This document shows, piece by piece, positions 1 to 41,785 of a DNA stretch of 41,785 nucleotides. Source of the stretch: a virus. Lineage: Duplodnaviria > Caudoviricetes. The translations under genes and the position numbers were made by a program. The stretch's first letter is position 1; each line of letters opens with the position of its first letter. A model generated the notes under the pieces. The model was not told where the DNA came from and searched no databases. It saw only the letters and a program-made list of their open reading frames with translations. Location of the stretch: the IMG/VR virus record IMGVR_UViG_3300010376_000019, positions 1 to 41,785 of that record; one strand, given 5' to 3'.

Positions 1-123
1 ACGCGCGGGGCCGGGCGATCGGCGTACGGATCGAGACGGCGGTCGTGACGTTCGCGGCGCTGCCCGCCGATGCCACGTCGGGCTGGGTCCGGGCGCCCGG
101 CACCTACTACCTGCTCTGCATGC
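1..123 (+). repeat. Terminal direct repeat, left copy (identical to 41663-41785); probably the circular-assembly overlap
   Basis: ACGCGCGGGGCCGGGCGATC...CTGCTCTGCATGC occurs at both ends, and an ORF reads in frame across the junction. Confidence 0.95.
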
Positions 124-263
124 AGGCGACGCGGAACGGCGCGCGCTACGGGGCGACGCAGCCCGCGCACTACTTCGCCACCGACGCCGAGCGCACGGCC
201 GCCATGACGAAGATGTTCGCGGCGAGCCGGCGGCGGGCGGTGGCGAAGGCGGGGGCGGCATGA
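1..263 (+). CDS. C-terminal part of a hypothetical early protein that starts at 41581 and spans the circular junction
   Basis: The frame of ORF 45-263 continues METTRILTSRK... from 41581 through the repeat; ATGA overlap with the next gene. Confidence 0.75.
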   Translation, partial: ARGRAIGVRIETAVVTFAALPADATSGWVRAPGTYYLLCMQATRNGARYGATQPAHYFATDAERTAAMTKMFAASRRRAVAKAGAA

Positions 264-472
264 CGCCCGCGCAGCGGCGGCAGATTGCGCGGCGGGCGTG
301 CGAGCGCTGCCATCAGGCGCGCGGGAACGTCGGCCCCTGGGACGGCGAAGGCGGCTATCACTGGCGCTGCGGGCCCTGCAAGCTCGCTGTCTGGGATACG
401 CCCGAGCATTGGGCGCAGCTTAAGCGGGACGTCACGCGGGCGTGGCGGGCGATGCTGGGAGTGAAGCCATGA
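260..472 (+). CDS. Small Cys-rich (CxxC...CxxC) putative zinc-binding protein
   Basis: CERC and CGPC motifs; ATGA coupling at both ends. Confidence 0.65.
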   Translation: MTPAQRRQIARRACERCHQARGNVGPWDGEGGYHWRCGPCKLAVWDTPEHWAQLKRDVTRAWRAMLGVKP

Positions 473-759
473 GCGCGCCGATCTGCGACCGCCATCAGGT
501 GGCGCTCGTCTGCCCGTGCTGCCAGGCAGCGCGGGCGGGCGCGGTGGGCGGGCGGGCGACGAGCGCGCGGAAGGCGGCGGCGGCGGCGGCGAACGGAGCG
601 AAGGGCGGGCGGCCGGTGCGGCCGTGCGACGTCTGCGGGACGCGCGAGCACTACTGCACCAACGATCGCTGCCGGGCGTGTCACCGGGCGTATTGCACGC
701 CGGGGGGCAGCACCGGGCGCGGCCACGGGCGGGGCTATCCGCCCACCAGCGCGCGCTAG
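469..759 (+). CDS. Cys-rich protein with a RKAAAAAANGAKGGRP basic motif
   Basis: ATG at 469 overlaps the upstream TGA; several CxxC pairs flank a NGAKGGRP motif common in small phage DNA-binding proteins. Confidence 0.65.
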   Translation: MSAPICDRHQVALVCPCCQAARAGAVGGRATSARKAAAAAANGAKGGRPVRPCDVCGTREHYCTNDRCRACHRAYCTPGGSTGRGHGRGYPPTSAR

Positions 760-1325
760 CGGCGCGCGACGGCGCGGCCGACGGGGGGCGACGGTGCGGC
801 AGCGCCGGCCCGTTCCCGGGGCCGCGCCACCAGGCGGCGGGCCAGCTCGACGGCGCTCGCCAGCTCTTCGGCCGATGGCAGGGGCGGCAGCTCATGCGTG
901 GCCAGTTCCAGGGGCATCGTGGGCCGGCGATGCGTGGTGCGGGCGCCGTAGCGCCAGAGCGCGCGCACCACCGTGCGGGCGGCGTAGTGGCGGAAGGTGC
1001 CGGCGCCGGGGCGGAAGTAGACGGCGGCGCGGAGCAGCGCGGTGAGCGTCTCATCCCAGGCGTCATCGAGATCGAGCTGGCAGCGGCGGGCGGTGGCGGC
1101 GCAGTAGCGGCGGGCCCACGGGACGACGGCCCGGGCGGGGCCGGGCAGGTAGCCCGGGACGGGGAGCGGGGCGCGGGCGCGCAGCCTTACGGCTGCAATG
1201 GGGCCCCCAGCATAGGCGGTGCGGTCGGCCGGCGGCGACGATCTGGGAGCACGAGAGCGATCGTCGCCGCCGCACCGGCTGCTCGGTATCCTGGTGCCAA
1301 CAGGCGCACGGGGGCCTGATAGCAC
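756..1325 (-). CDS. Truncated sigma-70-family protein (region 2 only); start uncertain
   Basis: DLDDAWDETLTALLRAAVYFRPGAGTFRHYAARTVVRALWRY resembles sigma region 2.2-2.4 (DLxQEGxxGLxxAxxxFDPxxGxxFxTYAxxxIxxAI); no region 4 HTH before the stop; the nearest canonical start is GTG at 1325. Confidence 0.65.
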   Translation of the reverse strand: MLSGPRAPVGTRIPSSRCGGDDRSRAPRSSPPADRTAYAGGPIAAVRLRARAPLPVPGYLPGPARAVVPWARRYCAATARRCQLDLDDAWDETLTALLRAAVYFRPGAGTFRHYAARTVVRALWRYGARTTHRRPTMPLELATHELPPLPSAEELASAVELARRLVARPRERAGAAAPSPPVGRAVARR

Positions 1326-1330
1326 GATGT

Positions 1331-1342
1331 GGGCATAGAGAG
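1331..1342 (+). promoter_or_regulatory. GGGCATAGAGAG motif, copy 1 (candidate late promoter or operator)
   Basis: Exact 12-mer also at 6220 and 19637; intergenic, 6 nt before the ATG at 1349. Confidence 0.6.
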
Positions 1343-1348
1343 AAGGGC

Positions 1349-1492
1349 ATGAGTCATCCGAAGCAGCCGACGAAGCAGGAGCAGCAGGGGCACGAGGAGC
1401 CCGCGCCGGAGGGGCCGCCGCCGCCGGGAGGGCCGGACGAGCCGACGGACCCGAACGAGACGGCGCCGAAGAGTGTCGTCTGGGAGCTCTGA
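1349..1492 (+). CDS. Small acidic Pro-rich protein (MSHPKQPT...KSVVWEL, 47 aa; below the ORF-track cutoff)
   Basis: Purine-rich leader before the ATG; stops 3 nt before the next ATG; first gene of the late operon. Confidence 0.55.
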   Translation: MSHPKQPTKQEQQGHEEPAPEGPPPPGGPDEPTDPNETAPKSVVWEL

Positions 1493-1495
1493 GCC

Positions 1496-1684
1496 ATGCC
1501 ATGGATTGACGGCTACGAGACAGTGACGCCCGGGGACAAATCGCCGGGGGCGGCGCCGGGGACGGAAGCGGAGAACGAAGCGCGCAAGAGTCCCGGGCCG
1601 GGCTGGTCCCGGGGCACCACCGAAGGCTGCCGGCCGGGGAGCCCGGGCGGTGGGGAGTCGCCGGAAGAGACGGGCCGCGACTAA
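1496..1684 (+). CDS. Small hypothetical disordered protein
   Basis: Tightly packed ORF between 1492 and 1691. Confidence 0.55.
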   Translation: MPWIDGYETVTPGDKSPGAAPGTEAENEARKSPGPGWSRGTTEGCRPGSPGGGESPEETGRD

Positions 1685-1690
1685 CGGCGC

Positions 1691-2221
1691 ATGGCCGGGC
1701 ACCGCAAAAAGCCCGGCGGGCTTGTCCCGCGCGCCGCGCCGGCCACCGATCTGACGGCGCCGCAGGGCTTAGAAGCCCTCTCGGGCGAGCGCATGGTGGA
1801 CGTCGCGCGGCGCACGCTCGATGCGTCGGATCGGATGCTCGGGACGTGGGACGAGCTCGAACCGATCGCGAAGACGCTCGTCGGGATGGTGCGGGACTAC
1901 GTCGCGCAGAAGAAAGCCGACATCGCGGACGGGGCGAAGCTCTTGGGGCAGGTGGCGAACGTGTCGGCGAAGATCGCGACGGCGGCGACGCAGGTGATGC
2001 GGGCGTCGGAGGGGCAGACGCGGCTGGCGCTGCTCGTCGCCGGCCCGGGCGCCACCCGCCGACCGGCGAGTGAGCAGAGCCAAGCCGAGCTCCTCAGTGC
2101 CATGGTGGCGATCTTCAAGCGGGCGTGGACGGAAACCGGCGTCTGCCCGACGTGTCACGCGACGCAGCCGCTCGTCGTCGCGACGGGGAACGGCGCCGCG
2201 GCGCCGGAAGGGGGCGCGTGA
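1691..2221 (+). CDS. Putative terminase small subunit
   Basis: 176-aa helical protein upstream of terL with a C-terminal CPTC; assigned by position. Confidence 0.5.
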   Translation: MAGHRKKPGGLVPRAAPATDLTAPQGLEALSGERMVDVARRTLDASDRMLGTWDELEPIAKTLVGMVRDYVAQKKADIADGAKLLGQVANVSAKIATAATQVMRASEGQTRLALLVAGPGATRRPASEQSQAELLSAMVAIFKRAWTETGVCPTCHATQPLVVATGNGAAAPEGGA

Positions 2222-2427
2222 TGCCACTGATCCAGCTGATCGTGATCCTGATCGTGATCGGGCTCGTCCTGTATCTCGTCGAAACGCTCTTACCGATCGA
2301 TCCGACGATCAAGCAGATTATTCGGGTTGTTTTGGTCGTCGCGATCATTCTCTGGCTCTTGTCGCTCGTCGGCCTGATCCCGGCGCGCATCACGATGGGC
2401 GCGCCGCCCGGGCGGTTCGTTGGATAA
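2221..2427 (+). CDS. Small two-TM membrane protein (Thivi_2564-like family)
   Basis: MPLIQLIVILIVIGLVLYLVETLLPIDPTIKQIIRVVLVVAIILWLLSLVG fits the recalled family pattern; TGATG coupling. Confidence 0.75.
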   Translation: MPLIQLIVILIVIGLVLYLVETLLPIDPTIKQIIRVVLVVAIILWLLSLVGLIPARITMGAPPGRFVG

Positions 2428-3889
2428 TCTCGACTACGCCGCCGAGATCGTCGACGAATGGGAGCGGCGCGTGTCGCAAGACGCGCTCCGGCACTTCCGC
2501 GACTATGAGCGGCCGTATCCCAAGCAGCGGGACTTCGTCGAAGACGACGACGCCCGCGAAGTGCTTTTCGTTGGCGCCAACCGGAGCGGAAAAACGATCG
2601 GGCTCTGCGCGCGGGTGGCGCGGCGGCTGCGCTCGGGCTCGGCCAAGCTCATTTGGATTGTGTCCCCATCCAACGCGATGTCGCGGCAGAACATCGTGCC
2701 GCAGCTCTACGAAGGCGCGCCCGGGATCACGCCGTTTATCCCGAGCACCGAGATCGAAACCATCCGCACGCAACCGGACCTAGAGGTGATCGGCAAGGAT
2801 GGCTGGCGGTGCGTGCTGAAGAGCTGCGAGCAGGGCCGCGACAAGTTTGCGGGCGCCGCCGTCGATGAAGTGGACTACGACGAACCGCCGACGTGGCCGA
2901 TCTACAACGAATGCGCGATCCGCTTCGGCGCCGGCAAGCGCTGCCTCATTCGGATGGCGGCGACCTTGCTGCCGCCGCCGGGGCAGGCGGGCGGCATCTG
3001 TCAGTGGCTCTGGAGCGAAAAAATCGAGCCCTGGCTCCATGGCCGGGCGCCCGACGATCTGAAGCTGATCAACGTCAAGATGGCGGATAATCCCTACATC
3101 ACCGAAGAGCAGCTCGCGATGGCGCGCCGGCTGTATGCCCGGGACTCGCTGGATTTCCGCATCCGCATTCTCGGCGAGCTGCTGCCCGGGTTGATCGGCG
3201 CCCGCTGTTACGCGGCGTTTGAGCGCCGGCTGCACGTCAACAAGGCTTTGGGCCCGCAGTCCATCGATCCGTTGAAACCCTTGTATGTCGGCGTCGACGT
3301 GAACGTCGATCCCTTGTGCTGCGTGATCGGCCAGCAACACGGCCGCATCTGGCGCGCGCTCGACGAGATCGTCTTGCGGCCCGGCACCATCGGCGAGCTG
3401 GGCGAGCAATTGCGCGAGCGTTACGCGTCGCATCGCCATGAGCTGGTGATCTGCGGCGACGCGATGGCCGATCACGTCCACGCGCAAACCGGCAAAACGG
3501 ATTACGAGCTGCTGTTGGCGTCCATGGTCGGCGGCCCGCGCGTGCGCTTGGCCGTGCCGCCGCAGAATCCGCCCGATCGGAACCGCGTCAACCTGTGCAA
3601 TTTCCTCTTCGGGATCGGCGGCGCCGATGTCCGCATGGAGATCGCGCCAAGCTGCCCGGAGCTGATCGCGGACTTCGAGCAAGTGCTCTGGAGCCCCGAC
3701 GGCGGCCACATCAAGAAGAGCCACAAGAAGGATGATCCGTATTATCAGCGGACGCATCCATCCGACGCGTGGACGTACGTGCTCTGGATGCGCGAAGCGG
3801 CCGCGATCGCGCATGCCGGGAAGCAACCCGTCCGGCGGGCGACGATTCTGCCCCCCGTCTACGGGTTCACGCGGGAATGGGCGCAATGA
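2420..3889 (+). CDS. terL: Terminase large subunit
   Basis: PYPKQ adenine-binding motif, Walker A GANRSGKT, Walker B VDYDEP, DNPYI, RNase H-like nuclease residues GVDVNVDP, ICGD and HPSDAWTY. Confidence 0.93.
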   Translation: MDNLDYAAEIVDEWERRVSQDALRHFRDYERPYPKQRDFVEDDDAREVLFVGANRSGKTIGLCARVARRLRSGSAKLIWIVSPSNAMSRQNIVPQLYEGAPGITPFIPSTEIETIRTQPDLEVIGKDGWRCVLKSCEQGRDKFAGAAVDEVDYDEPPTWPIYNECAIRFGAGKRCLIRMAATLLPPPGQAGGICQWLWSEKIEPWLHGRAPDDLKLINVKMADNPYITEEQLAMARRLYARDSLDFRIRILGELLPGLIGARCYAAFERRLHVNKALGPQSIDPLKPLYVGVDVNVDPLCCVIGQQHGRIWRALDEIVLRPGTIGELGEQLRERYASHRHELVICGDAMADHVHAQTGKTDYELLLASMVGGPRVRLAVPPQNPPDRNRVNLCNFLFGIGGADVRMEIAPSCPELIADFEQVLWSPDGGHIKKSHKKDDPYYQRTHPSDAWTYVLWMREAAAIAHAGKQPVRRATILPPVYGFTREWAQ

Positions 3890-5967
3890 ACGGCCCCGGC
3901 GTCCCGCTCGATCCCGGCGCGCTCTTGGCGACCCGGCCGAACCCGGCGCCGCTGCCGCCGCTCGGCGGGCCGCCCGGCATGGGGAACGGCGCGCCGCCGC
4001 CACCGCCCCAACAGCCGCAGCCGCCCGATCCCTTCGATCCCGAGCAGCTGAAGTACCTGCCGCCGGGCGCCATCCTGCAGGCGCTCGACGACGAGCAGCC
4101 GCTCCCCGACGTCGACGATGCTCTCTTGTTGCAAGCGATGCAGCAAGCCTACGAGACGTCCAAGTCGGCCCGCGAAACGCGCAAGAAACTCAATCGGCGG
4201 AACTGGGATGCGTTCCACGGCAAATTCGAATTCCTGGCGAAGAAGAAGCCGGGGCAATCCGCGGTGGTGATCCCGTCGCTCGAGACGAGCCTCGAGCAAG
4301 TCTGCGCCGAGCTCTCGCAGCAGCTCGTCGGCTTCTCCGAATGGTTCACGGCCACCTACGAAGGCTTGGAGCCCCCGCTCCCCGGGTTAAACGCGAAGGC
4401 CGCGGCGCGGATTCTGGCGACCGAGCTCGAGCGGCTGGCCGTCGAAGGCGACAAGATGCCGACGACCTACGGCATCGGCCGGCTGGTGTATGACTCGATC
4501 AAGCTCGGCTGCATCGAATCGGTGGTGACGTGGAAGGTGCTGATGGCGTCGGAGCCCGTCGCCGAGTATCGCGTCGATCCCGACGGGTCGCTCACCCAAT
4601 ATATGCGGCCGTCGATGCGCCTCAAGATCGATCTGATCCCCTTCGAGGATCATTTTCCCGATCCGTCCCCGGCGCAGCATTACGACATCCACGAAGTCGA
4701 GATCGCGATCGCCGACCTGCCCGAGCTCGGGTTCACGGATGACGAGATCGAGAAGATGCGCCGCGCGTCGCCCGGCATGGAGAAGACCGAGCAGCAGCGA
4801 CGGCGAACAGGCATCACGCCGGGGCTGCGGGCACCACTCCATCGCGTGCTCTTGCGCGAGTATTGGGGCGATCTGATCCATCCGCAGCGCGGCACGCTGC
4901 TCATGCGGAACGTGATGTTCCTGACGGCGGGCGGGACGGCGGTGGTGCGGAAACCCGTCAAGATCCGCGACCTGCTCTGGGCGGGCCGCCGGCCCATCAT
5001 CTCGATCCCGTTGCTGCCGACGCCGACCGCCGAGATGCATCACGCATTCGTCGACATCGCGCGGCCGCTCGTCGAAGCCGAGAGCGAGCTGACGAACCTG
5101 ATGATCGATGCCGGGTTCAACGCCGCGCTCGGCGTGCGGGAAGTCCGGAGCTGGGCGCTCGAAGATCCGAGCGTGGTCGCGAAGGGCCTGACGCCGGGCC
5201 TCGATCTCGATGTCAGCCAAGCGGCGGGCGATATCGATGTCGTCAAGCGCGTCGACACGGGCACGCTGACGCCCGACATGCTGAACGTGCTCGATCGCAT
5301 CGCGCGGATGCGCCAGGAAGCGTTCCGCATCAACGATCTGCAGCTCGGCCGCTTGCCGCAGCGGAAACAGTCGGCGACCGAGATCATGCAGGTGGAAGAT
5401 TCCGGCAACGATCTCTTCTCCAACATCGCGCTCCGACTCGAAGACACCGGCATCGAGCCGCTGCTCGAATTGTGCTGGTTGACGCTCTGGCAATTCGCCG
5501 ATGCCAGCATGGTGACGCGCTGGGGGGCGTATGTCGGCCCGGAGAACGCGCAGACGCTCGCGCTGATGACCCCGCAGGAGCGGTTTGTCTGTTTCGCATC
5601 GTCCGTCTCGTTCAAGGTCCGCGGCTACAAATACCAGCTGCAAGCCGTGAAGAACCTCCAAAAACTGATGATGCTGCGGCAGCAAGCGTCCGCGAATCCC
5701 GCCTTGATGCAGGTGATCACGCAGCGGTTCTCGCCGACGAAGGAATACGCGGTGATCCTGCAGAGTCTGGGCATCGATCCGGCGGACGTCGAGCGCGACC
5801 CGGGCGAGCCGATGCCCGATCCCAATCTGTTGGCCGCGCAAGCGGGCGCGCCCCCGAATCAAGGCGGCGGCGCCGGGGGCCCGGCGAATCCGGCAGCGAA
5901 TCCCGCGGCCGCGTCGGGCGGCCCGCCGCCGAATCCAATGGGCCAGCGGGGCCCGCAGCTGCCGTGA
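3886..5967 (+). CDS. Portal protein
   Basis: About 690 aa directly after terL (ATGA overlap at 3886); SATEI motif typical of podoviral portals; Pro-rich disordered termini. Confidence 0.85.
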   Translation: MNGPGVPLDPGALLATRPNPAPLPPLGGPPGMGNGAPPPPPQQPQPPDPFDPEQLKYLPPGAILQALDDEQPLPDVDDALLLQAMQQAYETSKSARETRKKLNRRNWDAFHGKFEFLAKKKPGQSAVVIPSLETSLEQVCAELSQQLVGFSEWFTATYEGLEPPLPGLNAKAAARILATELERLAVEGDKMPTTYGIGRLVYDSIKLGCIESVVTWKVLMASEPVAEYRVDPDGSLTQYMRPSMRLKIDLIPFEDHFPDPSPAQHYDIHEVEIAIADLPELGFTDDEIEKMRRASPGMEKTEQQRRRTGITPGLRAPLHRVLLREYWGDLIHPQRGTLLMRNVMFLTAGGTAVVRKPVKIRDLLWAGRRPIISIPLLPTPTAEMHHAFVDIARPLVEAESELTNLMIDAGFNAALGVREVRSWALEDPSVVAKGLTPGLDLDVSQAAGDIDVVKRVDTGTLTPDMLNVLDRIARMRQEAFRINDLQLGRLPQRKQSATEIMQVEDSGNDLFSNIALRLEDTGIEPLLELCWLTLWQFADASMVTRWGAYVGPENAQTLALMTPQERFVCFASSVSFKVRGYKYQLQAVKNLQKLMMLRQQASANPALMQVITQRFSPTKEYAVILQSLGIDPADVERDPGEPMPDPNLLAAQAGAPPNQGGGAGGPANPAANPAAASGGPPPNPMGQRGPQLP

Positions 5968-5982
5968 GAAGGGGGGAAGCGC

Positions 5983-6213
5983 ATGACGCTACCGATCGAG
6001 TGGCCGCATCCGACACCCTGGCACGCGACCGGCCATACGCCGCCCGCGGGCCCGCCGGGCCCGGAAGGGCCGGCAGGGCCACCCGGGCCCGCCGGCCCCA
6101 CGGGCCCGCAAGGCGCGCAGGGACCGTCCGGCGCGGGCGTCGCCGCAGGCGGCGCGGCGGGCCAGACGCTCACGAAGAAGAGTGCGGCAGACTTCGATAC
6201 CGAATGGGTCTGA
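5983..6213 (+). CDS. Miniature collagen-like fibre protein (76 aa)
   Basis: GxY repeats followed by GVAAGGAAGQTLTKKSAADFDTEWV, which matches a motif in the tail fibre at 15447. Confidence 0.75.
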   Translation: MTLPIEWPHPTPWHATGHTPPAGPPGPEGPAGPPGPAGPTGPQGAQGPSGAGVAAGGAAGQTLTKKSAADFDTEWV

Positions 6214-6219
6214 GCAGCT

Positions 6220-6231
6220 GGGCATAGAGAG
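6220..6231 (+). promoter_or_regulatory. GGGCATAGAGAG motif, copy 2
   Basis: Exact copy, intergenic, 9 nt before the ATG at 6241. Confidence 0.6.
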
Positions 6232-6240
6232 GCTTTGTAG

Positions 6241-7215
6241 ATGGCCCGCCGTGCTCCAGCTTCTGCCCCCACCCGCACGCAGCCGACGCTCGGCCAGGCG
6301 ACGGGTGGCCGGCCCGGCCGCGTGCCGGGCGTCCCGTCCCCCCGCCAACCCGGCCGCGCCCCTGCGACCGCGGCCGCCCCTGGCGCTCCGACGCCTGCGG
6401 CGCGGCCCGGCCAGGGGCTCGGGTTGGGGCTCGGGCTGAACCGGCAGCAGCAGCAGGCCTTTCAGCGCGCGCAGGCAGCCGGCACGGCGCCCGGCTTTGC
6501 CTACCAGCATCCCGGGATCGCCAACCGGATCAACCGGATGGATCCGACCGGCGCGCAGGCGCAGGCGGTCCAGAATTTCATGTTGACTGGCCAGCGCGGC
6601 CCGGGCGGCTTCAACCGGCCCGCTGGGGCGGGCGGCACGCCGCAGCCGCCCCCAAGCTTCGCCGGGCCGCGGGGAACGCAGGCGGGGGATCAGCTGACGC
6701 CCTACGGCATGAGCCAGCTGGGCGGCATGGCGGGCGGCAACCCGAATCCGTTCGCCGGCTACTCGCCGGGGATGCAGAGCGTCTTAGGCGCACGCTTCCC
6801 TGGTGCCGGCATGGCCAGCCAGGCGGGCGCCATGGGCTATCAAGCCGGGCTCGGCGGCCCGCTCGCGAACATGGGCGCCATGGGTGGCGCCTACGGCTAT
6901 GGCGGCGGCTTCGGCGGCACGATGGGGAACGGCGGCGGCGGCATGAGCCCCTGGGGGATGGCGGGCGGCAACATGGGCGGCGGCTTCGGGCAGTATCCGC
7001 AAGCCGGCGGCGGCATGGGGAGCCAAGGGACCGGCGGCATGTATGGCGGCGCTGGGGCCGGCGGCTATGCCAGCCCAGCGGGCTTCATGTCGAACATGAT
7101 GGGTCAGAGCGGCAATCAGTACGCGACGGGCGGCCAGCAAGCGCGGCTGGCGCAGCAAGCGAACCAACAGCAAGCTGGCCAAGGCCAGGGGCAGCCGCCC
7201 CCGAGCGGCGTATGA
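6241..7215 (+). CDS. Low-complexity G/Q/M/N/aromatic-rich protein
   Basis: 324-aa ORF filling the space between neighbours; almost no acidic residues. Confidence 0.8.
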   Translation: MARRAPASAPTRTQPTLGQATGGRPGRVPGVPSPRQPGRAPATAAAPGAPTPAARPGQGLGLGLGLNRQQQQAFQRAQAAGTAPGFAYQHPGIANRINRMDPTGAQAQAVQNFMLTGQRGPGGFNRPAGAGGTPQPPPSFAGPRGTQAGDQLTPYGMSQLGGMAGGNPNPFAGYSPGMQSVLGARFPGAGMASQAGAMGYQAGLGGPLANMGAMGGAYGYGGGFGGTMGNGGGGMSPWGMAGGNMGGGFGQYPQAGGGMGSQGTGGMYGGAGAGGYASPAGFMSNMMGQSGNQYATGGQQARLAQQANQQQAGQGQGQPPPSGV

Positions 7216-7472
7216 TGCTCGTCAGCGCGAGCCCGAACAGCGGCAGCACGGCGCAGCTCTGCTTGGACGATCCGCACCCGGACCGGCTGAAGAGCGCGTT
7301 CGCCCCCGGGAAGCCGCTCCGCGTGACGCTCGACGCCACCACCGACGAGCTCCGCGTGCGGGACGGGCACGCCGATCTCTCGCTGGCCGTGCATGGCGTC
7401 AGCGTGCGGCCCGAAGGCAAGCGGACCATCAGCGATCTCATCCACGCAAAACAGAAAAGCGCGGTGCGGTAA
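7212..7472 (+). CDS. Hypothetical head-module protein with a C-terminal RTISDLI motif
   Basis: ATGA and TAATG coupling with neighbours. Confidence 0.7.
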   Translation: MMLVSASPNSGSTAQLCLDDPHPDRLKSAFAPGKPLRVTLDATTDELRVRDGHADLSLAVHGVSVRPEGKRTISDLIHAKQKSAVR

Positions 7473-7663
7473 TGCCAGACGATTTCTTACAGGGCTACGA
7501 AGCGACCGATCCGAAAGAGGCGGATGCGCCGAATCGGCCAACGTATCAGACGTACTATCCGCCCGGCACGATGGCCGAGACGGTGAAGGCGCGCTGGAAG
7601 AACGTCCCGAAGGCGTATCCCTTCGGCAAGGCCCGGGATGGCGGCGGGGGTGGGGGCGAGTAA
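7472..7663 (+). CDS. Small hypothetical protein
   Basis: TAATG coupling with the upstream gene. Confidence 0.65.
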   Translation: MPDDFLQGYEATDPKEADAPNRPTYQTYYPPGTMAETVKARWKNVPKAYPFGKARDGGGGGGE

Positions 7664-7665
7664 GT

Positions 7666-8100
7666 GTGGCCCCGATCCGCGGCGGGGCGCTGCCGAAGGC
7701 GCGCCAATGGCTCGAGTGGCTGGCGTGGCATCTCGCCGAGCTGCCTGCCGATCACGGCTGGATCGCGCAGTATCGGGACACGCTTCTCGAGTTGCATCAC
7801 GCGATCGTCACGGCGGCCCGGCGGCTCCGCGGCAACCCGTGCTGGGATCTCCAGGGTTCCATGACGGATGACACGGGCCGCTTAGAGCCGAAAGCTGACG
7901 CGCTGGCGCATCGTGCCACGCAGCTCCGGCTGCGGCCCGACATCCCCGAGCGCTTCCGGCTACTGGTCGACGTGCTCGAGGGCGCCTGTAAGCAGCACGT
8001 CCGCTTGGCGCGCGAGATCGATACGCTGCGCGCCGGGCACGCGCTGGAGATCGAGCTCACCACCGACCGCTTTGGCAAGCAGCTGATCGAAGCGAGCTGA
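7666..8100 (+). CDS. Hypothetical helical protein
   Basis: GTG at 7666 is in the frame of ORF 7393-8100; abuts the next ATG. Confidence 0.65.
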   Translation: MAPIRGGALPKARQWLEWLAWHLAELPADHGWIAQYRDTLLELHHAIVTAARRLRGNPCWDLQGSMTDDTGRLEPKADALAHRATQLRLRPDIPERFRLLVDVLEGACKQHVRLAREIDTLRAGHALEIELTTDRFGKQLIEAS

Positions 8101-8397
8101 ATGGACTTCAACCCGAAGGTGCAGGATCTGATCATGCGTGGCCATGCGTCGCGCTCGATCTTGGACGCCGTCGACGTCTTCTGTACCGGGCTGACCGTCG
8201 AGACGATCGGGCGGCTCAGCGACAGCGTCACCAACCGCACGCTGACGGCCGAGCAGGCGCTCGCCGTCTGCCATGAGATCGCCGCCTATCGCCGGATCGT
8301 CGATCGCCTCAAGCAGGCCGTCACGGCCGGCGAGAAAGCCGAGAAACGTCAGCGGGACGAGCTGGCCACCGCGCGCAGTGAGGAAACCTTCGCATGA
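8101..8397 (+). CDS. Hypothetical helical head-assembly protein
   Basis: Coupled ORF before the scaffold gene. Confidence 0.7.
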   Translation: MDFNPKVQDLIMRGHASRSILDAVDVFCTGLTVETIGRLSDSVTNRTLTAEQALAVCHEIAAYRRIVDRLKQAVTAGEKAEKRQRDELATARSEETFA

Positions 8398-9170
8398 ACG
8401 GCTACCAACCCCCCGCCCCAGCCACCCCGGCACGCGAGCAGGTGCAGCTCGGCAGCCGCATCGTCGAGCTGGCGCCCGACGACGCCGCGACCGTCCGCCA
8501 GGCATTCACCGATCTGGCGGGTGCCTATGGCTCGTCGCTTGACGAGCAGCGCCGCCAGCTCTTGCAATCGATCGGCACGCCGCAATGGAGCGCGCCGCCC
8601 GTCCGCGCGCCCGCCGAGCCCGAGATCGTCGCGATCCCCGATCCCGATCTGCTCTTCGCCAACAAAGACGCGTGGGCCGACAATCTGGGGCAGGCGCTCG
8701 AGGGGCGGCTCGCACGGGAGCGTCAGGCGCACGCGCAGCTCGTGCAAGGCGCGGTGGCGGCCGTCGATCAAGAGCTCCAGCGGCGCGATCTCCGGACGCA
8801 GGCGCAAGCCGTCCACGATCAGACGATGGAAGAGATGTTGGAGCGCCGGAAGCTCGGCGACCATCGGCGGATCGTGCAGACGATCTACAACGAGCAGTAT
8901 GGCAACCTGCAGCACCTTCCGCTCGGGATGGCGATCGATCAGATCGGCCAGCTCGCCGAAGACGAGATCGCCACCATCCGCGGCGAGCATCCCGTGCCGC
9001 ACGCCGAGCCGGAACCCGCCGCCGCGCAGACGACGCCGCCCGTCATGCTGCGGTCGGCGCGGCGGGCCGGCGCCAGCGCCGCGTCGGCCTCCGGGGGCCA
9101 TCAGCCGAAAACCATTTCCGATCTGATCCGCCATCGGCAGGCGGTGCTCTTGGGACATACGGCTGCATGA
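8394..9170 (+). CDS. Putative capsid scaffolding protein
   Basis: Q/E/A-rich coiled coil, Pro-rich linker and short C-terminal helix; immediately upstream of the capsid gene. Confidence 0.7.
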   Translation: MNGYQPPAPATPAREQVQLGSRIVELAPDDAATVRQAFTDLAGAYGSSLDEQRRQLLQSIGTPQWSAPPVRAPAEPEIVAIPDPDLLFANKDAWADNLGQALEGRLARERQAHAQLVQGAVAAVDQELQRRDLRTQAQAVHDQTMEEMLERRKLGDHRRIVQTIYNEQYGNLQHLPLGMAIDQIGQLAEDEIATIRGEHPVPHAEPEPAAAQTTPPVMLRSARRAGASAASASGGHQPKTISDLIRHRQAVLLGHTAA

Positions 9171-9202
9171 GCGACGGTTGAGGGGAATAGGAGAAAGCTA
9201 GT

Positions 9203-10165
9203 ATGCAAACTTGGAGCCAAGATACACCGAGCGGACCTTTTCGGAATCATTTCCTGAGCGAGGAGCTGTACGAAGCGAGCTTTGAAAAGGCCGAAGTCAT
9301 ACAGTGGGTCGAGCCGGTTGACGGATTTGGCAAGAAGAAGGGCGATACCGTCAACTTGTTCACCATGACGGGGCCGCCGGAATCGCCGACGAAGGGCATC
9401 CTGCAGGAAAACATCCGCATCCCCGAGACGGCCGTTGGCATCTCCGGCACGAGCTTCATCATCCAAGAATTTGGCGAAGCGGTGACGTGGACCAATGTCT
9501 ACGACGATTGGGCGAAGTATGACTTACCCGCCTTCGTCAAGAAGCGCTTGCGCGAGATCATGAAGCTGACGCTCGACGTCTCGGCGGGGGCCGCGTTCAA
9601 GACCGGGCTCATCACGTTCACGCCGACATCGGCGTCCGGCGTCACGATCGACACCACCGGGACGCCGTCCGTCGCCGCATCCGCCGCCGTCGGCATCGCG
9701 CATCTCCAGCTTGGCCGTGACTACGCGTATGGCACGCTCAAGATGCCGTACTTCGGCGAAGGCGACGCGTACATCGGCATTTTCAACTGGGCCGCCACGC
9801 GCTCGATCCGCGTCGATCCGCTCTTCAAAGAGTGGTACGTGCTCGGCAACCCGGAGAAGCTGCAGCGTGGCGAAATCGGGATGGTCGAGAACATCCGCGT
9901 GATCGAGACGAACCACGACACCGTGCTGCAAGTGACCACCGCCGCATCGACGAACATCGGCCAGGGCTTCATCTTCGGGGACGAAGCCGTCGCGTTCGCG
10001 GAAGCGCAGACGCCCGAGCTGCGCCTCAAGATCGCCGACGATTATGGTAGGAACCTAGGATGTGCGTGGTATGGACAGCTAGGTTTCGGGCTCTATCACC
10101 CCAACGCCAACCCGCGGGAAGCCCGCGTGCTGCGCGTCACGGGCAACAATTTCGCCACGCCGTAA
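9203..10165 (+). CDS. Major capsid protein (HK97 fold inferred)
   Basis: 320 aa with a strong AGGAG RBS; GKKKGDTV, GEIGMVENIRVIET and DDYGR...AWYG motifs seen in N4-gp56-like podoviral capsids. Confidence 0.85.
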   Translation: MQTWSQDTPSGPFRNHFLSEELYEASFEKAEVIQWVEPVDGFGKKKGDTVNLFTMTGPPESPTKGILQENIRIPETAVGISGTSFIIQEFGEAVTWTNVYDDWAKYDLPAFVKKRLREIMKLTLDVSAGAAFKTGLITFTPTSASGVTIDTTGTPSVAASAAVGIAHLQLGRDYAYGTLKMPYFGEGDAYIGIFNWAATRSIRVDPLFKEWYVLGNPEKLQRGEIGMVENIRVIETNHDTVLQVTTAASTNIGQGFIFGDEAVAFAEAQTPELRLKIADDYGRNLGCAWYGQLGFGLYHPNANPREARVLRVTGNNFATP

Positions 10166-10198
10166 CGCGGGCACAGAGATGGGGAAGGGGACCAGCCA

Positions 10199-10621
10199 AT
10201 GAGCATGGATGCAGGCACGTACACATGGAGCGTCCCGGCGAACGTCCAGGCGACGGATGGCGCCTTGGCGGGCGCGCTGACGCCCGCGGGCGATAAAGGC
10301 TTCTTCATCGCGACGGAAGGCGTCGATGTCGTCGAAGTCGGCGCGCTGATCGGCACCGTCACCGCCGCCAGCGCGCTCGTCTTCACCGCGGCCACGGCGC
10401 CGGCCATCGCGGGCAGTTACAGCGTGCAAGCGACGGTGACGGGCCCGGCGGCGGGGCTCCCCGCCGGGGGCTGTCTCAGGAAGTCGACCAAGATCCATCT
10501 GGACAAGGGCCAGGTGCTGCGCCTGTCGATCACGGGCGCCGTCGCCACGGGCACGGGCCAGCTCTACGCGAAGGTCTATCCGGCGGGCTCGCGCACGGCC
10601 GACGTCGTCAGCTCGACGTAA
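10199..10621 (+). CDS. Putative capsid decoration/cement protein
   Basis: A/G/T/V-rich beta protein directly after the capsid gene. Confidence 0.55.
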   Translation: MSMDAGTYTWSVPANVQATDGALAGALTPAGDKGFFIATEGVDVVEVGALIGTVTAASALVFTAATAPAIAGSYSVQATVTGPAAGLPAGGCLRKSTKIHLDKGQVLRLSITGAVATGTGQLYAKVYPAGSRTADVVSST

Positions 10622-10630
10622 GAGGGGCCG

Positions 10631-11011
10631 ATGGCGAACATCACCTTGGCAGAGATCACCTATAGCCAGGTCGATCGGCTGGTCGACGCGCCCGGGAAGA
10701 TCCGTCGCAATGTCCTGATCTCGTTTCCGACGGGCGCCAACGCGGGCACGAACAACGGCTACACCGCGGGCGGCGTGGCGCTCGACAAGGGGGCGCTCGG
10801 CTGTCCGCGGCGCGTGCAGCGCTTGGACGTGATCGGGATGACGCCCGTCGCGGGCGCGAACAATCCGGGCTGGATCTGGAACGCCGACGGCAACAATCCG
10901 AAGCTCGTCGCCATGGCGAACGCGGCTGCGGGCGGCGGCGATCAGGAAATGGCGGCAGCCACCGCGATCCCCGCAACGCAGGCACTCTACTGCGAAGTCG
11001 AAGGGTACTGA
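10631..11011 (+). CDS. Virion structural protein (hypothetical)
   Basis: GAGG RBS; YTAGG and C-terminal GY pattern of small structural proteins. Confidence 0.6.
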   Translation: MANITLAEITYSQVDRLVDAPGKIRRNVLISFPTGANAGTNNGYTAGGVALDKGALGCPRRVQRLDVIGMTPVAGANNPGWIWNADGNNPKLVAMANAAAGGGDQEMAAATAIPATQALYCEVEGY

Positions 11012-11446
11012 ATGATCCCCGTCTTGGAACCCGTCCACGTGCTCGAGCTCGATCGGGCGACGATGAAGATGGAGATCGCGCGGATCAATCCGACGCGCCA
11101 TTTCGCCCATATGAATCCGAGCGGCGCTGCGATCTATACCTGGCAAAATGGGAACTGGTTCGGCACGGGCGGCCAATGGATCGAGAACGTCGATGACGTC
11201 CCCGAAGAGTACCGGCAGACCATGGCCAGCGTGCCCATCGTCGTCAATGCGAGCGGCCCCGCCGTCGTCGCCGTCTGCGAATTCTGCGGCGCGAAGATGA
11301 ATCGCTCGGAGAAGGAAGCGCACCTGATCGAGCACGTCCGGAAAACGATGGCCGATGCCGGCAGCCCGCAGCCGGCGCCACAGCCGCCGGCGCCATTGTC
11401 CCCCCCCCCGCCGCCAACCCGCGAGCGCAGCAAAGCCGCCGCGTAA
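11012..11446 (+). CDS. Hypothetical protein with a C2H2-like zinc finger
   Basis: CEFC-x11-H-x3-H; Pro-rich tail. Confidence 0.65.
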   Translation: MIPVLEPVHVLELDRATMKMEIARINPTRHFAHMNPSGAAIYTWQNGNWFGTGGQWIENVDDVPEEYRQTMASVPIVVNASGPAVVAVCEFCGAKMNRSEKEAHLIEHVRKTMADAGSPQPAPQPPAPLSPPPPPTRERSKAAA

Positions 11447-11455
11447 CGGAGCCCC

Positions 11456-11833
11456 GTGGGAGTCACGGCCCGCGCAATCTTCCAGGGGCATATCGACGGG
11501 CTGACGGCGTCGTCGCTCACGCCGGAATCGGTGCCGATCGGCGCCGCCTGGGCGTTTGATCAAGCCATCGGCGAGATCGATGTGGCATCGTGGGCCGCCG
11601 GGACGACGCAGCTCGCCGTCCCGATCGGCACGACGATGCTCGTCGTGGTCCCGCCGTCGACAAATCTGACGCCGCTGATCTTCAAGGGGGCCGCCGGGGA
11701 TACCGGGATCCCCTACAGCCCGAATTGCGCCAGCGTCATCGCCTTCGCGTCGCCGCCGCAGGCGCCCAATCCGCCGGTTGTCTATGTGCAGCTGGCGGCC
11801 GCCGTGTCGGGCGTGCGGCTCTTCTGGCTCTGA
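11456..11833 (+). CDS. Hypothetical virion protein
   Basis: GGAG RBS before the GTG; beta-rich composition. Confidence 0.6.
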   Translation: MGVTARAIFQGHIDGLTASSLTPESVPIGAAWAFDQAIGEIDVASWAAGTTQLAVPIGTTMLVVVPPSTNLTPLIFKGAAGDTGIPYSPNCASVIAFASPPQAPNPPVVYVQLAAAVSGVRLFWL

Positions 11834-11843
11834 GCGGCCCGGC

Positions 11844-12872
11844 ATGAGCTACCTGGCGACGGCGGCCGATCTCAAGATCGACGGGCTGAATCTCGCAGGC
11901 GAACCAACCGATGGGACGTCGCAATATGACGCCTTCGCCTATGAGTGGCTGACCACCGTTCAGCGGGCGCTGATCTCGGGCGGCCAGTTCGGGCCGTCGC
12001 CGATCGAACCCTATGACTGGCTCTGGGCGCGCGCCTGGCCGCGGGGCACCATTCAGCTGACGCAGCCAGCGAACCAGAATTACACGGCGAGCCTGACCGT
12101 GACGATGGGGAGCCGGGCGGCCCGGGCGGTGCCGATGCTGCCCGATCCGTTCGATCTCTCGGGCTGGCGGATCCAGCAAGACGCGACGCCCGCCCGGCAT
12201 CTGATCAGCGTCAGCCAGCAAGATTACGGGAACAATCAAACCCTCATCACGCTGCAGGAACCATGGACAGGCGCCACCATGGCCACCTCGGCCTGGATGG
12301 CGTATCCCGATACCTACGAGCTGCCGACGGATTTTGTGCGGGGGCTCTCGCCGCTCTTCATCCAAGCCTATCCGAGCTTCGGACTCCCCTATACGATCGA
12401 CGTCTACGCCGACGCCAGCGATCTCGATCGCTATTATCCGCAAATCTGGCCGATGGGCGCCGGCCGCTCGACGGGCGGCTTACCGATCGCTGCGGCCCGC
12501 GTCGACGAGAGCAAGGTCCGGTTGTCCCATTTTCTGAACACGCCCGATACGCCCTATCCCGTGCAGATCGAGTTTGACTACATCCGCCGGCCGGATGTCT
12601 TCGCGGAAGGCAGCGTGCCGCCCATCCCGATCCAGCATCGGCGGGCGCTCTCGTACGGGCTCGCCTATCTGATCCTAGCCGACAAAGACGACAGCACGGC
12701 GGCGATGATCTGGCAGCAATTCCAGGCGCAGTTAAAGGCGATGGCCGACGAGTACCGGCGGACCCTGCGCCGGATGTCGACCCGCTGGGGCGTCGTGCAG
12801 CCGTCGCGCGTCACGGCGGCGTGGGGGCCGCCCTTGTGGACGACGGGCGGCCTGCCGGTGTGGAACTGGTAG
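11844..12872 (+). CDS. Putative head-tail adaptor protein
   Basis: ATG at 11844; YELPTDF and PPIPIQHRRALSYG patterns typical of podoviral adaptors; position. Confidence 0.65.
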   Translation: MSYLATAADLKIDGLNLAGEPTDGTSQYDAFAYEWLTTVQRALISGGQFGPSPIEPYDWLWARAWPRGTIQLTQPANQNYTASLTVTMGSRAARAVPMLPDPFDLSGWRIQQDATPARHLISVSQQDYGNNQTLITLQEPWTGATMATSAWMAYPDTYELPTDFVRGLSPLFIQAYPSFGLPYTIDVYADASDLDRYYPQIWPMGAGRSTGGLPIAAARVDESKVRLSHFLNTPDTPYPVQIEFDYIRRPDVFAEGSVPPIPIQHRRALSYGLAYLILADKDDSTAAMIWQQFQAQLKAMADEYRRTLRRMSTRWGVVQPSRVTAAWGPPLWTTGGLPVWNW

Positions 12873-15443
12873 ATGCCGCAGCAAGGGCAGCCTTTCTTCG
12901 TACCTTTCGGCTCTGCTGGAATGGTGGCTCACCCGAACCGCTGGCGGGCGACCCCCGGCGAGATGGTGCTCGCGCAAAACGTCACGCTCGAAAACGACTT
13001 AGTCAACAAAGAACCGGCGGCCACGTACTACGATCCGGACGGGATCGATCAGCTCGTCTTCACCGTCGCTTGGTCCCCGTATGCGCCGAGCGCGCCATCA
13101 CTCCAAACGGCGCTCTGGTACGATGCCCTGCCGACGACGACGATCATCGATCGCACCGTGCTGGCGGGCGTGGCGGGTCCGCTGCCGTCCCCGTGGACGC
13201 AGTCCGTCACCGCGGCGCTGCCCGCCCATGCCGTGCATGCCGTGCGCGTGACCTCGCTCGCCGGGGGGGCCAGCGCAGTGACGGATGCTCGCGGGACGGT
13301 CTACACGCTCGCCGCCGATCAGACGTATACCAGCGGCGGCTATACGCTCCGCGCGCAGCTCTGGATCGGGATTCTGGCCGGCGCGCTCGCTTTGAACGAT
13401 CTCGTCATCGTGACACCAGCGCCCAGTACGGCCAATGTCAACATGATCGGGACGGCGTTCGTCGGCATGCCACTCCCGTTGCGGCTGCGGTCGCAAGTGA
13501 CGGCATCGGCGCTCTCGACGAGTGGACTCGTCGCCAATGGGAATACGCAATCCTATCCCGTCGTCGGGATCGGCGTCGGGATGTCGACGGCCACCAACGT
13601 CAGCGTCGATTTTACGCAAGGCGGCTTCACGCTCGCCAGCAATGCGGTGCTGAATACGGGCGGCCATAGCCAGGCGAGTCTCACGATGCCCGTCAGCTGG
13701 GGCCCGACCAAGATCGTGACGCAGATCCAATGGACGCCGGATAGCACGTCCACCATCTCGGCAAGCCCGATCAGCGTGACGGCTGGCTCCAAGCAAGTGA
13801 CGGCCCCCGCCGCGCTCGTCAATGCCGTCCGGCCCGGCGACACGCTGATCATCGGCGGCGAGCAGCAAGTCATCAACGGGACGTGGGCCAATGGCGTCAC
13901 GACGATCGCACCGTGGGAAACGACGCAGACCGCCAGCGCCGCCACGCGCATTGCGGGCCCCGTCCTGGTGACCGCGCTGAACGACAATCGGACGGCACAG
14001 GGCTTTCTTCAAGTTGAGCAGCCCCTAGCCGGCAGCAATGGCGCCCATGGCCAGCTCGACTATCAGACGCTCGTCTCGAGTCTCGCCCAGGTCCGGCCCG
14101 GCCGGTTCGTCATCGGCGGCAAGGAAGTCGCGACGAATCTCCGGAAGCTCTTCTATCTCAACGCCGTCGATCCCGTGCAAGTGATGGCGGGGGATGCGAC
14201 GTCGGGGGCGGCCATCGCCAAGCCGGCGCTCGATTGGGGGACCGTCCGCGATTCGACGAAGCAACCGATCAACGGCATCGTCCATTCCGGGCCGGCGGGC
14301 CAGGATTCGCTCATCCTGTTTGGCAATCTGAACGATCCGCACCGGATCTACTTGTCGGTCCCGTCGAACCATGAGGATTTCCAGACGACGAATCTCGGCT
14401 CGTCGTCGACGATCAGCATGCGGCTGGCGTCCCATATCGGCCGCCGGCTCTTCGGCGCCGCCGAATTCCAAGGCGTGCTCTACTTCTGGAAGTATCCGGC
14501 GGGCATTTTCTATCTCGACGACACCGTCACGGATCGCACGCAATGGGGCTACCGCATCAAATCGACGGCGCTCGGCTGCGCGCCGAGCCCGCATGCCGTG
14601 CTGGCGACGGATGATGACGTGATCTTCTGCGATCCGCAGGGCCATTTTCATCTCTTGTCGGCGGTGGCGACGCTCGGCGGCACGCGGGATTCTGATATCA
14701 CGCGTGCGCTCGGGTTGCATAGCTGGACTATCGACACGGTTGATATAAAAGCGCTGAATACGCTCGTCTCCGCGTATGATTCACAGACGAAGACGGCGTG
14801 GTTCGGGCTCCGGAGCCTGCAGGCGCCCTCCAACAGCCCCGGCGATAACGATCTCGTCATCCGCTGGGACTTGAGCCAGATGCCATCTGGCGGCTCGCCG
14901 CGGATGACGACGTCGCGCGTCTGGACGCCGAATTCACTATGCGTGAAGCAGCGGAATTTCAACGGCCGCGCCAGCATGGTGATTGGCGAGTACGGCAACG
15001 CCTGGTTCGTCGAACCCCAGACCTACGGCCGGCGGACGAACTACGATTTCGTCGCGCAGGCGGATGCCCCGCAGGGCATCCCGATCCAGATCGATCTCCC
15101 TGAGCTCGAATGCGGCCAGCTCGGCTATACGGCGCTGGGCGCGTCCACGCAGCCGAATTTGGCGCGGCGCAAAGCCTTCCGGGCGATCGAGCTGGTGACG
15201 CAAGCATCACTCAATACCGGCGAAGTGCTGACGATCGCCATGGATGTGGACGGCGTGCAGCGCCAATCGCTCGGCTTCCCGCAGCTCGTGAACCGCCGCC
15301 GGCTGCAGACGCTCAAGGTCGGCGACGGCTATGCCTGCACGCCGCATCTCTCGACGGATGGCAGCGTCGTCGGCGATCTCCCGATCATCGGATTGATCGT
15401 CTACTTCGATCTGCTCGGGTCGGACAATTCGCGGAAGTCGTAA
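12873..15443 (+). CDS. Putative tail nozzle / tubular protein B-like beta-propeller protein
   Basis: 856 aa after the adaptor; RIYLS and LGCAPSPHAV...VIFCD propeller-like motifs. Confidence 0.65.
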   Translation: MPQQGQPFFVPFGSAGMVAHPNRWRATPGEMVLAQNVTLENDLVNKEPAATYYDPDGIDQLVFTVAWSPYAPSAPSLQTALWYDALPTTTIIDRTVLAGVAGPLPSPWTQSVTAALPAHAVHAVRVTSLAGGASAVTDARGTVYTLAADQTYTSGGYTLRAQLWIGILAGALALNDLVIVTPAPSTANVNMIGTAFVGMPLPLRLRSQVTASALSTSGLVANGNTQSYPVVGIGVGMSTATNVSVDFTQGGFTLASNAVLNTGGHSQASLTMPVSWGPTKIVTQIQWTPDSTSTISASPISVTAGSKQVTAPAALVNAVRPGDTLIIGGEQQVINGTWANGVTTIAPWETTQTASAATRIAGPVLVTALNDNRTAQGFLQVEQPLAGSNGAHGQLDYQTLVSSLAQVRPGRFVIGGKEVATNLRKLFYLNAVDPVQVMAGDATSGAAIAKPALDWGTVRDSTKQPINGIVHSGPAGQDSLILFGNLNDPHRIYLSVPSNHEDFQTTNLGSSSTISMRLASHIGRRLFGAAEFQGVLYFWKYPAGIFYLDDTVTDRTQWGYRIKSTALGCAPSPHAVLATDDDVIFCDPQGHFHLLSAVATLGGTRDSDITRALGLHSWTIDTVDIKALNTLVSAYDSQTKTAWFGLRSLQAPSNSPGDNDLVIRWDLSQMPSGGSPRMTTSRVWTPNSLCVKQRNFNGRASMVIGEYGNAWFVEPQTYGRRTNYDFVAQADAPQGIPIQIDLPELECGQLGYTALGASTQPNLARRKAFRAIELVTQASLNTGEVLTIAMDVDGVQRQSLGFPQLVNRRRLQTLKVGDGYACTPHLSTDGSVVGDLPIIGLIVYFDLLGSDNSRKS

Positions 15444-15446
15444 GCG

Positions 15447-17051
15447 ATGCCGCGCCCACTTTTTTCGCATGCGCTCGTCACGTCGACGCCGCCTGATATC
15501 CCGCCGGTGACCTCGAGCGTCGTCGGCGACGTCTTGACGGTGACGGGCACGGGGCCGAACGGCGCGCCGCGCATGAGCTGGCAAGCGCCATCGGGCGGTG
15601 GCGGCGGTGGGCTCCCGAGCGGCACCGTCCCCGCAGGCGATCTCGCCGGGTCGACGTATCCGAGCCCGGTCATTGCGACGGGGGCCGTCACGCGCGCGAA
15701 GACGGCGAGTGACTTGTGGCTGCCGCCGATCCCGAGTGGTGGCAACGTGGGCCAGGTGCTCGGCGTTACCTCAGGGCCGGCGCTCGCCTGGCAAGCGCCC
15801 CCCGTGGGACCGACGGGTCCGCAGGGGCCCGCAGGGCCCCAGGGGCCGACGGGCGCGACGGGGGCCACCGGGCCGCAAGGGCCAACGGGCGCCACGGGCG
15901 CGCAGGGGCCGCAGGGCAATCCGGGCACCACCGGCGCGACGGGGCCCGCGGGCCCGGGCGTGCCGACAGGCGGCACGACGGGGCAGCAGCTGCAGAAGAC
16001 GAGCGCGACGGACTACGCCACCGCCTGGGTGACGCCGCCGACGATCCCGACGACGCTGCCCCCGAGTGGCGCCGCAGGCGGCAGCTTGGCGGGCAGCTAT
16101 CCCAACCCGACAATCGCGGCGAGCGGTGTCACCGCGGCGACGTATGGCACGACGACGACGGTCCCGCAGCTCGCCATCGGTGCCGACGGCCGGGTGACGA
16201 CGGCGACGAGCGTGGCGATTGCCTTTCCCTCGAGCTTGCCACCGAGCGGGACGGCGTCGGGCGATCTCACCGGCACCTATCCCGGGCCGACGATTGCCGC
16301 GCTCGCCGTGACGAACGCGAAGATCAACGACGTCGCCTGGGCGAAGGTGACGGGCGCCCCGGCGACTTTCCCACCATCGGGGACAGCGGGGGGTGATCTC
16401 ACTGGCACGTATCCCAACCCCACCATTGGCCCCCTCAAGGTGACGACGGCCGCGCTTGCCGCGTTGGCCGTGACGGATGCCAAGGTGAATGACGTGGCGT
16501 GGGGGAAGATCACCGGGACGCCATCGAGCTTTCCACCGTCGGGCGCCGCATCGGGCGACTTGAGCGGCACCTATCCCAGCCCGACGGTGGCGAAGCTGAA
16601 TGGCGCGGCGCTCGGGACGACGACGCCGCTCGCGCGCGGCGATTTATTGGTGGCGAATGCCACGCCCGCACTCGCGCGCCTGGCGCTGGGCCCATCGGGC
16701 TACATCCTGCAATCCAACGGGACGGATGCCGTCTGGTCCGCGGCGCCGAGCGGGGCACCATCGGGACCGGCCGGGGGTTCATTGGCAGGAACGTATCCCA
16801 ACCCGAGCTTGAGCAGCACGGGCGTCGCGGCGGCGGCGTATGGCTCGGCCACGCAAATTCCGATCATCACCGTCAGCGCCGAAGGGCGCGTGACGGCCGC
16901 CAGCACCGCCGCCCTGGTGCCTGTCTCGATCGGCACCAGCGCGCCCGCCAGTCCGGTAGCCGGACAGCTCTGGTGGCGCTCCGATCTCGGGCAGTTGATG
17001 CTCTACTACAACGATGGGACGTCGTCGCAATGGGTGCCGACGTCGCCCTGA
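15447..17051 (+). CDS. Tail fibre with a collagen segment and repeated PSGxAxGDLxGxYPxPT units
   Basis: GxY run, six G(D/S)LxGxYPxP repeats, two YGxxTxxPxxxxxADGRVT-type repeats, C-terminal GQLWWRSD...YYNDG...QWV. Confidence 0.85.
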
Positions 17052-17060
17052 GCACGCGCG

Positions 17061-17273
17061 ATGCCAAAGCCACTCTTTCAGACGCCCGCTGCTTCGCCGA
17101 CGATCATCGTCCCGGCACCGAACATCACCGTCACGGGCGTCGCGACATTCATCGGGCCGCTCCCGCCGCCGTCGCCGACGGTCGGGCAATTCTGGTGGCG
17201 CTCCGACACGGGCCGACTCTTCATCTACTACGACGATGGGACATCGCAGCAATGGGTGCCGGCGACGGCATGA
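17061..17273 (+). CDS. Short fibre-adaptor protein
   Basis: N-terminus MPKPLF resembles MPRPLF of 15447; the C-terminal WWRSD...YYDDG...QWV module is shared. Confidence 0.75.
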   Translation: MPKPLFQTPAASPTIIVPAPNITVTGVATFIGPLPPPSPTVGQFWWRSDTGRLFIYYDDGTSQQWVPATA

Positions 17274-17285
17274 AGGGATCCTGAC

Positions 17286-18011
17286 ATGGCAGCCATCGAC
17301 TTCCCCAATCCGCCGCTCACCGTCGGGCAACAATTCACCTCAGCGACCGGAACCCTCTACACGTGGGACGGCGTCGCCTGGACGACGCAGCCAGCCGATA
17401 ACGTCTTCATCGGCCCCTCGGCGCCGTCGAATCCACCGACGGGCGATCTCTGGTGGCGCAGCGACCCGGATCAAAACCTCTACCTCTATTATGACGATGG
17501 GAATTCGAAACAATGGGTGAATGCGGTGCCATCGGTGTCGCGGCCGACGGGACCGGCGTCCGGTGACCTAACGGGGAGTTATCCAGGACCGACATTGGCG
17601 ACGGTCGGTGCTCATGCGACACGGACGGCGGCATTCACGGTGAATAGTGGGGCGGGACCCACCATCACCTTCGATGGGTCGCTGATCGTGCGGGCGAATG
17701 CATGGGTTGCAGGTACTCCGGACAGGATTTTCACGTCCGTTGCGGGGGCGTATCTCGCGTCCGCAATGGTGAATTGGAGTTTTAACGCGGCCGGGTATCG
17801 ACAATGTTTCATCCAGAACAAGGCAGCGACAACGCTCGCATCGAGTAACGTCGGCCCCGTGAGTGTCGCAAGCTTAAACACCCAGCAGGCGACGACCGTG
17901 ATTTTCAATGTCACCGATCCGACGGATTACGTCGTGCTCGTCGTCACGCAGAATAGTGGCTCTGCATTGACGGTTACGGCGTCGCTGACGCTCTGGCGTT
18001 TGGCGACATGA
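17286..18011 (+). CDS. Secondary tail fibre / receptor-binding protein
   Basis: N-terminal DFP...VGQ.FT...YTWDG..W module, WWRSD module and one GDL.G.YP repeat, then a lower-GC C-terminal beta domain. Confidence 0.75.
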   Translation: MAAIDFPNPPLTVGQQFTSATGTLYTWDGVAWTTQPADNVFIGPSAPSNPPTGDLWWRSDPDQNLYLYYDDGNSKQWVNAVPSVSRPTGPASGDLTGSYPGPTLATVGAHATRTAAFTVNSGAGPTITFDGSLIVRANAWVAGTPDRIFTSVAGAYLASAMVNWSFNAAGYRQCFIQNKAATTLASSNVGPVSVASLNTQQATTVIFNVTDPTDYVVLVVTQNSGSALTVTASLTLWRLAT

Positions 18012-18020
18012 GGTAGGCGA

Positions 18021-18077
18021 ATGGCAGCCCCCGATGGATTGAGAACGAAGCGCGCCGGCCGACTAGAAGGGAACTAG
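18021..18077 (+). pseudogene. Remnant mini-ORF MAAPDGLRTKRAGRLEGN (possible deleted fibre gene)
   Basis: GAGGT RBS; the start resembles MAAIDFP and MSAPDFP of the flanking fibre genes. Confidence 0.4.
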
Positions 18078-18081
18078 CGAG

Positions 18082-19173
18082 ATGTCGGCGCCAGATTTCC
18101 CCGCGTCCCCAACCGTTGGTCAGACCTACACCGCGCCGAGCGGCATCGTCTACACATGGGACGGCGCCGTGTGGAAGACAACCGGCGCGCCGCAGACTGC
18201 GTACTGGACCGATACGGGCACGGCGCTGACGCCGACCGACGCGACGAAGCTGTTGAGCGTGGCAGGAGTTTCGGGGCAGACCGCTACGATGCTCCTAGGC
18301 AATCGCACTACGAAAGGTCGGTGGCTGGCTGTTGGAAATAGCGATTTGAGCGACCTATCGCATAACTTTGCTGTCTCGGCGGACGGTGCCACGCTAACAC
18401 AAGACGATGCCACGAAACCGTCGTGGCTCATGCAGTTGAATGCCACTGCCGACTCCTACCGCGTGCTACGCGCACCCGCCGGCAATACAGCAGGCACCGT
18501 ACCACTGCTCACGCTCGACAACGCGGGCAAGCTGACGCTACCCGGGCCGACAGCGGCGGGCGCGGATCAGAGCCAAGTGATTTTTGGCTCGCTCGTTGCC
18601 AAGGGACGGGTCCTGTCGTTACCGGGCACAGACTGGGCGGGAATCGCCTACAACCAGCAATATAACGGCTCCGCATGGAGTCGCGACGACGCGAGCAAGG
18701 CGTCTGCCGCCTTGCAGGTCGGCCTGCAATTATCCTGGCAATATACGACCGCCGCCGGGGTGACCACGAACAACTTTATCATCGACACTGCCGGCAACCT
18801 GACCATCACGGGTGCTGTTGCGACGAAAGCAAGCGGCACGACCTGGGCGAATCCTTCCGACCCGCGGCTAAAAGACGATGTCACACCCTACCCGCACGGG
18901 CTCGCAGACATCTGCCAATTGGAGCCGATCAGCTACACGCTGAACGGGCTCGCCGGCACGCCCGCCGGGACGAAGGCGTGCGGCTTCGATGCCGATGCGG
19001 TGCGCGCCGTCTTCCCCGACTGCGTCACGTCGACGCGCCAGAAGCTGCATCCGGACGACGCCGACGAGACGGACGTCCTGGCGCTCGATATCCATGGCAT
19101 CCTGATCGCACTCGTCAATGCCGCCAAAGAGCTGGCCACACGCCTGACCGCCGTGGAGGCCCGTGATGCCTAG
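18082..19173 (+). CDS. Tail fibre with a C-terminal intramolecular chaperone (peptidase S74) domain
   Basis: WANPSDPRLKDDV auto-cleavage motif, GFDA..V..VFP and a terminal coiled coil; shared DFP...YTWDG N-terminal module. Confidence 0.85.
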   Translation: MSAPDFPASPTVGQTYTAPSGIVYTWDGAVWKTTGAPQTAYWTDTGTALTPTDATKLLSVAGVSGQTATMLLGNRTTKGRWLAVGNSDLSDLSHNFAVSADGATLTQDDATKPSWLMQLNATADSYRVLRAPAGNTAGTVPLLTLDNAGKLTLPGPTAAGADQSQVIFGSLVAKGRVLSLPGTDWAGIAYNQQYNGSAWSRDDASKASAALQVGLQLSWQYTTAAGVTTNNFIIDTAGNLTITGAVATKASGTTWANPSDPRLKDDVTPYPHGLADICQLEPISYTLNGLAGTPAGTKACGFDADAVRAVFPDCVTSTRQKLHPDDADETDVLALDIHGILIALVNAAKELATRLTAVEARDA

Positions 19174-19402
19174 CAAGTCCATTGCCCAGCAACGTTTTAT
19201 GGGGATGAAATACGCACAGGCGAAACGCGCGAAGAGCGGGAAGGCGTCCATGGATGGCTCCAGCATGAGCGCGAGCCAGCTCCGCGACTTCGCCGCGACG
19301 AAAACGACGAAGCTCCCGGGCCATGTGAAGCCGAAGAAAAAGACGGCCGATCTCGGCGACGCGCTCACCGTGAAGAAGCCGACGGCCACGGGGAGATACT
19401 GA
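19166..19402 (+). CDS. Small basic protein (MPSKSIAQQRFMG type)
   Basis: Lys-rich; N-terminal pattern common in small phage proteins; TGATG coupling. Confidence 0.7.
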   Translation: MPSKSIAQQRFMGMKYAQAKRAKSGKASMDGSSMSASQLRDFAATKTTKLPGHVKPKKKTADLGDALTVKKPTATGRY

Positions 19403-19629
19403 TGGCGACCCTCAAACCGTTTGGGTCCAAAGTGAAGAACCCCGGCGCGCTCGCCGCGGCGATCGGCCGGAAGAAGAAGCGGCCGAAGAAGCTCGCACCC
19501 CCGGCGCCCAAGCTGCGGCCGAATGCCCCGAACCTGCCCACCGCCCCCGTCGCCGCCAAGCCGGCGCTCGGGGGGGTGGGCGGCTTCGAGCCCGCCGTGA
19601 AAACCCCCGGGCTCGGCGGCCGCTACTAG
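19402..19629 (+). CDS. Small basic protein (KNPGALAAAIGRKK)
   Basis: Lys/Pro-rich coupled ORF; ends in GRY like the previous gene. Confidence 0.7.
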   Translation: MATLKPFGSKVKNPGALAAAIGRKKKRPKKLAPPAPKLRPNAPNLPTAPVAAKPALGGVGGFEPAVKTPGLGGRY

Positions 19630-19636
19630 GGCGCCC

Positions 19637-19648
19637 GGGCATAGAGAG
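19637..19648 (+). promoter_or_regulatory. GGGCATAGAGAG motif, copy 3
   Basis: Exact copy, intergenic, 6 nt before the ATG at 19655. Confidence 0.6.
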
Positions 19649-19654
19649 ACTGGC

Positions 19655-19963
19655 ATGAGTCCCGAAGCCCGAGTGGCCATGCAAGGGGAAGTAGTGCGGG
19701 CGCTGCAGGCGGCCAGCCAGGATGCGCCGACGCTCTTGATCGATACGCTGCTCAGCGGCGACGGCTATCAGCTGGTGCATCACGTCCTGTCGCAGCAAGA
19801 AGCCGCCGCCCGGCAGCGGGCCGATGGATTGGCCGAGCTGCTGCGGCTGCTGGTGGCGGCGGCGACGCCCGTCGAGCCCCCGGCCCCCCCACCGCCCCCG
19901 CCGGCACCAGGGCCGGCGATCGTCCCGGCGCCCTATCCCCGGGCGACGATCGGGGGCGTCTGA
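19655..19963 (+). CDS. Hypothetical protein with a Pro-rich tail
   Basis: ORF packed between the motif and the HNH gene. Confidence 0.65.
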   Translation: MSPEARVAMQGEVVRALQAASQDAPTLLIDTLLSGDGYQLVHHVLSQQEAAARQRADGLAELLRLLVAAATPVEPPAPPPPPPAPGPAIVPAPYPRATIGGV

Positions 19964-20440
19964 ATGCGTAAGGGCTCAGGGCGGCCGGTGACGATCCGCT
20001 TCTGGGAGCGGGTTCATACGACTGAAGATGGATGCTGGCTCTGGCAGGGCTGCCGCACCGGAGCGGGCTATGGGAATTTCAAGCTGCGGCGGGATCGTCG
20101 GGTTCTCGCCCATCGGCTGAGCTGGGAACTGGCATATGGTCCTATCCCGGTCGCCTGCTGCGTGCTCCATCGCTGCGATGTGAAGCTCTGCGTGAATCCA
20201 GCCCATCTCTGGTTGGGCAGCCAAGCGGACAACAATCGCGATCGCGCTGAGAAGGGCCGGAATCGGGATCAGCGTGGCGAACGGAATAGCTCGGCCCATC
20301 TGCGACTCACCGATGTCATCGCGATCCGCGATAATTATGCGGCTCGACGAGAGTCGCAGTCTGCGCTGGCCCGACGATATGGCACATCGCAGGGCCACAT
20401 CAGCCGTATCGTCAACAGGCTAGAATGGGAGCATATATAA
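19964..20440 (+). CDS. Free-standing HNH endonuclease with a C-terminal HTH
   Basis: CWLWQG...GYG...AHRLSW...VLHRCDVKLCVNPAHLWLGSQADN; HTH-like QSALARRYGTSQGHISRIV; lower GC than its neighbours. Confidence 0.9.
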   Translation: MRKGSGRPVTIRFWERVHTTEDGCWLWQGCRTGAGYGNFKLRRDRRVLAHRLSWELAYGPIPVACCVLHRCDVKLCVNPAHLWLGSQADNNRDRAEKGRNRDQRGERNSSAHLRLTDVIAIRDNYAARRESQSALARRYGTSQGHISRIVNRLEWEHI

Positions 20441-20441
20441 T

Positions 20442-21326
20442 ATGGCGGGAGGTGCAGGGGTAGGTGCTGGTCTTGGTATTATGGGCGGCACACTCGGCGG
20501 CATTGGTGACATCATTTCTGCCATCGGTTACAAGCGCCCCAAACTCCCACAGCCCGGCGGTCAAGAGCTGCGGCTGCGCGACATCGTCCAAGATCAGCTG
20601 ATCGGCGGCGGGCTGCAGTATGCCGCCGGGCAAAATCTCTACAACCAGATGACGCCAACGCTCTTGTCGATGCTGCCCGGGATGACGGTTACGGGGGGCG
20701 GCAGCGGCGCGGGTGGCGGTGGCGGTGGCGATGGCACCGGGAATCTCGGCATGCCGTCATCGGCGACGCCGAGCGCAGGCACGGCGAGCCCGGTTCAGTC
20801 GAACTACCAAACCGCGCTGAACAACTATCAGACCGTCGTCGGCCGCAATCAGCAGATCCAGAGCTTGAAGGCGCAGCTGAAGGGCATGCAGAAGGGCGCC
20901 GACAAGACGGCGGTGCGCCAACAGCTCAAATCGGCGAAGAAAGCGAAGAAGGGCGACATCACTGCGCCGCAGGCGGAACGCGCCGTCTACCAGGGCGCAT
21001 CGGCGCCGCCGACGTTCACCATGGGCGCGCCGGGGAGCGCGCCATCGGACAGCGGCCAGGGGCCCTTGGGGAATCTCGCGCCGTCGACGCAATCATCGCT
21101 GGCGCAGATCATGGGCTTCTTGCACGGCTCGACGGGCCAGACGCCGGCCGTCAGCCAGCAACCCCCCGGCACCAGCCCGCTCGGGCCCAGCGGGCCCTTC
21201 GGCGGCGGCTCGGGCGCGCCGGATTTCTCGTCGCTCTATCAATCAGGCAGGACGGGCCCCGGACCCGCGGCGCCGGTGAGTGCGCCGCCGATCTACAGCC
21301 CGCCGACGAACTATCCAACGGGGTAA
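20442..21326 (+). CDS. Putative DNA-ejection (internal virion) protein 1
   Basis: Gly-rich hydrophobic N-terminus and Q/G/P-rich body; position matches P22/T7 ejection genes. Confidence 0.6.
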   Translation: MAGGAGVGAGLGIMGGTLGGIGDIISAIGYKRPKLPQPGGQELRLRDIVQDQLIGGGLQYAAGQNLYNQMTPTLLSMLPGMTVTGGGSGAGGGGGGDGTGNLGMPSSATPSAGTASPVQSNYQTALNNYQTVVGRNQQIQSLKAQLKGMQKGADKTAVRQQLKSAKKAKKGDITAPQAERAVYQGASAPPTFTMGAPGSAPSDSGQGPLGNLAPSTQSSLAQIMGFLHGSTGQTPAVSQQPPGTSPLGPSGPFGGGSGAPDFSSLYQSGRTGPGPAAPVSAPPIYSPPTNYPTG

Positions 21327-22358
21327 ATGGCGAAGGCGAAGAAAGCGGCGACGCCCCAACCCCCGCGCGCGGCCGCGCATCCCGCCGTCCGCGCCGGGGC
21401 GCCGAAGGCGGGCGCGAAGGGGAAGGCGAAGAAGGCGACGCCGCAGCCGCCCGCGCCCGAGCCGGGGCCCGGGCCGACGGCATCGACGGGCGGCAACTAC
21501 GGGCTCCAATACAACCCATCACTCGAAAGCCAGCTGAACCAGCCATATCAAGACGTGATCGCGACGGGCGCGATGTCGACGCTGCCGGGCGCCGTCGGTG
21601 CGACGGGTGGCGCGTTCGATCTCGGGAACGTGTACGGCCAGCAAGGCGCCAACACGCTCGGCGCCTACGGCGCGATGCTCGGCCCGCTGCAGCAGCAGAT
21701 GCAGGGGCTGAGCAATCAGATTCTCGGCTACCAGCAAGGCACGACGGATCTCGCCGATCCGATGCTCAAGCAGAATTACCAAGTGCAAGGACAGCAGCTG
21801 CAGGATCAGCTCCGCGCGCAGCTCGGGCCGGACTACGCCAACAGTTCCGCCGGCGCGCAGGCGCTCGCGCTCTTCAATCAGACGCAGCAAAACGCGCTCG
21901 CCGAGTCGGCGTACAATACTTATCAAGGCTATCTGGATCGCTATCAGCAAGGCATGGGGCAGCTGAATCAGGCGGCCACCGGCCAGGGCGGCACCTACGG
22001 CGCCTTGAGTGGCCAGGGCTACAATCAGGCGCTCGGGCTCCGGAATTACCAGCTCGGCGGCCAGGCGGCGATGCTGCAAAACACCGGGGCGCAGATGGGG
22101 CTCTATGAAAACGTCCCGCAGATGACGTCCAACTTCGGGACGGGCATGGCGGGGCTGTCGTCCGGCGCCGTCAGCGCGCAGGGCCCCTATCAGCAAGATC
22201 GCGCGCTGCAGGCGCAGATGTCGACGTATCCGACGTCCACGCAATTCATGGGGCAGATGATGGGCCAGAGTGGCAACCGCTGGGCGCAGATCGGGAGCAG
22301 CATCGGCAGCATGGGCGGCCAAGCATCCCAAGCCGGGAGCCAGGCAGGCGGCGGCTGA
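21327..22358 (+). CDS. Putative DNA-ejection protein 2
   Basis: Duplicated AKKA(A)TPQPP basic N-terminus; Q/G/A/Y-rich helical body. Confidence 0.6.
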   Translation: MAKAKKAATPQPPRAAAHPAVRAGAPKAGAKGKAKKATPQPPAPEPGPGPTASTGGNYGLQYNPSLESQLNQPYQDVIATGAMSTLPGAVGATGGAFDLGNVYGQQGANTLGAYGAMLGPLQQQMQGLSNQILGYQQGTTDLADPMLKQNYQVQGQQLQDQLRAQLGPDYANSSAGAQALALFNQTQQNALAESAYNTYQGYLDRYQQGMGQLNQAATGQGGTYGALSGQGYNQALGLRNYQLGGQAAMLQNTGAQMGLYENVPQMTSNFGTGMAGLSSGAVSAQGPYQQDRALQAQMSTYPTSTQFMGQMMGQSGNRWAQIGSSIGSMGGQASQAGSQAGGG

Positions 22359-23869
22359 TGGCGCAGCCGGGCCCGTGGGCGAGCGGGTATCAGTTCCCGA
22401 CGCTCGGCGACGTCGGCAGTACCGCGGGCACCGCGCCCCCACCGCCCGCGGACGCGCCCGATCCGAGCGGTGGCGGTGCACCGCCAGGCGCCCTACCGCC
22501 AGGGCCGCAGCAGACGCTCGGGGACAATCAGCAAGCGGGGCAGCCCGGGCCGCCGGGGCAACCGCCGCCGTATTCCGGCACGGGCACGTTCGGGCCCGCG
22601 TTTCAGCAGTATCTGCAGCTGACGCAGGGCGCCTATGCGCCATCAAAGCGGCCCTATCTGCCCGAGCAGACGAAGCCGGGCTTCCTGGCCAACTTGTTTA
22701 CGTTCGGCATGGCCGGGCTGATGGATCGCGATTACCGCACCGCGTACAACGCGGGCGTCGATCGCTTCAACTCCGGGCTCGACGCGAAAGCGGCCCACGA
22801 CGCCATGGAGCTGACGGGCCACGATGCCGCGCAGCAGATGCGGTTACAGGGCATCCAGCAACAAGCACTCTGGCGGCAATACGAGATGATGCGCCAGTGG
22901 TATCAGGACCAGCTCGCGCAGAAGGGCTTTCGCTACAAGATGACGGCTGGGCCGCCGAAGTCCGAAGGGGAATCCGTCGGCCAAAACCAATACGAAGACG
23001 AGACGGGCTTGGTGCGCGTGCCGAGCAAGGAATTCCCCGGGCGCTACGAATACGTCTCGCCGGGCAGCCGTCCCGTCGGCGCCGATACGCCGCTCGGGCA
23101 GCAGTACGATCGTGGGGGTGGCGGTGGTGGTAGTGCGGGCGGCGGTGGGGCACCACCGGCAAACGCAGGCGCTCCCCCTGCCCGGCCGGCTGACACGGGG
23201 CCGCCCCCGGGCGGCGGCCAGGGTGGCGTGCCGTCGCCCAGCCCGAGCGGCGCGCAACCGTCCGCGCGCCGGCCGCCGCGGAGCTTCGACGAGTTGCGGC
23301 GACAGAAGTATGAAGACGCCGCCAACGCCGAAGTGGAGAAGGGGCGGAAGGTAGCGCAGGCGGAAGGCACGATGAACGGCGACAAGATCCGCGCGTATCT
23401 CAATGATCCGATGTGGGATGAATCACTGTCCGAGCTGCCGAGCGCGAAAACGCCGATTTCCGCGGCGCTCAAGGCGCACGCCAATAAGCTCTGGTTCATG
23501 GCGAAAGGCGAGACCGGGAACGATCACATCGAGTATCTGCGGCAAGGGCAATCGAACATCATTCCGCAGATCAAAGCCTACGCGGCGTCGAAAGGCGTCC
23601 GGATCACGATGCCGGAAATTGAGATGTTCGGCACCGCGTGGAATCGGCTTGCCGAAGGCGGCATCACGCAAGAACGCGCGCAGGCGTTCAAGCGGATGGT
23701 GCTCAGGCGCTTAGACCAGATCGACGACGCCGCCGCACAGCGCACCCCGTCGACAACGAGTACTAGCACCAGCACGGGCAACGTGACGTCGTCGTCGATG
23801 CCGAGTGGCGGCCAGCTCCCCAGCGCGGGCCGGACGCGCAGCGGCATCCAGTATCAATTCAATCCCTGA
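22358..23869 (+). CDS. Putative DNA-ejection protein 3
   Basis: TGATG coupling at both ends; 503 aa. Confidence 0.6.
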   Translation: MAQPGPWASGYQFPTLGDVGSTAGTAPPPPADAPDPSGGGAPPGALPPGPQQTLGDNQQAGQPGPPGQPPPYSGTGTFGPAFQQYLQLTQGAYAPSKRPYLPEQTKPGFLANLFTFGMAGLMDRDYRTAYNAGVDRFNSGLDAKAAHDAMELTGHDAAQQMRLQGIQQQALWRQYEMMRQWYQDQLAQKGFRYKMTAGPPKSEGESVGQNQYEDETGLVRVPSKEFPGRYEYVSPGSRPVGADTPLGQQYDRGGGGGGSAGGGGAPPANAGAPPARPADTGPPPGGGQGGVPSPSPSGAQPSARRPPRSFDELRRQKYEDAANAEVEKGRKVAQAEGTMNGDKIRAYLNDPMWDESLSELPSAKTPISAALKAHANKLWFMAKGETGNDHIEYLRQGQSNIIPQIKAYAASKGVRITMPEIEMFGTAWNRLAEGGITQERAQAFKRMVLRRLDQIDDAAAQRTPSTTSTSTSTGNVTSSSMPSGGQLPSAGRTRSGIQYQFNP

Positions 23870-26121
23870 TGCCGTCGATCACGCTGACGATCGGCGGCAA
23901 GCCGCAGACGGTGACGGTCGATCGGCTGCCGACGACGCACGACGAGCTCGACGAGATCATCGCAAACGCGCCCGGCGTCGCCGGGGCCGCACCGCCGGCC
24001 GACGAGTCGCCGGGCTGGTTTGAAGGGGGCGTGGGGCCGTCGCTCTCGCGCGCAGCCGACTACGCGAAACAAAAGATCACTGACTGGGGCGACGCCGCGC
24101 AGCGGCTCGGGATGGATGTCGCGGGCGCGCTGCCGGGCTCAACTGCGGTGCAGCAAGCGGTGGCCGCGGGCGCCCCGGCTCCCGATCCCAATCGCAGCTG
24201 GTGGAATACCGGCGGCGACATCCTGACCACGCTCGGCACCGTGGCCGCGCCCGAGCTGACGCTGGCCGGGACGGCTGTCGGCGCCGGCATGCGGGCCGCG
24301 GATTTTTCGCCCGAGACTTCGAGCACCGTCGATGCTCTGACGCAGCTCGGGCTCGGGGGCGTGCAAGTCGGCCGGGCGATCAGTGCCTCACGCCAAGCAG
24401 GGGCGGCGACGACCGTCGCCAAGAGCCTGGCTGGCGAAGCGCCGGAAGCGGCCCCGAAGATCGCGGGCGAAGCGCTGGAAACAGCGGTTCCAGCCGCCAC
24501 GCGTGAAGCCGCCCAAGCCGCCCGCGCCGAAACCTACGCCCCCGCCAAGACGGTGGCCAATCTCCCCGGGCCGCCCGCGCCGGGGACCACCGGCTTCGTC
24601 GCCGCCGCCGAGAATCCGCTGGGGCAGCGGCTCTATCACGGATTGAGCGATCTGCTCGCCGATCAGGGCGAGACGATGTCGCGGGGCGAGCGCCAGGCGG
24701 CCAACAACGTGATCGACGCGATCACGGGCGGCAAGACGTCGGCGGGAAAGCCGATCACGCCGGATTACGACTTTCTGGATAAGCAGCTCCGCATCGCGAA
24801 GAAAGGCGGGATGCAGGTCAAAGGCGTCACCGAGCTGATCGAAGGCGCCTTGCAAGACATGCTGAAGGGCACACCGGCGGAAGGGCTCCGCGAAGCCGGC
24901 GCCGAAGCCTGGAAGCCGATCACGGCCACGCGGGAAGCGCTGCAAAAGCCGATCATTCGGGCGGCGCGCAAAGCCGATCCGATCACCGCATTTAAGGTTG
25001 TCGGCGGTAGTTATACCAACGCCAGTAAGGCAGAGCTCGCGCGTGATCTCTTAGCCGAGAATCATCCCGACGTCTGGTCGAAAGTCAATCAAGGCTTTTA
25101 CGGGCAGATATTCCAGAACGCGGGCGGCGATGCGAAGAAGGCGGGGGCGATTTGGGGGAAGATCCATCCAGACGTCAAAGCCGTCTTCGATCCCGACGGG
25201 ATCGCTGATCAGGCATTCCAGCGGATGGCGAAATGGCAGAAAGCCGGCTCGAGCGCGAGCTGGGCGACGAAACCGCTGGTCGCCGCGACGGCCATGTATA
25301 AGCTCGTCCGCGGCGATCCCTGGGCCGCTGGCGAAATTCTCTTCGCGGGCCATGAGCTGCCGCTCGGGAAGATGGCCGGGCAAGCGCTGAAGGGTGCGGA
25401 ATACGGCGGCCCGACGGCGGCCCGGGCCATCACCAGCGCCGCCGTGCCCGCGCAGAAGGTACTGAACGCGGGGCCGAGCGGCGATCCCTTGCTGGACGCT
25501 GCGGAGAAGGCGAGTCAAGGCGGCGGCGTCGAATCGACGACGGGTCCGGCGACTCCAGGGGCTGCGCCGCCGCCCGCCGATACGGGCGCCGAGCGCGGCC
25601 CGGCGTATCCGTCGCCTGCGTTTCGTGACACGGGCGCCGAGACGCCCCCAGCGCGGCCGACGCCGGCCCGGCCCGCGGCAGCGCCGCGGCAGCCGAGCAC
25701 ATATCCGCGCAGCTACGGGGGCGCCTGGAATCGTGAGATCGGCGCCATCGCGCGCGTTACGGGCATCCCTGAAAACCTGATGCGCGTCGTGATCCATCGC
25801 GAGTCGAGCGGCAATCCGCGCGCACTCGCGCCGGATGGGGGCCGCGGGCTGATGCAGCTGATGCCCGCTACGTTCCGCGCATACGCGCCCCGGATCGAGC
25901 GGATCACCGGGCGCCCCGCGAACATCGATGATCCGATCGACAACATGGTGGCGGGCGCGCTGCACTTGCGGGACGATCTCGACGCCACGGGCGGCAGCGT
26001 CCGGCGAGCGGCGAAGCGCTACAATTCGGGCCATGCCGATTCGCTGCATCCGGCGGTCATCGACTACGGGAACGACGTGGCGCGCCGCTTCGCCTTCTTG
26101 GAACGCCAGGGCCGCGGCTGA
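23869..26121 (+). CDS. Large ejection protein with a C-terminal SLT lytic transglycosylase domain
   Basis: VIHRESSGNP, GLMQLMPAT, DPIDN..AGA.HL and YNSG are the SLT motifs. Confidence 0.88.
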   Translation: MPSITLTIGGKPQTVTVDRLPTTHDELDEIIANAPGVAGAAPPADESPGWFEGGVGPSLSRAADYAKQKITDWGDAAQRLGMDVAGALPGSTAVQQAVAAGAPAPDPNRSWWNTGGDILTTLGTVAAPELTLAGTAVGAGMRAADFSPETSSTVDALTQLGLGGVQVGRAISASRQAGAATTVAKSLAGEAPEAAPKIAGEALETAVPAATREAAQAARAETYAPAKTVANLPGPPAPGTTGFVAAAENPLGQRLYHGLSDLLADQGETMSRGERQAANNVIDAITGGKTSAGKPITPDYDFLDKQLRIAKKGGMQVKGVTELIEGALQDMLKGTPAEGLREAGAEAWKPITATREALQKPIIRAARKADPITAFKVVGGSYTNASKAELARDLLAENHPDVWSKVNQGFYGQIFQNAGGDAKKAGAIWGKIHPDVKAVFDPDGIADQAFQRMAKWQKAGSSASWATKPLVAATAMYKLVRGDPWAAGEILFAGHELPLGKMAGQALKGAEYGGPTAARAITSAAVPAQKVLNAGPSGDPLLDAAEKASQGGGVESTTGPATPGAAPPPADTGAERGPAYPSPAFRDTGAETPPARPTPARPAAAPRQPSTYPRSYGGAWNREIGAIARVTGIPENLMRVVIHRESSGNPRALAPDGGRGLMQLMPATFRAYAPRIERITGRPANIDDPIDNMVAGALHLRDDLDATGGSVRRAAKRYNSGHADSLHPAVIDYGNDVARRFAFLERQGRG

Positions 26122-27005
26122 TGCCGAGCGGGCCGAGCGCCGTCGCGGTGATGCTGCTCTGCCTGCAGACGATTGGGGATACCGTCGTACTCTCCCCGGC
26201 GTCCGTCACCAACATGGATGGCGCGATCGATTCGACCATGGATCCCGTCGGCCCGATCTATCTGCCCCACGACGACACGCTTGGCGAGGGCAATTCGAAC
26301 GCCAATGTCCTCGCTCAGACCGAAGATCTTACGCTCACGACGTCTTCCGGCGTCGCCCTTGCCGTCCGGGCCAATACGATTGTGCTCGCATTCTCCCACG
26401 GCTTCACCGACCGCCTAGACGGCTCGCTCGTTCTCCCGATCGTTCAAGAGAACGTTCACGTCACCATCACTACCGGCGCGCTCTCCGGCCGGACCCAAGT
26501 CAGCTTCTCGGGCCCCTCCGATCTCGGCTTGCGGCTCAAGTACCAGCTCATCCCCGGGCTCGCGGCGACGCTGAAAGCGACCTTCCCGACCGGGAACCCC
26601 CAAAATGGTCTCGGCACCGGCTCCTATTTTCTCAGCCCTGGCCTCGCCGCCGGCACGACGGTCGGCCCCGTCCAACTCAATGCTCGCATCGCCTACAACG
26701 TCGATCTTTCCTTCGCCAACAAATCGAGTCTGAGCTACGGCTGCGGCATCGCCGCGCCCGTCTATTTCCCGTGGCTCGGCATGGCGCTCGAGTTCCTGGG
26801 CCAGTCCGGCACCGGCGCAGAAGACCCGCTGATCCTCTTCGGCGTGGACTATGCCCAGCGCCATACCGAAATTCTCGCCTTCGGATTCCGGGCCGTTCTC
26901 TCGCCCCATCTGCTCGTCTTCGTAGCGGGGTCGTATGCGCTCAACCGTGGTGGTCTTCGGGATGATCGCGTGTTTCCTACTCTCGGCCTCGGCGGCAACT
27001 TCTGA
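26121..27005 (+). CDS. Outer-membrane beta-barrel protein (putative Phenol_MetA_deg/SphA-like transporter)
   Basis: [12 protein letters not shown] and [13 protein letters not shown] motifs, alternating amphipathic strands, C-terminal Phe (LGLGGNF). Confidence 0.7.
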
Positions 27006-27555
27006 ATGCCTCCCGATACCCCTCAAACTAGCGAAGAAGTGCAAGGGCCCTCCGGGCCCGATGGGAGCGCCCGGTTTGACTGGTCCGACTGGCGCGACTG
27101 GCTCGCCCGGTGCCTCTGGACCCTCCGGGCAGCCCGGATCGCCTGGACCACTTGGACCCCCGGGAGCCTCCGGGCCGCAGGGACCACCGGGACCGATCGG
27201 CCCGACCGGCGTGCGGGGATCGCAGGGAATCCCGGGAGCGACCGGCCCGACGGGAGCAACCGGCCCGACCGGATCGATGGGACAGATCGTTAACGGGCGC
27301 TCCCAGACTGTCGCGACGCTCCGGCCCCCGGTCGGCCCCCCGATCACCGTCACGTCTGATTGCCTCTCCTCGGAAGTCCCGATCGGCGGCGGCGTCCGCG
27401 TCAGTACCACGAATCCCGCCGACGTCTCCCGCCTGCATCTCCAAGAAGACGGCCCAACCGATACCGGCTGGCTCGGTCGCGTCGCCGCCATCAGCCGCTT
27501 CGCTCCCGGATCCTCGCTTATCATCACCGTCACCGCGTATTGCGTGGAGCCCTAA
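26935..27555 (+). CDS. Secreted collagen-like protein
   Basis: Signal peptide [21 protein letters not shown]; roughly 25 Gly-X-Y triplets; C-terminal C...GGG...W...YC beta domain. Confidence 0.75.
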
Positions 27556-27556
27556 G

Positions 27557-28141
27557 ATGATTGAACGAAAATACTTCTTTGACTCCGTCCGCTCGTCGCT
27601 CTTCTCCGGTTCCATGAGCCAAGATCAAGTTGACGGCATGACGGCGCTGCTCGACTACAGCGAGCAGATCGGCTGCGACGATCGTCATCTCGCTTATATA
27701 TTAGCGACGACATTCCACGAGACGGCGCAGACGATGCAGCCGATCGCGGAATACGGCAAGGGAAAAGGGAAGCCGTACGGCGTGCCCGATGGACCGTACA
27801 ATCAGATTTATTACGGCCGGGGGTTCGTCCAACTCACTTGGTACGATAATTACAAGAAGCAAGACGCGAAGCTCAACCTGAATGGCGCGCTCGTCCAGAA
27901 CGCCGACCTCGCCCTCGATCTGCAGCTCGCCACCCAGATCATCTTTGGCGGCATGTATGACGGCGACTTCACCGGCGTCGGGCTCCCGAAATACATTACC
28001 GTGTCGAAGCCCCCGGACGATACGACCGACTTCTACAACGCTCGGAAGATCGTCAACGGGCTCGATTGTGCTTCGCAGATCCAGAGCTATGCCCAAGCAT
28101 TCACGAACGCCATCACGCATACGGCTACGGCGTTCGCATGA
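27557..28141 (+). CDS. Endolysin, glycoside hydrolase family 19-like
   Basis: AYILATTFHET..TMQPIAE, YYGRGFVQLTWYDNY and ARKIVNG.D motifs. Confidence 0.9.
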   Translation: MIERKYFFDSVRSSLFSGSMSQDQVDGMTALLDYSEQIGCDDRHLAYILATTFHETAQTMQPIAEYGKGKGKPYGVPDGPYNQIYYGRGFVQLTWYDNYKKQDAKLNLNGALVQNADLALDLQLATQIIFGGMYDGDFTGVGLPKYITVSKPPDDTTDFYNARKIVNGLDCASQIQSYAQAFTNAITHTATAFA

Positions 28142-28251
28142 TGGTGACGGTGGGCACGCTGCTGAAGATCGTGGCGGCCGTCGGCGCCATCGTCGTCGCG
28201 GGGATACTGCTGCGGACCTATCTCGATTGGCGGAAAGAGCACCGACCCTGA
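28138..28251 (+). CDS. Single-TM small protein (holin-like candidate)
   Basis: MMVTVGTLLKIVAAVGAIVVAGILLRTYLDWRKEHRP; ATGA overlap with the endolysin; basic C-tail. Confidence 0.5.
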   Translation: MMVTVGTLLKIVAAVGAIVVAGILLRTYLDWRKEHRP

Positions 28252-28266
28252 GCCACCATCAGCGGG

Positions 28267-28479
28267 CTAGCCAGGAAACCCGTGGACGATGATGCTCCAC
28301 ACACCTAGGAAGAGCAGGAAGATCACGGAGAGTACCGTGAACGCTTCCGGGATCCGGGCGACAAGGCGGCCGATCCGGCCGGGCTGATCGTCCCATTGCG
28401 GCTGCGGATCGACACGATCGGCGATGCGGCCGATCTTGAGCACGATCGCCGCCAGCATCAAGAAGAGCGGAAAGCTCAT
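28267..28479 (-). CDS. Small two-TM membrane protein
   Basis: MSFPLFLMLAAIVLK...FTVLSVIFLLFLGVWSIIV; AGGGGG before the ATG. Confidence 0.55.
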   Translation of the reverse strand: MSFPLFLMLAAIVLKIGRIADRVDPQPQWDDQPGRIGRLVARIPEAFTVLSVIFLLFLGVWSIIVHGFPG

Positions 28480-28489
28480 GGTCGGCCCC

Positions 28490-28780
28490 CTAGTCGTCGT
28501 CGCCCCAGGTCGACCCGAAGTGGCTCGGGCCGCCCGTGGCGAACGGGTTGCGGACGCCATTGGGGGAGAACTGAGAACCCCACTGGCTGAACGGGTTGTT
28601 GATCGAGTCGGGGCTGAACTGGCTGCCGTAGCGGCCGAAGGGGTTCGCGACCGAATTCGGATCGAAGCGGTTGCTGTTCAGGTTGCCGAGATACTGCCCG
28701 TTCGGCGCGTAGAGCTGGACTTGAGCCCCCGCGATGGTGGCCGTCAGCACGACGGCGGCGACGATGACAAGATGCTTCAT
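28490..28780 (-). CDS. Secreted protein with NS(V/I)xNPFxxYGSxFS repeats
   Basis: Clear signal peptide and three internal repeats; AAAGG RBS. Confidence 0.8.
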   Translation of the reverse strand: MKHLVIVAAVVLTATIAGAQVQLYAPNGQYLGNLNSNRFDPNSVANPFGRYGSQFSPDSINNPFSQWGSQFSPNGVRNPFATGGPSHFGSTWGDDD

Positions 28781-28882
28781 GGTAAGCCTTTCTGGTGCAG
28801 CCTGATGCTGCCCCTAGAGCAAAGACGTACGTCCGGCGGGCTTTGGGAGTCCATAGCGCAGCTGCGCTATCGCCGCCGGCCC

Positions 28883-28912
28883 TTGTCGGCTGGTGCCGCC
28901 TGGGGCTAGAAT
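28883..28912 (+). promoter_or_regulatory. Candidate sigma70 promoter, probably leaderless
   Basis: TTGTCG-N18-TAGAAT, with the ATG at 28920 only 7 nt after the -10. Confidence 0.45.
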
Positions 28913-28919
28913 CGAGTCC

Positions 28920-29150
28920 ATGGACTTTGAAACGGCCGTGCTCGGGATGTTGGTACTAGGCGCGCTGTCCACGGCGTTCAATGCCGCCATGCTCGTCCTG
29001 ATCTTCCGTCAGCGGCGCTTCTTCTCCCCGCCTGAAGCGGCGCTCTTCTTGGAGCAGAAGAAGCTGCGGGAAGTCTACGCGGAGATGGCGCGCTCGATCG
29101 ATGGCAAGCTCGACACCATCTACGCCGAGATGCGCCACGTCCTAGACTAG
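28920..29150 (+). CDS. Membrane-anchored coiled-coil protein
   Basis: N-terminal TM followed by a charged helix. Confidence 0.65.
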   Translation: MDFETAVLGMLVLGALSTAFNAAMLVLIFRQRRFFSPPEAALFLEQKKLREVYAEMARSIDGKLDTIYAEMRHVLD

Positions 29151-29351
29151 ATGCCCTGGTGGGCAATCGTGCAGCTCGGGGGGCTGGTGGCGCAATTCGC
29201 CATGGCGGCCTACACCTGGCGCGAAGGGCAGAAGGCGCGGCGCGCGCTCGACGATGCCATCGCCGCGCGCGGCGCCGCCATGCAAATGCTCACACTCGCG
29301 CGCACGTTAGTTGAGACGGGCCAGGACGAGCAGCCGCCGGCTGTTCACTAG
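29151..29351 (+). CDS. Small membrane-anchored protein
   Basis: Hydrophobic N-terminus; abuts the previous stop. Confidence 0.6.
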   Translation: MPWWAIVQLGGLVAQFAMAAYTWREGQKARRALDDAIAARGAAMQMLTLARTLVETGQDEQPPAVH

Positions 29352-29536
29352 GGCGCCTTCCCCCGCGTGCTCTTCCGACGAGCGAGCACCGCAAAGCAGC
29401 GGCCGCAGACGAGCTGATCGGGCGTCGCGTAGTCGCCCATCTGCCACGTCTGCTTATTCGGCGGATGCGGCGGGCATTTCTTCGCTTCGCGGCGCTGCAC
29501 GCCATCGCGCTCCATGCGGCCGAGCGTCGAGCCCAT
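29348..29536 (-). CDS. Small putative zinc-binding protein
   Basis: TGATG coupling at 29536; CPPH...CGRC. Confidence 0.55.
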   Translation of the reverse strand: MGSTLGRMERDGVQRREAKKCPPHPPNKQTWQMGDYATPDQLVCGRCFAVLARRKSTRGKAP

Positions 29537-29736
29537 CAGCGCATGCCGCGCAGCCGCTCGCGCTCCGCTTCGAGCCGATCGATGGCGTTTCGCAGGATGG
29601 GCCCAGCCCGCTCGACGCGGCGGCGGTAGCGCCAGCGTAAGAAGCGCTCGACGAGCGTCCGGCCCGTCAGCCGCTGCACCAGCCAGGCGGTGGCATAGCC
29701 GGCCGCCAGCCCGATCGCGACGCCGCGCCAATCCAT
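29536..29736 (-). CDS. Small membrane-associated protein
   Basis: Coupled ORF with a hydrophobic N-terminus. Confidence 0.6.
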   Translation of the reverse strand: MDWRGVAIGLAAGYATAWLVQRLTGRTLVERFLRWRYRRRVERAGPILRNAIDRLEAERERLRGMR

Positions 29737-30213
29737 CTAGTGCCCCTCCCGTAGCCGTAGCCGGCGCACGATCTCATGATGCGCGGCGGCGGCTTCTTCT
29801 TCGGTACGATAGCGCAGCTGATCGACGGGCTCGTCCGTCTCGGGATCGGGGAAGTCGAGCACGTCCCGTTCTTCGCGGCCCTTCCAGAAACGCGATTCGC
29901 GCCCCGTCCCCTTAAATCGCATGGTTTCATACAGCAGCGGCGGCCCGACGAGCGCGTGATCGCAGCCGAGCCAGACCGTCGACAGATACGAGCCATCGGG
30001 CAGCTCGTCCATGCCGATGGTGCGGTCGGTATGTTCGAACAGCCGCCCCCAGACGAGCGCGGGCTCGGCGCCATCGACGCTCGGAATCGGGAAGCCCTGG
30101 CGATCGAAGAAGCTCGGGCGGTCTTCGAGCCGATCGATTGGCCACATGGGCAGGCGGCCAAGGCGCGAGCTGTGCAGATCGCAGACTGCCCATAGATTGG
30201 CGAAGTCGAGCAT
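29737..30213 (-). CDS. Conserved phage hypothetical protein (STVWLGxDH...YETM...RYxTxEEA)
   Basis: Recurrent phage-protein motif pattern; ATG coupled to the upstream TGA. Confidence 0.7.
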   Translation of the reverse strand: MLDFANLWAVCDLHSSRLGRLPMWPIDRLEDRPSFFDRQGFPIPSVDGAEPALVWGRLFEHTDRTIGMDELPDGSYLSTVWLGCDHALVGPPLLYETMRFKGTGRESRFWKGREERDVLDFPDPETDEPVDQLRYRTEEEAAAAHHEIVRRLRLREGH

Positions 30214-30431
30214 CAGGGACGCCCGAGCACGGCCGCCACCCGTCGCTCGTCGGCTTCGGCGCGGGCGATGATGCGTTGACACAGGCGACACGTGAGCGCG
30301 TCGGGCGTCACCCGCAGCCACCGCCGCCGCCGGCCGCAGAGCGTGCGCGACTCGTCGGGCCGGCCAGCATGCACGGTCCCCTGGCGGGGGAAGGCGACAT
30401 GCTCAACCGGCGGCATCGTCGCCATCACCAT
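30213..30431 (-). CDS. Small zinc-finger-like protein
   Basis: VH...TLCG...TCRLC. Confidence 0.6.
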   Translation of the reverse strand: MVMATMPPVEHVAFPRQGTVHAGRPDESRTLCGRRRRWLRVTPDALTCRLCQRIIARAEADERRVAAVLGRP

Positions 30432-30597
30432 GGATCACGCGGCAATACTTGAACGGCGCCGCGTGGCGATAGGGAATCCGCGCCGGCCCGAGTCCGCAGA
30501 CGCAGCAGCGCGTCCCGGCGTCGCCGACGAGCGCGTGCGCCGGGGCGCCCGGATGGCGCGCGTCGAAGCATTCCACGCAGAGCTTGTGATTCCGCAT
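30403..30597 (-). CDS. Small Cys-rich protein
   Basis: GGGAGG RBS; CVEC and CCVC. Confidence 0.6.
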   Translation of the reverse strand: MRNHKLCVECFDARHPGAPAHALVGDAGTRCCVCGLGPARIPYRHAAPFKYCRVIHGDGDDAAG

Positions 30598-30616
30598 TTC
30601 ACGGGAACCTCCCTGA

Positions 30617-31567
30617 TTATGCAGCGGTGTCGGGCGTGCTCGGCGGCTTCGCATCGGGTGGTGGGGGGGCGGGGGGGACACTGCCGGGCGGCTCGTTCCC
30701 GCGACCGCCGGCATCGGCGGCAGCATCCACCCCCCGCCGCCGTCGCAGCGTTTCGGCCAGCTTTGATTCTCCGGAGCCCGCTGCTGATGGAAATTCAGCC
30801 TCAACGCTCGTCTCTTTCTCGCGGATGGCTGTTAGTAAACCACCGAGCAGCGTCAGATCTTCAAGATCGATATCCTCGATACCCCGGCGCTCCAATTTGT
30901 CGCAGACGGCTGCCGCTGAAATACCGAATTCCGCGAAGGCAGCGAGCGCCCGCTGGCGACCTTCGGTCAACGTCTTCGCATCGCCTGCGGCGACCTTTTT
31001 GGCGACTTCGACAAGCGGATTGATAAAGGCGCGGGGGATGACCCGGAAAATGGCATTCCGCATGGCGATCGAACACGCCGCATTGGCCGTCTGCACCATC
31101 ATATCGTCCGAATATCGGCGTCCATTCCGATCAACGATCCGCCGTCGCGTTTCGGTCACAATCGCGACGTTGCTCTCGACGTCATGCGCCCATCCTTGCG
31201 CGACGACTTCTCGATCCGTCTCAGCGATGATCCGTGCGCCAGCTCGCATGTTTCGATAGGCGATCTGCGCGATCTCGGCGAGACGGACGGATGGCCCCTC
31301 CAAGTTGACTCGCTTATACGATCCATCTTCCTGCCGTTGCTTCCGGGGAAGACTCCAAAAGCAAGCGCTTGCGGTTTCCTGATCAAGCCGGATCATCGTC
31401 AAAGCCATCTGTTTGAAGAGAGCCAGCGAGCGGGGATAGCGGCGCGCGGTGGCGATGGCGACGTCGATCTCACTTCGGGTCAGTACCTCAAGAGCGGTCG
31501 GCGGCAAGCTGACCGGCTCCGGTAGCACGACATCAATCGTCCGCTCCGTCGTTGTTACGTCTGACAT
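30617..31567 (-). CDS. Putative single-strand annealing / recombination protein
   Basis: EIDVAIATARRYPRS...GPSVRLAE...RNAIFRVIP; in an operon with a YqaJ-type exonuclease; function inferred. Confidence 0.55.
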   Translation of the reverse strand: MSDVTTTERTIDVVLPEPVSLPPTALEVLTRSEIDVAIATARRYPRSLALFKQMALTMIRLDQETASACFWSLPRKQRQEDGSYKRVNLEGPSVRLAEIAQIAYRNMRAGARIIAETDREVVAQGWAHDVESNVAIVTETRRRIVDRNGRRYSDDMMVQTANAACSIAMRNAIFRVIPRAFINPLVEVAKKVAAGDAKTLTEGRQRALAAFAEFGISAAAVCDKLERRGIEDIDLEDLTLLGGLLTAIREKETSVEAEFPSAAGSGESKLAETLRRRRGVDAAADAGGRGNEPPGSVPPAPPPPDAKPPSTPDTAA

Positions 31568-31998
31568 GCAATCATCCTTCTAGGCGCCTGCTTGCGCCGC
31601 TGTTTTTGTACTCGCGCCCGCGCACGACTGCAGATGATGCACCGTCGATCCCGATACTGCGGATAGACGTTCCCCTCGTAAGGATGGCCCTTCTTGCAAG
31701 CCGTCTGCTTCGCCAATCGCGCACGGCGATGGAGAATCAAATGAGCGCCCCGACTGAGCAGCTCGAGATTCTCTGGTCGGTTATCGTCGCGGCGTTCATT
31801 TCGATGATGGATGACCATGCCAGTGGGAATCGGGCCACCGAGAGCCTCTTCCATGACAATGATATGCTCAAAGACGTAGCCGTTGGGGGCACTCCGGGGA
31901 TGATCCGCCCGACTGATCTGGATGTAGCCATCTGCCGTCCGGTAACGGCCACCCTTCCAATGGCCGTTTAGGGGCCCTTTCAAGCCGCCGCGGCTCAT
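31555..31998 (-). CDS. HNH endonuclease
   Basis: WKGG...GYVFEHIIVMEEALG...IHHRNERRDDNRPENLEL; C-terminal CKKGH...RCIIC; lower GC. Confidence 0.88.
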   Translation of the reverse strand: MSRGGLKGPLNGHWKGGRYRTADGYIQISRADHPRSAPNGYVFEHIIVMEEALGGPIPTGMVIHHRNERRDDNRPENLELLSRGAHLILHRRARLAKQTACKKGHPYEGNVYPQYRDRRCIICSRARARVQKQRRKQAPRRMIACQT

Positions 31999-32909
31999 GC
32001 CACCTTCCGCTTGTCGTTCGGGACAAAACGAAGCGTCCGGACGATGGACGCCTTGACGGTGTACGCCTGGCGCTGGGCGGCCTTGTAGGACAGCCGGCCC
32101 AGCTCGCAGATGCCGTGTTCGCCGTTCCCGAGCGCCGTCAGGATCAGGCGCTGCAGGTGCTCTTCGTTCGCTTCGGCTTGCTTCCGCACCGCTTTCGCCG
32201 CCAGCCATTCGCTGACGAAGACCGGATCGACGGGCATCGGGGGCGCCGTCGGCTCGCGCTGGAACCGGCGCAGCGTATCGAGCGACGGCGGATCGTCCGG
32301 CGGGCAGCGATCCCGCTCGACGTAGTCCCGCCAGAAGCGGCCCTCGAGCTGCAGGAGCTCGGCCACGATCTCGTCGTCCCGCTCGACGCGGTAGCAGCGG
32401 AGCCCCCGGCCCCCGAGCAGGACGGGAATCAGGGCGGCTTGCACCGGCGGCATGTTCGGCTGCGCGTCGAGCACGGCGAAGGCGTGATGGACTTGGACGA
32501 GCACGCTCTCGGGGACTTCGTCCGTCCCGTCGTCGCCGTAGGCGGTGGCGTAGACGGCCGGCGCCGGCCCCAAGAGCCCGCTCGTCTTGGCTTCGACGAG
32601 CGTCGCCGGGGCATCCAGGGCGATCCCGTCCACGCTCGCCGCCATCGGCAGCGTCGGGTGGCGATACCAGACTTCGGGCGCGACGGGCCGCCCGAGCTTC
32701 TTCGCCGCGACGCCGACGAGCAGCGGCCCGAGCGCCGAGCCGAGCGCGAGCGGCGTCAGCCCGCCGCCCTCGTCCCCGCCATCGGGCACGCGGCCCGTCT
32801 TCCGCGCCCAGACGTCGCCCGCCGTCTGGAAGGGATCGACGCCGGCAATCGCCGGGGCATCCGAGCCGCCGATGCAATCGCGCCGCCAGGGCGCCAGCTC
32901 TTCCCGCAT
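31995..32909 (-). CDS. YqaJ-like (lambda exonuclease family) recombination nuclease
   Basis: WRRDCIGGSDAPAIAGVDPF, ASVDG, VEAKT and QVHH motifs. Confidence 0.9.
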   Translation of the reverse strand: MREELAPWRRDCIGGSDAPAIAGVDPFQTAGDVWARKTGRVPDGGDEGGGLTPLALGSALGPLLVGVAAKKLGRPVAPEVWYRHPTLPMAASVDGIALDAPATLVEAKTSGLLGPAPAVYATAYGDDGTDEVPESVLVQVHHAFAVLDAQPNMPPVQAALIPVLLGGRGLRCYRVERDDEIVAELLQLEGRFWRDYVERDRCPPDDPPSLDTLRRFQREPTAPPMPVDPVFVSEWLAAKAVRKQAEANEEHLQRLILTALGNGEHGICELGRLSYKAAQRQAYTVKASIVRTLRFVPNDKRKVA

Positions 32910-32935
32910 TCCGCGCCTGCTTTCTTCCCCCGCGC

Positions 32936-33220
32936 TCAGTGGGGCGGCCCGGCGCTCTCAAAGCCGAGCTGCCGGCACCACCGAAAAAAGCCCTTGCGAT
33001 CGATCCGGAAGCGGCTGCCGACCTTCACGAGACAATGGGCATCCGTCCGGCGCAGATGCAGCATGAGCGTCCGCGGATGCATGTCGAGCTGGGCAGCGGC
33101 ATCGCGGAGCGGCAGCGTCAGCGGCCCGATGCGCTCTGGCGGGTGGCCCCGCCGGCCCCGCGCAGGCGCCGCACGCCCATTGCTGGGGCGCTTCCGTCTA
33201 TGCTTCGTCATCACAACCAC
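32936..33220 (-). CDS. Excisionase/Cro-like HTH protein
   Basis: LPLRDAAAQLDMHPRTL...VKVGSRFRID winged-HTH pattern; first gene of the leftward operon. Confidence 0.7.
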   Translation of the reverse strand: MVVMTKHRRKRPSNGRAAPARGRRGHPPERIGPLTLPLRDAAAQLDMHPRTLMLHLRRTDAHCLVKVGSRFRIDRKGFFRWCRQLGFESAGPPH

Positions 33221-33284
33221 CCTGCATCGAGATCGCGGGACAATCTGACGAATTGACTACGTTGCAGGTAGGACGAAGAAGGCG

Positions 33285-33314
33285 CATCGTGCAACATCGT
33301 GCAAAAATGGTCAA
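33285..33314 (-). promoter_or_regulatory. Leftward promoter overlapped by tandem 10-bp operator-like repeats
   Basis: Minus strand TTGACC-N17-CACGAT; CATCGTGCAA twice at 33285-33304. Confidence 0.55.
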
Positions 33315-33633
33315 GAGGGGAAACCGTCCTATTGCTCAATCGCGTCACTTTCGGCTTCGTCATGCCGTGGACAAACCAAAGCAGACTGATCCGCCGGGCG
33401 GGCGGGGCTGGGTCGTGAAACGTTTCGTGGTCGGCGTCGATGCAACTTTGCTGGCCTACATCGACGCCCAGCGCGTCCGACTCCAAGCACGCACCGACGC
33501 CGAAGTGCTCTATCGGCTGCTGCGGGAACACACGCTCTGTAAAGCCCGGATCGCCGCACTTGAAGCCCGCGTGAAAGCGCTGAGTGTCCGCATGGTTGCC
33601 ACGCCGAAACGCCGAAAGCCGCGCCGTTCCTGA
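33307..33633 (+). CDS. Putative ribbon-helix-helix regulator with a coiled-coil tail (start uncertain: 33307 or GTG at 33367)
   Basis: KRFVVGVDATLLAYIDAQR...DAEVLYRLL beta-helix-helix pattern; divergent from the HTH gene. Confidence 0.5.
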   Translation: MVKRGNRPIAQSRHFRLRHAVDKPKQTDPPGGRGWVVKRFVVGVDATLLAYIDAQRVRLQARTDAEVLYRLLREHTLCKARIAALEARVKALSVRMVATPKRRKPRRS

Positions 33634-33776
33634 GCCGACGCGACTTGTCCACAGTGAAAATCGTGTCGTTTTGGGTAGTTTCGCGTAGGATACTGTCATT
33701 TATGTCAGGCTAGGCAGCAAGCTTTCGCCCACCTTGACACATCCCGGGGCCCGGGGCTAGATCGGCCCCCGCTGGT

Positions 33777-34178
33777 ATGGCGGCGTCGAACGTCAAGCGA
33801 GCCTGCAGTGATCGACGCGTCGCCCGGCTGATCGCCCGCCGCCACGCCGAGATGGCCGAGCTGATCGATACGATCGGGCACGCCGCCGATCTCGATCAGC
33901 TGCTCTTGGACTTGTCCGACGAGCTGCGAACGGTGGCCGAACGCCGCTGCGCGCTCCGCGACGACGAGCCCGAGCCGGCACCCTTGGGCGGCCCCGATGA
34001 CGAATGGCTGACGATCCAGCAAGTGGCCCGGCTAACGGGCCGGGCCGTCTCGACGATCAAGCACGGCCCCCGGGACGCCATCCCCGGGCGCCGGCAGCTC
34101 GTCCCGAATGGGGCCGTCCGCTGGTCCCGGCGGGCCATTGAACGGTGGATCGAGAGCTTCAGCAGCCATAGCACCTGA
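33777..34178 (+). CDS. AlpA/excisionase-like HTH protein
   Basis: EWLTIQQVARLTGRAVSTIK...VRWSRRAIERWI. Confidence 0.7.
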   Translation: MAASNVKRACSDRRVARLIARRHAEMAELIDTIGHAADLDQLLLDLSDELRTVAERRCALRDDEPEPAPLGGPDDEWLTIQQVARLTGRAVSTIKHGPRDAIPGRRQLVPNGAVRWSRRAIERWIESFSSHST

Positions 34179-34193
34179 GCGGGGACCATGGGC

Positions 34194-34232
34194 TTGCTAT
34201 CATTACCTCGATACCCGTATACTCCAGGGTAT
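34194..34232 (+). promoter_or_regulatory. Sigma70 promoter with an inverted-repeat operator for the RHH-int operon
   Basis: TTGCTA-N18-TATACT; ATACCC (34211) and GGGTAT (34227) flank the -10; ATG 7 nt after the -10. Confidence 0.6.
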
Positions 34233-34416
34233 GAAAACACGCACGGCCACCCCGGTGGCTCCCCCCAAAGTCGACGACGATATCAAGACGTCGCTGAAGC
34301 TCCCCCCCGCACTCTGGCGGGGGGCGAAGATCCGCGCCGCCGACGAGCGGACGAACCTGCGCGCGATCATCATCCGCGCGCTCACCGCCTACCTGGCGAC
34401 GCCGGCCCGGAGCTAG
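34231..34416 (+). CDS. Arc/CopG-like ribbon-helix-helix protein
   Basis: IKTSLKLPPALWRGAKIRAADERTNLRAIIIRALTAYL. Confidence 0.8.
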   Translation: MKTRTATPVAPPKVDDDIKTSLKLPPALWRGAKIRAADERTNLRAIIIRALTAYLATPARS

Positions 34417-34418
34417 CG

Positions 34419-35564
34419 ATGGCGAAGAACCTCCTAGCCGTCGAACCCGGGATCTGGCGCCGCATCTCCAAGGCGGGCGTCGTCTCCCGGTTTCTCACCA
34501 TCACCTACCAGCTGAAGGGCCAGACCAAATTCGAGCGCACCGGAACGAGCTCCGTCGTCGACGCCCGCAAGCTCCGCGCCATCCGCCTGGCCGCCACGGC
34601 CACGGGGAGCCCGCTGCCCTGTGGGCTCGTCGTCAACGTGCTGCTCGATCGCGTGCTCGCCTACTACGTGGCGAACAACCTGCCCTCGCTCCGGACCGTC
34701 CACGGCCATGTCGCCCAGCTCCGCGCCGCCATCGGCCCCATGAAGGTGAAGGATCTGTCGCCCGAGCGGATCGAAGCCATGCAGGACGCCTGGCAGGCGA
34801 TCACGGGCCGGCACGCCATCACCAACGCCACGATCAACAAGCGGTGTGAGATCCTGCGCCGCGCATTCAACCTGGCCAAGCAGAAGGGCACGATCGCGCA
34901 GGCCCCCTACATCCGCCGACTCAAGCCGCGGCCCATTCAAGCTCGCTACATCCAGGGCGCCGATCAGGCGCTACTCTCCGAGTACCTGCCGGACTACGTC
35001 GTCGTGCTGGTCGAATTCGCCCGCCTGTTTGGGGTTCGCAAAGGCCAACTCTCACGGACGCTGAAGACGATGGCTGATCTGGGCCGCGCCATGGTCAGCT
35101 GGCCGGGCGACGAAGCCAAGAACGAACAACCCCACCCGATGCCGCTCGACGGGCCCGGGCTCGAGATCGTCGACCGGCAGCTCGCGATGAATCCCTGGTG
35201 CCCGTACCTCTTCCACGGCCGCTACTGCCGGCCCGGCCGCACGCCGAACAAGCACTACGGCTGCGTCGGCGACTTCAAGAAGGCGTGGCAGACGGCGTGC
35301 CGCAAAGCCGGGATGCCCGTCGGGCGCAAGGCGGGCGGCATCGTCTTCCATCATACCCGGAACACCGCCGTCACCGACATGCTCTCTGGCCCTACGCCGA
35401 TGACGCCGCACGACGCCATGGCGATCTCGAATCACAAGACGCTCAGCATGCTGAAGACCTACAATCTGGGGAACGTCGAAGCGCTCCGCGCGCGCCTGGC
35501 CGCCAGCCGGGTCGACCGCACGCAGCACGTCGAGACGTTCCACGACGCCGCGAAAAAGGCGTGA
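34419..35564 (+). CDS. int: Tyrosine integrase
   Basis: Catalytic R (GVRKGQL), K (EAKN), HxxR (FHHTRN), H (SNHKT) and Y (KTYN). Confidence 0.93.
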   Translation: MAKNLLAVEPGIWRRISKAGVVSRFLTITYQLKGQTKFERTGTSSVVDARKLRAIRLAATATGSPLPCGLVVNVLLDRVLAYYVANNLPSLRTVHGHVAQLRAAIGPMKVKDLSPERIEAMQDAWQAITGRHAITNATINKRCEILRRAFNLAKQKGTIAQAPYIRRLKPRPIQARYIQGADQALLSEYLPDYVVVLVEFARLFGVRKGQLSRTLKTMADLGRAMVSWPGDEAKNEQPHPMPLDGPGLEIVDRQLAMNPWCPYLFHGRYCRPGRTPNKHYGCVGDFKKAWQTACRKAGMPVGRKAGGIVFHHTRNTAVTDMLSGPTPMTPHDAMAISNHKTLSMLKTYNLGNVEALRARLAASRVDRTQHVETFHDAAKKA

Positions 35565-35585
35565 TCCCGATCCCCCCAAAGCGCC

Positions 35586-35867
35586 GGATGCAAAACCAGA
35601 GCCAACCCAACTCCTTGCATTCTCATTGCATCCTGGTGCAAGGTCCGATATCAGGCCGCCAAATAGTTGATTTTCCTGCGCCCGTAGCTCAGCATGGACA
35701 GAGCGGCTGGCTTCGAATCCGATGCCCGCGCACCCCGCATAGCACCAGCCCGCACCACCCTGAAGAAGGAATCTGCGATTTCACTGGGTTAGGTGCGGCC
35801 TGGTGCCGGCGCCCGGCTGGCATTTCACGCCGGATGCCCGGGCATCCCTTGCGCCCGCCTTGCATCG
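35586..35867. other. attP region with arm-type repeats and an IHF site
   Basis: TTGCATCC-like repeats at 35586 (inverted), 35615, 35626 and 35860; IHF consensus AATCAACTATTTG on the minus strand at 35660-35672; 16-bp palindrome at 35832-35847. Confidence 0.75.
35678..35717 (+). tRNA. 5' half of tRNA-Arg(UCG), a fragment forming the attP identity block
   Basis: GCGCCCG TA GCTC AGCATGGACA GAGC G GCTGG CTTCGAA gives the acceptor 5' strand, D-arm, anticodon 5' stem and loop; the following TCCGA cannot close the stem and no T-arm follows. Confidence 0.85.
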
Positions 35868-36046
35868 GGGGCCGCCCCTTTTCCCCCTGTTCCCCCTGTT
35901 CGGCTCGGGGTGGGGCTCACCCGAACGCCCCCGTTCGGCCCTGCCAAGCGCACCCCGCCCCCGGCAAGACGGCTGCCAGCATCCCCCGCGGGCGGCCGCC
36001 TTGAGCAGCAGCCCGCGGCGCGGCCGTGGCGGGAAGGGGTGGATGG

Positions 36047-36613
36047 ATGCCAGACGTCGACGATCGAGACGTGCTCGACCTGTCTGGGGACACGGCCGCG
36101 CCCCGGCCCGTCCCCGTCACGATCTCGGCGACGGCGGCCTATACGGCGGCGCAGCTCGGGGTGGCCCGGTACTACCGCATGCGGCTCGAAGGGCGCTCCG
36201 AGCTCATGCGGGCGCCCCGCCGCTTCGATCGGTGCTGGTACGACCAAATCGTCGGCGCGCTCGCCGAGATGGCCCTGGCCGTCCATCTCGGGGTGCGCTG
36301 GTGCCCGACGCTCGGGCCCGACGACGGCACGGGTGACGTGGCGGGCTGGCAAGTCAAAGGCGTCGTCTGGCATCTGTTCGGCTCGATCGTCGCCACCGGC
36401 CCCCATCTGATCATCCCGGGCCATGAGACGACGCCCCGGCCCTACGTGCTCGTCTATGGCAACGGGTTCACCGACTGGCAGATCGCCGGCTGGCTGCCCG
36501 CGGCGCTCGCCCGCGTCGATGATTGGCAGGCCTACGAGCAGAGCCGCAAAGCCTGGTGGGTGCCGATGCGCGTCCTGCGGCAATGGCCGCCCGAGCTGGG
36601 GGCGACAGCATGA
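36047..36613 (+). CDS. Phage protein, possibly PD-(D/E)XK nuclease-like
   Basis: GALAEMALA...GDVAGWQVK...YVLV...IAGW pattern. Confidence 0.55.
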   Translation: MPDVDDRDVLDLSGDTAAPRPVPVTISATAAYTAAQLGVARYYRMRLEGRSELMRAPRRFDRCWYDQIVGALAEMALAVHLGVRWCPTLGPDDGTGDVAGWQVKGVVWHLFGSIVATGPHLIIPGHETTPRPYVLVYGNGFTDWQIAGWLPAALARVDDWQAYEQSRKAWWVPMRVLRQWPPELGATA

Positions 36614-36831
36614 CAGTGGCCTGTAGCGGCACCATCCGCGGCCGCTATCTCTGCACGCAATGCATGGGCGCGCAGCAGCCGCAGACGGGGCCGCTCGCCG
36701 AGCTGCTCTTCGTCTTGGAGCTCGACGGCGATCCCGACGCGGAAGAGTACGCCTGCACGCCCTGCATGGACGGCATTCTTGACGGGACGCAGCCGCTGAC
36801 ACGGTTCCGGCTCGAGATCGTGCGCTCATGA
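36610..36831 (+). CDS. Small zinc-binding protein
   Basis: CTQC and CTPC; ATGA coupling. Confidence 0.6.
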   Translation: MTVACSGTIRGRYLCTQCMGAQQPQTGPLAELLFVLELDGDPDAEEYACTPCMDGILDGTQPLTRFRLEIVRS

Positions 36832-37052
36832 GCGCGCTCACGCCCGGCCATCTCGTCAGCCTGATCCGCGCCCGCCAGCGCGCCGTCGGTCCCGGGCTCC
36901 GCGTCGACATGACACTCGCCGTCGCCGGCCCCGGCGGCGCCTATGACGTCGTCGGCGTCAGCTACGTGCCGGAACGGAACGAGCTCTATCTGGAGATCGA
37001 CAAGCGGGACGTCGATCGGCCGCCGACGGGGCGCCGGAAGAAGGGGCCGTGA
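36828..37052 (+). CDS. Hypothetical protein
   Basis: Coupled at both ends. Confidence 0.6.
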   Translation: MSALTPGHLVSLIRARQRAVGPGLRVDMTLAVAGPGGAYDVVGVSYVPERNELYLEIDKRDVDRPPTGRRKKGP

Positions 37053-37153
37053 TGCTGCCGCGGCCGCCCTGGCTCGGCGCCATCCAGCTCGCGCTCTGCG
37101 TCGCCTTCTATGCCGGCGTGCTCGTCGGAATGGTGCTCGGGGCGGCCCGGTGA
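37052..37153 (+). CDS. 33-aa single-TM peptide (MLPRPPWLGAIQLALCVAFYAGVLVGMVLGAAR)
   Basis: TGATG and GTGA overlaps fill the gap exactly. Confidence 0.55.
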   Translation: MLPRPPWLGAIQLALCVAFYAGVLVGMVLGAAR

Positions 37154-37350
37154 GCGACTTTACCCGGGCGGTGCGTCGGCTGGTGGACGCCTTCGACGAG
37201 TGCGACAGCCACCGCGGCTGGCTCAGCTGCGTCGGCGAGCATGATCTGCGATGCGAGCGCTTGCTCGCCGTCGACGGCTGCGTCTGCGGCGCCGACGCCT
37301 TCCGGCGTGCGCTCGACGCCGTGCGCGCCGCGCTGGGGCGCCTGCCATGA
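37150..37350 (+). CDS. Small Cys/His-rich protein
   Basis: GTGA and ATGA coupling; H..RC...CVCG. Confidence 0.55.
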   Translation: MSDFTRAVRRLVDAFDECDSHRGWLSCVGEHDLRCERLLAVDGCVCGADAFRRALDAVRAALGRLP

Positions 37351-37877
37351 GCGTCTTTCTCGGCATCGATCCCGGCACGACGGGCGCCATGGCGTTCTTG
37401 GGGCCCCCGGAGAATTACAGCCGCACCGCCGCGCTCGTGATCGAGCCGACGCCCGTCGTCTGGATTCCGAAAGGCACCGGGAAAGTGCGGCGCTACGATC
37501 TGCCGGCGCTCTGGCGCCAGATCGAGCGCTTGCCCGCCATTGCGCTCGCCTACGTCGAACAACAGGGCGCTCGGCCCGGCCAAGGGCTTGCTAGCACCTT
37601 CCAAACGGGCTTCGGGGCCGGCATCTGGCACGCGCTGCTCACCGCGGCGGGCATTCCCTTCGTCGTCGTCCCGCCCCAGCGCTGGCGCGCCGCGGTCGGG
37701 CTCCCGAGCCAGCCGAAGGCGCCGAAGGCGGCCCTGAAGCAAGCCGTCCGGCTCGCCGCCGCCCGGCGCTTCCCGGGCGAGCCGATTCCGCTCGATCACG
37801 CCGACGCCGTCATGCTCGCCCTCGCGGCGTCGCTCGAGCGCGAGGTTTCGAGAATCGACGAAAGGGGGAATGCCTGA
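37347..37877 (+). CDS. RuvC-like Holliday junction resolvase
   Basis: FLGIDPGTTGA, YVEQ, STFQTG.G.G, VPPQRW and DHADA motifs. Confidence 0.88.
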   Translation: MSVFLGIDPGTTGAMAFLGPPENYSRTAALVIEPTPVVWIPKGTGKVRRYDLPALWRQIERLPAIALAYVEQQGARPGQGLASTFQTGFGAGIWHALLTAAGIPFVVVPPQRWRAAVGLPSQPKAPKAALKQAVRLAAARRFPGEPIPLDHADAVMLALAASLEREVSRIDERGNA

Positions 37878-37982
37878 TGTCGGGGACGCCGCGCCGCCGG
37901 GGCTCAGATGTGGCACTGCTCAGCGTGAGTGAGACAAGTCGCCTTATCGTACCAACCACCGCCCCGGCGCCGCGGTGACGTG

Positions 37983-38180
37983 ATGGGCCGCCGTCGCACC
38001 ATCGGCGAAGCCCGCTCGGCCGGCGCCGGCCGGCGCTGCAAGCATCCATCCAAGCAACGCGAGTATCAGCCCGGCACCGAGACGTTTCGCATCCGCTGCC
38101 GGCGCTGCGGCCAAGAGCTGCTGCCCGTCGCGCCCCCACTCGCCCGCGCCCGCGACAAGCGCTGGGTGCCCCATGCCTGA
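37983..38180 (+). CDS. Small zinc-ribbon protein
   Basis: CKH...RCRRCG. Confidence 0.5.
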   Translation: MGRRRTIGEARSAGAGRRCKHPSKQREYQPGTETFRIRCRRCGQELLPVAPPLARARDKRWVPHA

Positions 38181-38751
38181 CGCCCCCGATCGCCTGCTCG
38201 CCTGGCTCCGCGTGGCCAGCGCCGCCTGCGGGCCAACGGGCGGCTGTAGCGTCGGCCCGGATGGCGTGGTCCGCCTGCACGTGGCCCGTGCGCTCTGGAG
38301 CGCCCCGGGCGATCTCAGCCCCTGGCGGGCGTACATGGCCGCCACGCCCCCGCCCGTCCCCGTCGTGCTCATCGGCGCCGCATCGCCCCCCGCGCCCCCG
38401 CCCGCCGCCCCGACGCCGCCACGGCCGCGCCGGCCGACGGCGCCCGCGGTGCCGCGGGCCGCCGTCTGGCGGCCGCCGCGCAGCGCGCATGGCACCGCGC
38501 GCATCAGCGACGGCGTCAGCTTCGATCCGCAATCCCTCTTCCGGCCCCATCCTTGGCACACCGCGCTCGCCGTCCACCAGGCGGCCGCCGTCGCCCGCTG
38601 GGATGCCGACGCCGCACCCCAGCCCCGGCCCCGCCGCATCCGCGGCGCCTCCGGCACGCGCACGCTCTATCGCCCGCTCTTCGACGGCATTCGCGATCCC
38701 GATCCGCGCGACGTCGATCGCCGCTGGCATGGCCGCCCGCTCCCCGCATGA
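38173..38751 (+). CDS. Hypothetical Pro/Arg-rich protein
   Basis: Overlaps both neighbours; ATGA coupling to the helicase. Confidence 0.5.
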   Translation: MPDAPDRLLAWLRVASAACGPTGGCSVGPDGVVRLHVARALWSAPGDLSPWRAYMAATPPPVPVVLIGAASPPAPPPAAPTPPRPRRPTAPAVPRAAVWRPPRSAHGTARISDGVSFDPQSLFRPHPWHTALAVHQAAAVARWDADAAPQPRPRRIRGASGTRTLYRPLFDGIRDPDPRDVDRRWHGRPLPA

Positions 38752-40211
38752 CGGCCCGCGGCCCGCAGCTGCTCGTCGATGCTGATGCCGAGAAACTCTT
38801 TCTCGGCTTCTGCATGGCCGATCCGTCCTGGCTCGCCCACCCGAAAGTGACGCCCGCACTCTTCGCCGCCCATGGCGACGCCTTCCGCGCGCTCCGCGCC
38901 GCGCACCAGGCCGGCCAGCTCGGCGGCGATCTCTCGACCGCCAGCGCCGCGCTCGACGCCGCCGGCATCCCGCATCCCAAAACCTTCGCCGCCGAAGCGA
39001 TGCTCGCCGCCGAAGCCAAGATGCCGAAACCCGTGCTGGCGCTGCTCCTCACCACGGCTACGGCCCGCACGACCGATCAGCTCGCCGAAGCCGTCAAACG
39101 CACCATGGCCGATGCCCGTACCGCCGACCAGGCCGAGACGCGCGAAACCTTGGCGACACTTGGCGCCAAGGTCGCCGATCTCGGGCTGAACGGCGATCGG
39201 CCCAAACCCTGGACTGGAGTCTCTACCGTGCCCCTGGAAGAAGTCGAATGGCTCTGGACGGGGTGGATCCCGTTTCGCAAACTCACCGTGCTCGACGGCG
39301 ATCCCGGGCTCGGCAAGACGGCGCTCGCCATGGACGTCGCCGCCCGGATCACCACGCAACAACCACTCCCTGGCGATCCCCTCGCCCCGCTGAAACCGCT
39401 CGGCGTCGTCATCATCAACGCCGAAGACGGCATCGGCGATACGCTCCGCCCCCGGCTTGAAGCGGCCGGCGCCGATCTCGATCGGATCCTGGCCTTCGAT
39501 CTCGATCGCATCCCGACACTGCCCGACGGGCTGCCCACCGTCCGCGACGCCATCCGCGCCTGCAACGCCGCGCTCTTGATCATCGATCCCGTCATGGCCG
39601 TGCTCTCCGCCGCCACCGACGCCTACCGCGACCAAGACGTCCGCCGCGTGCTCGGGCCCCTCGCCGCCCTCGCCGCCGAGTTGAACGTCGCCGTCTTGCT
39701 CGTCCGCCACCTGACGAAACAGCCCGGCCCCAAAGCCCTCTACCGCGGCGGCGGCTCCATCGCCTTCGGCGGCGTCGCCCGCTCCGTCCTGCTCGTCGCC
39801 CCCGATCCCGACGAGCCCGAAACCCGCATCCTGGCTCCCGTCAAATCCAATCTCGGTCCCCCGCCCGGCGCGCTCCGCTTCCGGCTCACCACCACCGCCC
39901 ACAATCGGCTCCGCGTCGATTGGCTCGGCGCGAGCACCCTGCACGCCGATCAGCTCGTCGCCCCACCCCCCAAAGATCAAGACGCCCCCCATGCCGTCGC
40001 CGATGCCATGACCGTGCTCACCGATCTGCTCCGGCATGGTCCCCTCGCCGTCGAGCTCGCCATGAAGGAAAAACGGCGCCTCGGGATCTCCAACTACGCC
40101 TGGCGCGCCGCCTATGGCCGGCTCGGCGTCCGGCTGCTCCGGCCCCTCTTCGGCGGCGCCTGCTCCTACGCGCTGCCCACCGAGCCCCCCGCCCCCGAGC
40201 CCCCACACTGA
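38748..40211 (+). CDS. Replicative helicase-like AAA ATPase (RepA/AAA_25 type) with a DnaB-N-like domain
   Basis: Walker A GDPGLGKT, NAED, Walker B LLIIDP, VRHLTK, RGGGS and KSN; the N-terminal DAEKLFLG resembles the DnaB N-domain. Confidence 0.85.
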   Translation: MTARGPQLLVDADAEKLFLGFCMADPSWLAHPKVTPALFAAHGDAFRALRAAHQAGQLGGDLSTASAALDAAGIPHPKTFAAEAMLAAEAKMPKPVLALLLTTATARTTDQLAEAVKRTMADARTADQAETRETLATLGAKVADLGLNGDRPKPWTGVSTVPLEEVEWLWTGWIPFRKLTVLDGDPGLGKTALAMDVAARITTQQPLPGDPLAPLKPLGVVIINAEDGIGDTLRPRLEAAGADLDRILAFDLDRIPTLPDGLPTVRDAIRACNAALLIIDPVMAVLSAATDAYRDQDVRRVLGPLAALAAELNVAVLLVRHLTKQPGPKALYRGGGSIAFGGVARSVLLVAPDPDEPETRILAPVKSNLGPPPGALRFRLTTTAHNRLRVDWLGASTLHADQLVAPPPKDQDAPHAVADAMTVLTDLLRHGPLAVELAMKEKRRLGISNYAWRAAYGRLGVRLLRPLFGGACSYALPTEPPAPEPPH

Positions 40212-40417
40212 TGCCCCGCCAGGCATCCGCGCTCAATCGCCACGACGTCCCGCCGCGCAAGCACCTTCTGCGCCGTCCCGCCCGCCGGCCCCGCCCATTG
40301 CGCCGCCGCCGCCGGCACGCGATAGCTCGCCAGCAATCGCCCGCACCCATCGCACCAGAGCCGGAGCATCGCATGCTGCACCGTGTCGTCCCGAATCTCC
40401 CAAATCGCGCTCGCCAT
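40166..40417 (-). CDS. Small putative zinc-binding protein
   Basis: GGAAAGGA RBS; CDGC...HQC. Confidence 0.5.
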   Translation of the reverse strand: MASAIWEIRDDTVQHAMLRLWCDGCGRLLASYRVPAAAAQWAGPAGGTAQKVLARRDVVAIERGCLAGHQCGGSGAGGSVGSA

Positions 40418-40439
40418 GATCGCCCATCCTTTCCCCAGA

Positions 40440-40660
40440 CTGCACCATAGGCACGTACGCACTAACCCCCCGATTTCCCTCAGCTCAACACTCGACAACA
40501 TTGGCCCCCTATCCTATGGCTGCACACTCGCCTATGTCGCCGCTCCTAACCCCCAGGAAACCCCACACTCGCCTTCCTGTACCATATATATAATCTCTCT
40601 CTCTCTCTCTCTGAGAGAGGGGCCAGGGGCTCCTGTCTGTGGCTGTGACTGTGGCCTGGC
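40440..40660. other. Non-coding region with short direct repeats, an AT patch and a TC microsatellite; candidate replication origin or genome-end signal
   Basis: CACACTCGCCT at 40523 and 40564, CTAACCCCC at 40462 and 40546, CATATATATAAT at 40583, (TC)9T at 40594-40612. Confidence 0.5.
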
Positions 40661-40938
40661 ACGGCCATTGCCTAGTAGCCATGCAGGGGCGTCTGCCGGG
40701 GAGTCGCACCACTCACGGACGGGGAAGGTTCCCGGCCACGGCCTGATGCATGGCGTCAAAGCGGTCGGCGACGGCGGGGGTGGCCCCGGGGCCTGCGGCC
40801 TGCCATGGCCATTCGCACGCTCGGGGGCCGCATAGTCCCGCGCAGGGCGCAGCTCGGGCAGGTCGGCAACCCCTGGCGGCCGCCCATCGGGCTGGGGGCC
40901 TGACGGGCATCGGACGATGCGTGAGCGCTTCCGCAGGG

Positions 40939-41442
40939 TTACGAGCGCGGCTCGGCCCGACGCAAGGGCGGATGCAAGGGGGCGGTGCCCGATGCTAGCA
41001 CGGCCGATGCCCGTCGCGGCTTGCGGCATGCTTTGTCAGATTGCTCGGGCGCCTTCCCATCCGGCGCTGGCGCAGGGGCCAGAGCGACGCGGAAGCCCAT
41101 GGCGCGCTCGTCCGTCGTGCGCTGGCTGAGGGTCCACGCGGTCAGCGCGTAGCTCGTCGAGAGAGGGGGCGTGTAGCAGCGGCCGATGGTATGCGAGCCG
41201 GCGAGCACGGGGCAGCAGGCGGCCAGGCGCCAGCGGCGCACCATGCGGACGGAGATCGGGCGGCCGTCGAGCCGGCGCAGCCCGCAGCGGTGCAGCTGGG
41301 CCAGGATCGCCGGCCAGCCGATCAAGGCGCGATCCAGCTCGGGGAGCTGCGTGACGAGCTGGTGATGGATGGCGGCCAGGCGAGCGGCATACGTCTTGCC
41401 ATGCGCGTCGCGTTCGCGGGCCAGGTTCCGCTTACCAGGCAT
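40939..41442 (-). CDS. Putative HTH DNA-binding protein
   Basis: LIGWPAILAQL...SVRMVRRWR...PV resembles a GWKEIA...SVRTVQRW-type HTH. Confidence 0.55.
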   Translation of the reverse strand: MPGKRNLARERDAHGKTYAARLAAIHHQLVTQLPELDRALIGWPAILAQLHRCGLRRLDGRPISVRMVRRWRLAACCPVLAGSHTIGRCYTPPLSTSYALTAWTLSQRTTDERAMGFRVALAPAPAPDGKAPEQSDKACRKPRRASAVLASGTAPLHPPLRRAEPRS

Positions 41443-41484
41443 CTGCGGGGGGCTGTAGCACGATTCCGGGCCTAACGCGGCTGG

Positions 41485-41514
41485 TTGACAACCCAAACGC
41501 GCTTCGGTTATCGT
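41485..41514 (+). promoter_or_regulatory. Candidate early sigma70 promoter
   Basis: TTGACA-N18-TATCGT; imperfect inverted repeat AACCCAA...TTCGGTT in the spacer; GGAGGT RBS before the ATG at 41581. Confidence 0.55.
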
Positions 41515-41580
41515 CTACTCAGTAGGGCCCGCCATGGGGGCGTGGCCCGGACCCTGGACCCAATGGAGGTTTCTAGAATC

Positions 41581-41785
41581 ATGGAAACGACACGTATTCT
41601 CACCAGCCGCAAGACGGTGGACGGCACGCGCACCACCGCCCACGTCGACTTCGGCGTGGCCAACGCGCGGGGCCGGGCGATCGGCGTACGGATCGAGACG
41701 GCGGTCGTGACGTTCGCGGCGCTGCCCGCCGATGCCACGTCGGGCTGGGTCCGGGCGCCCGGCACCTACTACCTGCTCTGCATGC
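41581..41785 (+). CDS. N-terminal part of the junction-spanning hypothetical protein (continues to 263)
   Basis: GGAGGT RBS, ATG at 41581, open to the window end and in frame with 45-263. Confidence 0.75.
   Translation, partial: METTRILTSRKTVDGTRTTAHVDFGVANARGRAIGVRIETAVVTFAALPADATSGWVRAPGTYYLLCM
41663..41785 (+). repeat. Terminal direct repeat, right copy
   Basis: Identical to 1-123. Confidence 0.95.

What the first reader, a model, noticed from the sequence alone, without database searches (positions are those of the whole stretch)
35626..35717. attP carries the 5' half of tRNA-Arg(UCG) plus a candidate promoter, so the prophage would rebuild and drive a host tRNA
Seen: 40 bp match a tRNA 5' half and end exactly at the anticodon loop CTTCGAA, 113 bp after int. 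Upstream is TTGCAT-N17-TATCAG followed by GC-rich GCCGCC, resembling a stable-RNA promoter with a discriminator. Known: most tRNA-targeting integrative elements carry the 3' part, so the host promoter is retained, and anticodon-loop crossover is a known integrase class. Inference: integration separates the host tRNA 3' half from its promoter, and the phage supplies the 5' half and its transcription. This could put CGA decoding under prophage control and could create a chimeric tRNA.
Basis: partly seen in the sequence, partly recalled or inferred. Interest (0 to 1): 0.75.

Follow-up and report, generated by a model that had tools for sequence, protein, structure and literature searches.

The report
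Phage attP carrying tRNA-Arg front half
This soil phage carries, just after its integrase gene, the first 40 bases of a bacterial arginine tRNA gene behind a likely promoter, so on inserting it would rebuild that tRNA from the front rather than the usual back, an uncommon but already described way of integrating.

Summary
Observation confirmed. 35678-35717 is the 5' half of tRNA-Arg(TCG), ending at the anticodon loop, 113 bp after an intact tyrosine integrase in a circular 41.8-kb phage. It is an attP of the reversed (5'-fragment) class. The integrase lies in a 100/100 clade of 12, all 5'-type, across four tRNAs. Three integrated clade members show both junctions: an orphan 5' half on the host side and a whole tRNA behind int. 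Arm-site pairs sit at fixed distances from the loop. The candidate promoter is plausible: a Binatia tRNA-Asp promoter is nearly the same, and the motif is in 9 of 12 5'-type arms versus 0 of 10 conventional ones. Its -35 is also an arm repeat, and the nearest relative lacks the motif. No lysogen or exact host was found (Binatia likelier than Methylomirabilota). The phage copy differs from candidate hosts only in variable D-loop positions. Control of CGA decoding is not supported: candidate hosts keep TadA and tRNA-Arg(ACG), the phage avoids CGA, and the clade uses other tRNAs too. The class is published (Islander 159 of 3919; phage HTVC028P), and this scan noted it on at least 8 other genomes.

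The parts
33876..34178 (+). Excisionase-like ORF (likely recombination directionality factor)
   Evidence: phrog_66, excisionase and transcriptional regulator, E 5e-7
34194..34223 (+). Sigma-70-like promoter candidate for the small-ORF + int operon; possible source of read-through into the tRNA
   Evidence: only consensus hit in 34000-36200, with no terminator hit in that range; 6.8 bits in the host model
34230..34416 (+). 61-aa ORF directly before int, ribbon-helix-helix-like by eye
   Evidence: sequence only; no Pfam, NCBIfam or PHROG hit
34419..35564 (+). Tyrosine integrase, 381 aa, catalytic R207-K234-H311-R314-H339-Y348 present
   Evidence: phrog_1 E 3e-23; 133 homologues, most with PF00589; residues
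35612..35633 (+). P-side pair of likely Int arm-type sites (TTGCA repeats 11 bp apart, -98/-87 from the loop centre)
   Evidence: pair found on this side in 8 of 9 phage records, at -87 to -119 in 7 and shifted to -146/-135 in L019; arm function is inferred
35626..35654 (+). Candidate promoter TTGCAT-N17-TATCAG; its -35 is the second arm repeat
   Evidence: 11.7 bits against a host leave-one-out median of 9.9; 9.6 bits, top 0.9% of window background, with the look-alike host promoter left out of training
35660..35672 (-). Exact IHF consensus site over the predicted transcription start
   Evidence: only exact match in 41.8 kb; consensus recalled, binding untested
35678..35717 (+). 5' half of tRNA-Arg(TCG): acceptor 5' strand, D arm with a one-base-longer D-loop, anticodon stem 5' strand and loop
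35711..35717 (+). Anticodon loop = predicted 7-bp overlap region
   Evidence: identity between orphan half and whole gene ends 0-2 nt past the loop in 4 of 4 integrated elements; arm pairs are spaced from the loop centre
35718..35728 (+). Likely P' core-type site (NCCGAT kept right after the loop in all 4 Arg-TCG phages)
35846..35866 (+). P'-side pair of likely arm-type sites, +136/+147 from the loop centre
   Evidence: +136-138/+147-150 in 8 of 9 phage records and at the orphan junction of L072; family D1
41663..41785 (+). 123-nt repeat of the record's start: assembled as a circle with attP unbroken
   Evidence: one Logan contig spans 34759-37500 without a difference

Best explanation
The stretch holds the first 40 bases of tRNA-Arg(TCG) between two pairs of repeats just after an intact tyrosine integrase gene, and is very likely the phage attachment site (attP), predicted to recombine inside the host tRNA's anticodon loop in the reversed orientation. 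After integration the host promoter and host 5' half would be left as an orphan at the far end of the prophage. The whole tRNA would be rebuilt behind int from the phage 5' half and the host 3' half, and transcribed from phage DNA: likely from TTGCAT-N17-TATCAG, possibly also by read-through from the int operon. The purpose is ordinary rescue of the target gene, as in 3'-type elements. Shown: anatomy of the site, clade-wide conservation, both junctions in three relatives. Inferred: this phage's own junctions, its host, promoter activity, function of the hybrid tRNA.
For: 8 of 8 viral loci with related integrases have a 5' half behind int that ends at the loop. A 100/100 clade of 12 integrases is all 5'-type over Arg(TCG), Arg(ACG), Lys(TTT) and Val(TAC). 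Clade members in G001, G010 and G019 show an orphan 5' half 11,892, 10,267 and 6,232 bp upstream of a whole tRNA that follows int; an element with no hit to the integrase profile in G046 shows the same at tRNA-Arg(TCG) itself, 3,131 bp apart. In L072 the arm pairs are split between the junctions as the model predicts. The phage half joined in silico to host 3' halves gives a fully paired anticodon stem for 7 of 7 hosts with the matching stem and 1-2 mismatches for 5 of 5 others; ARAGORN calls all 12 joins tRNA-Arg(TCG), so only the pairing discriminates. Host tRNA promoters have no fixed base at -7 (G11/A10/T8/C7 of 36), and a G037 tRNA-Asp promoter reads TTGCAA-N17-TATCAG. TTG-N20/21-TA is present in 9 of 12 5'-type arms, 0 of 10 conventional arms and 21 of 1018 background tiles.
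Against: No lysogen of this phage was found, and no junction contig showed in the two runs laid. The exact 40-mer is in no other viral or metagenome record and in none of 401 + 176 genomes. The nearest relative L019 (85% Int, 96% capsid) lacks the promoter motif (5.0 bits, shuffle p 0.5), as do L021 and L027 by the simple rule; L028's site scores 3.9-5.1 bits. The -35 is also an arm repeat, so its conservation need not reflect promoter function. The 12 rows are related, so the p values overstate independence. No RNA data.
Confidence: 0.85

Rival explanations
1. Same attP, but the rebuilt tRNA is made mainly by read-through from the small-ORF + int operon, as described for pTN3; TTGCAT is only an arm site and TATCAG is incidental.
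For: Promoter hit at 34194-34223 and no terminator hit before the tRNA half. In L021 and L032 the half begins 31 and 19 nt after the int stop. L019 lacks the motif. [quoted passage not shown]
Against: The motif is enriched in 5'-type arms (9 of 12 vs 0 of 10) and sits 21-23 nt before the tRNA in L023, L024, L026, L028, L093, L031 and L032, as in many host genes. An integrase operon is usually weak in a lysogen (recalled).
Confidence: 0.2
2. One reading: the phage uses the arrangement to put CGA decoding under its control.
For: One whole copy of this gene type was seen per matching genome; the -35 overlaps an arm site and the start overlaps an IHF consensus, so occupancy could modulate it; I:A wobble reads CGA poorly (recalled).
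Against: A TadA-like gene is in 5 of 5 candidate hosts (NF008113 above cut-off for G001) and tRNA-Arg(ACG) is in G001 and G037. Phage CGA is 1.9% of Arg codons against about 8.5% in crude host ORFs. The clade does the same at three other tRNAs, and conventional 3'-type elements use the same gene.
Confidence: 0.07
3. The half is a decayed phage tRNA gene or a dead attP left from an earlier host.
For: No exact host match, and the D-loop differs from all 49 whole-gene or half copies counted in the Binatia-class loci. After the loop a few bases resemble a T-loop and acceptor end (sequence, by eye).
Against: Differences are confined to variable D-loop positions; integrase, both arm pairs, core and IHF site are intact; the same anatomy holds across the clade, with no 3' half in any of the 8 viral loci. 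The bases after the loop match the core motif of the three sister phages.
Confidence: 0.05

Closest known systems
Pelagiphage HTVC028P (PMC8477408; passages read)
   Same: attP in the intergenic region downstream of int, 40-bp core identical to the 5' end of a host tRNA (Asn); attL and attR verified by PCR; tRNA rebuilt from the phage copy.
   Different: Different host and tRNA; its core is identical to the host whereas this one differs in the D-loop from every candidate; the word promoter does not occur in that paper's main text; I did not compare the two integrases.
Islander islands with a 5' tDNA fragment (PMC4383910; passages and Table 1 read); Zhao and Williams 2002 J Bacteriol 184:859 (text not held; seen only as a citation in PMC1635311 and PMC6563490)
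   Same: 5' fragment upstream of a same-orientation whole tRNA with a tyrosine integrase between; 159 of 3919 islands; anticodon-centred sites are 2083 of 3919.
   Different: Here a tailed phage of an uncultured soil lineage and a whole integrase clade fixed in this orientation; the main text read does not treat promoters.
Archaeal pTN3-like integrases (review PMC8371274; passages read)
   Same: attB is the 5' half of a tRNA gene; the rebuilt gene is expressed from element DNA.
   Different: There the att site splits the integrase gene and the integrase promoter drives the tRNA; here attP lies 113 nt downstream of an intact int and has its own promoter candidate.
KplE1 intS promoter (PMC2951348; abstract and passages read)
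   Same: A promoter overlapping arm-type sites in an att region next to a tRNA gene.
   Different: It drives int and is repressed by Int; here the overlapped promoter points at the tRNA. The int-before-tRNA layout (SIT) is among the rare ones there (SIT + OD under 8% of 1273).
tRNA-dependent lysogeny (PMC10865867; passages read)
   Same: The phage must make good a tRNA gene that its integration breaks and supplies the transcription.
   Different: There the core is about 10 bp and the phage carries a whole tRNA gene; here the core is a 40-nt half and the phage has no whole tRNA.

Membership tests
5'-fragment (reversed-orientation) tRNA-integrating elements | Encodes a tyrosine integrase next to the site | tested here: met
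   phrog_1 E 3e-23; R-K-H-R-H-Y present; no Pfam hit for this protein itself but PF00589 on most homologues
5'-fragment (reversed-orientation) tRNA-integrating elements | attP holds a terminal 5' fragment of a host tRNA gene, from base 1, and no 3' part | tested here: met
   2-3 edits from the nearest host genes
5'-fragment (reversed-orientation) tRNA-integrating elements | Integrated form: orphan 5' fragment upstream of a same-strand whole tRNA with the element between | tested here: inconclusive
   met for 3 clade members (G001, G010, G019) and one element without an integrase hit at Arg(TCG); no lysogen of this phage found
Anticodon-loop crossover class | Shared sequence ends at the 7-nt loop, flanked by core sites, arms spaced from the loop | tested here: met
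Anticodon-loop crossover class | Strand cleavage at the loop borders | not testable with these tools
   needs a recombination assay
tRNA-dependent lysogeny | [quoted passage not shown] | tested here: not met
   40-nt half, 0 whole tRNA genes
pTN3-like integrases | att site inside the integrase gene | tested here: not met
   site starts 113 nt after the stop codon
KplE1-type arm-overlapped promoter | Promoter overlaps arm-type sites | tested here: inconclusive
   overlap is in the sequence, but both the arm sites and the promoter are predictions
KplE1-type arm-overlapped promoter | The promoter drives int and is repressed by Int | tested here: not met
   it lies downstream of int and points at the tRNA

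The most novel reading that the evidence does not exclude
In this clade the replacement tRNA promoter is built out of the recombination site: the -35 is an Int arm repeat (or a third degenerate copy) and the -10 or start site sits on the IHF site. Int and IHF binding would then throttle a host tRNA during excision, and the likeness of this clade's arm sequence to a -35 box would explain how the orientation could flip at least twice, including between sister integrases at tRNA-Gly(GCC).
Probability: 0.15. Interest if true: 0.6.

Novelty: new member of a known kind. Interest (0 to 1): 0.25.

Why it matters
As it stands it is a clean, well-supported example of a minority integration class, and it ties a common soil phage group (18 viral contigs with 82-96% capsid identity) to tRNA-Arg(TCG) of Binatia-like or Methylomirabilota hosts. 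The family holds both orientations, once apparently at the same tRNA in sister integrases, so it is a usable natural set for asking how an element gains a promoter when it flips. If the arm-site promoter is regulated by Int, a prophage's recombination state would set the level of a host tRNA; I did not find that in the 5 literature searches that ran, which cover open-access papers only.

Tried and rejected
Exact 40-mer: 0 hits in viral contigs; in metagenome contigs only L039, a record of the window's length and sequence. The GTDB contig collection was not scanned for the 40-mer; its one scan went to the integrase. Rfam gave no tRNA match for the half, only chance hits. The E. coli-type promoter scan does not call TTGCAT-N17-TATCAG because it demands T at -7; I rejected that filter after finding -7 unconstrained in host tRNA promoters. 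Sequencing runs: 2 listed, no RNA holder listed; X1 may be the source; no junction contig in either, which contigs cannot turn into proof of absence. Capsid search for a prophage: 1 of 401 Binatia-class genomes, at 30% identity; 1 of 201 Methylomirabilota, the binned 40-kb contig that is itself a sister phage. Integrase profile at E 1e-75 in 201 Methylomirabilota: that contig only. An internal deletion between anticodon loop and T-loop was considered by eye and dropped, since the bases after the loop are the clade's core motif. No special fold or terminator downstream of the core (z -1.17). No orphan 5' half for L031 in G403. G534's two halves are a tandem duplication. No PDB relative by sequence. 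IHF beta in G001 scores 110 bits, under the 120 cut-off: inconclusive. L025 was left out of the 12 promoter rows as a near-copy of L023 on the same contig; L030 and L020 duplicate L021 and L019. Supplements of the papers were not read.

Full report
Setting. The window is a whole virus record of 41,785 nt with a 123-nt terminal repeat, so it was assembled as a circle. It has terminase, SU10-type portal and adaptor, a capsid protein, a YqaJ nuclease, a RuvC-like resolvase and an AAA_25 helicase. The integration module is an excisionase-like ORF (phrog_66), a 61-aa ORF with no family hit, and a 381-aa tyrosine integrase at 34419-35564 (phrog_1, E 3e-23) with R207, K234, H311, R314, H339 and Y348.

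Observation. All coordinates hold. The 40-mer runs from tRNA base 1 to the end of the anticodon loop. The window has no whole tRNA and no 3' half. The proposed -35 is the second left-hand repeat.

Relatives. The integrase has 133 homologues among 7996 scored candidates. A 64-row alignment found 8 viral loci and 11 genome loci. All 8 viral loci have a 5' tRNA half downstream of int ending at the loop: Arg(TCG) in 3, Arg(ACG) in 4, Lys(TTT) in 1. The right-hand repeat pair lies at +136-138/+147-150 in 8 of 9 phage records, whatever the tRNA, which fixes the loop as the centre of the site. A tree of 29 integrases puts the window in a 100/100 clade of 12, all 5'-type; the outgroup clade of 10 has 9 rows with a whole tRNA facing int, the conventional layout by position. 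L029, just outside the clade, is conventional: G037 holds two 3' fragments starting at the loop. Its sister L031 has int, repeats, a strong promoter motif and a same-strand whole tRNA-Gly, which suggests a second flip, but its orphan half was not found and only 39% of its columns are filled.

Junctions. Three clade members are integrated with both ends on one contig: G001 (Lys, 11,892 bp), G010 (Lys, 10,267 bp) and G019 (Val, 6,232 bp). In each a lone 5' half lies upstream and the whole tRNA follows int; identity ends 1-2 nt past the loop. G046 shows the same at tRNA-Arg(TCG) over 3,131 bp, ending exactly at the loop, with no hit to the integrase profile. In G001 the orphan keeps a strong host promoter (13.6 bits) and the right-hand repeats, and the whole gene has the left-hand repeats. 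No lysogen of the window phage was found; one contig of run X1, which may be the source, crosses the site unbroken.

Host. No exact match was found. Genes with the same anticodon stem occur in 7 of 401 genomes of G001's class (record title Candidatus Binatia) and 7 of 176 Methylomirabilota. The nearest phage, L019 (85% integrase, 96% capsid), has a half identical to genes in 12 of the 401 and 0 of the 176. L021's half matches one Methylomirabilota gene exactly, and its contig is binned there. Integrated clade members were found in the Binatia-class set only. I put Binatia at about two in three. In the 7 Binatia-type loci no other tRNA lies in the flanks fetched (up to 1.5 kb); in the Methylomirabilota type the gene sits inside a tRNA operon, where the phage promoter would have to drive further tRNA genes.

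Hybrid tRNA. The phage D-loop is one base longer and has C for T at 20a; none of 49 copies counted from the Binatia-class loci has this loop, though C20a is common in Methylomirabilota. A 42-nt contig in X1 differs by one letter and lacks A35694. Joined to host 3' halves, the anticodon stem is fully paired for 7 of 7 matching-type hosts and mismatched for 5 of 5 others. G18, G19 and A20, the arginine identity base (recalled), are kept. Changes confined to variable loop positions fit selection for a working tRNA; the true host may simply share them.

Promoter. I trained a two-box model on 41 first-in-operon host tRNA genes of G001 and G037 (3 rows dropped as element-linked or spurious). Leave-one-out median 9.9 bits; window 11.7, shuffle p 0.015, top 0.5% of 1854 background tiles. 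A host tRNA-Asp gene has TTGCAA-N17-TATCAG. Retrained on 49 rows without it and one more suspect row, the window scores 9.6, top 0.9%. 8 of the other 11 5'-type arms have shuffle p at or under 0.055, against 0 of 10 conventional arms; the simple rule gives 9 of 12 against 0 of 10. These rows are kin, so the p values are generous. Against: L019, L021 and L028 score 5.0-6.4. L019 keeps TATCAG 24 nt before the tRNA but with no well-spaced -35. Read-through from the int operon stays possible, since no terminator was found. In the conventional relatives an IHF-like motif stands next to the tRNA end, and in several 5'-type ones the -10 TAA falls at a similar place (by eye); this is the basis of the novel case and is untested.

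CGA control. A TadA-like gene is present in 5 of 5 candidate hosts and tRNA-Arg(ACG) in both genomes listed, so CGA has a second, weaker reader (wobble rule recalled). tRNA-Arg(CCG) was found in G037 but not among 41 tRNAs of G001. The phage uses CGA for 8 of 415 Arg codons in 17 ORFs, against 8.5% of 1486 in 44 crudely picked host ORFs. The clade treats three other tRNAs alike. Nothing singles out CGA.

Frequency. In viral contigs 10 of 18 matches to the 5'-half pattern and 23 of 36 matches to a 3'-half pattern lack a whole tRNA-Arg(TCG); the patterns differ and prophage ends are mixed in, so this shows only that both kinds are common at this gene. Several of the 5' cases lie next to distant integrases.

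Known. 5'-fragment islands are 159 of 3919 in Islander (PMC4383910). HTVC028P has a 40-bp 5' core downstream of int with PCR-verified junctions (PMC8477408). pTN3-like integrases use the 5' half and express the tRNA from element DNA; the review calls this seldom seen in bacteria (PMC8371274). Zhao and Williams 2002 and Williams 2002 were not held and are cited through other papers. The scan's own notes list 8 similar findings in other genomes and none on this protein or genome; they gave me the Islander and pelagiphage leads, which I read myself.

Verdict. Real, functional-looking attP of a known minority class, in a new clade and host group. Interest 0.25.

Noticed in passing
L031:470-665 and L029:4306-4514: Sister integrases at tRNA-Gly(GCC) appear to use opposite orientations: L029 is 3'-type (confirmed by fragments), L031 looks 5'-type with a strong promoter motif; orphan half not found.
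   Followed up: partly
L042, L043, L046, L053-L058, L074, L083, L129, upstream 80 nt of the tRNA: Many whole Binatia tRNA-Arg genes have arm-like repeat pairs just upstream of their promoter, as if they were already driven from the end of a past 5'-type element.
   Followed up: no
L073:2277-5482: 3.1-kb element in tRNA-Arg(TCG) of G046 with both junctions, its own promoter motif and no hit to the integrase profile; carries a short ORF that looks by eye like a SocA/Panacea antitoxin.
   Followed up: partly
L019:3706-4150, L023:5137-5660, L026:5137-5640: An extra ORF with HNH-like motifs (by eye) is inserted between int and the attP arms in three relatives; L019 also has about 48 extra bases between the arm pair and the core.
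   Followed up: no
window:35993-36005: A short motif ending in CCTTGAG is kept shortly before the first rightward gene in all four Arg-TCG phages although the flanks diverge.
   Followed up: no
window:35718-40211: After integration the host tRNA promoter would point into the phage's resolvase and helicase genes; no terminator was found between the core and 36047, so how these genes stay silent is unexplained.
   Followed up: partly
L009:52-261: A viral contig has a 5' half of one tRNA-Arg(TCG) 95 nt before a different whole tRNA-Arg(TCG), which may combine an att site with a phage-borne tRNA.
   Followed up: no
L004, L007, L011, L012, L014, L016: Distant integrases (24-39 bits to this profile) also sit next to a 5' half or same-strand whole tRNA-Arg(TCG), in both int orientations.
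   Followed up: no
window:41485-41514: Strong sigma-70-like site TTGACA-N18-TATCGT in front of an ORF that runs across the circular join.
   Followed up: no
window:9203-10165: The capsid protein has 18 viral relatives at 82-96% identity, so this is a common, unnamed soil phage group.
   Followed up: partly
window:19964-20440 and 31555-32026: Two HNH_3 endonuclease ORFs.
   Followed up: no
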